The notes beneath the pieces were generated by a model, which was not told the origin of the DNA, did no database searches, and was given only the letters and a program-made list of their open reading frames with translations. Shown here one piece after another: positions 1 to 64,000 of a stretch of 64,000 nucleotides of DNA. This stretch comes from Octopus vulgaris (Eukaryota): the NCBI GenBank assembly GCA_951406725.2, contig OX597821.1, positions 23,312,001 through 23,376,000 on the forward strand, given 5' to 3'. The position numbers and the translations under genes were made by a program. The number at the start of each line of letters is the position of its first letter. Within the stretch, counting starts at the first letter, position 1.

Positions 1-186
1 ATCTTGGGCAGGTGTCTTTTACTATAGCCTCGGGACGACCAAACCCTTGTGAGTGGATTTGGTAAACGGAAACTGAAAGAAGCCCATCTTATATATAGTT
101 GAAATTTACAGAAAAACAAAAGACGAAGACAGGTGTATAAACAACAAACAGGTGTATTAGTTTAACGCTCGGGAAGGTGAGAAAGT

Positions 187-222
187 CTTTTACGTTTCGA
201 GCCTACGCTCTTCAACAGAAAG
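187..222 (-). ncRNA. Minimal type I hammerhead ribozyme motif (core variant CUGUUGA) in a Penelope-like terminal repeat fragment (~98-255)
   Basis: CUUU-CUGUUGA-A-GAGC(GUAG)GCUC-GAAA-CG-UA^AAAG. The same family recurs at 21961-22400, 34175-34365, 43720-44370 and 63890-64000. Confidence 0.7.
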
Positions 223-975
223 GAACACGAGGAAATAAACAGAGAGAGAATTAAAATGTGTACAAATAAGCATTACATTTGATCAAGTAGTCTGAATGCT
301 AAAGCACAAAATTCGAATAGCACACAGCAAAAAAAAAAAAAAAAAGAATTAACATTACAGTGTGTTATGACGTGAGTTGTACACGTCGGGTATAAAAATG
401 GTTACGATATTAAATTAACACAGTAATCAATACGGACGATCAACGCTATCGACTATTACCTATTTCTTTACTATCCACAAGGGGCTAAACACAGAGGGGA
501 CAAACGAGGACAGACAAACGGATTAAATCGATTATATCGACCCCAGTGCGTAACTGGTACTTAATTTATCGCCCCCGAAAGGATGAAAGGCAAAGTCGAC
601 CTCGGCGGAATTTGAACTCAGAACGTAACGGCAGACGAAATACGGCTACGCATTTCGCCCGGCGTGCTAACGTTTCTGCCAGCTCGCCGCCTTTGCTATC
701 AACTATTACCGTTGCCAACTGACACAGTTTCTTTATTTGATTGCAATGCGCCTGTCCACTTTCAGTGACGTGAGGAAAGTGGGGAGTCGGGGGTCCGTCC
801 ACAATACCGTGACTAGTTACAGGTTGTTGTCGCTGTTGTTGTTATCGTGTTTGTCCTCTTTCTGTTGTGTCAAATAGTTTGTAGCTTGTCGTGTGTTTAG
901 TTTTTGTTTTTGTTTTTGTTGTGTTCAATCATGCCACAAACAGCTTGACATAACAAAGGCAGTAACAAGAAAAAC

Positions 976-1052
<77 letters not shown>

Positions 1053-2111
1053 ATGCGATATATATAATTGATTGGGTGTATACAAAAATTGATTATTTGA
1101 TTAAATAAACAAAAACCAAATGAAAATCAAATGACCAAACCAATCAATGAATCACATTCGTTAACGTCATCATCGTTTATGCTCACAGAGTAGACTTTGC
1201 TTGTGTGTGTGTGTGTGTGTGTAGTAAGAATGTTACTTCCCAACCACTTGGTTCCGGGTTCAGCCCTACTATGTAACACCTTGGGCTTACTAAAGCCGTG
1301 TGAGTGGATTTGATAGACGGAACCTGAAAGAAGCCCGTCGTATATACATGTGTGTATGTATGTATGTATGTATGTATGTATGTATGTATGTATGTATGTA
1401 TGTATGTATGTATGTATGTATGTATGGATGGATGGATGGATGGATGAATGGATGGATGAATGGATGTACATATGCGTGTGTGCGTGCGTGTATGTGTGTG
1501 CGTGTGTTTACGTGTGTACGTGCCTTTGTGTCTGTTTGTCCCTCACCACCGCTTGACAACCAGCGTTGATGTGTTTATGTACCCGTAATTTAGCGATTCG
1601 GCAAAAGTGACCGATAGGATAAGTACTAGGCTAAAAAAAAAATGAAGTCCTGGGGCCAATTTGTTCGACTAAAACCCTTCAAGGTGATGCCCCCAGTTTG
1701 CCCACAGTAAAATGACTGGAACAAGTAAAATTAAAAGGTGAAAGCTATATATATGTATATATTTATTTATACGTATTGTACTGATGGTATCATATTACTC
1801 ATTGATGTGTACTGTTTTGTTCTGTATTATTGTGTTTGATCTTGATGTTCCTATGTAGTTGGTTAATAAATTATGTGAATGGGTATGATCTGGTAGTTGA
1901 TGATTGATTAAAGTGTATTCCTCCATTTTCTTATTTTGTATTATGAATTTGAGGTAAAACATTTTACCTTCGCCCATATAATACAATAAATGAATTAATT
2001 GCATTGCAATTCTTAGCATTTATGTATTAGCATTGACTGGGTGCTTTACTGGCAGTATATTGGATATATGTTATCCCATAGAGGGTTACACTCACAACCC
2101 CTATCTCACTT

Positions 2112-2166
<55 letters not shown>

Positions 2167-2362
2167 CAATATGTAAATATTCTATAATTATAAACATAAT
2201 TATAATCAGGGGGGGTCTGCTAATTGCTTCACCACGCACCGAATTTAGAAATAAGAGTTAAAATGCCTTTTCCGATACCATAAAGATCTCCCAGACAGTA
2301 ACATACTTTTTATTTTTACGTAGGAAAAAATAAAAAATAACGAATCAACGCGACTCAGATTA

Positions 2363-2426
2363 GCTACATACGCGTTTCGAGGTTAAAGTAAAGTTATATT
2401 TACTTATTTCTCATCTTCAGTGTAGC
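2363..2426 (-). ncRNA. Type I hammerhead ribozyme, intact core
   Basis: GCUACA-CUGAAGA-U-GAG...AAGUAAA/UUUACUU...CUC-GAAA-CGCG-UA^UGUAGC: perfect 6-bp stem I, palindromic minimal stem III, GUA cleavage triplet. Confidence 0.88.
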
Positions 2427-3814
2427 ATTTCGAGATATAAATTTGAGAGTGTTAGGATTAAATATGTACGTGATCAAGCATCACACACACACACATCCAT
2501 CCATCCATCCATCCATCCATACATACATACATACATACATACATACATACATACATACATAAATACATACATACATACGTACGTCCGTTCGTCCATCCAT
2601 ACGCACGTACATATATACATACATACATAATACATACATTAATGAATTGATTTTACCCTTTAATTAATTAATTAATTAATTAAACCCTTTTATTATTATT
2701 GATATATATATATAACATATATATATATATATATATATATCACACATGCATACATACACACACACACGTACGCGAGCACACACACACACACTAACACGCA
2801 CACTCAAATATATATATATATATATATATATGGTTGAACAAACACAGACACAAAGACACTCACACACATACATACATACATACATACATACATACATACA
2901 TACATACATACATACATACATACATACATACACATATATATACACACACACACTCACACACATGACGGGCGTCTTTCAGTTTCCGACTGCCAAATACAGT
3001 CACAAGGCATTGGTCAGCCAGAGGCTATAATAGAAGACAATTGCCCAAGGTGCCACTCAGTGGGACTGAACCCGGAACCATGTGGTTGGGAAGTAAGCTT
3101 CTTACCACAGAGCCTCGCCTGCGCCGCGAAACTTCTAAGCAGGAGCTGAAGTCAATTGATTCAACCTTGAAAAACAAAATTACCTCAACAAGATTTGATT
3201 AGAAATCATTGAAGCAAAAGTTGAAAGCAAGAAAAAAAAAAAGAGCTTCCGGTCGATGCCTTCTGTATAATAATAATCCTTTCTGTTATAAGCAGAAGGT
3301 CTTCAAATCTGGGAGAGGAGCTAGCCAACCGATACTTATTTCATTGACCCTCAAAGATGGGTTTGCAAAGGACATCCACTCAGGGTCAGTGAAAATCGGA
3401 ATGTAAAGACGGATGAAATGTTGAGACGGCCGGAACCAACTGTATTTCAGGTTTTTTTTTAAAAACATGTTTTTCTTCTCCTAACGAGAAATAGGGGACC
3501 TTTACTAGCTAACCCATATCAAGGGGTCCGGATCAGAGTAGACCTGGAAACAATAATGGTTAAGAGGTGGTTCCACATTTATCACAAACCTGAAAGCCCT
3601 GTACCCGGCCCCCAGTTTAAAGTCAAACGTAGGATATACATACATACGTACACACACACACATGCATACATACATAAATAGACACACACATACATGCATA
3701 CATACATACATACATACATACATACATGCATACATACATACATACATACATACATACATACATACATACATACATACATACATACATACATACATACATA
3801 CATACATACATACA

Positions 3815-3846
<32 letters not shown>

Positions 3847-5621
3847 AAAATATTGATCCAAACCAAAACTACGATTGAGCAAGGTTTTTTTCTTGACAGA
3901 CGTCTCCTACAAATGGCAGCAAAGTGGGAAAATTCCCAGTTCTTTGAAACTGAAGAGTGGTAGGGCTATTTGTGATAAACTCTCCGCACAGAGGATGCTG
4001 TCAACAGATGGACCACCTGACCAGTGGAACGTATCCCTTCCACATGATGCAAAAATCCAGACGCCCCAAACTGATCCGAAAAATGTGGAAGAAAGGCATG
4101 ACGGTCACGGAAACATATATAACGGAATTGATGCATGCGTTCACGATTTCTATCAACCTTTCCAGGGATAGTTTTCTCTCAGTTGATTTTAGGTTTTGGC
4201 TGGTCATTCTTCACATAATTTCGTCTATCAAAGAGCCGCTACGCTCTTTGCGTTATGATTTCAAATTCCGCCGAAGTCGACTTGGTCGTTTATCCTTTCG
4301 GGGGTCAATAAAATAAGTACCAGTCGAGCAATGCGGTCGATGTAATCGACCTACATCCTCCACTAAAATTGCTGGCCTAGTACAAAATTTGAAACTAAAG
4401 ATGACGAGCTGGCAGAATTATTAGCATGCCGAAGAAAATGTTGAGCAACATTTCTTCAGGCATTACGTTCTGAATTCAAATATCGCCGAAATCGGCTTTG
4501 CCTTTCATCCCTTTCGGAATAAGTACAAGTTGAACACTGGGGTTGATGTAATCGACTTACCCTCTCACCACAAATTTCTGGCCTTGTGCTTATAATAGAA
4601 AGGACTGAGCTGGCAGAATCGTTATGGCACCGGACAAAAAACTACGCGGTTTTACATTCTGAATTCAAATTCTGCTGAGGTCGACTTTGACTTTCATTCT
4701 TTTGGGGCTGATAAATTAAGTATCAGTGACTTGTGTTGATGTAATCAACTAGTCCCTTCTCACCAAATTGCAGGCCTTGTGTTTTTAGTAGAAATGATTA
4801 TTCGTCCGTCTTTACGCTCTGAGTTCGAATTCCATCGAGGTCGACTTTGCTTTTCGTCCTTTTGGGGTCGATAAAATAAACATCATTTGGACACTGGGGT
4901 CGATGTAATTGACTTATCCCCTCCTCCAAAATTGCTGCCCTTGTGGCAAAATTTGCCACCATTATTATTATTGTTGCTATTGGGTGAGAGAGCAGCGCAT
5001 GCCATTGAAGTGATGCTGCGGTATACAAATATACGAAGCCTAATATATCCATCATGACTACCCGTCTGATAAAGCCACACCAAGCACATGCATCACAACA
5101 TATATGTGCGACATGGTGGACTCATATCAAGATAAACAGCAGATAACTTCAGGTCGAATATTTCATCCCGCCCAGAAGGTTTGTTTCAGGATGATGAACG
5201 AAACATCCATGTTTCCAGGTGTGAATTGTTCAAGCCCCAAAGAATTCCTCTCAACCAATGGTTATAATACGCCCCACCCACTATTCCTGCTCGTGATCAG
5301 AGATGCACATATCGTCAGCTACTGAGGGACATGCTCCACTGGTTACGGTCAAGTATAATTTTTTTCAATCGAACAAATCGATCTTCGTACTTATTTTAAA
5401 GTTTGGTACTTATTCTATCGGCTCTTTTACCTATATGGACGTAAACACACCAACACCGGTTATCAATTGGGGTGGGGGACAAACACAACCCAAAGACATG
5501 CACGGACACACACACACACACAACACATTTATGGCGAAAGATAATCATATAAAGGACAGTAAACTGTCTCCAGATAAAAAGAAACATAAAAAAAAATTAC
5601 CTTTAAATTTAAAAAAAAAAT

Positions 5622-5716
5622 TGCCCCAGGTGAGGATCGAACTCATGACCTTCAGATTACTCGGTTGTTAGAGCAGGATTATGAGACTGACGCGCTGCCT
5701 ACTGCGCTACCGAGGC
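5622..5716 (-). tRNA. tRNA-Met-CAT: Elongator tRNA-Met(CAT), copy 1, with 22-nt intron (5658-5679)
   Basis: Minus strand reads GCCTCGGTAGCGCAGTAGGCAGCGCGTCAGTCTCATA[ATCCTGCTCTAACAACCGAGTA]ATCTGAAGGTCATGAGTTCGATCCTCACCTGGGGCA. The 73-nt exons form a metazoan elongator Met cloverleaf. A T10 Pol III terminator follows at 5611-5620. One T-stem mismatch (A49-C65). Confidence 0.93.
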
Positions 5717-5734
5717 AGTTAACGACAAGCGTCT

Positions 5735-5750
5735 TTGTTTAGGAAGACAA
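5735..5750 (-). promoter_or_regulatory. Conserved 5' flanking element of the tRNA-Met genes (-34 to -19); also at 6082-6097, 7188-7203 and 7540-7555
   Basis: TTGTCTTCCTAAACAA (TTGTCTTCATTAACAA in copy 4) lies at identical spacing upstream of all four genes, while positions -1 to -18 diverge. The position matches the TFIIIB footprint. Confidence 0.6.
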
Positions 5751-5968
5751 CCACTATAGCTAAAAGTTGTCGATAATTCCTGCCCGCATATATTCATAAC
5801 ACACACACGCAAAAACTCTGTCTCTTCACTCCGTCCCCTCTACTCATTCTTACAATTTGCTATATGACTACGTAAAATCATAACTACTGATTAGTTGTAT
5901 ATAATATACACACAATATATTTAAATTTAAAAAAAAAAATTATTTTTAGAAAAAAGAAAAAAAAGTTG

Positions 5969-6063
5969 TGCCCCAGGTGAGGATCGAACTCACGACCTTC
6001 AGATTACTCGATTGCTACATTAGGATTATGAGACTGACGCGCTGCCTACTGCGCTACCGAGGC
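5969..6063 (-). tRNA. tRNA-Met-CAT: Elongator tRNA-Met(CAT), copy 2, with 22-nt intron (6005-6026)
   Basis: Same exons with intact T-stem; intron ATCCTAATGTAGCAATCGAGTA; oligo-T terminator a few nt downstream. Confidence 0.96.
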
Positions 6064-6137
6064 AACTAAACGTCGGAGCATTTGTTTAGGAAGACAATCG
6101 CTAAAGCTACTCAGCTATATTTTTAGCACAAGTCGTT

Positions 6138-6555
6138 GTTACTCTTTACTCTTTTACTCTTTTACTTGTTTCAGTCATGTGACTGTGGCCATGCTGGAGC
6201 ACCACCTTTAGTGGAGCACATCGACCCAGGACTTATTCTTTGTAGGCCTAGTACTTATTCGATCGGTCTCTTTTGCCGAACCGCTAAGTTACGGGGACGT
6301 AAACACACCACCATCGGTTGTCAAGCGATGTTGGGGCGGGGGGACAAGCACAAACGCACACACATATATATATATTATTTATACATATATACGACGGGCT
6401 TCTTTCAGTTTCCGTTTACTAAATCCACTCACAAGGCTTTGGTCGGCCCGAGGCTATAGCAGAAGACGCTTGCCCAAGGTGCCACGCAGTGGGACTGAAC
6501 CCGGAACCGTGTGGTTGGTAAGCAAGCTACTTACCACACAGCCTCTCCTACGCCT
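6138..6555 (-). mobile_element. SINE family A, full-length, inside the tRNA cluster
   Basis: Same consensus, reverse strand. Confidence 0.9.
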
Positions 6556-7074
6556 GTTGTTGCTGACAGCATTTATGCAATATGCAACACACACGCGCAT
6601 GCATACACACCCACACTCGCACACACACACTCACACACCCTGTCTCTTTCTCTCCCCCACTGTTATAATATATAGTCACACGCACATATAATCACAACTA
6701 CTGCTTATTTGTATACAATACCGATATTAGCTCTAAATAAAAGGCGGCAAGCTTGGCAGAATCGACACCGCGCCGGGCAAAATGCTTAGCGGCATTTCAT
6801 GAAATTCCGATTTGGGTCAACTTTGTCTTTCATCCTTTTGGGTACGATAAAATATGTACCAGCTGAATAGTAGGGTGGATGTAAATCGACTTGCTCTAAC
6901 ACACCAACACCGGTTATCAATTGGGGTGGGGGACAAACACAACCCAAAGACATGCACGGACACACACACACAACACATTTATGGCGGAAAGATAATCATA
7001 TAAAGGACAGTAAACTGTCCCCAGATAAAAAGAAACATAAAAAAAAAATTACCTTTAAATTTAAAAAAAAAGCT

Positions 7075-7169
7075 TGCCCCAGGTGAGGATCGAACTCACG
7101 ACCTTCAGATTACTCGGCTGTTAGATTAGGATTATGAGACTGACGCGCTGCCTACTGCGCTACCGAGGC
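7075..7169 (-). tRNA. tRNA-Met-CAT: Elongator tRNA-Met(CAT), copy 3, with 22-nt intron (7111-7132)
   Basis: Same exons; intron ATCCTAATCTAACAGCCGAGTA; oligo-T terminator downstream. Confidence 0.96.
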
Positions 7170-7426
7170 AGTTAGCGACAAGCGTCTTTGTTTAGGAAGA
7201 CAACCACTATAGCTAAAAGTTGTCGTCGATAATTCCTGCCCTCATATATTCATAACACACACACGCAAAAACTCTGTCTCTTCACTCCGTCCCCTCTACT
7301 CATTCTTACAATTTGCTATATGACTACGTAAAATCATAATTACTGATTAGTTGTATATAATATACACACAATATATTTAAATTAAAATAAAAAAATTTTT
7401 ATTTTTAGAAAAAAAAAAAAAAGTTG

Positions 7427-7521
7427 TGCCCCAGGTGAGGATCGAACTCACGACCTTCAGATTACTCGATTGCTAGATCAGGATTATGAGACTGACGCGC
7501 TGCCTACTGCGCTACCGAGGC
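7427..7521 (-). tRNA. tRNA-Met-CAT: Elongator tRNA-Met(CAT), copy 4, with 22-nt intron (7463-7484)
   Basis: Same exons; intron ATCCTGATCTAGCAATCGAGTA; oligo-T terminator downstream. Confidence 0.96.
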
Positions 7522-9398
7522 AGTTGGCAACAAAGTTACTTGTTAATGAAGACAATCACTGTAGCTACTAACTATATCTGTTCATTTGATATAGTCGACG
7601 TTGATACTGCTATTTATACACACACACACACACACACACGCACAGGCACACACACACACATACACACACGCACACACTGTGTCTCTCCTCCCTCCCTCTT
7701 TCTCTTCGCCGCTCACTCTTATTAGCTAATGTTACAATACCCACGCACTCATATAGGCATATCTACAGATTAATGCCCCGCGAATCGGTTGACTGATAAC
7801 TTCCTGAAAGCATGCATATTTTTTAATGAAATTTCGCTGTGATACGTCGTCGATGATGTAGATTACAATTATGTTGAGAAAAACAAGAGAAGAAGAAGAA
7901 GAAGAAGAAGAAGAAGAAGAAGAAGAAGAAGAAGAAGAAGAAGAAGAAGAAGAAGAAGCTGGCTGAGTTTCAGACGTTCTTCTTCCCCATCTATTGACAT
8001 GCATGTGTGTTTAGGAAGCTCTCTCAGCATCTACGAAGTTTTGATTTCGTCCCACTGCGCGGAACCTTGAGAAAGTGTCTTCTACCATAGCCTCGGGTCG
8101 ACCAAAGGCCTTGTGAGGGAATTCGATCGACGGAAACTGTATCGAAGTACATCACGCGCACGTGTGTATGTCTGTGCGTGCGTGTAAGCGTGCATGTATA
8201 TGTGTGTTTTGTCCCTAACACTCCCTTGATCACCGGTGTTGGTTTATTCACTTCCCTGTAAATTAAACAGTTCGGTTAAAGGCCGCAATCGAACGACAAA
8301 CAAATAAACAATAAAAGATATTTTTTTAAAATAAAAAATAAAAAAGCGAATACCTATTTCTTTATTACCCACAAGGGGCTAAACACAGAGGGGACAAACA
8401 AGGATAGACATAGGTATTAAGTCGATTACATCGACCTCAGTGCGTAACTGGTACTTAATTTATCGACCGCGAAAGGATGAAAGGCAAAGTCGGCCTAGGC
8501 GGAATTTGAACTCACAACGTAACGCAGACGAAATACCGCTAAGCATTTCGCCCGGCACTTACCACCGATTTCCGAAACCAAAGAGAAGATAACGGAGCGG
8601 AGGAGGCTACATTTCGCTCCTGTATTTATTATTTTTATCTATTTATTTATTTATTATATTTGGGGGTGGCGTTGGTTGTTAATTTGATAACAACTTTGGT
8701 AGATTTATCAGTAATTTCTTTGTGTAACACTCGCACGATTTTCACGAAAAAAAAAGACTCGGATTTTTTGCATGGAATCAAGTACCCTGACCTTCCAATA
8801 TTACTCTTTACTCTTTTACTCTTTTACTTGTTTCAGTCATTTGACTGCGGCCATGCTGGAGCACCGCCTTTAGTCGAGCAAATCGACCCCGGGACTTATT
8901 CTTTGTAAGCCCAGTACTTATTCTATTGGTCTCTTTTGCCGAACCGCTAAGTGACGGGGAAGTAAACACACCAGCATCGGTTGTCAAGCAATGCTAGGGG
9001 CACAAACACAGACACCAAATCCCTTTTTGGGGTCCGAAAAACGGGGTGGAGTAAGGTGGAAGCCTCGGAAATTTCACCCCCACCCCACACCCATTGAACT
9101 TTTCACCACCACGATTTTCACTAAGGAAAAATAATCGGATTTTTTGGTGGAATCAAGTACCCTGACCTCCTAATATGCTGCAAATCCCTTATTTTGGTTC
9201 GGAAAAAAGGGGGTGGGACGAAGGGTCCCCACACCCATCCCGGAACCATTGGAATTTATTTTTTTCATTGAATGAATTCTTGTGACCTCCTAATATACTA
9301 CAAAACCCTTTTATATATTATTAGTAATGGTAATGGTAAGACAACAAAAAATGAATGAAACCTCGATATTTATGTAAATAGAGGAATTTATTTGTAAT

Positions 9399-9450
9399 AT
9401 AAAATTTCGGATGTCGGGGCGGAAAACTGCTCCGGCATCTCGTCAGTTAT
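9399..9450 (-). ncRNA. Hammerhead-like motif, degenerate
   Basis: AUAA-CUGACGA-GAUGCCGGAGC...GCCCCGACAUC-C-GAAA-UU-UUAU: core and long stem II present; stems I and III marginal. Confidence 0.5.
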
Positions 9451-10794
9451 CGAGGCAATCAAAAAATGCTATGAAAATGACCGTTAAACAAAGGGAAATT
9501 ACTATGTAATTGACTGTTATTAAGACAAAAGAGCTATTAGAATGACCGTTAAATAAGGATGGGGGTGGGGACCGAAGGGGAGAAAGTAAGGAACTAAAAA
9601 GGCTCATAGAAATCGCGTCAACGTGCATGTACATACATACACATGCGCACACGCACACCCGCGTACATACGCCTATATGTATATGCTCACACACACTCAC
9701 GTGAAACTCAAACATTCCACACCCACACATACGCCTATATATTCTTTTACTCTTTTACTTGTTTCAGTCATTTGACTGCGGCCATGCTGGAGCACCGCCT
9801 TTTAATCGAGCAACTCGACCCCGGGACTTATTCTTTTTGTAAGCCCTTATTCTATCGGTCTCTTTTGCCGAACCGCTAAGTAACGGGGACATATACGTAG
9901 TTCTCGGGGATATTCAGCGTGACACAGAGAGTGACAAGGCCGGCCCTTTGAAATACAGGTACAACAGAAACAGGAAGTAAGAGTGAGAGAAAGTTGTGGT
10001 GAAAGAGTACAGCAGGGATCACCACCATCCCCTGCCGGAGCCTCGTGGAGCTTTAGGTGTTTTTCGCTCAATAAACACTCACAACGCCCGGTCTGGGAAT
10101 CGAAACTGCGATCCTACGACCGCGAGTCCGCTGCCTTAACCACTGGGCCATTGTGCCTCCACATATGTGCATATAAATAGGACTATTTACAAACCTTACA
10201 GGAAGCCCAAAGATAAGACTTAGTTATATTAATGTGGGTTTTGTAGCACATTAGGAGGTCACAGGAATTCATTCAACGAAAAATGTCCAATGATTCCTTG
10301 ATGGAGGGTGTCCCCACCTCGCCCCACCCCTCTTTTTCCGAACCAAAATAAGGGATTTGCAGCATATTAGGATGTCAGGGCACTTGAATCCACGCACAAA
10401 AATTCGATTTTTTTCTTCTTAGTGAAGATCGTGCGGGTGTTACACAAAAAAATTTATCGATTTATCGATTGTCTTTTATCTTTTACTTGTTTCAGTCATT
10501 TGAATGCGGCCATGCTGGGGCACCGCCTTGAAGGGTTTTTAATCGAGCAAATCGACTCCAGGATTTTTTTTTTTTTTTTTGAAAACCTGGTACTTATTCT
10601 ATCATTCTCTTTTGCCGAACCGCTTGATTACAGGGACGTAAGCATACGATCACCGATTGTCAAACGGTGGGAGGACAAACAGAGATACAGAGACACACAC
10701 ATATATACATATGCATACATATATACATACATATATATATACAAATACACATATATATATATATATATATTCATATATATACATATATATAGTC

Positions 10795-10856
<62 letters not shown>

Positions 10857-10925
10857 TTATGTATGTATGTATGTATGTATATATATATATATGTATATAT
10901 ATATGTGTGTATATATATATGTATG

Positions 10926-10994
<69 letters not shown>

Positions 10995-11031
10995 ATTTAT
11001 GTATGTATGTATGTATATATATATATGTATA

Positions 11032-11102
<71 letters not shown>

Positions 11103-11105
11103 TTA

Positions 11106-13400
11106 TATATTCGTTTCGCCGTAAGATTCCTGATGTGAATTCGTGTGCTGAAACAAATATTGTTGTATTTGGGGATGGTCATGTTGCCAGTTTAGCCAAT
11201 AAAAACACACGCAGTATATATTTGTTGTTCATTTGCTTCAGCTTTATTTTATATTAATCGTATTTCGGCCAGAGTTCTTTCGTTACACTTCTGTGACCAC
11301 ATCGGTGGTCCTTTGCTTTCTTCTTTCTTTTTTTCTGTCTTTCCTTACTAATGTTCAGTCATTTTGTATTCCTATTGCATGTCTCTTTATTTGCGCATGC
11401 TTATACCCCTGTGTGTGTCTATGTTTAGTGTGTGTGTGTGTGTGGGGGGAATATGCCTGTATTATCAGTATCCTATGTTTATACCCGTTCGTTTGATTTG
11501 TTTTTATTTATTTTCTTCGTGTGTTTATACCTACTTATTTTTTTTATTTTCTTTCTTTTTTGTATTTAATTTAATTTAATTTATTTTATTCATGTATATA
11601 GTTATTTAATTCCATTTGTTTATCTGTGTATTGTATTATATTATATTCATATTGTTATCAGTTTATGGGGATCTTATTCTGTCATAGGTTGTGGTGTGTT
11701 GGGGTGTGTGCTAGTGTTCCATTCTAGTTTCCTATTCAGGCTAGGTTTATATTCTATTATGTGTGTAGCTTCTGTAATTTGTCTAAGCGTAGCGTCTGTT
11801 CTATGTGTGGACAGGATTTTAACTTCTATGTTGTTGAACGAGTCCCCGTGTTCCTACTCGGTGTGCTGTTATAGAACCGATGAGCTCGTTTTTTCCTTAA
11901 GTTCCCTACAATACTCATTTACCCCCTCTCCTATGCTCCGTGTTGTTTCCCCTACATACGTCGTTGTCTTGTTACTGCACCGCCCATCTGTAAATCTTAT
12001 AGACTATATTCCTGGCTTTACAGTTTGTTTGTGCGCTAAATCTACATACAGTACAGTTCCTATCAGTACAGGAGATTCTTCTAAAAGGGTAGGTTCTATC
12101 GATTACGGATTTGATAAGGTTGCCTGGCCTTTCTACAACCTTAATTCTTAACTAAGTTTGTCTAGGGCCCTTCTAAAGCGGTATACCAGTTCGCCTCTAG
12201 GGGTGGTGTCGACGAACATGGCACTCTGATATTTGTAGCTATCATACCATGAGTTGGCCGTCCCTATTTTCTTTTTAGTCCTTTCAAAGGTGTTTCGTAG
12301 GGTAGTCTATCATGACCTTAATACTCTGGTGGATGGAGTTAGCTATTTGCTGGATGATCTCCATAGTATTAGTTTCTATTTCTTTTTCAAGAGTACTCTC
12401 TTCTAGGGGTGCCTTTACCACTACGTTGATATCATCGACATAGCGAGAGTACATGTTCATGAGTATGGAGTTCTGTGTCAGGCATTCTTTAAGCTTTCTG
12501 TCCCACCACACCATAAAAAGGTTGGCTACATCACCGGCGATACTAATCCGGGCATATATTTTGTTGTTAAACTTAAATGTGTGGCCTTTTAGGGTAACTC
12601 TTATACTAGCTCTTAGTGCATGTGCGATCATTTTCTTTACTTGATATTCGTTTGCGGGCGTTCGTATGGTTCTGGTCCATCCGCTCCATCTCTCTATAGG
12701 GGTCTTCTTAGACATAGAATTGTGAGTGGTCTACCTCTTAAACGTCTACTGGGGCAGAAAATTCTAAGGCCATGTTTGTCTAGATATTCATTGTCATGTG
12801 TCAGTCTAAGTAGGAAGCCCAGTTTCTTGGTATTGACATTGCGGAACTCCACTTCGCTCTCGTTGATCATCTCCACGCACTTCACCGCAAAATCCACGTC
12901 GAAAGATGGGTATAGGGATACCACGTCCAAGCAACCCACTATACATCCTGTCGCAGGTGTTGTTACAGTTGTTGATCCTGCTGAGGAGATCTTCTGTGCT
13001 GTCACAAACGTCAGGTGACATCCGGATTATGGGGCGTATGATCACTGAGAGGAAGTAGGATATCCTGTGGTTGCTAGCGATGTTCGCTTCACAGACTGGT
13101 TTTGTTGGTGGTCCCGCTACAGGATCAGTGGTAATTTTGTGGTTCTTGCGAAGTCCATACAGCGTCGGGATATCGTTGTTCCGGGCTTGGAAATTGTTGG
13201 CCGTGCGTTTCTGAGGGCCAAGAACAATTGTCCACATCATCATGTGGGCGTTGAGGATCTTTTTCTCTTTCCTCATGCGCCTGCAAAGTTGTTACTTTCA
13301 TATTGGCCATGTGAGGTTGCACTGCCTGGATGTAGTTCGGCAAGCTGTCTATCTGTATCCTGCTGGACTTATCTGTTGGAAGGCATACCACCTCGTGCGC
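11106..13400 (-). mobile_element. Penelope-like retroelement, 5'-truncated and frameshifted (RT plus GIY-YIG endonuclease plus terminal repeat)
   Basis: RT motifs PTLYGLRKNHK, LDVVSLYPS, IAGDVANLFM and YSRYVDD in ORFs spanning 12284-13276. GIY-YIG motifs GIVYKI...YVGETTRSI...RQITEA...LNRK read on the minus strand at ~11720-12020. The 3' repeat carries a hammerhead-like motif and ends in (TA)n. Confidence 0.9.
11267..11310 (-). ncRNA. Hammerhead-like motif in the 3' terminal repeat of the Penelope-like element; homologues at 41397-41440 (-) and 41601-41643 (+)
   Basis: GACCA-CYGAUGY-G-GUCACA(GRAG)UGURAC-GAAA-GAAC-UH^UGGCC; A9 is substituted in all three copies. Confidence 0.65.
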
Positions 13401-14075
13401 TGCAGAGCTTAAATAACCTCATGATTCTTTGAATCTAAAGCTAAAAATACTAACAAGCACACACGTTTTCCACATAAACAGTGACGTAGACCGCTTCTAC
13501 CTAAGACGAAAACAAGGCGGCAGAAGCTTAACATTAATCCAAAATACCTTTGGATGTTGTATTATATCCCTTCGGCAACATCTTTTAACCACCAAATGTC
13601 GAAGAGCATCCCTTGACCAAGTTTGCATACATGAAGCTGATAAGATCATAAGACTTGGAAGGCAGCTCCTTGAGCAACAATCTTTGTTTGATAACATAGA
13701 ATACATGCCCAAAGAAGTTGCACGACTCAAACGCAACATATCAGATGAAAGGATGAGCCTATATGAGCTTGTTAGTAAAAAGCTCCGTGATGGTAGCAAC
13801 ATCGATCATGAAAGCAGTTTATCATAGACGAATAGCCGGATTATTAGCTCCTACTTTGAAGGGTATGCGTTTGCAATCCAGGAACAGGAAATATCAACCA
13901 AATACCTGATTCACAAAAGGAATAGAGATGCAGGAAAAGCCGTAAAATGTGTCAACCGATGCAGATTTTGTGGAGTTCACACTGAAGATGACACCATATC
14001 ATAGGCAGTTGTCCAGAAGTGTCATCACGATATTATCTACTGATGAGACATGATCTTGTAGCTAGGACACTCTAT
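13400..14075 (+). mobile_element. R4/Dong-clade non-LTR retrotransposon fragment (post-RT region plus CCHC knuckle)
   Basis: FHINSDVDRFYLRRKQGGRSL, AIQEQEISTKY, CRFCG, and RYY..RHDLVAR; stops and frameshifts; abuts (TACA)n. Confidence 0.8.
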
Positions 14076-14672
14076 ATATACATACATACATACATACATA
14101 CATACATACATACATACATACATACATACATACATACATACATACATACATACATAGACATACATACATACATACATACATACATACATACATACATACA
14201 TACATACATACATACATACATACATACATACATACATAGACATACATACATACATACATACATACATACATACATACATACATACATACATACATACATA
14301 CATACATACATACATACATACATACATACATAGTCATACATACATACATACATACATACATACATACATACATACATACATACATACATACATACATACA
14401 TACATACATACATACATACATAATGACTATAATCAGAAACGACTTATGAGCATTGAGCATATTTTCATGCCGCATCCTCTCACTCTCTCCATCAATCGAC
14501 GTTGTTTGAACAGGTGCACGGTGTACCACTCATCAGGTGTCGAAGTGATCGCTCAGCAACGTTAGATGAAGTGTTTTGCTCAAGAACACAACGTACCTCG
14601 CAGTCTAGGAATTGAAATCACGATCGCTAGATCGTGAGTGTAACACCCTAGCCACTAAGCCATGCACCCTAA

Positions 14673-14749
<77 letters not shown>

Positions 14750-15158
14750 TCTTTTACTCTTTTACTTGTTTCAGTCATTTGACTGTGGCCATGCTGGAGC
14801 ACCGCCTTTAGTCGAGCAAATCAATCCCAAGACTTATTCTTTGTAAGCCTAGTACTTATTCTATCGGTCTCTATTACCGAATCGCTAAGTTACGGGGACA
14901 TAAACACACCAGCATCGGTTGTCAAGCTATGTTGGGGGTGACAGACACAGACACAGACACACAAACATATATACACACACATACACATATATATACGACG
15001 GGCTTCTTTCAGTTTCCGCCTACCAAATCCACTGACAATGCTTTGGTTGGCCCGAGGCTATTGTAGAAGACACTTGCCCAAGGTGCCACGCAGTGGGACT
15101 GAACCCGAGACCATGTTGTTCGTAAGCAAGCTACTTACCACACAGCCGCTCCTACGCC
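14750..15158 (-). mobile_element. SINE family A, full-length
   Basis: Same consensus. Confidence 0.9.
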
Positions 15159-15189
15159 TACATACATACATATATATACAGATCTGTAC

Positions 15190-15271
<82 letters not shown>

Positions 15272-15514
15272 GTGTGTGTGTGTGCATGTATGTATGTATG
15301 TATGTATGTATGTATGTATGTATTATGCATGTATATAATGTTTATTTAAAGAGTGGTAAACTAAAGCAATATCTTTGTGGAAGCCACATTCTAAATGCGA
15401 GTTAAGACTGGAAAATGTATGGCTGTGAGATAGATTGTACGAGACGGACGAATTGTAACAGGAAGATTACACGTTTATATAATAGTGAAATGAAACCCGA
15501 CTAATCAACAAGAA

Positions 15515-15595
<81 letters not shown>

Positions 15596-15865
15596 AAGGC
15601 GGAGTAGGGGTAAGGAGAGCACTAAATGTCATCAGTGTGTTGCAATTTAAATAAAAAAAATAACAGTTTTCTTAAAGAAAATGTAGGCGTACACATGTAG
15701 GAAGTGTCACATTTTTTAGGAAATCAGTGAACGAACATGTGACTAAGTAAAATGTTTTATGACCGCATATTCAAGCAAATATGTGTGTCTCTATCTTTCT
15801 GTCTTTCTGTCTCTCTATTTATTTGTCTGCCTATCTATCTGTCTATCTGTCTGTCTGCCTGTCTG

Positions 15866-15930
<65 letters not shown>

Positions 15931-16499
15931 TTGCCTGTCTGTCTGCCTGCCTATCTTATTTTATTTCTCTATTGCCCATAAGGCGCTAAACACAGAGGGG
16001 ACAAACAAAGATAGACAAAGGGATTAAGTCGATTGCATCAAACCCCAGTGCGTAAATGGTATTTAATTTATCGACCCCGAAAGGATGAAAGGCAAAGTCG
16101 ACCTCGGCAGAATTTGAACTCAGAACGTAGCGGCAGACGAAATACCTATTTCTTTACTACCCACAAAGGGCTAAACACAGAGAGAACAAACAAGGACAGA
16201 CCAAGGGATTAAGTCGATTATATCGACCCCAGTGCGTAACTGGTAATTATTTAATCGACCCCGAAAGGATGGAAGACAACGTCGACCTCAGCGGAATTTG
16301 AACTCAGAACGTAACGGCAGACGAAATGCAGCTACGCATTTCGCCCGGCGTGCTAACGTTTCTGCCAGCTCGCTTGACCCTGATTCATGGCTTCCACGGT
16401 TTTGAGTAGTATAGAACCACCCATTAGCCCCTATTGTTCCCAGGTGTACCCTGACCCGGAATAGTAGCACCTGTTAGGATCCTAGCAATGGACACGATC

Positions 16500-16900
16500 A
16501 GCCAAAATACTCAGATAACTTTTGACGTTAACTCTGCCATGAGAATTCCGTGATATGGCTGCCCATCATCACAGAGCCGTCCCCGTACTTCACGGTTGGA
16601 TCCAAAGTCAGGCCTGAAGGCTATTTTCGTTTGTCTCCAGACATAAGCTTGTTCCCCAAGTGAGAAAAACACGCTGAATGACGTTTCATCAGAGATGATT
16701 GTTTCATTGAGCCACTGATCACCATTTTTTCTAAGCACCATTTTTTCTGCATATCAACGTAGATGGGTGAGAGATGAGGTTTAGCAACTACAGTCCTCCC
16801 ACATAATATCCAGCTTTATGGACCTCACAACGAACGGTTTTACTTAGGGTTGGCAAGGTAGATGTGTAGTCCTATTGGCCCTTTTACTGATAGAGTTCGA
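16500..16900 (-). mobile_element. Tc1-like transposase fragment
   Basis: QW...IISDETSF...YVWR in ORF 16511-16741, with a KPHL-like motif upstream. Confidence 0.65.
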
Positions 16901-17587
16901 TATTTCTAGACACACTGGGTGCGCGCGAGCGCTCGTACGTGTGTGCGTGTTTCCAATTCACAACAAAAGCTACTCATTAGATGAGTTGTAACTTGACCTC
17001 TGAACAAAAATATTAACCCATCCTCAAAAGTGTAACCTCTCTCTTTAACCATATCATTTAAGTTATTTGCTCAAATCAATACAAAAGTCAATCGCAACAA
17101 TTTAACTTTAGTAATTTCAGTCAAATCTATTAATAATACAAACGTGTAGAATTAAGGATTGTTCCGCACCATTCATACTTAACAATAATTTTCGACTATG
17201 ATCTCAAGATATTTAAACTAATATACAAATACACTTATCACTCCACGTACATGGTTCCAAGTTCAACACATCCTTAAGTAAACATCGAACAACTTAATCT
17301 ACCTCACAGTTATGAACAGTCCACCCCAAGGCAACACCCAGCGTAGGCTGTCACATTCTGATGTAATTTTGGAACTTTATATATGTGTGCGTATATATAT
17401 ACATATATATGCATATAGCGTAGGAGTGGCCGTGTGGTAAGTAGCTTGCTTACCAACCACATGGTTCTGGGTTCAGTCGCACTGCGTGGCACCTAGTGTC
17501 TTCTACTATAGCCTCAGGCCGACCAAAGCCTTGTGAACGGATTTGGTAGACGGAAAACTGAAAGAAGCCCGTTGTATAAATACATGT

Positions 17588-17626
<39 letters not shown>

Positions 17627-17790
17627 TGTGTGTATGTGTGTGTGTGTGTGTGTGTGTATGTTTGTATGTTTGTGTTTGTCCATCAGCATCGCTTGACAAC
17701 CGATGCTGGTGTGTTTACGTCCCCGTAACTTAGCAGTTCGGCATAAGAGACCGAGAGAATAAGTACTAGGATTACAAAGAATAAGTCCTG

Positions 17791-17866
17791 GCAGCAAGCT
17801 TTTCGAACAAACGCTCTCTAGGAGCCCATGGGCTCCTAGAGAGCGTTTGTTCGAAAATCTTGCTGC
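17791..17866. repeat. Spacer-less 76-bp palindrome
   Basis: Centre GGAGCCCA|TGGGCTCC, one mismatch. Confidence 0.92.
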
Positions 17867-18025
17867 GCATTTATTTGGAGATTTAAGTTCCTGGATTTTC
17901 CTGAAGAGAAGGCTGCAAAATGGTCTCTTTATTCAATTGGGGAATTTGCAGCCTTTGAAACATATGTAGAAAATAATAAAAAGGAATTTTGTAAAATCTT
18001 CGTTCAGCTCCATTTCTTCCCTCAC

Positions 18026-18082
<57 letters not shown>

Positions 18083-18311
18083 GACGAGCTTTTTTCAGTT
18101 TTCGTCTACCAAATCCACTCACAAGACTTTGGTCGGCCTGAGGTTATATTAGAAGATACTTGCCTAAGGTGCCACGCAGTGGGATTGAACCCGGAATCAT
18201 GTGGTTGGGAAGCAAGCTTTTTACCTCACAGCCAATGTCTGTATGTATGTATGTACGCTTGTATGTATGTATGTATGTATGTATGTATGTATGTATGTAT
18301 GTATGTATTAT

Positions 18312-18780
18312 GTCAGGTCACTTTCGAGTGCTACTGGTAACATGTAACCCAGTACAACCTGTTGCATGGTCGAGCAGTCGATGACTAAACCGGCAACCCC
18401 ACCAAGCTTGCTTGGTGAGGAGGGTGTTTATTGGACACCCTGCGGGATGAAAAACAAAACCTGTCAAAGGGCGGAGGAACTCTTGAGAGTCAACGGCCAT
18501 CCAATAAATGTCTTAAGGCTTTATTATGCGCGGGGACACAGAAATAATCGGACTGAATACCCGATCGCGCAGTTAAACCATTGGGAGTGAAGGACTCCTA
18601 GCCTTTGTTAGGGCATCCTTCTAGGAGAAGGTAACTCAGGTAACTGGGATAACTCCGACATAAAACCTGCGGTTCAGTGGTTACCGATGATGTTGACTTG
18701 TTCTTCTTTTCGGATTATGGCTGCTGTTGCTTAGTGAGTGGAATTGACTCAGTGCATAGCCTTTCCTCACTTTAAAAAAA
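18312..18780 (+). mobile_element. Probable RTE-clade 5' UTR fragment
   Basis: Hairpin-rich, higher-GC block with GGGCATCCTTCTAGGAGAAGGTAACTC, resembling RTE 5' UTRs; recognition only. Confidence 0.4.
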
Positions 18781-20019
18781 AATCTTGCACAGGCATTGCT
18801 CGATAACAACATTGATTGATTGATTAAATTGATTAACTAATTCATGATTGTTGATGGCGCTGTGAGTCTCAACTGAATGGCTGGCTGTAGCCTTAAAAAG
18901 CAAATAAAAGTCACATTCGATCACAGCACCAATAACAGTTAAGCTTCGTGCAATGGCCATACTCGATAACGAGGGGGCAACCATCATCATGTATGTATGT
19001 ATGTATGTATGTATGTATGTATGTATGTATGTATGTATGTATGTATGTATGTATGTATGTATGTATGTAGCCTAGAGACTTGCTCTCGAGCCTGGTCACT
19101 TTTTATTTCAGTAATTCACCTATATCATGTTTCTAGATTTCCTCCTCTATCATGAACTGACAAATCACTATGTAGTCGCTGTATAAACCTGTGCACGCTT
19201 TGATTGTCTTTTAAAAGAAACTTGAGAAATGTGGGAGAAAACTTAGTCAAGGTTATCAATAACATATTTGGAAAATTTGACCACTGATATAGAAAGAGAA
19301 ACCTTTCCCATAAACACTCTCTCTAACAATACCAATTAAATCTTGTTAGAACCAGTACAAAGGACATCCTAGTAGTTTAGCCTTTCTCGAATGTTTTCTA
19401 TGAAATCCATTGGTAATACAAACTGGATTTTTAACCCGGCAGAAGACAGATATGTTTGAGTATAAACAAGAGACAGCAATACTGGCAGAACTGCATCTGT
19501 CTTTTTTTTTTTTCTTTTACTTGTTTCAGACATTATACTGCAGCCATGCTGGGGCACCACCTTGAATTTTTAATCGAATGAATAGACCCCCCGCCCAGGA
19601 CTTTTTTTTTAGCTTGATACTTATTCTATCGGTCTCTTTGGCCGAATCCCTTAGTTACGGGGACGCAAACACACCAACACCGGTTGTCAAGCAGTGTAGG
19701 TTGGAAAAACACAAGCACAAAGACTCACACATATAGATACATACATACATACATACATACATACATACATACATACATACATACATACATACATACATAC
19801 ATACATACAAACGACGGGCGTCTTTCAGTTCCGTCCACCAAATCCACTCACAAGGCTTTGGTCGGCCGGAGGCTATAGTAGAAGGTGTCACGCAGTGGGA
19901 CTGAACCCGGAACCATGTGGCTGGGAAGCAAAACTTATTTATTTCTCCAATTAGAACAAGTGTAACATTTAAAAATATCAGAAAGATGCGCAGTAACGAT
20001 TACATTATATAATTGATCG

Positions 20020-20945
20020 GAAGGCGGCCGAAATGCACGCCGGCCGAAATGCTTAGCGGTATTTCGTCTGTCTTTATGTTCTGAGTTCAAATTACGCCGG
20101 GGTCGACTTTGCCTTTCATCCGTTCGGGGTCGATTAAATAAGTATCAGTTTCGCACTGGGGTCGATATAATCGACTTAATCCGTTTGTCTGTCCTTGTTT
20201 GTCCTCTCTATGTTTAGCCCCTTGTGGGTAGTAAAGAAATAGGTATTTCGTCTGCCGCTACGTTCTGAGTTCAAATTCCGTCGAGGTCGACTTTGCCTTT
20301 CATCATTTTGGGGTCGATTAAGTAAGAACTAGTTACGCACTGGGGTCGATATAATCGACTTAATCCGTTTGTCTGTCCTTGTTTGTCCTCTCTATGTTTA
20401 GCCCCTTGTGGGTAGTAAAGAGATAGGTATTTCGTCTGCCGCTACGTTCTGAGTTCAAATTCCGCCGAGGTCGACTTTGCCTTTCATCCTTTTGGTGTCG
20501 ATTAAATAAGTACCAGTTATGCACTGGGGTCAATATAATTGACTTAATCTGTCTGTCTGTCCTTGTTTGGCCTCTCTGTGTTTAGCCCCTTGTGGGTAGT
20601 AAAGAGATAGGTATTTCGTCTGCCGCTACGTTCTGAGTTCAAATTCCGCCGAGGTCGACTTTGCCTTTCATCCTTTTGGTGTCGATTAAATAAGTACCAG
20701 TTATGCACTGGGGTCAATATAATTGACTTAATCTGTCTGTCCTTGTTTGGCCTCTCTGTGTTTAGCCCCTTGTGGGTAGTAAAGAGATAGGTATTTCGTC
20801 TGCCGCTACGTTCTGAGTTCAAATTCCGCCGAGGTCGACTTTGCCTTTCATCCTTTCAGGGTCAGTTGCATACTGGGGTCGATCTAATCGACTGGCTCCC
20901 TCCCCCAAAATTTCTGGCCTTGTACCTAGAGTAGAAAAGATTATT
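20020..20945 (+). repeat. Tandem array of SINE family B bodies, period 180-184 bp
   Basis: Unit starts GTATTTCGTCTG at 20059, 20243, 20427, 20611 and 20791. Confidence 0.92.
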
Positions 20946-21545
20946 TTCATCTTAAGGATGTACGTAAATGTCCAGATCAAATTTCAGAAATATCTACATG
21001 GTTTGTTGAAAATATTCATCGCATATAATATCATAGAAATATAAATAATTGCACCTAACCTCTATTGATCGAATGGCCGACTGGAGGAGTCGTTAGACCG
21101 TCGGACAGTTTGTAGCGTGGTAATTGTCCCAGCACTCTGAGTTCAAATACCACCAAAATCAACTTCATTCTTTTTATTATTTCTGGGTCGATAAATGAAC
21201 TACTAATCTCATACTGGAATCGATTCTTTTTTTTAATTTATTTATGTCTGTCTTTCGCCTGGAGGGGAAAGTGATGAAAGGGACTTTGAAGAAGTGGGTA
21301 AAACCGTACACACCTGGATTTTTATCAAAACAGATATGAGACTAGGGGGTCAACGATGGTGCAAATGCATCACTTGCCTTGTGATGAAGACTATGTTGAA
21401 TGGTACCTTTGTACAGCAGAAGAGTTACATTGCAGACAGGTGCAATTCCAAGGATCCTATATCAGTTAATAAAAACGTTATACCCACTTTTGCATTATTT
21501 TCGGTATAACTTTCTATCTCTCGCACGCGCGTACTTGTATGTATG

Positions 21546-21610
<65 letters not shown>

Positions 21611-21895
21611 CTTTTATCTTTTACTTAATTTTAGTCATTGGACTGTGGCCCTGCTGTGACTGCCGTGGCCCTGTTGTGACATTGTCGTGGCACCGTTTTC
21701 AAGGGGTTTTGAGTGAAACTAATTGACCTCAGTACTTATTCTACCGGTCTCTTTTGCCGAACCTCTAAGTTACAGGGATGTAAACAAACCAGCACCAGTT
21801 CTCAAGCACCAGTGGGGGGAAAAAACACAAAAACACTCACATGAATGTGTGTATGTATGTATGTATGTATGTATGTATGTATGTATGTATGTATG

Positions 21896-21964
<69 letters not shown>

Positions 21965-22059
21965 TAATCCAAACAAGAAAACACAAAAAACACAACAACG
22001 CGAGGACGTGGAACAAATACAGTATTATTGGACGCTCAGGAAAGAAGGGAAGAAGGAGA

Positions 22060-22094
22060 GTTTAACGTTTCGAGCGGAGCTCTTCGTCGGAAAC
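22060..22094 (-). ncRNA. Minimal hammerhead motif (CCGACGA core); tandem second copy at 22296-22330 (CUGAUGA core, damaged stem II, GUG triplet)
   Basis: GUUU-CCGACGA-A-GAGC(UCC)GCUC-GAAA-CG-UU^AAAC within ~230-bp direct repeats (21961-22165 and 22193-22400). Confidence 0.7.
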
Positions 22095-22485
22095 ATAGGT
22101 GAAGGAAAGATCCCGAGAAGGGAAGACAGAGGAAAAAAAAATCGTCAGCGGTACTCACGAGAATAGCAATAATAAATCTCTGAATACATATATAGTCAAT
22201 CCAAACATGAACAAGCAAGAAAAAAACAACAACGCGAGGACGTGGTACAAGTACAGTATTATTGGACGCTCAGCAAAGGAAAGAAAAGGAAGAGGATTTC
22301 ACGTTTCAAGCGGAGGTCTTCATCAGAAATATAGAAAAAGTCCAAAGAAGGGAAGACGGAGAAAGAAAATCGCCTACGATACACACGTGGTCACATACAA
22401 AATCTTTAAGTAGTTAGCGTGAGAAACCTTATAAGGGAAAAAAATTTAATTATTCCCTTTAAATATATTTATTTGTATTAAGGGC

Positions 22486-22618
22486 ATTACTATACATAAA
22501 TGCCTCACGCTATGAGGGACTCTTAAAGTCAAAGCTACCATAATAAACAAAATTTGTTTATTATGGTAGTTTTGACTTAAAGAGTCTTTCGTAGCGTGAG
22601 GCATTTATGTATATAATA
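22486..22618. repeat. ~130-bp near-perfect palindrome next to (TA)n
   Basis: Centre AATAAACAAAATTTGTTTATT. Confidence 0.9.
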
Positions 22619-22625
22619 TAAATAT

Positions 22626-22658
<33 letters not shown>

Positions 22659-23205
22659 AAGGTGGCTATTCACAATTTATAACCGAAAGGCAAAAACTAT
22701 AGACGTCACTAAAGTGACAAGGGTACTAGTTAGCACCAGCTTTGCTAGAAATAAGAGTCAAAACAATTCTTAGCCACGAGAAAGCACTTAACGTTTGACT
22801 GTCAAGGGAGAATGTGCCGAGCCTTTGTCTTGCTACTCTGAGTTTCACCTATGCAACCACAGACAAAGCACAGAGTATCTAAGGACTAATACGACAAAAA
22901 AGATGATTATTCTTCTACAGTGCCGAGAACTCTTTTAATCCCAGACGCTCATATAACCAAACCATGTAAATGTAGCGGGCAATTCCTACATTGAGAAGCA
23001 GTCGTAAAAAAAACACGCTAGTGGGTTAAGGGAGATAACTACAGTAGAATAGATTTACTTACCTTTCAACAAAAGCTAGTTCTTATAAATTTTAGCCTTT
23101 CAATTCATCATGGCTTTTAATATAAAGATTAACTTACCTATCTACCAGACCGTCATATCACGTATATTTCGAGCTAGTGCACTCTATTGAATATGTTAAC
23201 AATAA

Positions 23206-23277
<72 letters not shown>

Positions 23278-23564
23278 AAATAATAAATAAATGCGCCCTT
23301 TTAAAGCCTAGCCAGGCTCATGGGCCCGGTTTCTATGGCGTATGTGCTCCCCAGCTGGACGGGACGCCAGTCCATCGCAGCGTTACTCATTTTTGCTAGC
23401 TGAGTGGACTGGAGCAACGTGAAATGAAGTGTTTTGCTCAAGAACACAACGTGTCGCCCGGTTCAGGAATTGAAACCACAATCTTACGATCATGATGCAG
23501 ACACCCCAACCACGCGCCTCCACAAAAAAAAAAGGAAAAATTAATGTGAATAAGATGAATGACT

Positions 23565-24022
23565 AAGTCCACCTCGGCGGAATTTGAACTGAGAACATAC
23601 CGTCAGACGAAATACCTATTTCTATTTCTTTATTACCCACAAGGGGTTAAACATAGAGGGGACAAACAAAGGTATTAAGTCGATTACATCGACCCCAGTG
23701 CGTAACTGGTACTTAATTTATCAACCCCGAAAAGATGAAAGGCAAAGTCCACCTCGGCGGAATTTGAACTGAGAACATACCGTCAGACGAAATACCTATT
23801 TCTATTTCTTTATTACCCACAAGGGGTTAAACATAGAGGGGACAAACAAAGGTATTAAGTCGATTACATCGACCCCAGTGCGTAACTGGTACTTAATTTA
23901 TCAACCCCGAAAAGATGAAAGGCAAAGTCGACCTCGGCGGAATTTGAACTCAGAACGTAACGGCAGACGAAATACGGCTGCGTATTTCGCCCGGCTTGCT
24001 AACGTTTCTGCCAGCTCGCCGC
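23565..24022 (-). repeat. Tandem array of SINE family B (period 180 bp); similar dimer at 15960-16372
   Basis: Same tail-to-GTATTTCGTC junction as the 20-kb array. Confidence 0.88.
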
Positions 24023-24264
24023 TTTGTCTAACACAATATATAAAAACACAATACACATTAAAACACACAATATATAAACACATGCAAACGGAAAACAGAG
24101 ACAGAAGGCTGCCAAATCCTCATCAATTATCGGCCAAAGGTTCGAGGCAATTTCACGCCTTTAATGATATCACCCTCCTTCAGTGGCACCAGCGATGAAG
24201 CTAAATACCTACCTACCTACCTACATACATACATACATACATACCTACATACATACATACATAC

Positions 24265-24755
24265 ATCGGCATTTTGAAAATCCGCCCTCCCCACTTTCCC
24301 CCCTCCCTAACTTCTTCAATTTTAACTTTTTTCGCAACACTAACCCGAAAACCCTAGCCCTAACCCTAAAACCCTAACCCTAACACTAACACTAACCCTA
24401 AAACCGTAACCCTAAGTACAGAAATGTTTTGAAATTTTTGTCCGAATCTTAATGTCCGTATTTTTCCGCATATTTTAAAAAGAAAAAAATTCTTTAAAGA
24501 CGATTTTCAAAGACTTTTGAAAACTTTTTTTCAGAATCATAATCTCCGTATTTTTCCGCATATTTTGAGAGAAAAAAATTCTGAAAAAATTAAAAATGAA
24601 GGAAATGGGGGTGGGGGTGGGTAATTTAGAAACGTCGATTTTTGTCAACTTTTTTGCAGATTCGTATTCTCCGTAGCCACAAGGGGGGGGGAACGTTTTT
24701 AAAAAGGGAGGACTTTTGGTGGGGGACGGGCGGAAGTCTTGCCCAAAATCCCCAG
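24265..24755. repeat. Interspersed repeat with degenerate (CCCTAA)n at 24340-24415; related pieces at 46860-47095 and 48025-48246
   Basis: Shared CAGAATCATAATCTCCGTATTTT and TGCAGATTCG/ACTCGGAATCTCCG motifs. Confidence 0.6.
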
Positions 24756-25570
24756 TTTACTATTTTGCTTGTATGGACCCTCAAAGTTTTATATGATTAA
24801 ACAGTTGTTATTCGTCAGATGTCTGTTACCCGCCCAAACCTTATTTTTTGACACCCGTGTTTTTACTTTGTTTCAGTAGATTTAAGTAGTTATTCAATTC
24901 AACCCTTTAACGAAATCGATTGGACCCCGAAGATTGTATTCAAATTGCTCTGGCATCAAAATGCCCCAATTTTGATGTAATTGTAAAAGAAATTAAACAT
25001 CATTTCTCCAGAACCTGAAGTGGAAAAGTTTCTAGAAAAATCCTTTTGATTCATAATGAGGATATTCATTTATTTTATCGCATTTGTTTTATGCTTTTTT
25101 ATATTCATAATTGTCTTCTCCCTAAAAATAGATTTTATAAACCTTTTCAATTCAAAGAATCTATGATTTTTTTTCCTTTCAAATCAAGGGGGTAACGTCG
25201 GTGTAAATAAATATATTTTGGGTAAAGTGGTTAAAAAAAAATTCCCCAACCCCTGATCTAAATACACTTGGAACATCAATTGCTGGGCTCTAGACAACCA
25301 TAATGGTGAAACGCACGTAGGGACTATAATATGTAAAGTGTGTTTATCCTTATTTCTCATATATATATCTTTCATCTTTTATCTATTACTCGTTTCCGTC
25401 TTTAGACTGCGGCCATGCTGGAGCACCGCCTTGAAGAAGTTTTTAGTCGAATGAATCGGCCCAAATATTTATCCTTTTTAAAGCTTAGTACTTACTCTAT
25501 CGGTCTCTTTTAAGTTACGGTGACGTAAACATACCAACATCGGTCGTCAAACTGTGATGGGTGCCAAACA

Positions 25571-25621
<51 letters not shown>

Positions 25622-25752
25622 TACAGTTTCTGTCTACCAAAACCTGTGACAAGGTCGGCCAGAAGCTATAAGGTGCTGCACATTGGACTGTGCCTGGAAC
25701 CATGCGGTTGGGAAGTAAGGTTCTTACCATACCGCCTCTCACCTTACGACTC

Positions 25753-26000
<248 letters not shown>

Positions 26001-26021
26001 ATATGTATATACACCCAGACC

Positions 26022-26500
26022 CATGCCAATAGCTTAGGAGCAAAATTTAGGATTTCTCGGTTTTCTGTGAAACGATTTTGATAAAACTTTTCGCAGCTGG
26101 TTTGCACACTATCGCAACACAATTGTTATGTTTTCATTATTTTGTGTAATTTCCATTCTTTTGAACGTGTTTTCAAGGGAGATAATCATAGAACGTAACT
26201 AATACTTCATGTAAAATGAAAAATCCTTCAAGAATCCATAAAAATTCCTGTTTCTTGTGTCATTACCAACTTTTCCTGCGAGTTTCATCAAATACCGTTC
26301 ACAACTTTTTGAGTTATTTTGCACACAGACGGACTGACAGACGGACAAACCAACGCCGATGAAAACATAACCTCCTTCCTTGGCGGAGGTAACAATGGTG
26401 TTGCGATGGTGTGCAAACCAGCTGGGAAATGTTTCATCAAAATCGATTCACAGAAAACGGAGAAATCATAAATTTCACACGTAAGCTTTTAGCGTGGCAC
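26022..26500. mobile_element. Palindromic MITE-like element with ~105-bp inverted arms and a central Helentron/DINE-like insert
   Basis: 26024-26128 is inverted at 26390-26498. The centre ends in (GACA)n...GAAAACATAACCTCCTTCCTTGGCGGAGGTAA. Confidence 0.65.
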
Positions 26501-26501
26501 A

Positions 26502-26546
<45 letters not shown>

Positions 26547-26799
26547 GAGAAAAAACAAATACATACACATAGAGGCAGACAGACATTAGGGCCCTGGGAT
26601 AAGTAACACACTGCCTAAGTACCAATCCTGAGAAATTAGGCTTCTCAAAATCAGAAAGGAGAAATATAATTCGAAGACTACAGATCCAATCCATCACTAG
26701 AACTGTAAAAATCTGTAAAACTTTCCAGAAGTTTACCATTTAAACATATATTAGCATATCTAGATATGAAACTACATCCATGAGAAGACATACATAAAA

Positions 26800-26949
26800 C
26801 ATACAAATCTGCACATATACATACATACATATGTACATACATACATACATACATACATACATACATACTTACATACATGCATGCATACATAGGTACATAC
26901 ATACATACATACATACATATGTACATACATACATACATACATACATACA

Positions 26950-26980
<31 letters not shown>

Positions 26981-26981
26981 G

Positions 26982-27012
<31 letters not shown>

Positions 27013-27021
27013 GTACATACA

Positions 27022-27052
<31 letters not shown>

Positions 27053-27073
27053 GTACATACATACATACATACA

Positions 27074-27104
<31 letters not shown>

Positions 27105-27649
27105 GTACATACATACATACATACATATGTACATACATACGTACGTACATGCATGCATGCGTGCATGTATACATACATACATACATACATACATGCATGC
27201 ATGCATGCATACATACATACATACATACATACATACATACATACATACATACATACATACATACATGCATACATGCATGCATACATATATACACACACAA
27301 ATACATACATACAAAAATACCCTGTTGTTGATGTTGAAATTCCAATGAAGGAGCCTTAGATCTAGGTTAGAAACCGGCTCTTTCTCTATTGGCAAGAAAT
27401 CTTGAAATAAACTGAATAATAATACACACACACTCACATACATACATACATACATACATACATACACACACACACAAATACATACATACATACATACATA
27501 CATACATACATACATACACACAAATACATACATACATACATACATACACACACATACGTACGTACATACACACACATTCATATATATACATACATACACA
27601 CAGAGACATGCATGCATACATGCAGTACATACATACATACATACATACA

Positions 27650-27680
<31 letters not shown>
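26800..27680. repeat. Compound (TACA)n microsatellite; representative of dozens of TA, CA, TACA, TAGA, AAT and AAG tracts in the window
   Basis: Directly visible. Other large tracts at 10690-11100, 14075-14420, 25758-25990, 28540-28780 and 36420-37460. Confidence 0.97.
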
Positions 27681-27681
<1 letters not shown>

Positions 27682-27773
27682 CACCTTTGCGCATGCTCGT
27701 CTGACTGCCTGAAAGAAATTACATAGAAAAATCCCTGGAATCACACATTAGTGACTTAAATGAGGAAAGGACA

Positions 27774-28173
27774 TCTTTATATATATAAAAGAGAGGTTGT
27801 GTGCTGTCTGTCTCCTACGATTTAGATTCCTAACTACTCCCACATTTTGCGGTGCAGTTTAACCAAAACCGGGTATCTTATAGTCGTGATTCATATCGAG
27901 CCCTTCTGGGTATTAGCGCGCGTCTACGATGAGTCTACGATTAAAAAAAAATTTACCATAATTTTTTTCCATTTTAATGCATTTTTTCGCTATTATATAA
28001 GGGAAGTAACTCTCTAAAAATGTCTACGATGAGTCTACGATTTAAAAAAAATTTACCATATTTTTTTTTCCATTTTTAATGCATTTTTTGCTTATTTTTG
28101 GCTATAACTCTCTAAAAATGCTTATATAGTTATTTCCCTTACAAACCCGAGCAACGCCGGGCGATACTGCTAG
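27774..28173 (+). mobile_element. Non-autonomous Helitron
   Basis: 5' TC, 3' hairpin CCCGAGCAACGCCGGG then CTAG; inserted between A and T with no TSD; near-identical copy at 42355-42752. Confidence 0.88.
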
Positions 28174-28616
28174 TATTGAATAAAGCAAACCTAGATAGCT
28201 GTAAGAACCGTTGAAACAAAGTTGACCGGGGGTTAAACAACAACGTTACTCTGTCTCGTATGACTGGGTTCGTAGGTACTCTACGATTACTTTCCTACAA
28301 ACATGCGTCTTATGTGTGTGTGTGTGTGTGTGTGTGTGTTATGTTTCTGCAGCAAAGCGTGATGAAGTAGAACACACACATGCACACGTAGACTCATACA
28401 CATACACATACGAGACAGAGGGGGGGGGGGAGATGGAGGTTAGAGAAGAGAACAAGTTAACGCAGATGGCGCCACTTATAAAGTTCAGCTGTAAAGCAAA
28501 CTGTCATAAAGTACTTTTGTGCACATAGACATTCTTAGACACACACACACGTGCGCACACACGCATGCACACACACACACACACGCAGACACACACACAC
28601 ACACGCATGCACACAC

Positions 28617-28655
<39 letters not shown>

Positions 28656-28918
28656 TGCACACACACACGCACACACGCACACACGCACACACACACACAC
28701 ACACACACATGCACACACACACACGCATGCACACACACACACACACACGCACTCACACGCGCGCGAGCACGCGCGTGAAATGCATACACGTGCAAGAAAT
28801 ACGGTCAGATAAACAGATGTACGTACACACAAACACGCAGATATATAAACAAACACATTTTTGCACACATATACACACAATTTATACGGGCGTTGAACCA
28901 GACAAAGTAAAAATACCA

Positions 28919-28953
<35 letters not shown>

Positions 28954-29009
28954 TCTCTATCCATCCATCCATCCATCCATCCATCCATGTCGTTATGTGT
29001 GTGAGTCAC

Positions 29010-29272
29010 TTTACACTTACACTTTACACTTTTACTTGTTTCAGTCATTTGACTGTGGCCATGCTGGAGCACTGCCTTTGGTCGAATAAATCGCCCTTAG
29101 TCGAGCAACTCGCTTTTAGTCGAGCAAATGAACCCCAGGACTTATTGTTTGTAAGCCTAGTACTTATTCTATCGGGTTCTTTTGCCGAACCGCTAAGTTA
29201 CGGGGACGTAAACACACAAGCGATGTTGGGGGGACAAACACAGACACACAAACATATACACACACATACATA

Positions 29273-29330
<58 letters not shown>

Positions 29331-29490
29331 CGACGGGCTTCTTTCAGTTTCCGTCTACCAAATCCACTCACAAGGCTTTGGTCGGCCCGAGGCTATAGTA
29401 GAAGACACTTGCCCAAGGTGCCACGCAGTGGGACTAAAAACCCGGAACTATGTGATTGGTAAGCAAGCTACTTACCACACAGCCACTCCT
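29010..29490 (-). mobile_element. SINE family A
   Basis: Same consensus, with a small internal tandem duplication (TTTAGTCGAGCAA). Confidence 0.88.
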
Positions 29491-30220
29491 ACATCTGTGT
29501 GTGTATATGTTTGTGTGCATAGATACAATATTGCGTGAAATGCGCCTAGAAATTCTTTTAGCAAATAAAATAATTTGCTAGCAAATTATTTATATATATA
29601 TATATTTTTTTCTCTTTCTCTGATTCTTTGGTCTAGTCTTCCACTACCCTCCTATTTCTTTGTCTCGCTCTGCACTCACAGGTCATTCTTCGACACCCAT
29701 CCTCTCCCTCTGATTCCTTCTTTCTCTCTTCCTCTTTGTTCGTTTGTCCCTCTCTCTCTCTCTCTCTCTCTCTTCCTTTGCTTCTCTTCTTTCTTCCTCT
29801 GTCACGTGACTAAATCTGCCTTTCAGCTTCTGACCCTCGTCTTGTTAACATCGCTGTTTTCGTCCGCCACTATAAAGGCTTTTCCATTGGCCAGAGAAAA
29901 ATTTGTTTGCTTGTTATCAGTCGAAGACACTGTTGTTTTCACCGTTAATGCTTCTGTATTTCATGTTTCTGATTCCATTATTGTTTTTGTTTTTTTATAT
30001 CTGTCCTTTTGTGTCCTGGTTTCGTGTGCATTCGATCCTTCTTCCAGGAAATCTACGCTCCAGCTTAGTTTTTCTAATGCTCGTTGGTTTTTCTTGGAAT
30101 CTATTAAGATTCAGCCGAAATTATATGATCCGGTTCTTGACTAAGACTGAGGTTTGATGTCCTGTCGTGTTTATTGTGTCGTCTTCTAAGAGTTATATTC
30201 TCATGTTGTATTTTTATACC

Positions 30221-30319
<99 letters not shown>

Positions 30320-30810
30320 TTATTTATAAATTACTACTCAGCCTTCATGGTTAGATAATAAGGAAGAAAGTACAAATCAGAACGTCGAATAAAATGAAGC
30401 GCTTAGAGGTAAGAAAGTGATTAATGTGATTAAGATTGCCCATTTCTGTACTTATGAACTATTTTTTTTAAGTGTCTTATCAACTGTTTCTTTGTTTCTT
30501 TGAAGGATCTAATGTTTTTTTTTTTATATTTGTTCTCTGTTTCCTTATTACTGTAATTTGTATTTTGATTATCATTGTATTTTGTCTGTCAATATATGTA
30601 TGCCTTTAGTTTTGTCTGTAAACTACGGAGATAATACATTGCTTTGGGTGTGCAATCTCATTCATACTAAGTGAAATTACTGTAGGATCTAACGAAGGAC
30701 TTGTTTAAACAGTCGCCGAAGAAGGCCGATTTTTGGATACATGATAATGATCACACATCTCACCAATGTACAGCGTGTGTGTGTGTGTGTGTGTGTGCAC
30801 TAAGTACGTA

Positions 30811-32047
30811 CGAGAGTGGGCTGAAAAGTTCATAGGCTGACTATGAAGTCGCGATGCTAGAGCTGTGAAATCTTACATACATTAATTTCAACCCTTCTTA
30901 TTAATAACTGTACTGTTTCTTTCCAGATAAACTAACATTTGACTGTTCAAAGGAGACTTCTAAAGTCACTAGCAGTAACTTCTTTTAAAAATGGACAATA
31001 TTTGGCATCGTAATGTTATCAAGTACCAGCAGAAAAGAAAAAAAGGCTTTATCCCCCAAGGACATTCATGGTGACATAGTTGCTACATTAGGGGATGAGA
31101 CTCCAGCTTTAACAACAGCGCAAAAGTGTGAACGGAAACTCATGAAGTTGACACAAGGTCTGGACGTCCTGCAACTGCCACCATCGAGGAAAACATGCAT
31201 CATGTTCACCATATGGTGATGGATGACAGGCAATTGACTATAAATCAAATAGCCAATGCTATTAGCATATCCTGTGTGAGAGTTGATAAACTTGACATGA
31301 CGAAGACTGTCATGTCTTCTGAAATCTGATTGTATCATGAGAAAATTTGGCATTGCTTGAGGCAGATGTAACTGCTTTCCTTGTCCTTGAGCATTTCCTT
31401 ATCCAAGATGAGTGTTGGTTTCATCACTTTGACCTAGAGACAAAGGGACAATCTATGCAATGGAAACACTCCTCCTCACCTGCTCCAAAGAAGACCAAAA
31501 TCATTTCATCTGCAGGGAAGGTGATTGCCTCTGTTTTTTGGATGCAAAAAGCATTGTGTTTATTCACTATCTTCAAAAAGGCCACACCGTCAATGGAGAG
31601 TACTATGCCAACATGCTGAGGCAGTTATGAAAGGCTACCAAGACCAAATGCCCAGAAAAACTGACGAAAAGTGTCTTGTTACATCAAAGCAATGCTCCAG
31701 CACAAGTCCTTGCTTTCAATGGCTGCTGTATGTGATTGTGGCTTTGGACTTCTGGATCACCCTCCTTGTTCTCCTGACTTTGCCCCATCTGACTCTCATC
31801 TGTTCCCCAACATGAAAAAGAACTTCACTGGGAACCTGTATCACAGCAGATATGACGTCATAACTGCTGTTGATGACTTTTATGACCAATAGGATGAAAG
31901 CTTCTTCACGAATAGGATCTAAGCTCTGCAGCACTGATGGAAGAAGTGTGTGGACCGCAAGGGGGTTTATGTCGAAAAATGAACCTCATTTGGTCACATT
32001 ACATGATAGTATCCATATCAGCCTATGTAATTTTCAACCGACCCTTG
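30811..32047 (+). mobile_element. mariner (DD34D) DNA transposon, decayed
   Basis: Imperfect TIRs CGAGAGTGGGCTGAAAA / TTTTCAACCGACCCTTG with TA at the left end. Transposase motifs QDECWFHHFD..TK.QSMQW, SAGKVIASVFW and HPPCSPDFAPSDSHLF. Confidence 0.92.
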
Positions 32048-32161
32048 TTTGTACAATACATACATACATACATACATACATACATACATACATACATACA
32101 TACATACATACATACATACATACATACATACATACATACATACATACATACATACATACAT

Positions 32162-34100
32162 AGCCAAACCACTCTTGCTAAAACTTACCGCTCAATAACG
32201 TGCCAGAACATCATGTACAAATTATACCTTGCGTGCCTCAATCTGTTCTTGCAGGGTCATTGTGCCACCAACAGCATTATAACACCTGAGCAAGCTGGAG
32301 AAAAGAAAGAGGTGTGGGACTGTATACAGCAGCTACTAATTAACAAAATGATCGAGGAAAAAAGCTGTAAAAAATCGCAGGAACTAACCGTAGTGTGGCT
32401 GGATTACCAGAAGACCTTTGATAATGTACCACATTAGTGGATTATCAAGGCTTTACAGTTAACCAAAGTTCCACAACCAGAAGAGAGTGCTAACGAACGC
32501 CTGACTAATATTTGGTCTTTGGGAATGGTAAAGAGCAAATTGAATTGGATAGCATTCACTTTCAAAAAGGTGTCTTTCAAGGTGACAGCCTATCTGTGTT
32601 GTTCTTCGTCCTCTCGTTAAACTCACTATCAAACCAGCTAACAAAACATTGTAGGGATAGAAATGGATCCAGATGTATCTCCCATCTTTTCTTAGTCGAC
32701 GACTTGAAACTGTACAGACCAAATATCAACAACATAAAAAAAGAATTGGACCTTATAACCAAGTTTTTATAGACATTTCGATGAAATTTGCTGAGTCCAA
32801 ATGTGCATTTTTAACCATAACGCGTAAAAAGGTTGCGCTCTCTTCTGAAGACCTAAAAATGAACAGTTTGACAATACAGCCTCTACGATCAGATAGCAAT
32901 TATAGGTATCTTAGACAAGATGAGAATGTCAGATATGATGGACCCATAAATAAGGAGAGGACCAGGAATGGAGAGTAAAAAGAATATGACATCAGAACTC
33001 TCATCTTACAACAAGCATGTTGCCCATGACACATTTGCAGTGCATATCCTCACACCTACTTTTGGCCTTCTAGATTAGTCACTATAAGAACTATAAGAAC
33101 ATTTTAGCATCAATGGAAATATAGACAGACTATAGTTCCCACGCGAGGATGGTGATCGTGGTTTCAAACCTGGATTGATGTCATATGAAGCACCTCTTGT
33201 GACACTGAAACAACATCTGCAGCAGAGGAAAGAGACCAGTAACTATGTCACCCAAGTTTGTGACCATGAAAATCAACAACATAAGTAGGATAGCTAATGA
33301 ACTTGAGAAGTATGAAATAAGAGCTGATACAGAAGAACAAAAGAAATGAGCCGGTTCAGTGAAAAAAACTCAAAACATGGAAAGGATTGATCGTATCAAA
33401 AGCTTGGCATGGAGTAGCGACAAATTTATAACATACCACTTCAAAAGCTAACTCCATGCAGTCCAAGAACCAAAGATCACCCTGTGTCAACAGCACAAAA
33501 TAAAGAAAATTTTGACAAACAACAAATGTAGGCTGTACAAGGTCAAGACGTCAACTGCACTAAGGCCAACTTCGAGAGAATGTCTTCTAGACATTATCTT
33601 CAAATGAGGCATTATGCGGTGGACCGAGCAGTCTGGAATAGGATAGCAAAAAAACAAAATACTTACAGACGAATTTGACCATATTGAGACTGATGGGTCA
33701 ACAGAATATTGATGGACCTTGAAAATGAAAACAACCGCCAAGTTAAAACACAACCGGCCAGATATTGTTGTGTGGGACAACAATGAAAAGATATGTTCTT
33801 TTGTGGCTAGAAAAGTACAAAAGAAAAAGGACATCTGTGAACCATTGATACTGAGTTTGCAAATCCGATATCCAAGGTGCACTTTTCGCACTATACCTTT
33901 TAGCAGTGGAGCAACAAGATACATTCCGACACATTTGGAACGAAGTATGGCTTAACTTGGGCTCTTGAGGAGAGAACGGAGATCCTTAATTCATACGCTA
34001 TAAACGATTGCGATATATGGGACTGTAAAGATCTTCAAAACCTACATAAAGGTTTAAAAGATGATGAACAAGACAAGATGCTTTCATTCACAACCTTACT
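32162..34100 (+). mobile_element. R4/Dong-clade non-LTR retrotransposon, 5'-truncated and decayed (RT plus restriction-like endonuclease)
   Basis: QLLINK, WLDYQKTFDNVPH, GVFQGDSLSVLFF, SHLFLVDDLKLY, YRYL, HNRPDIVVWD; many stops and frameshifts. Confidence 0.88.
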
Positions 34101-34250
34101 ACAAAGTAGATGGCAGGTCAAAATTTATTCTAAATTGAAAACAAAGAAAGAGCTGCACATACATACATAAGTGCGTTGTAACCACATGTGAATCGTTGGC
34201 GATTATTCTTCTTCCGTCTTCCTTTTCTATTGGACTTTCCTCTGTCTCCT

Positions 34251-34285
34251 GTTTCTGAACAAGAGATTTGCTCGAAACGTCAAAC
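34251..34285 (+). ncRNA. Minimal hammerhead motif (G8 mutated, CUGAACA)
   Basis: GUUU-CUGAACA-A-GAG(AUUUG)CUC-GAAA-CG-UC^AAAC; same repeat family as 22060. Confidence 0.65.
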
Positions 34286-34369
34286 CAGCTTTCTTTCCTC
34301 CCCTGAGCGTCTGCTAATAATTTACATATACCACGTCCACGCCTTGTTGCTTTTTGCGTTTGGTGTGTG

Positions 34370-34403
<34 letters not shown>

Positions 34404-34547
34404 TGTATGTATGTATGTATGTATGTATGTATGTATGTATGTATGTATGTATGTATGCATGTACGTATGTATGTACGTATGTATGTATGTATGTAAATAT
34501 ATATACATGCATATAAATGTATGTGTGTGTATATATATATGTGTATG

Positions 34548-34580
<33 letters not shown>

Positions 34581-34600
34581 TTTACACACACACACGCACA

Positions 34601-34660
<60 letters not shown>

Positions 34661-34661
34661 G

Positions 34662-34698
<37 letters not shown>

Positions 34699-35068
34699 AT
34701 GTGTGTGTATGTATATGTATATATATACGGGTATGTAGATGTCCTAAATGGCGTAATCTTTCATAGTTGCGCTTTTGAATGTGTTAATTCTTTCCGTTTC
34801 CTCGCCTACTGTTATTTCTCTATTATCGTGGTGCTTTACGGTGGTTTAATTAATACTTTAGCTCCTATCTCTAGCAGGTTGATGATTTTCAGCATCCTTA
34901 CGCTTCATGCTAATTTGTAATTTGTAGCTAAATAACGCTTTTTGCCTCCTGCGAACGACCTACGTTGCTACTGTTAATACCATCAAGTTTAAATTTTTCC
35001 ACAGATGATATTAACAATAGTGACATCTTCATCTCATTTCAAACCTTAGTGTTTGAATGTTTTGTTTA

Positions 35069-35145
<77 letters not shown>

Positions 35146-35421
35146 ATCAGATGTTGCTACAATTCGCTGGTCACAATGCGTGCATATTGTTTTAGCCTTC
35201 GAATGACGCCACCCCGCTGGCTAAGCGAGCAGGCCAACAGAAGAAAGAGTGAGAGAAAGTGTGGTGAAAGAGTACAGCAGGGATCGCCACCCCCTGCCGG
35301 AGCCTCGTGGAGCGTTTTAGGTGTTTTCGCTCAATAAAAACACACAACGCCCGGTCTGGGAATCGAAACCGCGATCCTACGACTGCGAGTCCGCTGCCCT
35401 AACCACTGGACCATTGCGCCT

Positions 35422-35476
<55 letters not shown>

Positions 35477-35544
35477 CATACATACATACATACATACATA
35501 CATACATACATACATACATACATACATACATACATACATTTTAT

Positions 35545-35966
35545 TTGATCAAATTAATCCTATGGTTGCGGAACTGTTTCTGGAGGGAAACACAATCTTT
35601 CAGGATGATAGTGCACCAATTCACACAGCTAAAGTTGTTACTGAATGGCACGAGAAACATTCTAGTAAAGTTGAACATCTTATCTGGTTACCACAGACCC
35701 CAGATCTCAATATTATTGAACATTTATGGTGCATTTTAGAAAAAACAAGTAAGGAGTCGATATTTTCCACCATCATCACTACAAGAACTGGAAACTGTTC
35801 CGGCTGAAGAAGGGACAAAAATTCCTTTGGAAACAATTTAAACTTTGTACGAATCCATACCTCGTAGGATTCAAGCTGTAATTACTGCCAAAGGCAGTCC
35901 TACTCCATATTAAAATAAATTTGTTTGAAATTTTAAGGTGTTTCCATTATTTTGTCCAACTCCTGT
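35545..35966 (+). mobile_element. Tc1-like (DD34E) transposon, 3' fragment
   Basis: FQDDSAPIHTAK...WLPQTPDLNIIEHLW; right TIR ...TTTTGTCCAACTCCTG followed by TA. Confidence 0.88.
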
Positions 35967-36181
35967 ATGTATGTATGTATATATATATATATATATATAT
36001 ATACGAAGGACTTCTTTCAGTTTCCGTCTACCAAATCCACTCACAAGGCTTTGGTTAGCCCGAAGCCATTGTACAAGACACTTGCCCAAAGTGCCACGCA
36101 GTGGGACTGAACCCGACACCATGTTGTTGGAAAGCAAACTTCTTACCACACAGCCAGCTCTGCGCAATATATATATATATA

Positions 36182-36214
<33 letters not shown>

Positions 36215-36816
36215 AAGTATGTATGTATGTTCACACACACACACACACCCATAGGTATTTTAGTAAGCAATCTAAGTAACCTTCGATCTGATTGAAAGCG
36301 GTGAAATGTTATATGAGAAACGCGATCGATATACTTCAATCAGACAAATTAATGACTAGTCTCTTCTACATATGATTCTCGGAACAACAGAAAACTGTGA
36401 TTAGTACTGAAGAAAATATTGTATGTTCGCCAATATTTTGCATATATATGCATAAGTTTACGATGTATGTTTGTATATAATTATATGTCCAAACACATGC
36501 ATACACATATCTATCTGTCTGCCTCTATATCTGTATGTCTGTCTGTCTGCCTGTTTGTCTTTCTGTCTCTGTGTGTATGTATGTATGTATGTATGTATGT
36601 ATGTATGTATGTATATACGTATGAATGTATCCATTTGTTTGTCTGTCTAACCTATACGAATATGTGTGCACGTTCTTACATACACACTCACATGTATGCA
36701 TGTATGTATGTATGTATGTATGTATGTATGTATGTATGTATATATGTGCCTATGTATGCACGTGCATATACATGCATATAACATGTAATAACACGCACCT
36801 GTACACACATATACAC

Positions 36817-36865
<49 letters not shown>

Positions 36866-38954
36866 TATATGTGTGTGTACATACACATATATATGTATAT
36901 ATATGCGTGTGTGTGTGTGTGTGTGTACGAATATGTATAAATTTATTTATGCATAAATATGTATATATATGAGCATAAGGGTATTAGCATTATATATATA
37001 TATACACATATATGTGGGCATAAATATATTAACATTATATATATGTGGGGTATGTATGTATGTATGTATGTATGTATGTATGTATGTATGTATGTATGTG
37101 TGTATGTATGTATGCACACGCACACACGTGCATATATACATCAACACATTATATATATACATCCGCGGGCGCGCACTCACACATGCACACATACACACTC
37201 ACACACACACATACACACACTCACACACAAAAAACGAACACACGCACGAACTCACTCACACGAGCACACACACACACACGAACATACGAATACACATACG
37301 CATGCATACACACACACATACACACACACACACCAACACACACAAAGCAATAATGCGAAATACAAGAGTGTTCAATACATAAGCACGCAAGCTTACTATA
37401 AATAAATATACCTACACATATAAAAAGATTTAGTGTGTGTGTGTGTGTGTGTATATGCGTGTATGTGTGTGTGTTTGTTTCGTGTGTGCATATGTCTCTA
37501 TACACCTGTTCTATATTTCAATGATCGTATATACCAATCTGAGTAATTGATTTATCACTAACCCAAAATGTCGATGAAGCAGTCTCAATTTCCGGTTGTG
37601 GTCGTCTTAATTTATTAACCCTGTGGAAAAGCCATGAACTTCACAACTTCCCAAATTTTCTACCTTTTCTAATTCCAAAGTACTTTATACTTAATATAGT
37701 GTGTGTTTGAGATTATATATATATGTGTGTGTGTATGTATGTATGTATGTATGTATGTATGTATGTATGTATGTATGTATGTATGTATGTATGTATGTAT
37801 GTATGTATGTATATATAAATATATATATATGTGTATGTGTATACACACATATATATATGCAAGTGTATGTATATAATTGTCTATATATATATATATATAT
37901 GTATGTATGATTATTTACTATATATATGGGAAATTTTGTCTGTGGAAATTTTGTCTGTGGAGTTGTTAGCTAACTCCTCCTACATAGTTTTATTGATTTT
38001 GATGAAACTTGACACGTGAGTAGAACTCATGTCTGGAAACCTCATGGCATACTCAGATTATTGAAAAAAAAAATCGATAATAGGGCCCCTGGAAGGGATC
38101 CTTATATACATCTAATATATTGCATTTCAACAGCGTGAAATGAAGTGTTTTGCTCAAAAGTACAACGCTCCACCCGGTCAACGAATCGAAAGTACGATGT
38201 AACAACCACGTCGTTCTAACGACTTAGATCACATATGTGTTGATCAAGGCTGTGCTGCTCCAGATGTTATTGTGTTTGTATGAAGTTGCGAGGCTCAGAG
38301 GTTAGGCTGTTTAGTTCATGACTGTAATGTCGTGAGTTCGATACCCTGTGGCGTGTTGTTGTTCTTGAGCAATGGGTTATATTTGACATTGCTTCAGTCC
38401 ATTCAGCTGGAAAAAATGATTAGTACCCGTGTTTCAAAAGACCAGCCTTATCACATTTTGTGTTGCACTGATTCGCCCTGAGAACTATGTTAATGGTACA
38501 CGTGTCTGTGGAGTTCTCGGCCACTTGATTAGTACCTGTATTTCAAAGGGCCAGCCTTGTCACATTCTGTGTCACACTGAATCTCCCTAAGAACTACATT
38601 GAAGGTACACGTGTCTATGAGGTGCTTGGCCATTTGCTCGTTGATTTCACTGTTTCGTTGATCGGATCAACAGAAGCACTCATCATCGTAACCGACGTAG
38701 TGCCAGTGTGGCTGTATTCCGGGCGTGTTGTAGATGTATATGGACTGTGTAGGAGATATAATACCGTTAGGATGTTTACTATGTCTCCGAAATGTAAAAT
38801 GCTATATTCCAGGTAAATTCCTTGAAAATGATGACTGCAGCAGAGTAGGAGGCGTAAGGCTTGCTTTCTGGCAACCCTTATCTCTTTCCCCGCTATTCTT
38901 CCCTTCTCGTTCTTTCCCTATTTTGTTTATCCCGACGTTGGGATGTATAAGAAT

Positions 38955-39365
38955 ATCACTTTGATCACTTTGATCACTTTGACCGACCAGTCCGTCAGGC
39001 GTCCATTTGAAACCGCTGGTCACAGCACGCTGTCCACTCCTCTCTGGATCGCGCCTTTCTCATCCACGTGATCCCAATCGTCCTCTTGAAATCGTCACTC
39101 CAGCGTCGTGGAGGTCTTCCGGGTGGTCTTTTCCGCTCACGCGGGTACCACTCGACAGCTGCGTGCGTCCACCGATTATCGGTGAGCCGGGCGACGTGTC
39201 CAGCCCATCTATACTTGCTGCGAGTATACTCTGCGATGACATCTCTCACGCCGGACTTCTTTCTGATGATGCTGCTATTTATGTGCTCTCTCAACGAGAT
39301 ACCAAGCATCGACCTTTCCATGGCTCTTTGAGCCGTTATCAGTCTTTGCTCTTCTCTCTTTGTGG
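38955..39365 (-). mobile_element. RTE-clade LINE 3' end with (GATCAAAGT)n tail; second 3' stub at 44370-44497 (+)
   Basis: MERSMLGISLR...RWAGHVAR..DNRW...KRPPGRPPRRWSD, followed by a short tandem-repeat tail. Confidence 0.9.
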
Positions 39366-39752
39366 TAAGGCTATGAATACATACGGAGTTAAAGAATAAA
39401 TGAATTGTTTAGAACCGTATGCGTGCATGCATGTATGTATCTATGCATGCATTTATGTATGTACGTATCTATGCATGCATGCATGTATGTATGCATGTAT
39501 GTATGTATGTATATTTATGTATGTGTATATGTATGTATGTGCACACACACATGCACGCACGCACGGACACAGACACACACATTTACATACACACAAGTTG
39601 TGTGTATATATATATATATATATATTTATATGTAGTGTATTTATGTAACTTTCTTCTTCCCTTTTACATATGTGTGTGTGTATATGCATGTGTACATATA
39701 TGTATGCATGCGTATATATATATATATATAAATTTTTATGTGTATGTATGTC

Positions 39753-39783
<31 letters not shown>

Positions 39784-40026
39784 GTATCTTTTACTCTTTT
39801 ACTTGTTTCAGTCATTTGACTGCGGCCATGCTGGAGCACCGCAATTAGTCGAAGAAATCGATCCCAGGATTTATTGTTTGTAAGTCTAGTACTTATTCTA
39901 TCGGTCTCTTTAGCCGAACCGATAAGTTACGGGGACGTAAACGCACCAGCATCGGTTGTCAAGCGATGTTGGGAGAACAAACACAGACACACAAACACAA
40001 ACACATACATACACATACATGCATAC

Positions 40027-40143
<117 letters not shown>

Positions 40144-40266
40144 TCATGTATATATATATATGTATATATATAGGTTATAAAATGAGATAGGGGTTGAAAA
40201 TTCAACCCACCATGGGATAACATATATCCAATATACTGCTAGATAGGTACCCAACAAGACTAATAC

Positions 40267-40302
<36 letters not shown>

Positions 40303-40850
40303 ATGTGTGTATGCACGAATATATTATTCATTGGAGCTACCTTTCAATCGAGTATTAGCGTAGTATACAAAAGCATGCACTATGATTTTTACTGTTTTAA
40401 GTTTGTGTGTAGTCGCGAGTAGACATACGCAGTTTCAGGCATATCGTTGTTGACCCAGCAAAGTTTCGAGGAGAGAGGAGTGCACCAGCACCTGACTGAA
40501 ATTCAGTACAGCTGTGAAGACTAGAGCAAGGTGAAATGAAGAGCATTGCTCAAGGACACAACTCGGGGCCCGATCCAAGTATTTAAAGTTACGAGAGCGT
40601 CATGTGATCATCAACTGAACACTCTGTCTACTTGGCCACGAACTTTGGCGCGCGCGCATACACGCACACTCACATACAGACATACACACGCACACACACA
40701 TGCGCCCACACTCACACACATATAGAAACACACACACACACACACACTCATACACACATGCAAACATATACATATTTACACATACGTACATGCAAAAATA
40801 TATCTATATATATACATTTTTGTATGTGTGTGTATATATATATGTATGCA

Positions 40851-40901
<51 letters not shown>

Positions 40902-40918
40902 GTATGTAGGTATGTGTG

Positions 40919-40950
<32 letters not shown>

Positions 40951-41043
40951 TACATACAATGATATATATATATACATACATACACACACACAAATATATA
41001 TATATAGATAGATAGATATACATATATATATATATAGAGAGAG

Positions 41044-41825
<782 letters not shown>

Positions 41826-41890
41826 ATATCTATCTATATATATATATTTGTGTGTTTATATGTATGTATGTATATATATCATTGTATGTA

Positions 41891-41922
<32 letters not shown>

Positions 41923-41971
41923 CACACATACCTACATACATACATATATACATATATATATAGATAGATAG

Positions 41972-42033
<62 letters not shown>

Positions 42034-42354
42034 GATATACATTGTGGTGGTCGTTATTTTCTGGGGGGGGGGGTAGGGTTTTTTTTTCCACCAAATAAAC
42101 ACACGCTCTATATATTCGTTCTCCATCCGTTCTCCACACGTTCTTATTCTAACTCGTGTCCATTGTCCTGGAATCTTTCGTCGCTCATCTTTGACTTCCT
42201 CGGTGACACTTTCCGTCTTATGAAGAACGAATATATTTTGCGTGTGTCACAAAATTTCCAGACAATGGACATGAGTTAGAATAAGAAGATCAATAAAGGA
42301 GCGAAGAACGGAGGCAGGGTTCCAGTATGGCCGCAGTCTAATGACTGCAAGAAA

Positions 42355-42752
42355 TATTTATATATAAAAGTGAAGTTGTGTGTCTGTCTCCTACGATTTA
42401 GATTCCTAACTACTCCCACATTTTGCGGTGCAGTTTAACCAAAACCGGGTATCTTATAGTCGTGATTCATATCGAGCCCTTCTGGGTATTAGCGCGCGTC
42501 TACGATGAGTCTACGATTTTAAAAAAATTAACCATAATTTTTTTCCATTTTAATGCATTTTTTCGTTTTTATATAAGGGAAGTAACTCTCTAAAAATGTC
42601 TATGATGAGTCAACGATTTAAAAAAAAATTTACCATCATTTTTTTTTCCATTTTTAATGCATTTTTTGCTATTTTTTTGGCTATAACTCTCTAAAAATGC
42701 TTATATAGTTATTTCCCTTACAAACCCGAGCAACGCCGGGCGATACTGCTAG
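42355..42752 (+). mobile_element. Non-autonomous Helitron, second copy
   Basis: Same sequence and CTAG terminus as 27774-28173. Confidence 0.88.
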
Positions 42753-43846
42753 TGAAAGATAAAAATTGAATCATAATTTAATTACAAGGAAACAAAGAAA
42801 AGCAAATAAAATCGGGGTGGAGTATTAAGCAACTTTGGTGTGTAGGGCAACACTGCAGAAGAAATGGCGTGTCCAACCACACCCAACGAATACGACTGCG
42901 GTGGCGTTGTCATAGAGAATGGCCAGCGACACTCGCTGCTGCAGCCTCCCTGCCTCCCGGTGCCCATTCCTCGGACGGGTCGCAGTTACCCCGATTTTGC
43001 GGTGGAAATCAGCTGTGCGGGATTCGAGAAGAACTTGAGGTCTCGATGGCGACCGGCTCAAATTGATAGCGGCTGGTCATGTTCCTAGATTTATCTATTT
43101 TTCTCTTTTTCCTCTTCGAGTAGGACTACGAAAGCCACGGGCGCACAGTGAATTTTCGCTGAGACATGGATACTCAAATCTGGAGGAGAAAAAAGTGCAG
43201 TATGGAAGCCGTTTATCTCAATGAAAGAGGTGCTCAAAGTAATGCTTAACAAGGCCCTACGTGCCCTATTTATCATAGCACAGTCTTAGCTACGCTCTTA
43301 CATCAAGTGAGTTGGTTGTTGCTACAAAGGGAGAAGAACATCGTTTGGCTACGACGCACAGGGAAAAAGATCCGTGCTAGAAATATCATTGCATAAGCAT
43401 ATCCCAAATGAATTCATTCGAGAATGCAACGGAGCGAAATATGCGATCGCAGAACATCGAAAGTACAAGATCCGCAGGCCCAGACATGTCGGAAAATTCG
43501 CAACGAGTAAGACCATGCAGTTGTCGAGTAGTAGCCAAGAAACTGAAAAAGGTCACTAAGACGACCGAATTAAACGATTTGGGGCCAAGGTGGCAACATC
43601 AAGAATGAATTGGAGGCGCATTGTGAATAGTGGTGTATAACAACATCTGATACTCTACATAATACAGCAATAAATAATTACAAAGTAATTTCTGGGCAAT
43701 ATATATATATATATATATAGTTAATCCAAACATGAAAACACAAAGAGAAAACACAACAACGCGAGGACATGGAACAAGTATAGTGTTATTGGACGCTCAG
43801 GAAAGGAAAGAAAGAAGGAGGAGTTAACGTGTCGAGCGGAGCTCTT

Positions 43847-44282
43847 GGATCTTTTCGGTTTGAACGGCAGTTTTTAACAAAATTTCTAGGTAACTAAAAA
43901 TTTTAAACTTCGTATACTGGTAGAATGTGTTTATAAAACATCTTTTTCTCTTGGCTTTATTTAGAAAATTCTATAGTTTGTAATATATTCATTGGTTTTT
44001 TTTTTCTCTTCAATTTCTGCAATTTCAACCAATCAATGACGTCTATTGAGCTGAAAACATTCTGTGCTGTATGAATATGTCCCTCGTTTAAGAAACAGAT
44101 TGGGTTTATTTACATTTGTGAAGAAAAAAAGATATCCTTCTCCCCACCCCTAACCCTAACCCTAACTAACCCTAACCCTAAAACAGATTGAAATGCAATA
44201 GATCGATACTAGGGTCAATTTTATGGGTGACAATTTCATATGACACCGCTAGAAAAAACTGGTGTTCAAACCGAAAAGATCC
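43847..44282. mobile_element. MITE, probably Merlin superfamily
   Basis: ~29-bp TIRs GGATCTTTTCGGTTTGAAC... / ...GTTCAAACCGAAAAGATCC; 8-bp TSD GAGCTCTT / GAGCTCAT; internal (CCCTAA)n. Confidence 0.8.
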
Positions 44283-45296
44283 GAGCTCATCGTCAGAAAC
44301 ATAGGAAAAGGAAAGGTCCAAAGAAGGGGAGACGGAGAAAGAAAATCGCCCACGATACACACGCGGTCAGTTACGATTTCAAGAGGATGATTGGGATCAC
44401 GTGAATGAGAAAGGCGCGATCCAGAGAGGAGTGGACAGCGTGCTGTGACCAGCGGTGTCAAACGGACGCCTGACGGACTGGTCGGTCAAGGTGATATAGA
44501 CACACACACAACACGCATAGCTTAAATAAAGATATAGTTTCTCGGGTTGTGCTTTATCAGTATTACTACGTATACGTGTGTAAACATGTATACAGTTTCT
44601 CAGAACTGTCTAGTAAATATTAAAGGAGGATATTACCTAACAGATAAAAGTATGCATATCTTATAAATAACATTATCTTTTGCAAGGTTGGCGCTGTGTG
44701 TGTGTGTGTGTGTGTGTATAAACTGCATGTTGCACTACATAACACGTTGATATATTGTAAACAATTGAGTTATCTAATCAAAACACTTGAATATCTTAAA
44801 ATAATAATGGTTTCAAATTTCGGTACAAGGACAGCAATTTCGGGTGAGTAGTTTAGTCGATTACTCTATTGGAGCTATTTTCGGGACTTTTTCTTATTGA
44901 GTGAGATAGAATGAAACACAAAGTCGACCTCGGAGTAATTTGAACTCACAACATACAGACGGATGGACGGACGGACGGACGGACGAAATGCCACAAAGCA
45001 ATTTGCTCAGCATGCAAACGATTCTGCCAGCTCACAGCCTTTATATCTTAAAATAATATCTGCTTACACGCTCAGGCCATACCAGTGTGTATATGCGTGT
45101 ATAAACTATATGCAGTTACTCAGAGTAATTAGATATATGTCAACACACACACACACAAACAAACACACACACTCACAACACATGCATACACGCACATTAT
45201 ATAACTTTATAGTTATATTCATGTATTGTTTCGTTTTGTTTAACTTTTTTCCACTTCTTTCAGCTATTAAACTGCGGCCATATATATATATATATA

Positions 45297-45719
45297 TATA
45301 TTATATTAAATTAGAGACAAAACCACTATTAGACAAATCATACAATGAAAATCTTAAGCCAATACATAAGATTATTTAATTTATATTATTTAAATATATA
45401 ACAAAATTATTTAAAAAAATATAATTAATATATCACTACGATCGTTTCATGGCTGTTAATTTCTTTAAATTTTCGAGTTACAGTCATTCATCAGGTGGTT
45501 TAAATATTTATCTTGGCGAGGTTTAAACAATGAACTAAAATTTTGAATTTAAAGAAATTAACAGCCATGAAACGATCATAGTGATATATTAATTATATTT
45601 TTTTAATAATTTTGTTAAATATTTAAATAATATGAATTAAATAATCTTATGTATTGGCTTAAGTTTTTCATTGTATGATTTGCCTAATAGTGGTTTTGTC
45701 TCTAATTTAATATAATATA
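45297..45719. repeat. Long inverted repeat (~175-bp arms) around a hammerhead
   Basis: 45297-45472 is inverted at 45540-45719. Confidence 0.88.
45434..45497 (-). ncRNA. Type I hammerhead ribozyme, intact core
   Basis: CAC-CUGAUGA-AUGACUGU...ACAGCCAU-GAAA-CGAUCG-UA^GUG; palindromic stem III. Confidence 0.8.
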
Positions 45720-46359
45720 GATTCGACGTATAACAGTGAAAACGATACTTTTTGGGATGGCATACTAATCAGACCAAAACGTGTTCGGAGTTATCCCCGT
45801 GCGCACTGTCGCCGTAACGATTAAAACAATATGAGTTACTAATATTTTGCACCTCATCTTTCCAGAGTCGATAAAATAAGATAAGTTATTGTCGATGTAA
45901 ACTATTCACCACCTCCTCATCAAAAATTGCTGGCCTTGTACCAAAATTTAAAACAATATTTGGTCATTTTCTTCACCAGCTAATTAAATCCGCTTTGTTT
46001 TTCAATGGTTCTTGCCTAAAATATATTAGCACGGTCTTTATATGTCTTTCGGTCTATGCATCTGTTTCACATCATAATTTTTTTTTTTTTTACTTGTTAA
46101 GGCTCTTGTCATTGAATAGTTTAAAACTGACTCAACTATTTTTTTTTTTTTTTTACCGATGGTGGAGATCGCGAATATTTTACATTCTATCGACGAAGTT
46201 TCTGAATCAAATATTGGATTAATATATAGTTACCTCCCTTGGACATCAAGGGAGAGCATCATATTTAAAAGGGAGATAACTTTGCAACTTTGCTATTTAA
46301 TTCTTTACTTTGTTACAAGTACTTTCAGTTGGCGCGACTTACAGTTTATTTGTTTCTTT

Positions 46360-46686
46360 AGCGGTTGGGAGGCAGTTGCCGGCAACCGTGGAGACTGGCG
46401 ACGTACCGTAAAAGAGGGAATACAAAGGAGTGACAGAGAGAGAGAGAGAGAGGAGAAATGGAAAGACAAGAAAAGACGTCAACAAGAAACTATGGCATTA
46501 CAACCAGCCAGGAACAGTCTTCGCTACATTTGCAGTACCTGCCAGAGGGAGTGTTTGTCCAGGAGAGGACTACACAGCCACAGCAGGAAATGTATCAGGA
46601 CATGAAATGTAAAAGCCGGACTAGACTGTCTTATGCGCAACTCCATTGTCTCCCGAGACAAAAAGGATGCCAACAACAACAACAAT
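46360..46686 (+). mobile_element. RTE/BovB-like LINE 3' end with (CAA)n tail
   Basis: WEAVAGNRGDWRRTVKEG...CSTCQRECLSRRGLHSHSRKC then CAACAACAACAACAA. Confidence 0.85.
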
Positions 46687-47513
46687 ATATCGTTCATTTT
46701 TTTAATTTCGTTTAATCAATATATGGAGCAACATCTTCCAGTTTCGGCAGATTCTCTTTGTTTTAAGTACCTCAGCTAACTCCGTACTCTATCACTACCT
46801 TTGTGCGCGCGTTTGTATGTGTCTGTTTGGATGTAGATAAAGACATTAGACTGCTTTCCCTTTGGGATTTTTTTTTTGTGGGGGGGGGGGGTTCTTTTTT
46901 TACAGGAACCCTACTATATCGAGTGCGGAGATTCCGAATCTGCAAAAGGAATTTGCATTTCAAAATTTTAATTCCCACTTCTCAACCCCCCACTTTCCTC
47001 ACCCCCCACCCCCGCTAAATTTCTTAAATTTTCACTTTTTTAGAAAGTTTTTTTTTGGCGAAATACGTAGAAAAATACGGAGGTTATGACTTATCTATTT
47101 CAAAAAATAAATAAATAAAATAAACATCCCTTCCGCCCTATGACACGAAGTGAGATTAAAAGGTTTTCTCTACTAATCATGACGAACATAACCCAACATG
47201 TTGTGTTTGAGGGTCTTTTGGAATTAAGAGAGGTTTGTAAAAATTAGATTGTTTGCACACACACACACACACACGCACACACACAACAAAATGACATAAA
47301 ATTTTTTTTTCTCTTTTTTGGTTATTCGTATTTAGAAAGTTGATCCTCTGTTTAGCTGTTGTTTCTAGCTTGTCAGATTTCCGGTTGAGGTGAATTTAAA
47401 TTTTGAAATTTTTTCCTTTTGTAATTCATATTAAGATTTTGAAAACGCGTTTCTAGGATGTCAGGTTTTTAGTTTGGATTCCTTTTGCGTCTGCTATTCT
47501 ATAATTGTATGCA

Positions 47514-47933
47514 TGGAGCAGGAGTGGCTGTGTGGTAAGTAGTTTGCTAACCAATCACATGATTCCGGGTTCAGCCCCACTGCGTGGCATCTTGGGCAAG
47601 TGTCTTCTACTATAGCCTCGGGACGACCAAAGCCTTCTGAGTGGATTTGGTAGACGGAAACTGAAATAAGCCTGTCGTATATATGTATATATATATATAT
47701 ATGTGTGTGTGTGGGGGGGGTTGTGTGTCTGTGTTTGTCCCCTAGCATTGCTTGACAACCGATGCTGGTGTGTTTACGTCCCCGTAACTTAGCGGTTCGG
47801 CAAAAGAGAACGATAGAATAAGTACTGGGCTTACAAGGAATAAGTCCCGGGGTCGATTTGCTCGACTAAAGGCGGTGCTCCAGCATGGCCGCAGTCAAAT
47901 GACTGAAACAAGTAAAAGAGTAAAGAGAAAGAG
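47514..47933 (+). mobile_element. SINE family A, full-length
   Basis: Same consensus as 60871-61305. Confidence 0.9.
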
Positions 47934-48568
47934 TATGCGTGAAACATTGGTAGAGAAAACACTTTGATTTCACTTCTTGTCACAGGACGGTGGAGTGAGG
48001 CATATTTATTAATTTTTTTTTAATTCAAATTTTACAATTTTTTTTTTCAGAATCATAATCTCCGTATTTTTGCGTATTTCGCCAAAAGAAAAAAATTTCT
48101 TTTTTTAAAAAGTGAAAATTTTTAAAAAGGGAAAATTGGTGTGTAGGGTGGGAATTAAAAATTTTTAAATGCAAATTTTTTTCCAGACTCGGAATCTCCG
48201 CACTCGATATAGTGGCTTCCTGCAAAAAAAAAAAAAAAAGTCCCAATGGGTCTATCGTCTTTACCTCCGCTGTTTGTTTGTGCCTGTGCGTATTTAATGT
48301 AGTTTCGAATGTATCTGTTAGCTTAATAACATATAGTGACAGGCCAGTAGATATCCTGGACTCGGGTCAGTTCATTGCATTTCCTGCACAGACAAGTATT
48401 TCACTAATGTAAGACAATACACAGATTCTTACTTTTGTCACCTAAACACACTCATACAAAACATATATATATATACACACGCACACATAAACACACACAC
48501 ACACACATACATACATACATACATACATATGTGTGTGTGTGTGTTTATGTGTGCGTGTGTGTGTATGC

Positions 48569-48602
<34 letters not shown>

Positions 48603-48987
48603 TATTAGTTTACTTCCCATCTTTTCACTAGATGACTCTTTAGTTTTCAGTTATTCATTCTTTTTCTCTCCATCTTTCTTACTTTCTCTCCATCTTTCTT
48701 TCTTCCTTCCTTCCTTCTTTTCTCTCTTCTTTTTACTTTCTAATTTTTCTTTCTTCCTTCCTTTCTTTCATATTGTTTCATTTAACAATTGCATTGTGAA
48801 ATCACATACTTTAGTACTTCAAGATTTTTTTCTGCTCCTGATCTTGCGTTCAATTCTTCAGCCGAAAGGCACTTCGTATTCTTGAACAAGGTATACCATT
48901 TCCTATACCTCCAGTCCACTCAGCTGTAAATGGGCACCATCCGAACGTCGGTGCAACTCTGTCCACCTGTTAGATGTTCCGGTAGAT

Positions 48988-51087
48988 CAAGGGTCACCAA
49001 ATTATTTTTCATGCACAATATAGAAAACACTGAATGTACACAAAAAATAAAGACAGTCATCCTATTCATTTATCAATATATAAAATACACAAAATAAAAA
49101 AAACAATAAACATATTTTAATAATACCAAAATAATACCAAGTTAGAATTTTTAGAAAAAGTGTGCACATAGGCGCAGGAGTGGCTGTGTGGTAAGTAGCT
49201 TGCTAACCGACCACATGGTTCCGGGTTCAGTCCCACTGCGTGGCATCTTGGGCAAGTGTCTTCTGCTATGGTTGTGAAACTGGCGTTTTGCTTCCAAAAT
49301 ATCATCAACATTTGCTTTATGATTGCTGCAGCCAACCATAAGAATTGCTTTCGAATGTTCATCAGTGAGCCTTGTTCGATGTATTGACTTCACACACTTC
49401 GCTTTTAAAAAAGTTTGCTCACAAGCATAAGTTGTTCCAAACACTGATGCCTGAGGTAAATTTTTTTCAATTTTGAAAACTCATCAGTAGGCAAACAGCA
49501 ATAAAATTCAATGAGTTTTCCTTCTCTGTGCTTCTCTATCAACAAGCTTGTCAATAAGTTCCAGTTGTAGTTCAGTTGGCTTGTTATCAAGATTGCAGCC
49601 AAAGGGATTCTCGAACAAAAGAATTTCATTCTCAATTCTGTCAAAATCTGAAAATCTTTGAGAAAAATGCTTATTTAAGACCCGAATAATTTTTTTCTGA
49701 AACTCGAGGTTAACATGTTGCACATTTTGTATGCAAAACTCTTAGAAAACACTGAAAATGAGGGAAGTTTCCTCCTTCAAGTTGTGCTTCAAACAATGAT
49801 AGCTTTCTCCGAAATGCTGCAATAATTCTGTAGAGATCAAAGACAAGGTTATTCTTTCCTTGCAGTTTTAAATTTAATTCATTCATATGGGAACTAAAAA
49901 GGACAACTTTGATAACCATGAAGGATCTGACAGCTGTGGATCGGCTCTATTCTTTTCGGCGAGAAAAAGATCTGTTTCTCTTCGGAGCTTATAAAAACGA
50001 AACAGGACTTTACCTCAATTGAGCCATCTCACTTCTGTGTAGGAAGGCAAGTCACAGAAATTAGAATCCATTTCTTCAAAGAAAGCCTGGAACTGTCGGT
50101 GGTTCAGCCCATGATTCCGAATAAAGTTCACTACAGTTGTAACCGGTTTTAGTACGCAAGAAATATCTAAGTGTTTTCTCCCCAGAGTGCTTGATGATGT
50201 ATAATGCAGTGTATAAACAGAGCTTTCGGAAGTTAAAGATCCTCCAGCTTGGTCTGGATCCGCCCTACCAAACCCTTCTTCACTCCTGTCATGTTTTTTC
50301 CTTCATCGACTGTGACACACCAAAGTTGATTCCACTGAAGGCTATAGTTTTGCAAAGTTTTCCGCACCTCTATGAAAATATCTTCTCCAGTTTCAGCGGT
50401 AGTGCCCCAGCATGGCCGCGGCCTTCGGGCTAAAACATTTTTAAGGATTTTAAGGATTTTGTTCCATGTATACTGCAAACGGGTGCCATTTCTTCTATAA
50501 TCTCAAAGTTGCATTTAACACCACAAATGAACACAAGAAGTTGCGACATACGAGAGAGATCACTAGACTTATCCATTGCAAGAGAATACCACAAAAATTT
50601 CTTAGCTTTCTCATGTGTCTGTAACTGTATATTCTCTCCAAGTTCTTCTAACCTCCGCACAACTGAACTTGCTGAAAGGCACTTTCGTTGCTTATCAGGC
50701 AACTAGCTTTCTGGTCGTTTGTTTCCCCAAAGAAGTACTTTTCTCTCCATTCTTTATTGAAAATGCGACATTCATCATCAACCTTTCACTTTTTAGTAGC
50801 CATAGCGATGGGTGAAGAAAAAACAAAAGCAGTCTTAGGCCTCGGTGTCAGATATTCTCGTTTTAATTGTAACCTCTCATAACTGACTAGCCTGAGGCAC
50901 ACGTGATGTACTGTAGTAATTATTATGGCGCGTGAAGTGACTGACTCAGTATACATACGACATCCATAATCTAAGAAGTGTAAGTAGTATAAAAGCATGT
51001 TTATCTTTTTCAGCATACGTCAAAGGGCCGGACAAATTGACGTAGCGGGTCGGATCCGGCCCTCGGGCCGTAGTTTGGTGACCCATG
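48988..51087 (-). mobile_element. hAT (Charlie/Buster, GTF2IRD2-like) DNA transposon, decayed
   Basis: TIRs CAAGGGTCACCAAA / TTTGGTGACCCATG; 8-bp TSD-like CGGTAGAT / CACTAGAT. Transposase motifs YSLAMD.S.D...QLLVFI, TGEDIF, NELNLKLQGK and FGTTYACEQTF. Confidence 0.9.
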
Positions 51088-51756
51088 CACTAGATCAAAG
51101 ATGAGATGGCTGGAAATGTATCGAAATGTAATTACGCAAGCACCTAATTCAGTTAGTGACGGTATGGTCCATCTTACCACACCCTACTCTCTCGCTAATG
51201 ACAGCTGGCTATAACTATACAACATTGATTGATCAAGTAGTTTTAATCATTAATATCTATATTTGTCTTATTTTAATCAAATATTTATTTATCATTAATA
51301 TTCTTTCTTTTTCTTTCTATCTTTTGTTTTTCTTCTTTCTTTCTATCGTTTGCTCTTCTTTTTCTATCACTTATTCTTCCCTTTTAGCTTTTTCCTTCCT
51401 TTACCTTTTCCCCTTTACATCTGTCTGACTCATTCAGTAATTACTTACTATATTATTACTTATTACATTATGCTAATTAATACATTGCTCTTATTTAATT
51501 AGTTTACTAATAACTTTTATCGGTGTTAATTTTCTTCCAGCTAACATCTTTCTTCTTTTTCTTGTTTCGTTCGTCTTTCATTCGTTTAGTCTCGTTTCTG
51601 TCTCTCTCTTTCAGCGTATATGTATTTACCATATATGTCTATGGTAAATACATATACGCTGACGACAGACGAAATTAGCCGAACATGTGCCGTTCGAGCA
51701 GTCTTCACTGACGATATCTGCAAAATAGCTGAAACTAAACGTCTAGTCTGACGATT

Positions 51757-52142
51757 GTGGAGGCGCAATGGCCCAGTGGTTAGGGCAGCGGACTCGCGGT
51801 CGTAGGATCGCGGTTTCGATTCCCAGACCGGGCGTTGTGAGTGTTTATTGAGCGAAAACACCTAAAGCTCCACGAGGCTCCGGCAGGGATGGTGGTGATC
51901 CCTGCTGTACTCTTTCACCACAACTTTCTCTCACTCTTACTTCCTGTTTCTGTTGTACCTGTATTTCAAAGGGCCGGCCTTGTCACTCTCTGTGTCACGC
52001 TGAATATCACCGAGAACTACGTTAAGGGTACACGTGTCTGTGGAGTGCTCAGCCACTTACACGTTAATTTCACGAGCAGGCTGTTCCGTTGATCGGATCA
52101 ACCGGAACCCTCGTCGTCGTAACCGACGGAGTGCTTCCATCC
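51757..52142 (+). mobile_element. SINE family C (GTGGAGGCGCAATGGCCCAGTGG tRNA head), young copy
   Basis: 12-bp TSD AGTCTGACGATT; A and B boxes; TTCCATCC tail. Confidence 0.92.
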
Positions 52143-53034
52143 AGTCTGACGATTCTTGAGTCGGTCATGGGGCGGTTACCTTCCCTGTCCAGCTTGTGTG
52201 TATACATTTGCACGCTTCCTAAAACATTAAGAGTATTTTAACTCTTATTTCCAACAATGTATGTGCTTCCCTTTCCAGAGCGATTTTTGGAATCTGAGCC
52301 GCTTATACGCCTTGGTTTAGCTCCGGCCTAATGAGTCGTCGGGCCCAAGACAGACCAAAGTTCAAGTAATTTTCTTTTAGCTTTCTTTATTTGTTTCACT
52401 CATGGACTGCGGCCATTCTGGGGCACCAATTTCAAGAATTTGTAGTCACATGAATCAGCCCCAGTATCTATTAATTCGATCCTGGCGGATTTTGAACGCA
52501 GAACGTAAAGTCGGAAGAAATGCCACTAAAATATTTTTTCCGGCACGGTAACGATTCTGCCGGCGCGCTGCTTTAAATAATATTGATAATAATAATAATC
52601 CTTTCTACTAAAGGCACAAGGCCTGAAATTTTGGAGGAGGGTACTAGTTGTTTACAGCGATTCTTGTGTTTTACTGGTACTTAGTTTATCGACCTCAAAA
52701 GGATGAAAGGCAAAGTCGACCTCGGCGGAATTTGAACTCAGAATGTAGCGACTGGCGAAATATCGCAAAGCATTTTGCTCGGTATGCTTACCATTCTGCC
52801 AGCTCGTCGCCTTAATAATATTATTATTTCAAATTTTTGCCACAAGGAGGTGAGGGAGGTGGGGATGAGTCGATTATTTTGACCCCAGTGTTCAACTGGT
52901 ACTTATTTTATCGACCTCGAAAGGATGAAAAGCGAAGTCGACCTCAGCGGAATTTGAACTAAGAACGTAGCGACGGGCGAAATATCACTAAGCATATTGC
53001 CCGGCATGCTAACGATTCTGTCAACTCGTTGCTT

Positions 53035-53451
53035 GTCAGTTGTTTGACCTTAACCAGTTGAGCATGTCCCTTAGTGGCTGACGATATGTGCATCTCTGAC
53101 CACGAGCAGAAGTAGTGGGGGAGCATCATAGCCATGTGCTGAGAGGGATTCTTTGGAGTTTGAATAATTCACCTCTGGAAACATGGGTGGTTCTTTCAAC
53201 ATCCTTAAACAACCCTTATTCAGGGACCTTTTGAGCAGGATGGGCTACTCGACCTGAAGAAAATTCTAACTGAGCCCCACCTGCAAGGTCATGTGCTGTT
53301 TATCTTGATATGAGATCACCATGTCGCGCACATATGGTTGTGATGCATGTGCCTTGTGTACCCTTATCAGACGGGTAGTCATGATGGGTATATTGGGCTT
53401 TGTATATTTTACCCCAGTGTCACTTTGATGGCATGCACTGCTCTCTCACTC

Positions 53452-53514
<63 letters not shown>

Positions 53515-53516
53515 TA
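53035..53516 (+). mobile_element. Interspersed repeat with (AAT)n tail (LINE/SINE 3' end); homologue at 4960-5352 (-)
   Basis: Two diverged copies sharing CATCATGACTACCCGTCTGATAA and GAGAGAGCAGYGCATGCCAT. Confidence 0.7.
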
Positions 53517-53625
53517 CTTTCAATACAGTAACCATAAGAGCATCACAGCAAACCACATCACATACCCAAGGTACACAGTGCTGCACTCCGTAGTGAAGTG
53601 AAAGCACGTTATGAAAATAAAACTA

Positions 53626-53712
<87 letters not shown>

Positions 53713-53917
53713 AACAACAACAACAACAACAACAACAATAATAATGAGAATCTATTGCCAGAGGAGCAAAAAAGTCTGCGGGAATGTTGAGGCACCGTCT
53801 TGGGGTATTTTCGTCGAATGGATCGACTCCAGTACTTGGTACACTATCGGTCTCTTTTGTCGCTACGTTACGTTACGGTGACATAAACGCACCACTACCG
53901 TTTGTCAATCCGTGCTA

Positions 53918-53959
<42 letters not shown>

Positions 53960-54537
53960 ACACACACACACACTCACACACACACTCTCATACACTCACA
54001 CACATATATATATATAATATGTATATATTTATTTATTTATTTACGACGGGCTTCTTTTAGTTTCCGTCAACCAAATCTACTCACAAGGCTCTGGTCAGCC
54101 CGAGGCTATAGCAGAAGACATTTGCCCAAGGTATCACATAATCACACCGAACCCTTGTGGTTGGGAAACAAGCTGCTTACCACACACCCACATGAATAGA
54201 TGGAACTCATCCGCAAACTAAAAAAAATAGGAGTAAGAAGAAAGTGAGACAGAAAGAAAGAGACACACACATAATGTATATGCTTCGGTACACTTAGCCA
54301 CACTTAGTGGGGGTTGAATGTTCCAATATGTATATATACACACAGAGACATGCAAGAAGTAACTAGACACCTTTAATATTCAAAATTTCTGATTAAAAAA
54401 AAAAAAGGGGGCGATGTATTGTCGTAACGATATTAGTTGAGATATAATTCTATTTAAATATTAATTACATAAAGTATTTTGCTCAAGAAAACAATACACG
54501 CTCTATGCGAGAATCGAAACCGCTATAGATACGATGT

Positions 54538-54569
<32 letters not shown>

Positions 54570-55076
54570 CAACATCCCTCAATGATTCGGCCGAGCAGCT
54601 TTATTTCACAAACAATGCATTAAGAAAAAAAAAAAAACCCAGAAAACAAATGGACAGGAAGTTCAATCCCTATATTACTTATATTAATTACACGAATAAA
54701 GAACACAAATATTTTGTAATTTTAGTATTAAGGCCAGGAAATTATGAAAGTGAAGTGGTACGTGCTATCACAAACCGAGGGAAATTAGTATTGTATCGCT
54801 TCACAAGCGGAAAACTTAAAATGTTTAAACGAAGTTTCAATTCATTAAAGATTTTTAAAAATGCGCTTACAAATATAACGGTCTTCGGGAAAAGACGAAA
54901 GATTTGTCCGTTAGGGTTGAGAGGAAGCTAACAGTTACGATGAAGGGATGGGACAAATGGTACTGAGGGAAATAGATTAAACGCTTATTATAGAAATATA
55001 TGCATTATGTTTCATATATACTTATATGCATATATGTGTGTATATGTGTGTGTATATATAGCTGTATATATCTGTA

Positions 55077-55308
55077 AGGCGGCGAGCTGGCAGAAACGTT
55101 AGCGCGCCGGGCGAAATGCGTAGCCGTATTTCGTCTGCCGTTACGTTCCGAGTTCAAATTCCGCCGAGGTCGACTTTGTCTTTCATCCTTTCGGGGTCGA
55201 TAAATAAAGTACCAGTTACGCACTGGGGTCGATATAATCGACTTAATCTGTTTGTCTGTCCTTGTTTGTCCCCTTTGTGTTTAGCCCCTTTTGGGTAGTA
55301 AAGAAATA
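55077..55308 (+). mobile_element. SINE family B (GGCGGCGAGCTGGCAGAA head), monomer with TSD; other copies near 458-692, 4255-4960, 8350-8556 and 52480-53030
   Basis: A box AGCTGGCAGAAACG, B box GAGTTCAAATTCC; flanked by ATATATCTGTA direct repeats. Confidence 0.88.
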
Positions 55309-55575
55309 TATATATCTGTATCTCTCTTTCTCTCTCTCTACCTCTTTCTCTCTTTCTCTCTCTCTCTCTCTACCTCTTTCTTTATCTTTCTCTCTCTCTC
55401 TCCCTCTCTATATGTATAAAGTATGGAGATGCATATAGTAAAACTAGAACTCAAAAGATATGATTATATGGATATTTTTACTAATATTTAGCAGAAGCAA
55501 CAGAGTGATTCAAGGACCAAGAGTATCATGCATTAGTACTTACCAAACTTTACATACATACATACATACATACAT

Positions 55576-55687
<112 letters not shown>

Positions 55688-55694
55688 ATATATA

Positions 55695-55729
<35 letters not shown>

Positions 55730-55930
55730 TGTTACAGATGTACTTGACTGAGTCTCTACTTAGGTTTCCCGCTTCCGCTTCATCTGTCTCCCATTCAGCG
55801 AAGCCGCGATATATGAGAAAGCGACTGGTGTCAATTTGAGCTTTAAATAAATGTTATTCCTCGCCATGTTTGTATGTATATATGCACACACACACACACA
55901 CACTCTCTCTCTCTCACACACACACATACA

Positions 55931-55969
<39 letters not shown>

Positions 55970-56029
55970 ACACACATATACATGTAGTATATATACATAT
56001 GTGTGTGTGTGTGTATATATATATATCTG

Positions 56030-56072
<43 letters not shown>

Positions 56073-56630
56073 ATGTATGTATGCATGTATGCATGTATGC
56101 ATGTCCTGGGGATGACATTAAACTGCATCCACGACTGAGGCTCCACTTCGGGAGTTCTGGAGTTGTGAGGAGCGTGGAGCCACCCTTTAATAACCATTAC
56201 ACCAGGTCCTTCTAACCCGAACTGTAGTACTTCCCAGGATTCCATCGATGGGTTAAATAGAATTCCCAGGAGTTTTAGGAGGCTCCCGTCATTTATTTTC
56301 GATAAAGTTGTGGGGAAGGAAGGCAGTTCTTCTTGGAGAAAAATAGTCTGACATAAAACTCTCAGTCGAAACAGTACTGGTCATCTTGCAATGCTGGTCA
56401 CTGGATCCTAATTTGGCGACCGAGAGAAAGGAAAAAGTGTGGTGCTAAGTTTTTGTCACTCAAATCTAATGACGTACAGATGTCTCACTATCATTCCAAT
56501 TTTTAAATCTGTTTTGTATTTCATAAAGTCCTAAGAGCGATGGTTAAACGTGCCCATTTAACGATGGAAGTAAATCAGAATTGCCAGGCGGAATGTGAGA
56601 CGGCTATCATCTGATTATGAAGCAACCATC

Positions 56631-56663
<33 letters not shown>

Positions 56664-56963
56664 TGTATGTATGTATGTATGTATGTATGTATGTATGTAT
56701 GTATGTATGTATGTATGTATGATTGTATGACTCTTCTACTTCTAATTATTATAAATCTTCCACTGAGGAGGGAGCCGGTTTCCAACAAAGATACACGGCT
56801 CCATCTCTGGGGTTTTTGTTAACACAGACAAATTCACATTACTTGCCAATCGTCATTCTAATTTTAACCTTCCTATGATATGCAATTTTCAAGATGGTGT
56901 AATTTCATTGTTCATTTTGAATCGATAGAAGGTGGGTTTTTTTCTAATATTTCATGTGTAAGC

Positions 56964-57036
<73 letters not shown>

Positions 57037-57461
57037 CATTGAAGGACACATCTTTCGATTTACAATCTAATATAGTAGAACATTTAGTATATGTCTGTAT
57101 ATGTATATATATGTGTGTGTGTATATATATATATTGCCTGTTATATACATTATATTATTATTTTTATAATTTACTTCCATCTTTACTTTTTAATTGTCAC
57201 TTTAATTTCAACTTTCCTATGATATACAATTTTCAAGATGGTGTAATTTGGTTGTTCATTTTGAACCCGATAAAAGGTTTTTTTTCCAATATTTCATGTA
57301 TAAGTCTGTGTATATATATGTAGTGGTATAAATATCAACACAAATTTTTTTCCCCTTCCTCCCTTATTTTAATTTTAATTTTTATTTTACCTTTTCTCTT
57401 TTTGTCTCTCTCCCCTTCTCCAAACACACAGAGACACACACACACGCACACACACACACGC

Positions 57462-57499
<38 letters not shown>

Positions 57500-57775
57500 C
57501 ACACACGGACACACAGACACACACATACACACACACCTCCACAAAACGATCATAAAAAGTGGAAAGAGTTCTTAGACCCCAAACGGCATTTGACCATCCT
57601 CAAAATGATAAAAGGTGTAATTTATGGCCTGCCTGCCTACCCACAATGACACATTCAGTGACACTGAAGTGGTCAAAGCTGAAATTCTTAGAACCCCCCT
57701 TGGAGTCCAGCAGACCAAAGGAAATCCTTCTTCCCTCTCCCTTCCCCTCTTTCTCTTTAGCCTCAGATACAAACG

Positions 57776-57840
<65 letters not shown>

Positions 57841-58093
57841 ATACACACATGTTCTCTCTCTCACTTCCTCCTCATCCACCTCACCCTCTTGTGCTGTCTT
57901 GTTCCTCCCCACCACTACGAAACTCTATAAAATGATTAGAATTCCCCACAAGGGAATTATTTTGATTTGAAAACCCCACTAGAATGGGAAAAAGCGCTAA
58001 TGATCTCAGTGATATGATATATATGTAAAAAATGTAATATATAAATAAATATCTGTAAATATAAACCATCCGATCTTCTGATTACCTCATTTC

Positions 58094-58154
<61 letters not shown>

Positions 58155-58574
58155 CAGCAAATTAAGGAACGGCCATAATAGGCCGTTCAACCCACTAGAA
58201 ATAACAGCCAAGGCTTCAACCGCAAAATAGTAGTAATTCCGTAAATCAGGAGAAAATTAAAAAACATTTACCCTGTTTCACTTTATACAATGCATTGTTT
58301 CATCGTTTTTTAATGGTAAATCAGCCTGATTAAATTAAATCAAGCTAATCTTCCATAGGCCAACAGATTCATCAGTAAAGTAAGCCAGGAGGGAGAGATA
58401 TTTACACGAGGCAGCACCACTACCGCTACGGCAAATGCATTGTATAAAGTGAAACAGGTAAATGTTTTTTAATTTTCTCCTGATTTACGGAATTACTACT
58501 ATTTTGCGGTTGAAGCCTTGGCTGTTATTTCTAGTGGGTTGAACGGCCTATTATGGCCGTTCCTTAATTTGCTG
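58155..58574. repeat. Long inverted repeat (~140-bp arms) around a hammerhead, flanked by (TA)n on both sides
   Basis: 58155-58296 is inverted at 58434-58574. Confidence 0.9.
58281..58380 (-). ncRNA. Type I hammerhead ribozyme, intact core, long stem II
   Basis: CUUUA-CUGAUGA-AUC...AGAUUAGCUUGAUU/AAUCAGGCUGAUUU...GAU-GAAA-CAAUGCAUUG-UA^UAAAG; 5-bp stem I, palindromic stem III. Confidence 0.88.
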
Positions 58575-59091
58575 TTGAATTTATAAATAGTCTCTGACTA
58601 TTTCCTTTTTTCTCACTAGACCGCTGGTAGCAAAATAATTTCTGCTGAATTTTTTGCTACCCTATATTGATTAATTATATATATATATATATATATATAC
58701 ATATATATACAAGCTGAATTACAAACGAAAATGGTTTGATGCGTGGAAGCCATGCACTTCTGTGCGTTGCCTCCTGTCTGCTAGCTGGCGTGTCGTGAGC
58801 GAGAGCCAAATTAGATCACGTCTATACTGGCCGATGTCTTGGCAAGAAAAGAGGAAGAGAAGAATCTCTGAACCTTAATATTGCGCAATACCCTCTATTA
58901 TTCAACTAGTTAGGCACCCGCCATCAGGAGAGCTAACACGTCTTTTACTATGGCCCCATGCTGACCAAAGCATTGTGAGTTGATTTGGTAGACAGTAACT
59001 GAAATAAGCCCGTTGTATGTATGTATGTATGTATGTATGTATGTATGTATGTATGTATGTATGTATGTATGTATGTATGTATGTACATTAA

Positions 59092-60060
59092 TAATTCTGT
59101 GCCATCCTTGCTCCGAAGTGGTGCAACCGTAGATGAAGCTGGTCCATAAACTTTTTTCCAGAGAGAGTAAAAAAGTTTGGAATTGTTAGCCTTTGAAGCT
59201 TCTTGGATCTCATCGCTTCTATCTCTCCTACATATCCTCAGCTTCCTCTGCACTGTTGCTTTATTTATTCATTTATTTATTTAGGAAGTACCTTGAGCAC
59301 TGTTGGTCTTGAAATTTCATATAGAATCAGCAGGGCTTGTGGTGCTTTTGGTAGGCTTGTTAGGCGTCTGTGGACAAGACATAATATATCTTCACAAATT
59401 AAAGATAAGGTATATAACACGTGCATCCTGCCATTTTTACTATATGGATATGAAGCATGGGTTATTTACCGTTGGCATGTAAGGCAACTGGAGTGGAGGC
59501 GCAATGGCCCAGTGGCTAGGGCAGCGGACTCGCGGTCGTAGGATCGCGGTTTCGATTCCCAGACCGGGCGTTGTGAGTGTTTATTGAGCGAAAACACCTA
59601 AAGCTCCACGAAGCTCCGGCAGGGGGTGGTGGTGATCCCTACTGTACTCTTTCTCCACAACTTTCTCTCACTCTTACTTTCTGTTTCTGTTGTACCTGTA
59701 TTTCAAAGGGCCGGCCTTGTCACGCTGAATATCCCCGAGAACTACGTTAAGGGTACACGTGTCTGTGGAGTGCTCAGCCACTTACACGTTAATTTCACGA
59801 GCAGACTGTTCCGTTGATCGGATCAACCGGAACCCTCGTCGTCGTAACCGACGGAGTGCTTCCATCCAGTAAGGCAACTGGAACAATACCATCCATACTG
59901 TCTGAGAAATATTTGGCGGATAAACTGGAAAACGGCTGTTAGTAATGTGGAGGTCTTGACAAGAATGGCAGTAGAAGTATAGAGTCAATGATTCTGCAAA
60001 GACATTTGAAATGCGGTGAGGGGCATCTGCTAAGGATGAGTGGATGAAAGACTCACAGTG
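59092..60060. mobile_element. RTE/BovB-like LINE fragments in opposite orientations (59092-59262 minus; 59270-60060 plus, interrupted by a SINE)
   Basis: Minus: IQEAS..NNSKLFYSLWKKVYGP...PLRSKDG. Plus: FIYLGSTLS...RISRACGAFGRL...LLYGYEAW. Confidence 0.82.
59493..59868 (+). mobile_element. SINE family C, young copy inserted in an RTE ORF; partial copies at 9895-10162 (-), 35240-35424 (-) and 38290-38710 (+)
   Basis: 14-bp TSD GTAAGGCAACTGGA. Confidence 0.92.
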
Positions 60061-60211
60061 AACTGCTTCCAAACCCGAACTGCCAATCGCTCACAGTTCT
60101 TTGTTTTATAACAATGAGTCATACAATTCTATATTTAAGAGATGAGAAATTATGTACATCATTTACATTATTTACATTTGACAGATATTTGTCCTCATCT
60201 TGTTTGTTGTT

Positions 60212-60257
60212 AACACAACGTTTCGGCTGATATACCCTCCAGCCTTCATCAGGTGTC
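60212..60257 (-). ncRNA. Minimal type I hammerhead ribozyme, intact core
   Basis: GACAC-CUGAUGA-A-GGCUG(GAGGGUAUAU)CAGCC-GAAA-CG-UU^GUGUU. Confidence 0.85.
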
Positions 60258-60304
60258 TTGGGGAAATTTCGAACCTGGGTTCTCATTCCTAAGGTATTTT
60301 TCGA

Positions 60305-60369
<65 letters not shown>

Positions 60370-60451
60370 TCACTGCCTGGAATCAGACTCAGAATCTTGA
60401 GTGGCCATGCTGGAGCACCACCTTTAGTCGAGCAAATACATATACATACAT

Positions 60452-60543
<92 letters not shown>

Positions 60544-60706
60544 GGCACACAAAGAGGGGACTGAAAAGTTCCTGGCTTTAAGGGTATCGCAAGTTCTTTT
60601 ACAGGACTTTAAAAAACCGAAAGAAGGCTGCAATAAGTATTAGAATCTGAGAGGAGATATGTCGAATAATACGTGTGTGTGTGTGTATACGCATATATGT
60701 AAACAT

Positions 60707-61036
60707 ATACATATGCGCGCGCGGATACTACTTAAGAACAGTGGTCCCGGTGCGCACACACGCGTACTCGCGCTTCCGCGCTAGCTAGTCGTGACTAGTC
60801 TATCCTACAACGACTACCTAGCAAAGTAAATAAAACACAAAATAAATCATTTTTTAAACAAAGTAAATATAGGCGCAGGAGTGGCTGTGTGGTAAGTAGC
60901 TTGCTTACCAACCACATGGTTCCGGGTTCAGTCCCACTGCGTGGCATCTTGGGCAAGTGTCTTCTGCTATAGCCCCGGGTCGACCAATGCCTTGTGAGTG
61001 GATTGGGTAGACGGAAACTGAAAGAAGCCTGTCGTA

Positions 61037-61087
<51 letters not shown>

Positions 61088-61470
61088 ATATGTTTGTGTG
61101 TCTGTGTTTGTCCCCCTAGCATTGCTTGACAACCGATGCTGGTGTGTTTACGTCCCCGTCACTTAGCGGTTCGGCAAAAGACACCGATAGAATAAGTACT
61201 GGGCTTACAAAGAATAAGTCCCGGGGTCGATTTGCTCGACTAAGGCGGTGCTCTAGCATGGCCGCAGTCAAATGACTGAAACATAGAAAAGAGTAAAGAG
61301 TAAGAGTAAAACACAAAAACACAGAGTAAATAGTTTAAAAAAAAAAAAAATAAAACACAAAAACACAAAGTAAGGATCGACTAGTCACGACTAGCTAGCG
61401 CGGATGTGCGAGTGCGCGAGTGCGCGCACCGGGACCACACTTCTTAAATAGTACCCGCGCGCATGTGTAT
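60707..61470. mobile_element. MITE with ~100-bp TIRs, interrupted by a SINE
   Basis: 60707-60806 is inverted at 61372-61470 (GCTAGCTAGTCGTGACTAGTC core). Confidence 0.75.
60871..61305 (+). mobile_element. SINE family A (tRNA head, CORE-like body, internal microsatellite, GAGTAAAA tail), full-length
   Basis: A box TGGCTGTGTGG, B box GGTTCAGTCCC, CORE-like CTTGGGCAAGT. More than 20 full or partial copies occur in the window. Confidence 0.9.
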
Positions 61471-61933
61471 TTACTCCGCATTCCGATTATGAAGAAACCA
61501 GATATTGTTATTTGTGTGAGAAAAAGAAAGTAGTAAATCGGGTCGAATTGGTTGGTTCTCGTGCCTAAGCCCAACGCATAGTGAAGCAAATAGCATCATG
61601 AGTGATAGCGAGGCTACAGTGGAGAAGGTAAGGCACCGGATTTGGTTAGAAAGGAGACGGTGAGGAATAGCTAGAATACTGGGTGAAGTCTAGGCGCGGC
61701 TGTCTGGTAATAAGCTTGCTTTCCAACCACATGGTTCCAGGTTCAGTCCCCATGTGTGGCACATTGGGCAAGTGTCTTCTACTTGCCGATCAAAGCCTTG
61801 TGAGTAGATTTGGTAGACGGAAACTGAAAGAAGCCCATCGTATATATGTATGTACATATATGTATGTATGTATGCATATATTTATATATTATTCATATTA
61901 TTATATGATCGAATGCCACGCATCCTTTTCCAA

Positions 61934-61977
<44 letters not shown>

Positions 61978-62056
61978 ATAAGATCGATATTTAAATATCG
62001 ATCTTATCAAGTGGCCAGCATGGGAATAAAAACCTTACAAAGGTAAAAATTATTTG

Positions 62057-62191
62057 AAATTATAAATTAGGGTATCTGAGAGATACCACTACGCTGAAAT
62101 AGCTGTCAAAACCTTACCGGTGGCTTTAGGGTCAAGTTTTGACTGCTATTTCAGCGTGGTGGTATCTCTCAGATACCCTAATTTATAATTT
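62057..62191. repeat. Inverted repeat (~55-bp arms) plus small palindrome at 61977-62008, between TA tracts
   Basis: AATTATAAATTAGGGTATCTGAGAGATACCAC... / ...GTGGTATCTCTCAGATACCCTAATTTATAATT. Confidence 0.88.
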
Positions 62192-62282
62192 TATATATAT
62201 AAACGGCGCGCGCTTTCTCCTGATGGCCCCATAAGCCTGCTGGTGTACGGTAGATGGAGCTTTGAACTGGTAGCTATTGCAT

Positions 62283-62503
62283 ACTCTTTTACTCTTTTAC
62301 TTATTTCAGTCATTTGACTGCGGCCATGCTGGAGCACTGCCTTTTAGTCGAGCAAATCGACCCCGGGACTTATTCTTTTTGTAAGCCCAGTACTTATTCT
62401 ATCGGTGTCTTTTGCCGAACCGCTAAGTTACAGGGACATAAACACACCAGCATCGGTTGTCAAGCAATGCTAGGGGAACAAACACAAACATACACGCACA
62501 CAC

Positions 62504-62548
<45 letters not shown>

Positions 62549-62712
62549 CGACAGGCTTCTTTGAGTTTCCGTCTACCAAATCCACTCACAAGGCATTGGT
62601 CGGCCCGGGGCTACAGCAGAAGACACTTGCCCAAGATGCCACGCAGTGGGACTGAACCCGGGACCATGTGGTTGGTAAACAAGCTACTTACCACACAGCC
62701 ACTCCTGCGCCT
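62283..62712 (-). mobile_element. SINE family A, full-length; other copies near 1-90, 1221-1735, 2960-3125, 8802-9015, 9742-9890, 10475-10700, 17418-17790, 18080-18237, 19510-19932, 21610-21840, 25375-25745, 36003-36165, 39790-40000, 49170-49270, 53780-54190, 61692-61840 and 62930-63135
   Basis: Same consensus. Confidence 0.9.
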
Positions 62713-64000
62713 ATATGCATCTGCATATTGTTTGCAAAAAAAAAAGTAGAAAAATCAAATAAAAGAAAGAACAAAATGGTTTTCACCCATTTCTGAGAAA
62801 TCCGCCCTCAGTGTTATTATGACATTTTACTTCAGAAGTAAACAACTTCATAATCTATATCCTGGTGTTACTCGTTCAATCTGACCTCGTTTTCCGGAAC
62901 ACGCCTTTTTTTTTTTTTTTTTTTCAATTAATCTTTTATCTTTTACTTATTTCAGTCATTAGACCGCGGCCATGCTGGGGCACAGCCTTGAAGAATTTTA
63001 GTCAAATAAATCGACCCTAGTACTTTTTTTTTGTTGCAAAGCATACTTGCCTTACCGTTAAGTTATGGGGACTTAAACACACCAACACTAGTTGTCAAAC
63101 TGTGGGTGTGTGGGTGGAGATGACAAACACACACACACATAATATATATATATATATATATATATATAAGAATGAATGTTTTTATATATAATGAACGTGA
63201 AATACAGGAAGGGACGAACACGGAACACAGACAAATCATTCGAAGCCTTCAATCTTCAGTCAGACACCGAATCATCATAGCAAATTTCGGCTGTTCAATT
63301 CTGATATTTGCTCCAACTCGGCCAGCCCCAAGAAAAAAACTAAGCTGTAAGCATTAGATTTCTTGGTAGAAGACAGGAATGTGAACGCACAAGACGGATG
63401 TGAATACAAGAGACGAAAACGAAATTGAAAACAGTAATGAATAAACAAAATATATAGAACGGTGGTTGTCATACGACTTTAGACCAAATGAGACAAAAAC
63501 ACAACAACAACATAGCTGGCGTAGAAATAATTACCGTTTCGGTAGCGGGGACACATGTTGGTCGAGATACGAAGGCCAACAGAATGGTTTAAGAAGCAGC
63601 AGGTCGCAGGAGAGAGAGAAAGAGAGACAGAGAGAGAGGGAATCAAAGAGGGTGGAAGGCAGGGGACAGAATCAGTGACCAAGAGAGAAGGAGAAAGAAG
63701 GGATTAAGGAGGATGGGAGGAAGAGGAGGAGGATGGGAGGAAGAATCGGAGGGCGCCAAAAAGTTTGGTGAAGAAGCAATGGCGGGTAGTAAAAGACAGT
63801 GTGTATAGAAGTCGTGCAGGGTTTAAAATTGGACAAACAAACGGGGGGGTGCACGTAACGCCGCAATAATATAAGAATATATATATAACGGGAAGATTTA
63901 TGAAAATAAACAAAAGACGAAGGCAGGTGGAATACAAACAAACACTGTATTAGTATGGCGCTCAGGAATATAAATAAAACAAGTCTTTTACGTTTCGAGC

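What the first reader, a model, noticed from the sequence alone, without database searches (positions are those of the whole stretch)
5622..7521. Cluster of four intron-containing elongator tRNA-Met(CAT) genes in an animal genome
Seen: four 95-nt genes, each with metazoan-type elongator Met exons and a 22-nt insert exactly between nt 37 and 38. All introns end in GAGTA, so the antepenultimate G can pair with C32 (the anticodon-intron pair) and GAG can pair with C32-U33-C34, leaving the 3-nt bulge that TSEN recognises. All four have oligo-T terminators. Established: well-studied animals carry introns mainly in Tyr-GTA, Ile-TAT, Leu-CAA and (vertebrates) Arg-TCT, whereas intron-containing elongator Met is the land-plant pattern. 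Inference: a lineage-specific intron gain that makes Met elongation depend on tRNA splicing and would yield 22-nt excised or circular intron RNAs.
Basis: partly seen in the sequence, partly recalled or inferred. Interest (0 to 1): 0.75.

Follow-up and report, generated by a model that had tools for sequence, protein, structure and literature searches.

The report
Intron in animal methionine tRNA genes
Every intact elongator methionine tRNA gene found in this animal genome carries a short intron, a trait described for plants and fungi, and the same intron type occurs in other animal-type DNA; its first three letters copy the spliced junction, which would let modifying enzymes act before the intron is removed.

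Summary
Observation confirmed: four minus-strand elongator tRNA-Met(CAT) genes, 37+22+36 nt, each with an oligo-T terminator. The intron is genome-wide. All 37 intact copies recovered have a 15-22 nt intron; no intact intronless copy was found. Initiator Met genes examined are intronless. In 30 of 30 distinct introns, GAG (-5..-3, the anticodon-intron helix) and ATC (+1..+3) are invariant while the interior drifts. It is not specific to this lineage: a metagenome scan gave 100 animal-type intron-bearing genes with 9 recurring exon types, and 69 of 77 distinct introns start with ATC. Their taxa were not determined. Splicing is likely canonical (TSEN/RtcB) but untested at RNA level; the only spliced junction seen is one decayed intronless copy. 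ATC equals A38-U39-C40 and ends where the conserved SNORD97 guide target ends, so it may keep that site usable in the unspliced precursor. No such guide was found near LARP4. My paper searches found no report of Met introns in animals. Verdict: new variant of a known kind, interest 0.5.

The parts
5622..5716 (-). Elongator tRNA-Met(CAT) gene 1 (exon 1 5680-5716, intron 5658-5679, exon 2 5622-5657); T-stem mismatch at position 49, competing intron hairpin; likely impaired
5658..5679 (-). 22-nt intron at 37/38, ATC...GAGTA
5611..5620 (-). Oligo-T (10) Pol III terminator of gene 1
5969..6063 (-). Elongator tRNA-Met(CAT) gene 2 (exon 1 6027-6063, intron 6005-6026, exon 2 5969-6004)
6005..6026 (-). 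22-nt intron at 37/38, ATC...GAGTA
5957..5964 (-). Oligo-T (8) terminator of gene 2
7075..7169 (-). Elongator tRNA-Met(CAT) gene 3, duplicate of gene 1 (intron 7111-7132, exon 2 7075-7110)
7111..7132 (-). 22-nt intron at 37/38, ATC...GAGTA
7063..7071 (-). Oligo-T (9) terminator of gene 3
7427..7521 (-). Elongator tRNA-Met(CAT) gene 4, duplicate of gene 2 (intron 7463-7484, exon 2 7427-7462)
7463..7484 (-). 22-nt intron at 37/38, ATC...GAGTA
7409..7422 (-). Oligo-T (14) terminator of gene 4
5437..7578 (.). Local duplication: 5437-6120 repeated at 6891-7578 (two genes plus flanks), separated by other repeat-type DNA

Best explanation
These are four of at least 37 intact elongator tRNA-Met(CAT) genes in this genome, all carrying a 37/38 intron that is likely cut out by TSEN and sealed by RtcB, and the intron's invariant first three letters likely mimic the spliced junction so that the anticodon loop can be modified before splicing. 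Shown: gene anatomy, genome-wide presence, no intact intronless elongator gene found, invariant GAG and ATC, and the same intron type in other animal-type DNA. Inferred: Pol III makes a leader-exon-intron-exon-trailer precursor; GAG pairs with C32-U33-C34 (G-3 with C32 is the anticodon-intron pair); TSEN cuts at 37/+1 and -1/38; RtcB joins the exons; all elongator Met comes by this route. More speculative (about 0.35): AUC at +1..+3 stands in for A38-U39-C40, so a SNORD97-type box C/D guide could form its 10-bp duplex (U31 to C40) on the unspliced precursor and 2'-O-methylate C34. The intron is likely old, shared by a broad group of invertebrates.
For: Exact spliced junction: 0 hits in 2.8 Gb. 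All 49 exon-1-core and 49 exon-2-core hits lay in fetched loci; 45 distinct full copies, all with an insert, 37 intact; the rest are fragments, SINE heads, or one decayed intronless copy. A generic intronless-CAT pattern gave 35 hits: 34 not elongator-Met-like and that decayed copy; ARAGORN found 0 tRNAs in the 30 loci fetched. The intronless copy as query aligned full length only to itself, apart from two gapped matches of 76-77% to short-intron copies, in 40 scored of 60 candidates. Exons near-invariant; intron interiors average 0.35 alignment score per base, yet GAG and ATC are 30 of 30. 37 of 37 have T4 within 14 nt. Dispersed copies stop at the oligo-T, mostly run into a SINE head and share no parent flank, as expected of retrocopied precursors; one on another chromosome matches the window's intron and trailer. 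Metagenomes: A+1 and T+2 in 77 of 77 distinct introns, C+3 in 69 of 77, although the pattern fixed only GAG and exon 2. Guide geometry: fifth-nucleotide rule and SCARNA97 probe sequence (PMC6601510); the cross-species invariant target run ends at C40 as I read the alignment (its supplement Fig. S4); C/D RNPs work best with 9-10 bp (PMC7229835).
Against: No RNA evidence of the spliced product was obtained. TSEN and RtcB genes were not looked for. No SNORD97-type guide was found in 200 kb around the LARP4-like gene, nor among 1.10 Mb of fetched DNA (1 hit, no C box); a genome-wide guide search was not done. Plant elongator Met introns start with GCT, not ATC (PMC11700998), although plants have a candidate guide, so the mimicry is not universal. 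8 of 77 metagenome introns lack C+3. With the anticodon stem forced, predicted P(C32:G-3) averages only 0.65 and is below 0.35 in 7 of 37 genes. The introns are related by descent, so counts overstate independent support. The assembly may be incomplete, and a very divergent intronless isodecoder could escape the patterns (226 of 326 hits of the looser pattern were not listed).
Confidence: 0.75

Rival explanations
1. The 5' ATC is kept for protein enzymes or folding, not for a guide RNA: A+1 supplies the U36-A37-A38 context for t6A37, U+2 stands in for U39, and C+3 can pair with G30, giving a mature-like anticodon loop in the precursor.
For: A+1 and T+2 are stricter (77 of 77) than C+3 (69 of 77). 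No guide found. Intron-dependent or intron-timed modifications by protein enzymes are known for Tyr, Ile, Leu and Phe tRNAs. The t6A sequence requirement is recalled, not from a call.
Against: Ile-TAT genes in the metagenome loci (also U36-A37) do not start their introns with ATC (2 seen). The conserved run stops at the 10-bp guide core rather than at an obvious enzyme motif.
Confidence: 0.3
2. The intron arose as a tandem duplication of nt 38-55 of exon 2, which starts with ATC and has GAG two nt before its end, so it was spliceable at birth; ATC is a relic.
For: The first 18 nt of exon 2 have the same two end motifs. One intron interior resembles the exon-2 interior at p=0.011.
Against: Interior test is negative overall: mean z -0.06, 1 of 30 at p<0.05, no better than control windows elsewhere in the tRNA. 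A relic would not stay invariant while neighbouring positions drift. It can be an origin story but not the reason for conservation.
Confidence: 0.2
3. The intron is not a gain but the ancestral eukaryotic elongator Met intron, kept in these animals and lost in the well-studied ones.
For: Plants and fungi have tM(CAU) introns; plant ones have GAGT near the 3' end. The intron is widespread in animal-type metagenome DNA.
Against: GAG is forced by pairing with C32-U33-C34, so it is no sign of homology. The 5' motif differs (GCT in plants and in one non-animal-type metagenome gene, L255; ATC here). Trichoplax Met genes carry no intron mark in the table I saw (PMC2655684), so retention needs several losses.
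Confidence: 0.3
4. The genes are pseudogenes or SINE-like repeats, and an unseen intronless gene makes the working tRNA.
For: The genome is rich in tRNA-derived SINE heads and decayed copies; gene 1 has a stem mismatch.
Against: Exons are near-invariant over 37 genes while introns diverge; no intact intronless gene found; same architecture in other organisms.
Confidence: 0.04

Closest known systems
Canonical eukaryotic 37/38 tRNA introns (TSEN/RtcB; Tyr-GTA, Ile-TAT, Leu-CAA, Arg-TCT in humans)
   Same: Position, length, anticodon-intron pair, all-or-none presence in the gene family (PMC10275265; PMC4090602).
   Different: Isotype is elongator Met. The review states tRNA introns lack conserved terminal motifs, whereas these have an invariant 5' trinucleotide equal to the start of exon 2.
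Plant (and fungal) intron-containing elongator tRNA-Met
   Same: Same isotype; conserved 5' trinucleotide and GAG near the 3' end (PMC11700998). Initiator Met intronless here.
   Different: Animal-type exons; 5' motif ATC rather than GCT; introns 15-22 nt here against means of 11-14 nt in plants.
SNORD97/SCARNA97-guided Cm34 of human elongator tRNA-Met
   Same: Precursor nt 30 to +3 are identical to mature nt 30-40, the guide's target, in 4 of 4 window genes (PMC6601510).
   Different: The paper does not discuss an intron-bearing substrate in the parts I read; no guide was found here.
Archaeal box C/D-guided Cm34 on elongator pre-tRNA-Met (Haloferax volcanii)
   Same: Guide RNA acting on the wobble C of a precursor (title only, in the reference list of PMC6601515).
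   Different: Archaeal BHB intron and guide; paper itself not read.

Membership tests
Elongator tRNA-Met(CAT) gene | tRNA cloverleaf with CAT anticodon | tested here: met
   Rfam 4 of 4 over cut-off; ARAGORN Met(cat) 4 of 4
Elongator tRNA-Met(CAT) gene | G1-C72 and T54-T55-C56, not the initiator's A1-U72, A54 and three G-C pairs (features recalled) | tested here: met
   the separate initiator family of this genome has the other set; exons match the vertebrate, Ciona and fly elongator rows in PMC6601510 Fig. S4 closely
Elongator tRNA-Met(CAT) gene | Pol III terminator | tested here: met
   4 of 4 in window, 37 of 37 genome-wide
Elongator tRNA-Met(CAT) gene | Transcribed and charged with Met | tested here: inconclusive
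   Only indirect: apparent retrocopies of precursors; no reads examined
Canonical eukaryotic tRNA intron | Located between nt 37 and 38 | tested here: met
   37-nt exon 1, 36-nt exon 2; register fixed by GAG at -5..-3 in 30 of 30
Canonical eukaryotic tRNA intron | Antepenultimate purine able to pair with pyrimidine 32, within a bulge-helix-loop | tested here: met
   G-3 in 30 of 30; predicted pairing probability mean 0.65, low in gene 1
Canonical eukaryotic tRNA intron | Excised by TSEN and exons joined | not testable with these tools
   No enzyme assay; one decayed precisely intronless copy (L034) fits splicing or a microhomology deletion
tricRNA (circular tRNA intron) | Circular junction reads | not tested
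   Very small introns are under-detected in cDNA libraries (PMC4536317)
SNORD97-type guide target | Target nt 31-40 intact in the substrate | tested here: met
   4 of 4 window precursors; ATC in 30 of 30 introns
SNORD97-type guide target | A box C/D RNA with the matching antisense element exists in the genome | tested here: inconclusive
   None in 200 kb around the LARP4-like gene or in 1.10 Mb fetched; the other 99.9% of the genome not scanned
SNORD97-type guide target | C34 is 2'-O-methylated, on the precursor | not testable with these tools
   Needs RiboMeth-seq or primer extension

The most novel reading that the evidence does not exclude
A broad group of invertebrates has an overlooked elongator tRNA-Met intron whose 5' end is under selection to impersonate the spliced exon junction, so that a SNORD97-type snoRNA methylates the wobble cytidine on the unspliced precursor. 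That would be a eukaryotic tRNA intron shaped by a guide RNA, and a natural test of when in tRNA maturation guided Cm34 is made.
Probability: 0.35. Interest if true: 0.72.

Novelty: new variant of a known kind. Interest (0 to 1): 0.5.

Why it matters
It would correct the picture, drawn from GtRNAdb-weighted surveys, that Met introns are a plant and fungal trait, and add an isotype to the short list of spliced animal tRNAs. Why tRNA introns persist is an open question; the leading idea is coupling to modification (PMC12168002). An intron with an invariant three-letter copy of the spliced junction gives a cheap test of that idea. Practically, annotation tools run without intron search miss or mislabel these genes (2 of 4 found, as unknown type).

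Tried and rejected
pattern mis-spaced by one base, so it is no test for intronless genes; redone. (380 and 326 hits, 100 listed each) were swamped by tRNA-derived SINE heads; ARAGORN found 0 tRNAs in the 30 loci of each. RF00005 over the genome scored only 63 candidates and returned no Met gene among the 30 loci read, so it says nothing on Met. Duplication origin: interior test negative. Guide RNA near LARP4: none. Sequencing runs: 24 listed, RNA-type rows held at most 0.13 of the words; none was laid, so they are no evidence. Taxon of metagenome loci: Pfam on 120 of 355 flanking frames gave 3 hits, none placing an animal group; Rfam on 20 of 119 loci gave only tRNAs and one 5S gene. Earlier findings by sequence: none. 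Window frames: 4 of 41 had weak or transposon-type Pfam hits, no host gene. Papers with nothing relevant in the passages seen: PMC8450103, PMC10886601, PMC12257675, PMC2770079, PMC11014333.

Full report
1. Observation. The window holds four minus-strand tRNA genes at the stated places (Rfam, 4 hits). Each is 37 nt + 22 nt + 36 nt, the intron starts ATC and ends GAGTA, and an oligo-T run follows. ARAGORN with intron search names all four Met(cat). They are a two-gene unit duplicated once. Gene 1 has a T-stem mismatch and an intron hairpin that competes with the splice helix.

2. Genome. The window lies in a 2.8-Gb assembly of 227 contigs; that size with about 30 large contigs fits an octopus, which is recall and was not tested. 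The exact spliced junction has 0 matches. Exon-1 and exon-2 core patterns gave 49 matches each, all inside loci then held. A script found 48 full copies; 3 were duplicates from overlapping loci, leaving 45, all with an insert of 12-22 nt. I set aside 8 with more than two exon changes or more than one in exon 1, leaving 37 intact with 15-22 nt introns. The remaining matches are fragments, SINE heads, or one decayed intronless copy. A generic intronless-CAT pattern gave 35 matches, all listed; only that decayed copy is elongator-like by eye, and ARAGORN found no tRNA in the 30 loci fetched. Initiator Met genes in 30 loci, from 116 matches, are intronless. So elongator Met likely comes only from intron-containing genes; an incomplete assembly or a very divergent isodecoder is the caveat.

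3. Intron anatomy. Among 30 distinct introns, +1..+3 (ATC) and -5..-3 (GAG) are invariant; the commonest letter at the other positions tabulated reaches 0.37-0.73. GAG is complementary to C32-U33-C34 and puts G at the antepenultimate place, the known anticodon-intron pair (PMC10275265, passages). With the stem forced, that pair has mean predicted probability 0.65 over 37 genes. ATC has no such explanation; it equals the first three nt of exon 2.

4. Transcription and splicing. No reads were examined, so both remain open at RNA level. Indirectly, 19 of 21 dispersed copies parsed end at the terminator and run into a SINE-like head, and none shares flanks with its closest parent; one matches the window's intron and trailer, two match other genes exactly. 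I read these as retrocopied precursors. The one intronless copy fits a spliced intermediate or a deletion between the two ATCs.

5. Other organisms. One metagenome scan for GAG-N-N plus an animal-type exon 2 gave 119 stretches, 109 distinct contexts, 102 with exon 1 and an intron. I dropped two with non-animal-type exons (L254, L255), leaving 100 genes and 77 distinct introns of 13-52 nt: A+1 77 of 77, T+2 77 of 77, C+3 69 of 77 (7 G, 1 A). The pattern did not fix these letters. Nine exon types occur in two or more loci. The records name no organism and I could not place them by flanking genes. The scan could only find intron-bearing genes, so there is no denominator. The conclusion is limited but firm: the intron is not peculiar to this genome.

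6. Mechanism. Splicing by TSEN and RtcB follows from established pathways and is inferred. For ATC, the best lead is the SNORD97/SCARNA97 guide that methylates C34 of elongator tRNA-Met in human cells and has candidate homologues in insects, plants and a tunicate (PMC6601510, parts 1-3 of 4 of the main text; supplement passages). From the fifth-nucleotide rule and the printed probe, guide positions 2-11 before box D face U31-C40 (my derivation); the invariant run in its alignment ends at C40; C/D RNPs modify 9-10 bp substrates efficiently (PMC7229835, passages). The precursor reads the same as the mature tRNA from nt 30 to +3 and differs at +4 in 4 of 4 window genes. The G+3 group would still give 9 bp. 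Against: the fish host gene LARP4 has a likely orthologue here (La domain hit; the LARP4 label is my recall of its sequence), and 200 kb around it hold no guide; plants use GCT (PMC11700998, passages). Protein-enzyme mimicry is a near-equal rival. A duplication origin has the right end motifs but no interior signal.

7. What is known. The intron is a canonical 37/38 type. A GtRNAdb survey of 576 genomes describes tM(CAU) introns as conserved in plants and fungi (PMC12168002, passages and section 12); its figure values and supplement Fig. S7 were not seen and could show some animal cases. Human introns are listed for Tyr, Ile, Arg and Leu; Trichoplax Met genes carry no intron mark (PMC2655684, passages). 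Lineage-level gains and losses of tRNA introns are known in yeasts (PMC4090602, passages). PMC4536317 (passages) and PMC6601515 (part 1 of 2) gave background. Searches for a report of Met introns in molluscs, annelids or other invertebrates found none in the listings; the library lacks most subscription papers, and GtRNAdb itself could not be consulted.

8. Verdict. Real, genome-wide and shared with other animal-type DNA; ordinary in splicing mechanism, unreported in isotype as far as I could search, and carrying an invariant 5' motif that needs explaining. New variant of a known kind; interest 0.5; the guide-mimicry reading 0.35 likely, 0.72 if true.

Noticed in passing
L005, L006, L010, L017, L019-L022, L024, L027, L028, L030, L032, L034-L036, L038, L040, L042 (own genome): Dispersed tRNA-Met copies, several 5'-truncated, keep intron and trailer, end at the terminator T-run and run into what look like SINE heads, with no parent flank: apparent pre-tRNA/SINE retro-chimeras. 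Similar junctions follow some Ala, Arg and Lys copies. SINE insertion at T-rich sites is an alternative; SINE labels are by eye.
   Followed up: partly
L034:283-356 (G000:C13:3138757-3138830): The only intronless elongator-type copy: precise junction, decayed, with trailer and SINE head. Could be a copy of a spliced but untrimmed precursor, or an ATC-microhomology deletion.
   Followed up: partly
L316, L234, L239, L242, L243, L269, L313 (metagenome contigs): One organism group has a dense unit of about 5.4 kb with nearly one tRNA of each type plus a 5S rRNA gene, intron-containing Gly-GCC genes, and Met introns starting ATG. A Gly-GCC intron in an animal-type genome is itself unusual to my recall.
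   Followed up: no
L047-L051, L082, L083, L149 (own genome): Arg-TCT genes seen are intronless by ARAGORN; on C17 they alternate with Met genes in an array with a period of about 11 kb.
   Followed up: no
L153-L156 (G000:C6, near 111.74 Mb): An initiator-Met body with a TAT anticodon inside an initiator Met cluster.
   Followed up: no
L255 (metagenome contig): Non-animal-type Met gene beside an amino-acid permease and a terpene-synthase-like frame; its 35-nt intron starts GCT as in plants.
   Followed up: no
window 31916-32434 and 35403-35804: Reverse-transcriptase-like and DDE-transposase-like fragments; no host gene found around the tRNA cluster.
   Followed up: no
L042:2094-2188 (G000:C8:23304095-23304188): A further Met gene about 13.5 kb from the window cluster has the C17-type intron and trailer (31 of 31), not the window type.
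   Followed up: partly
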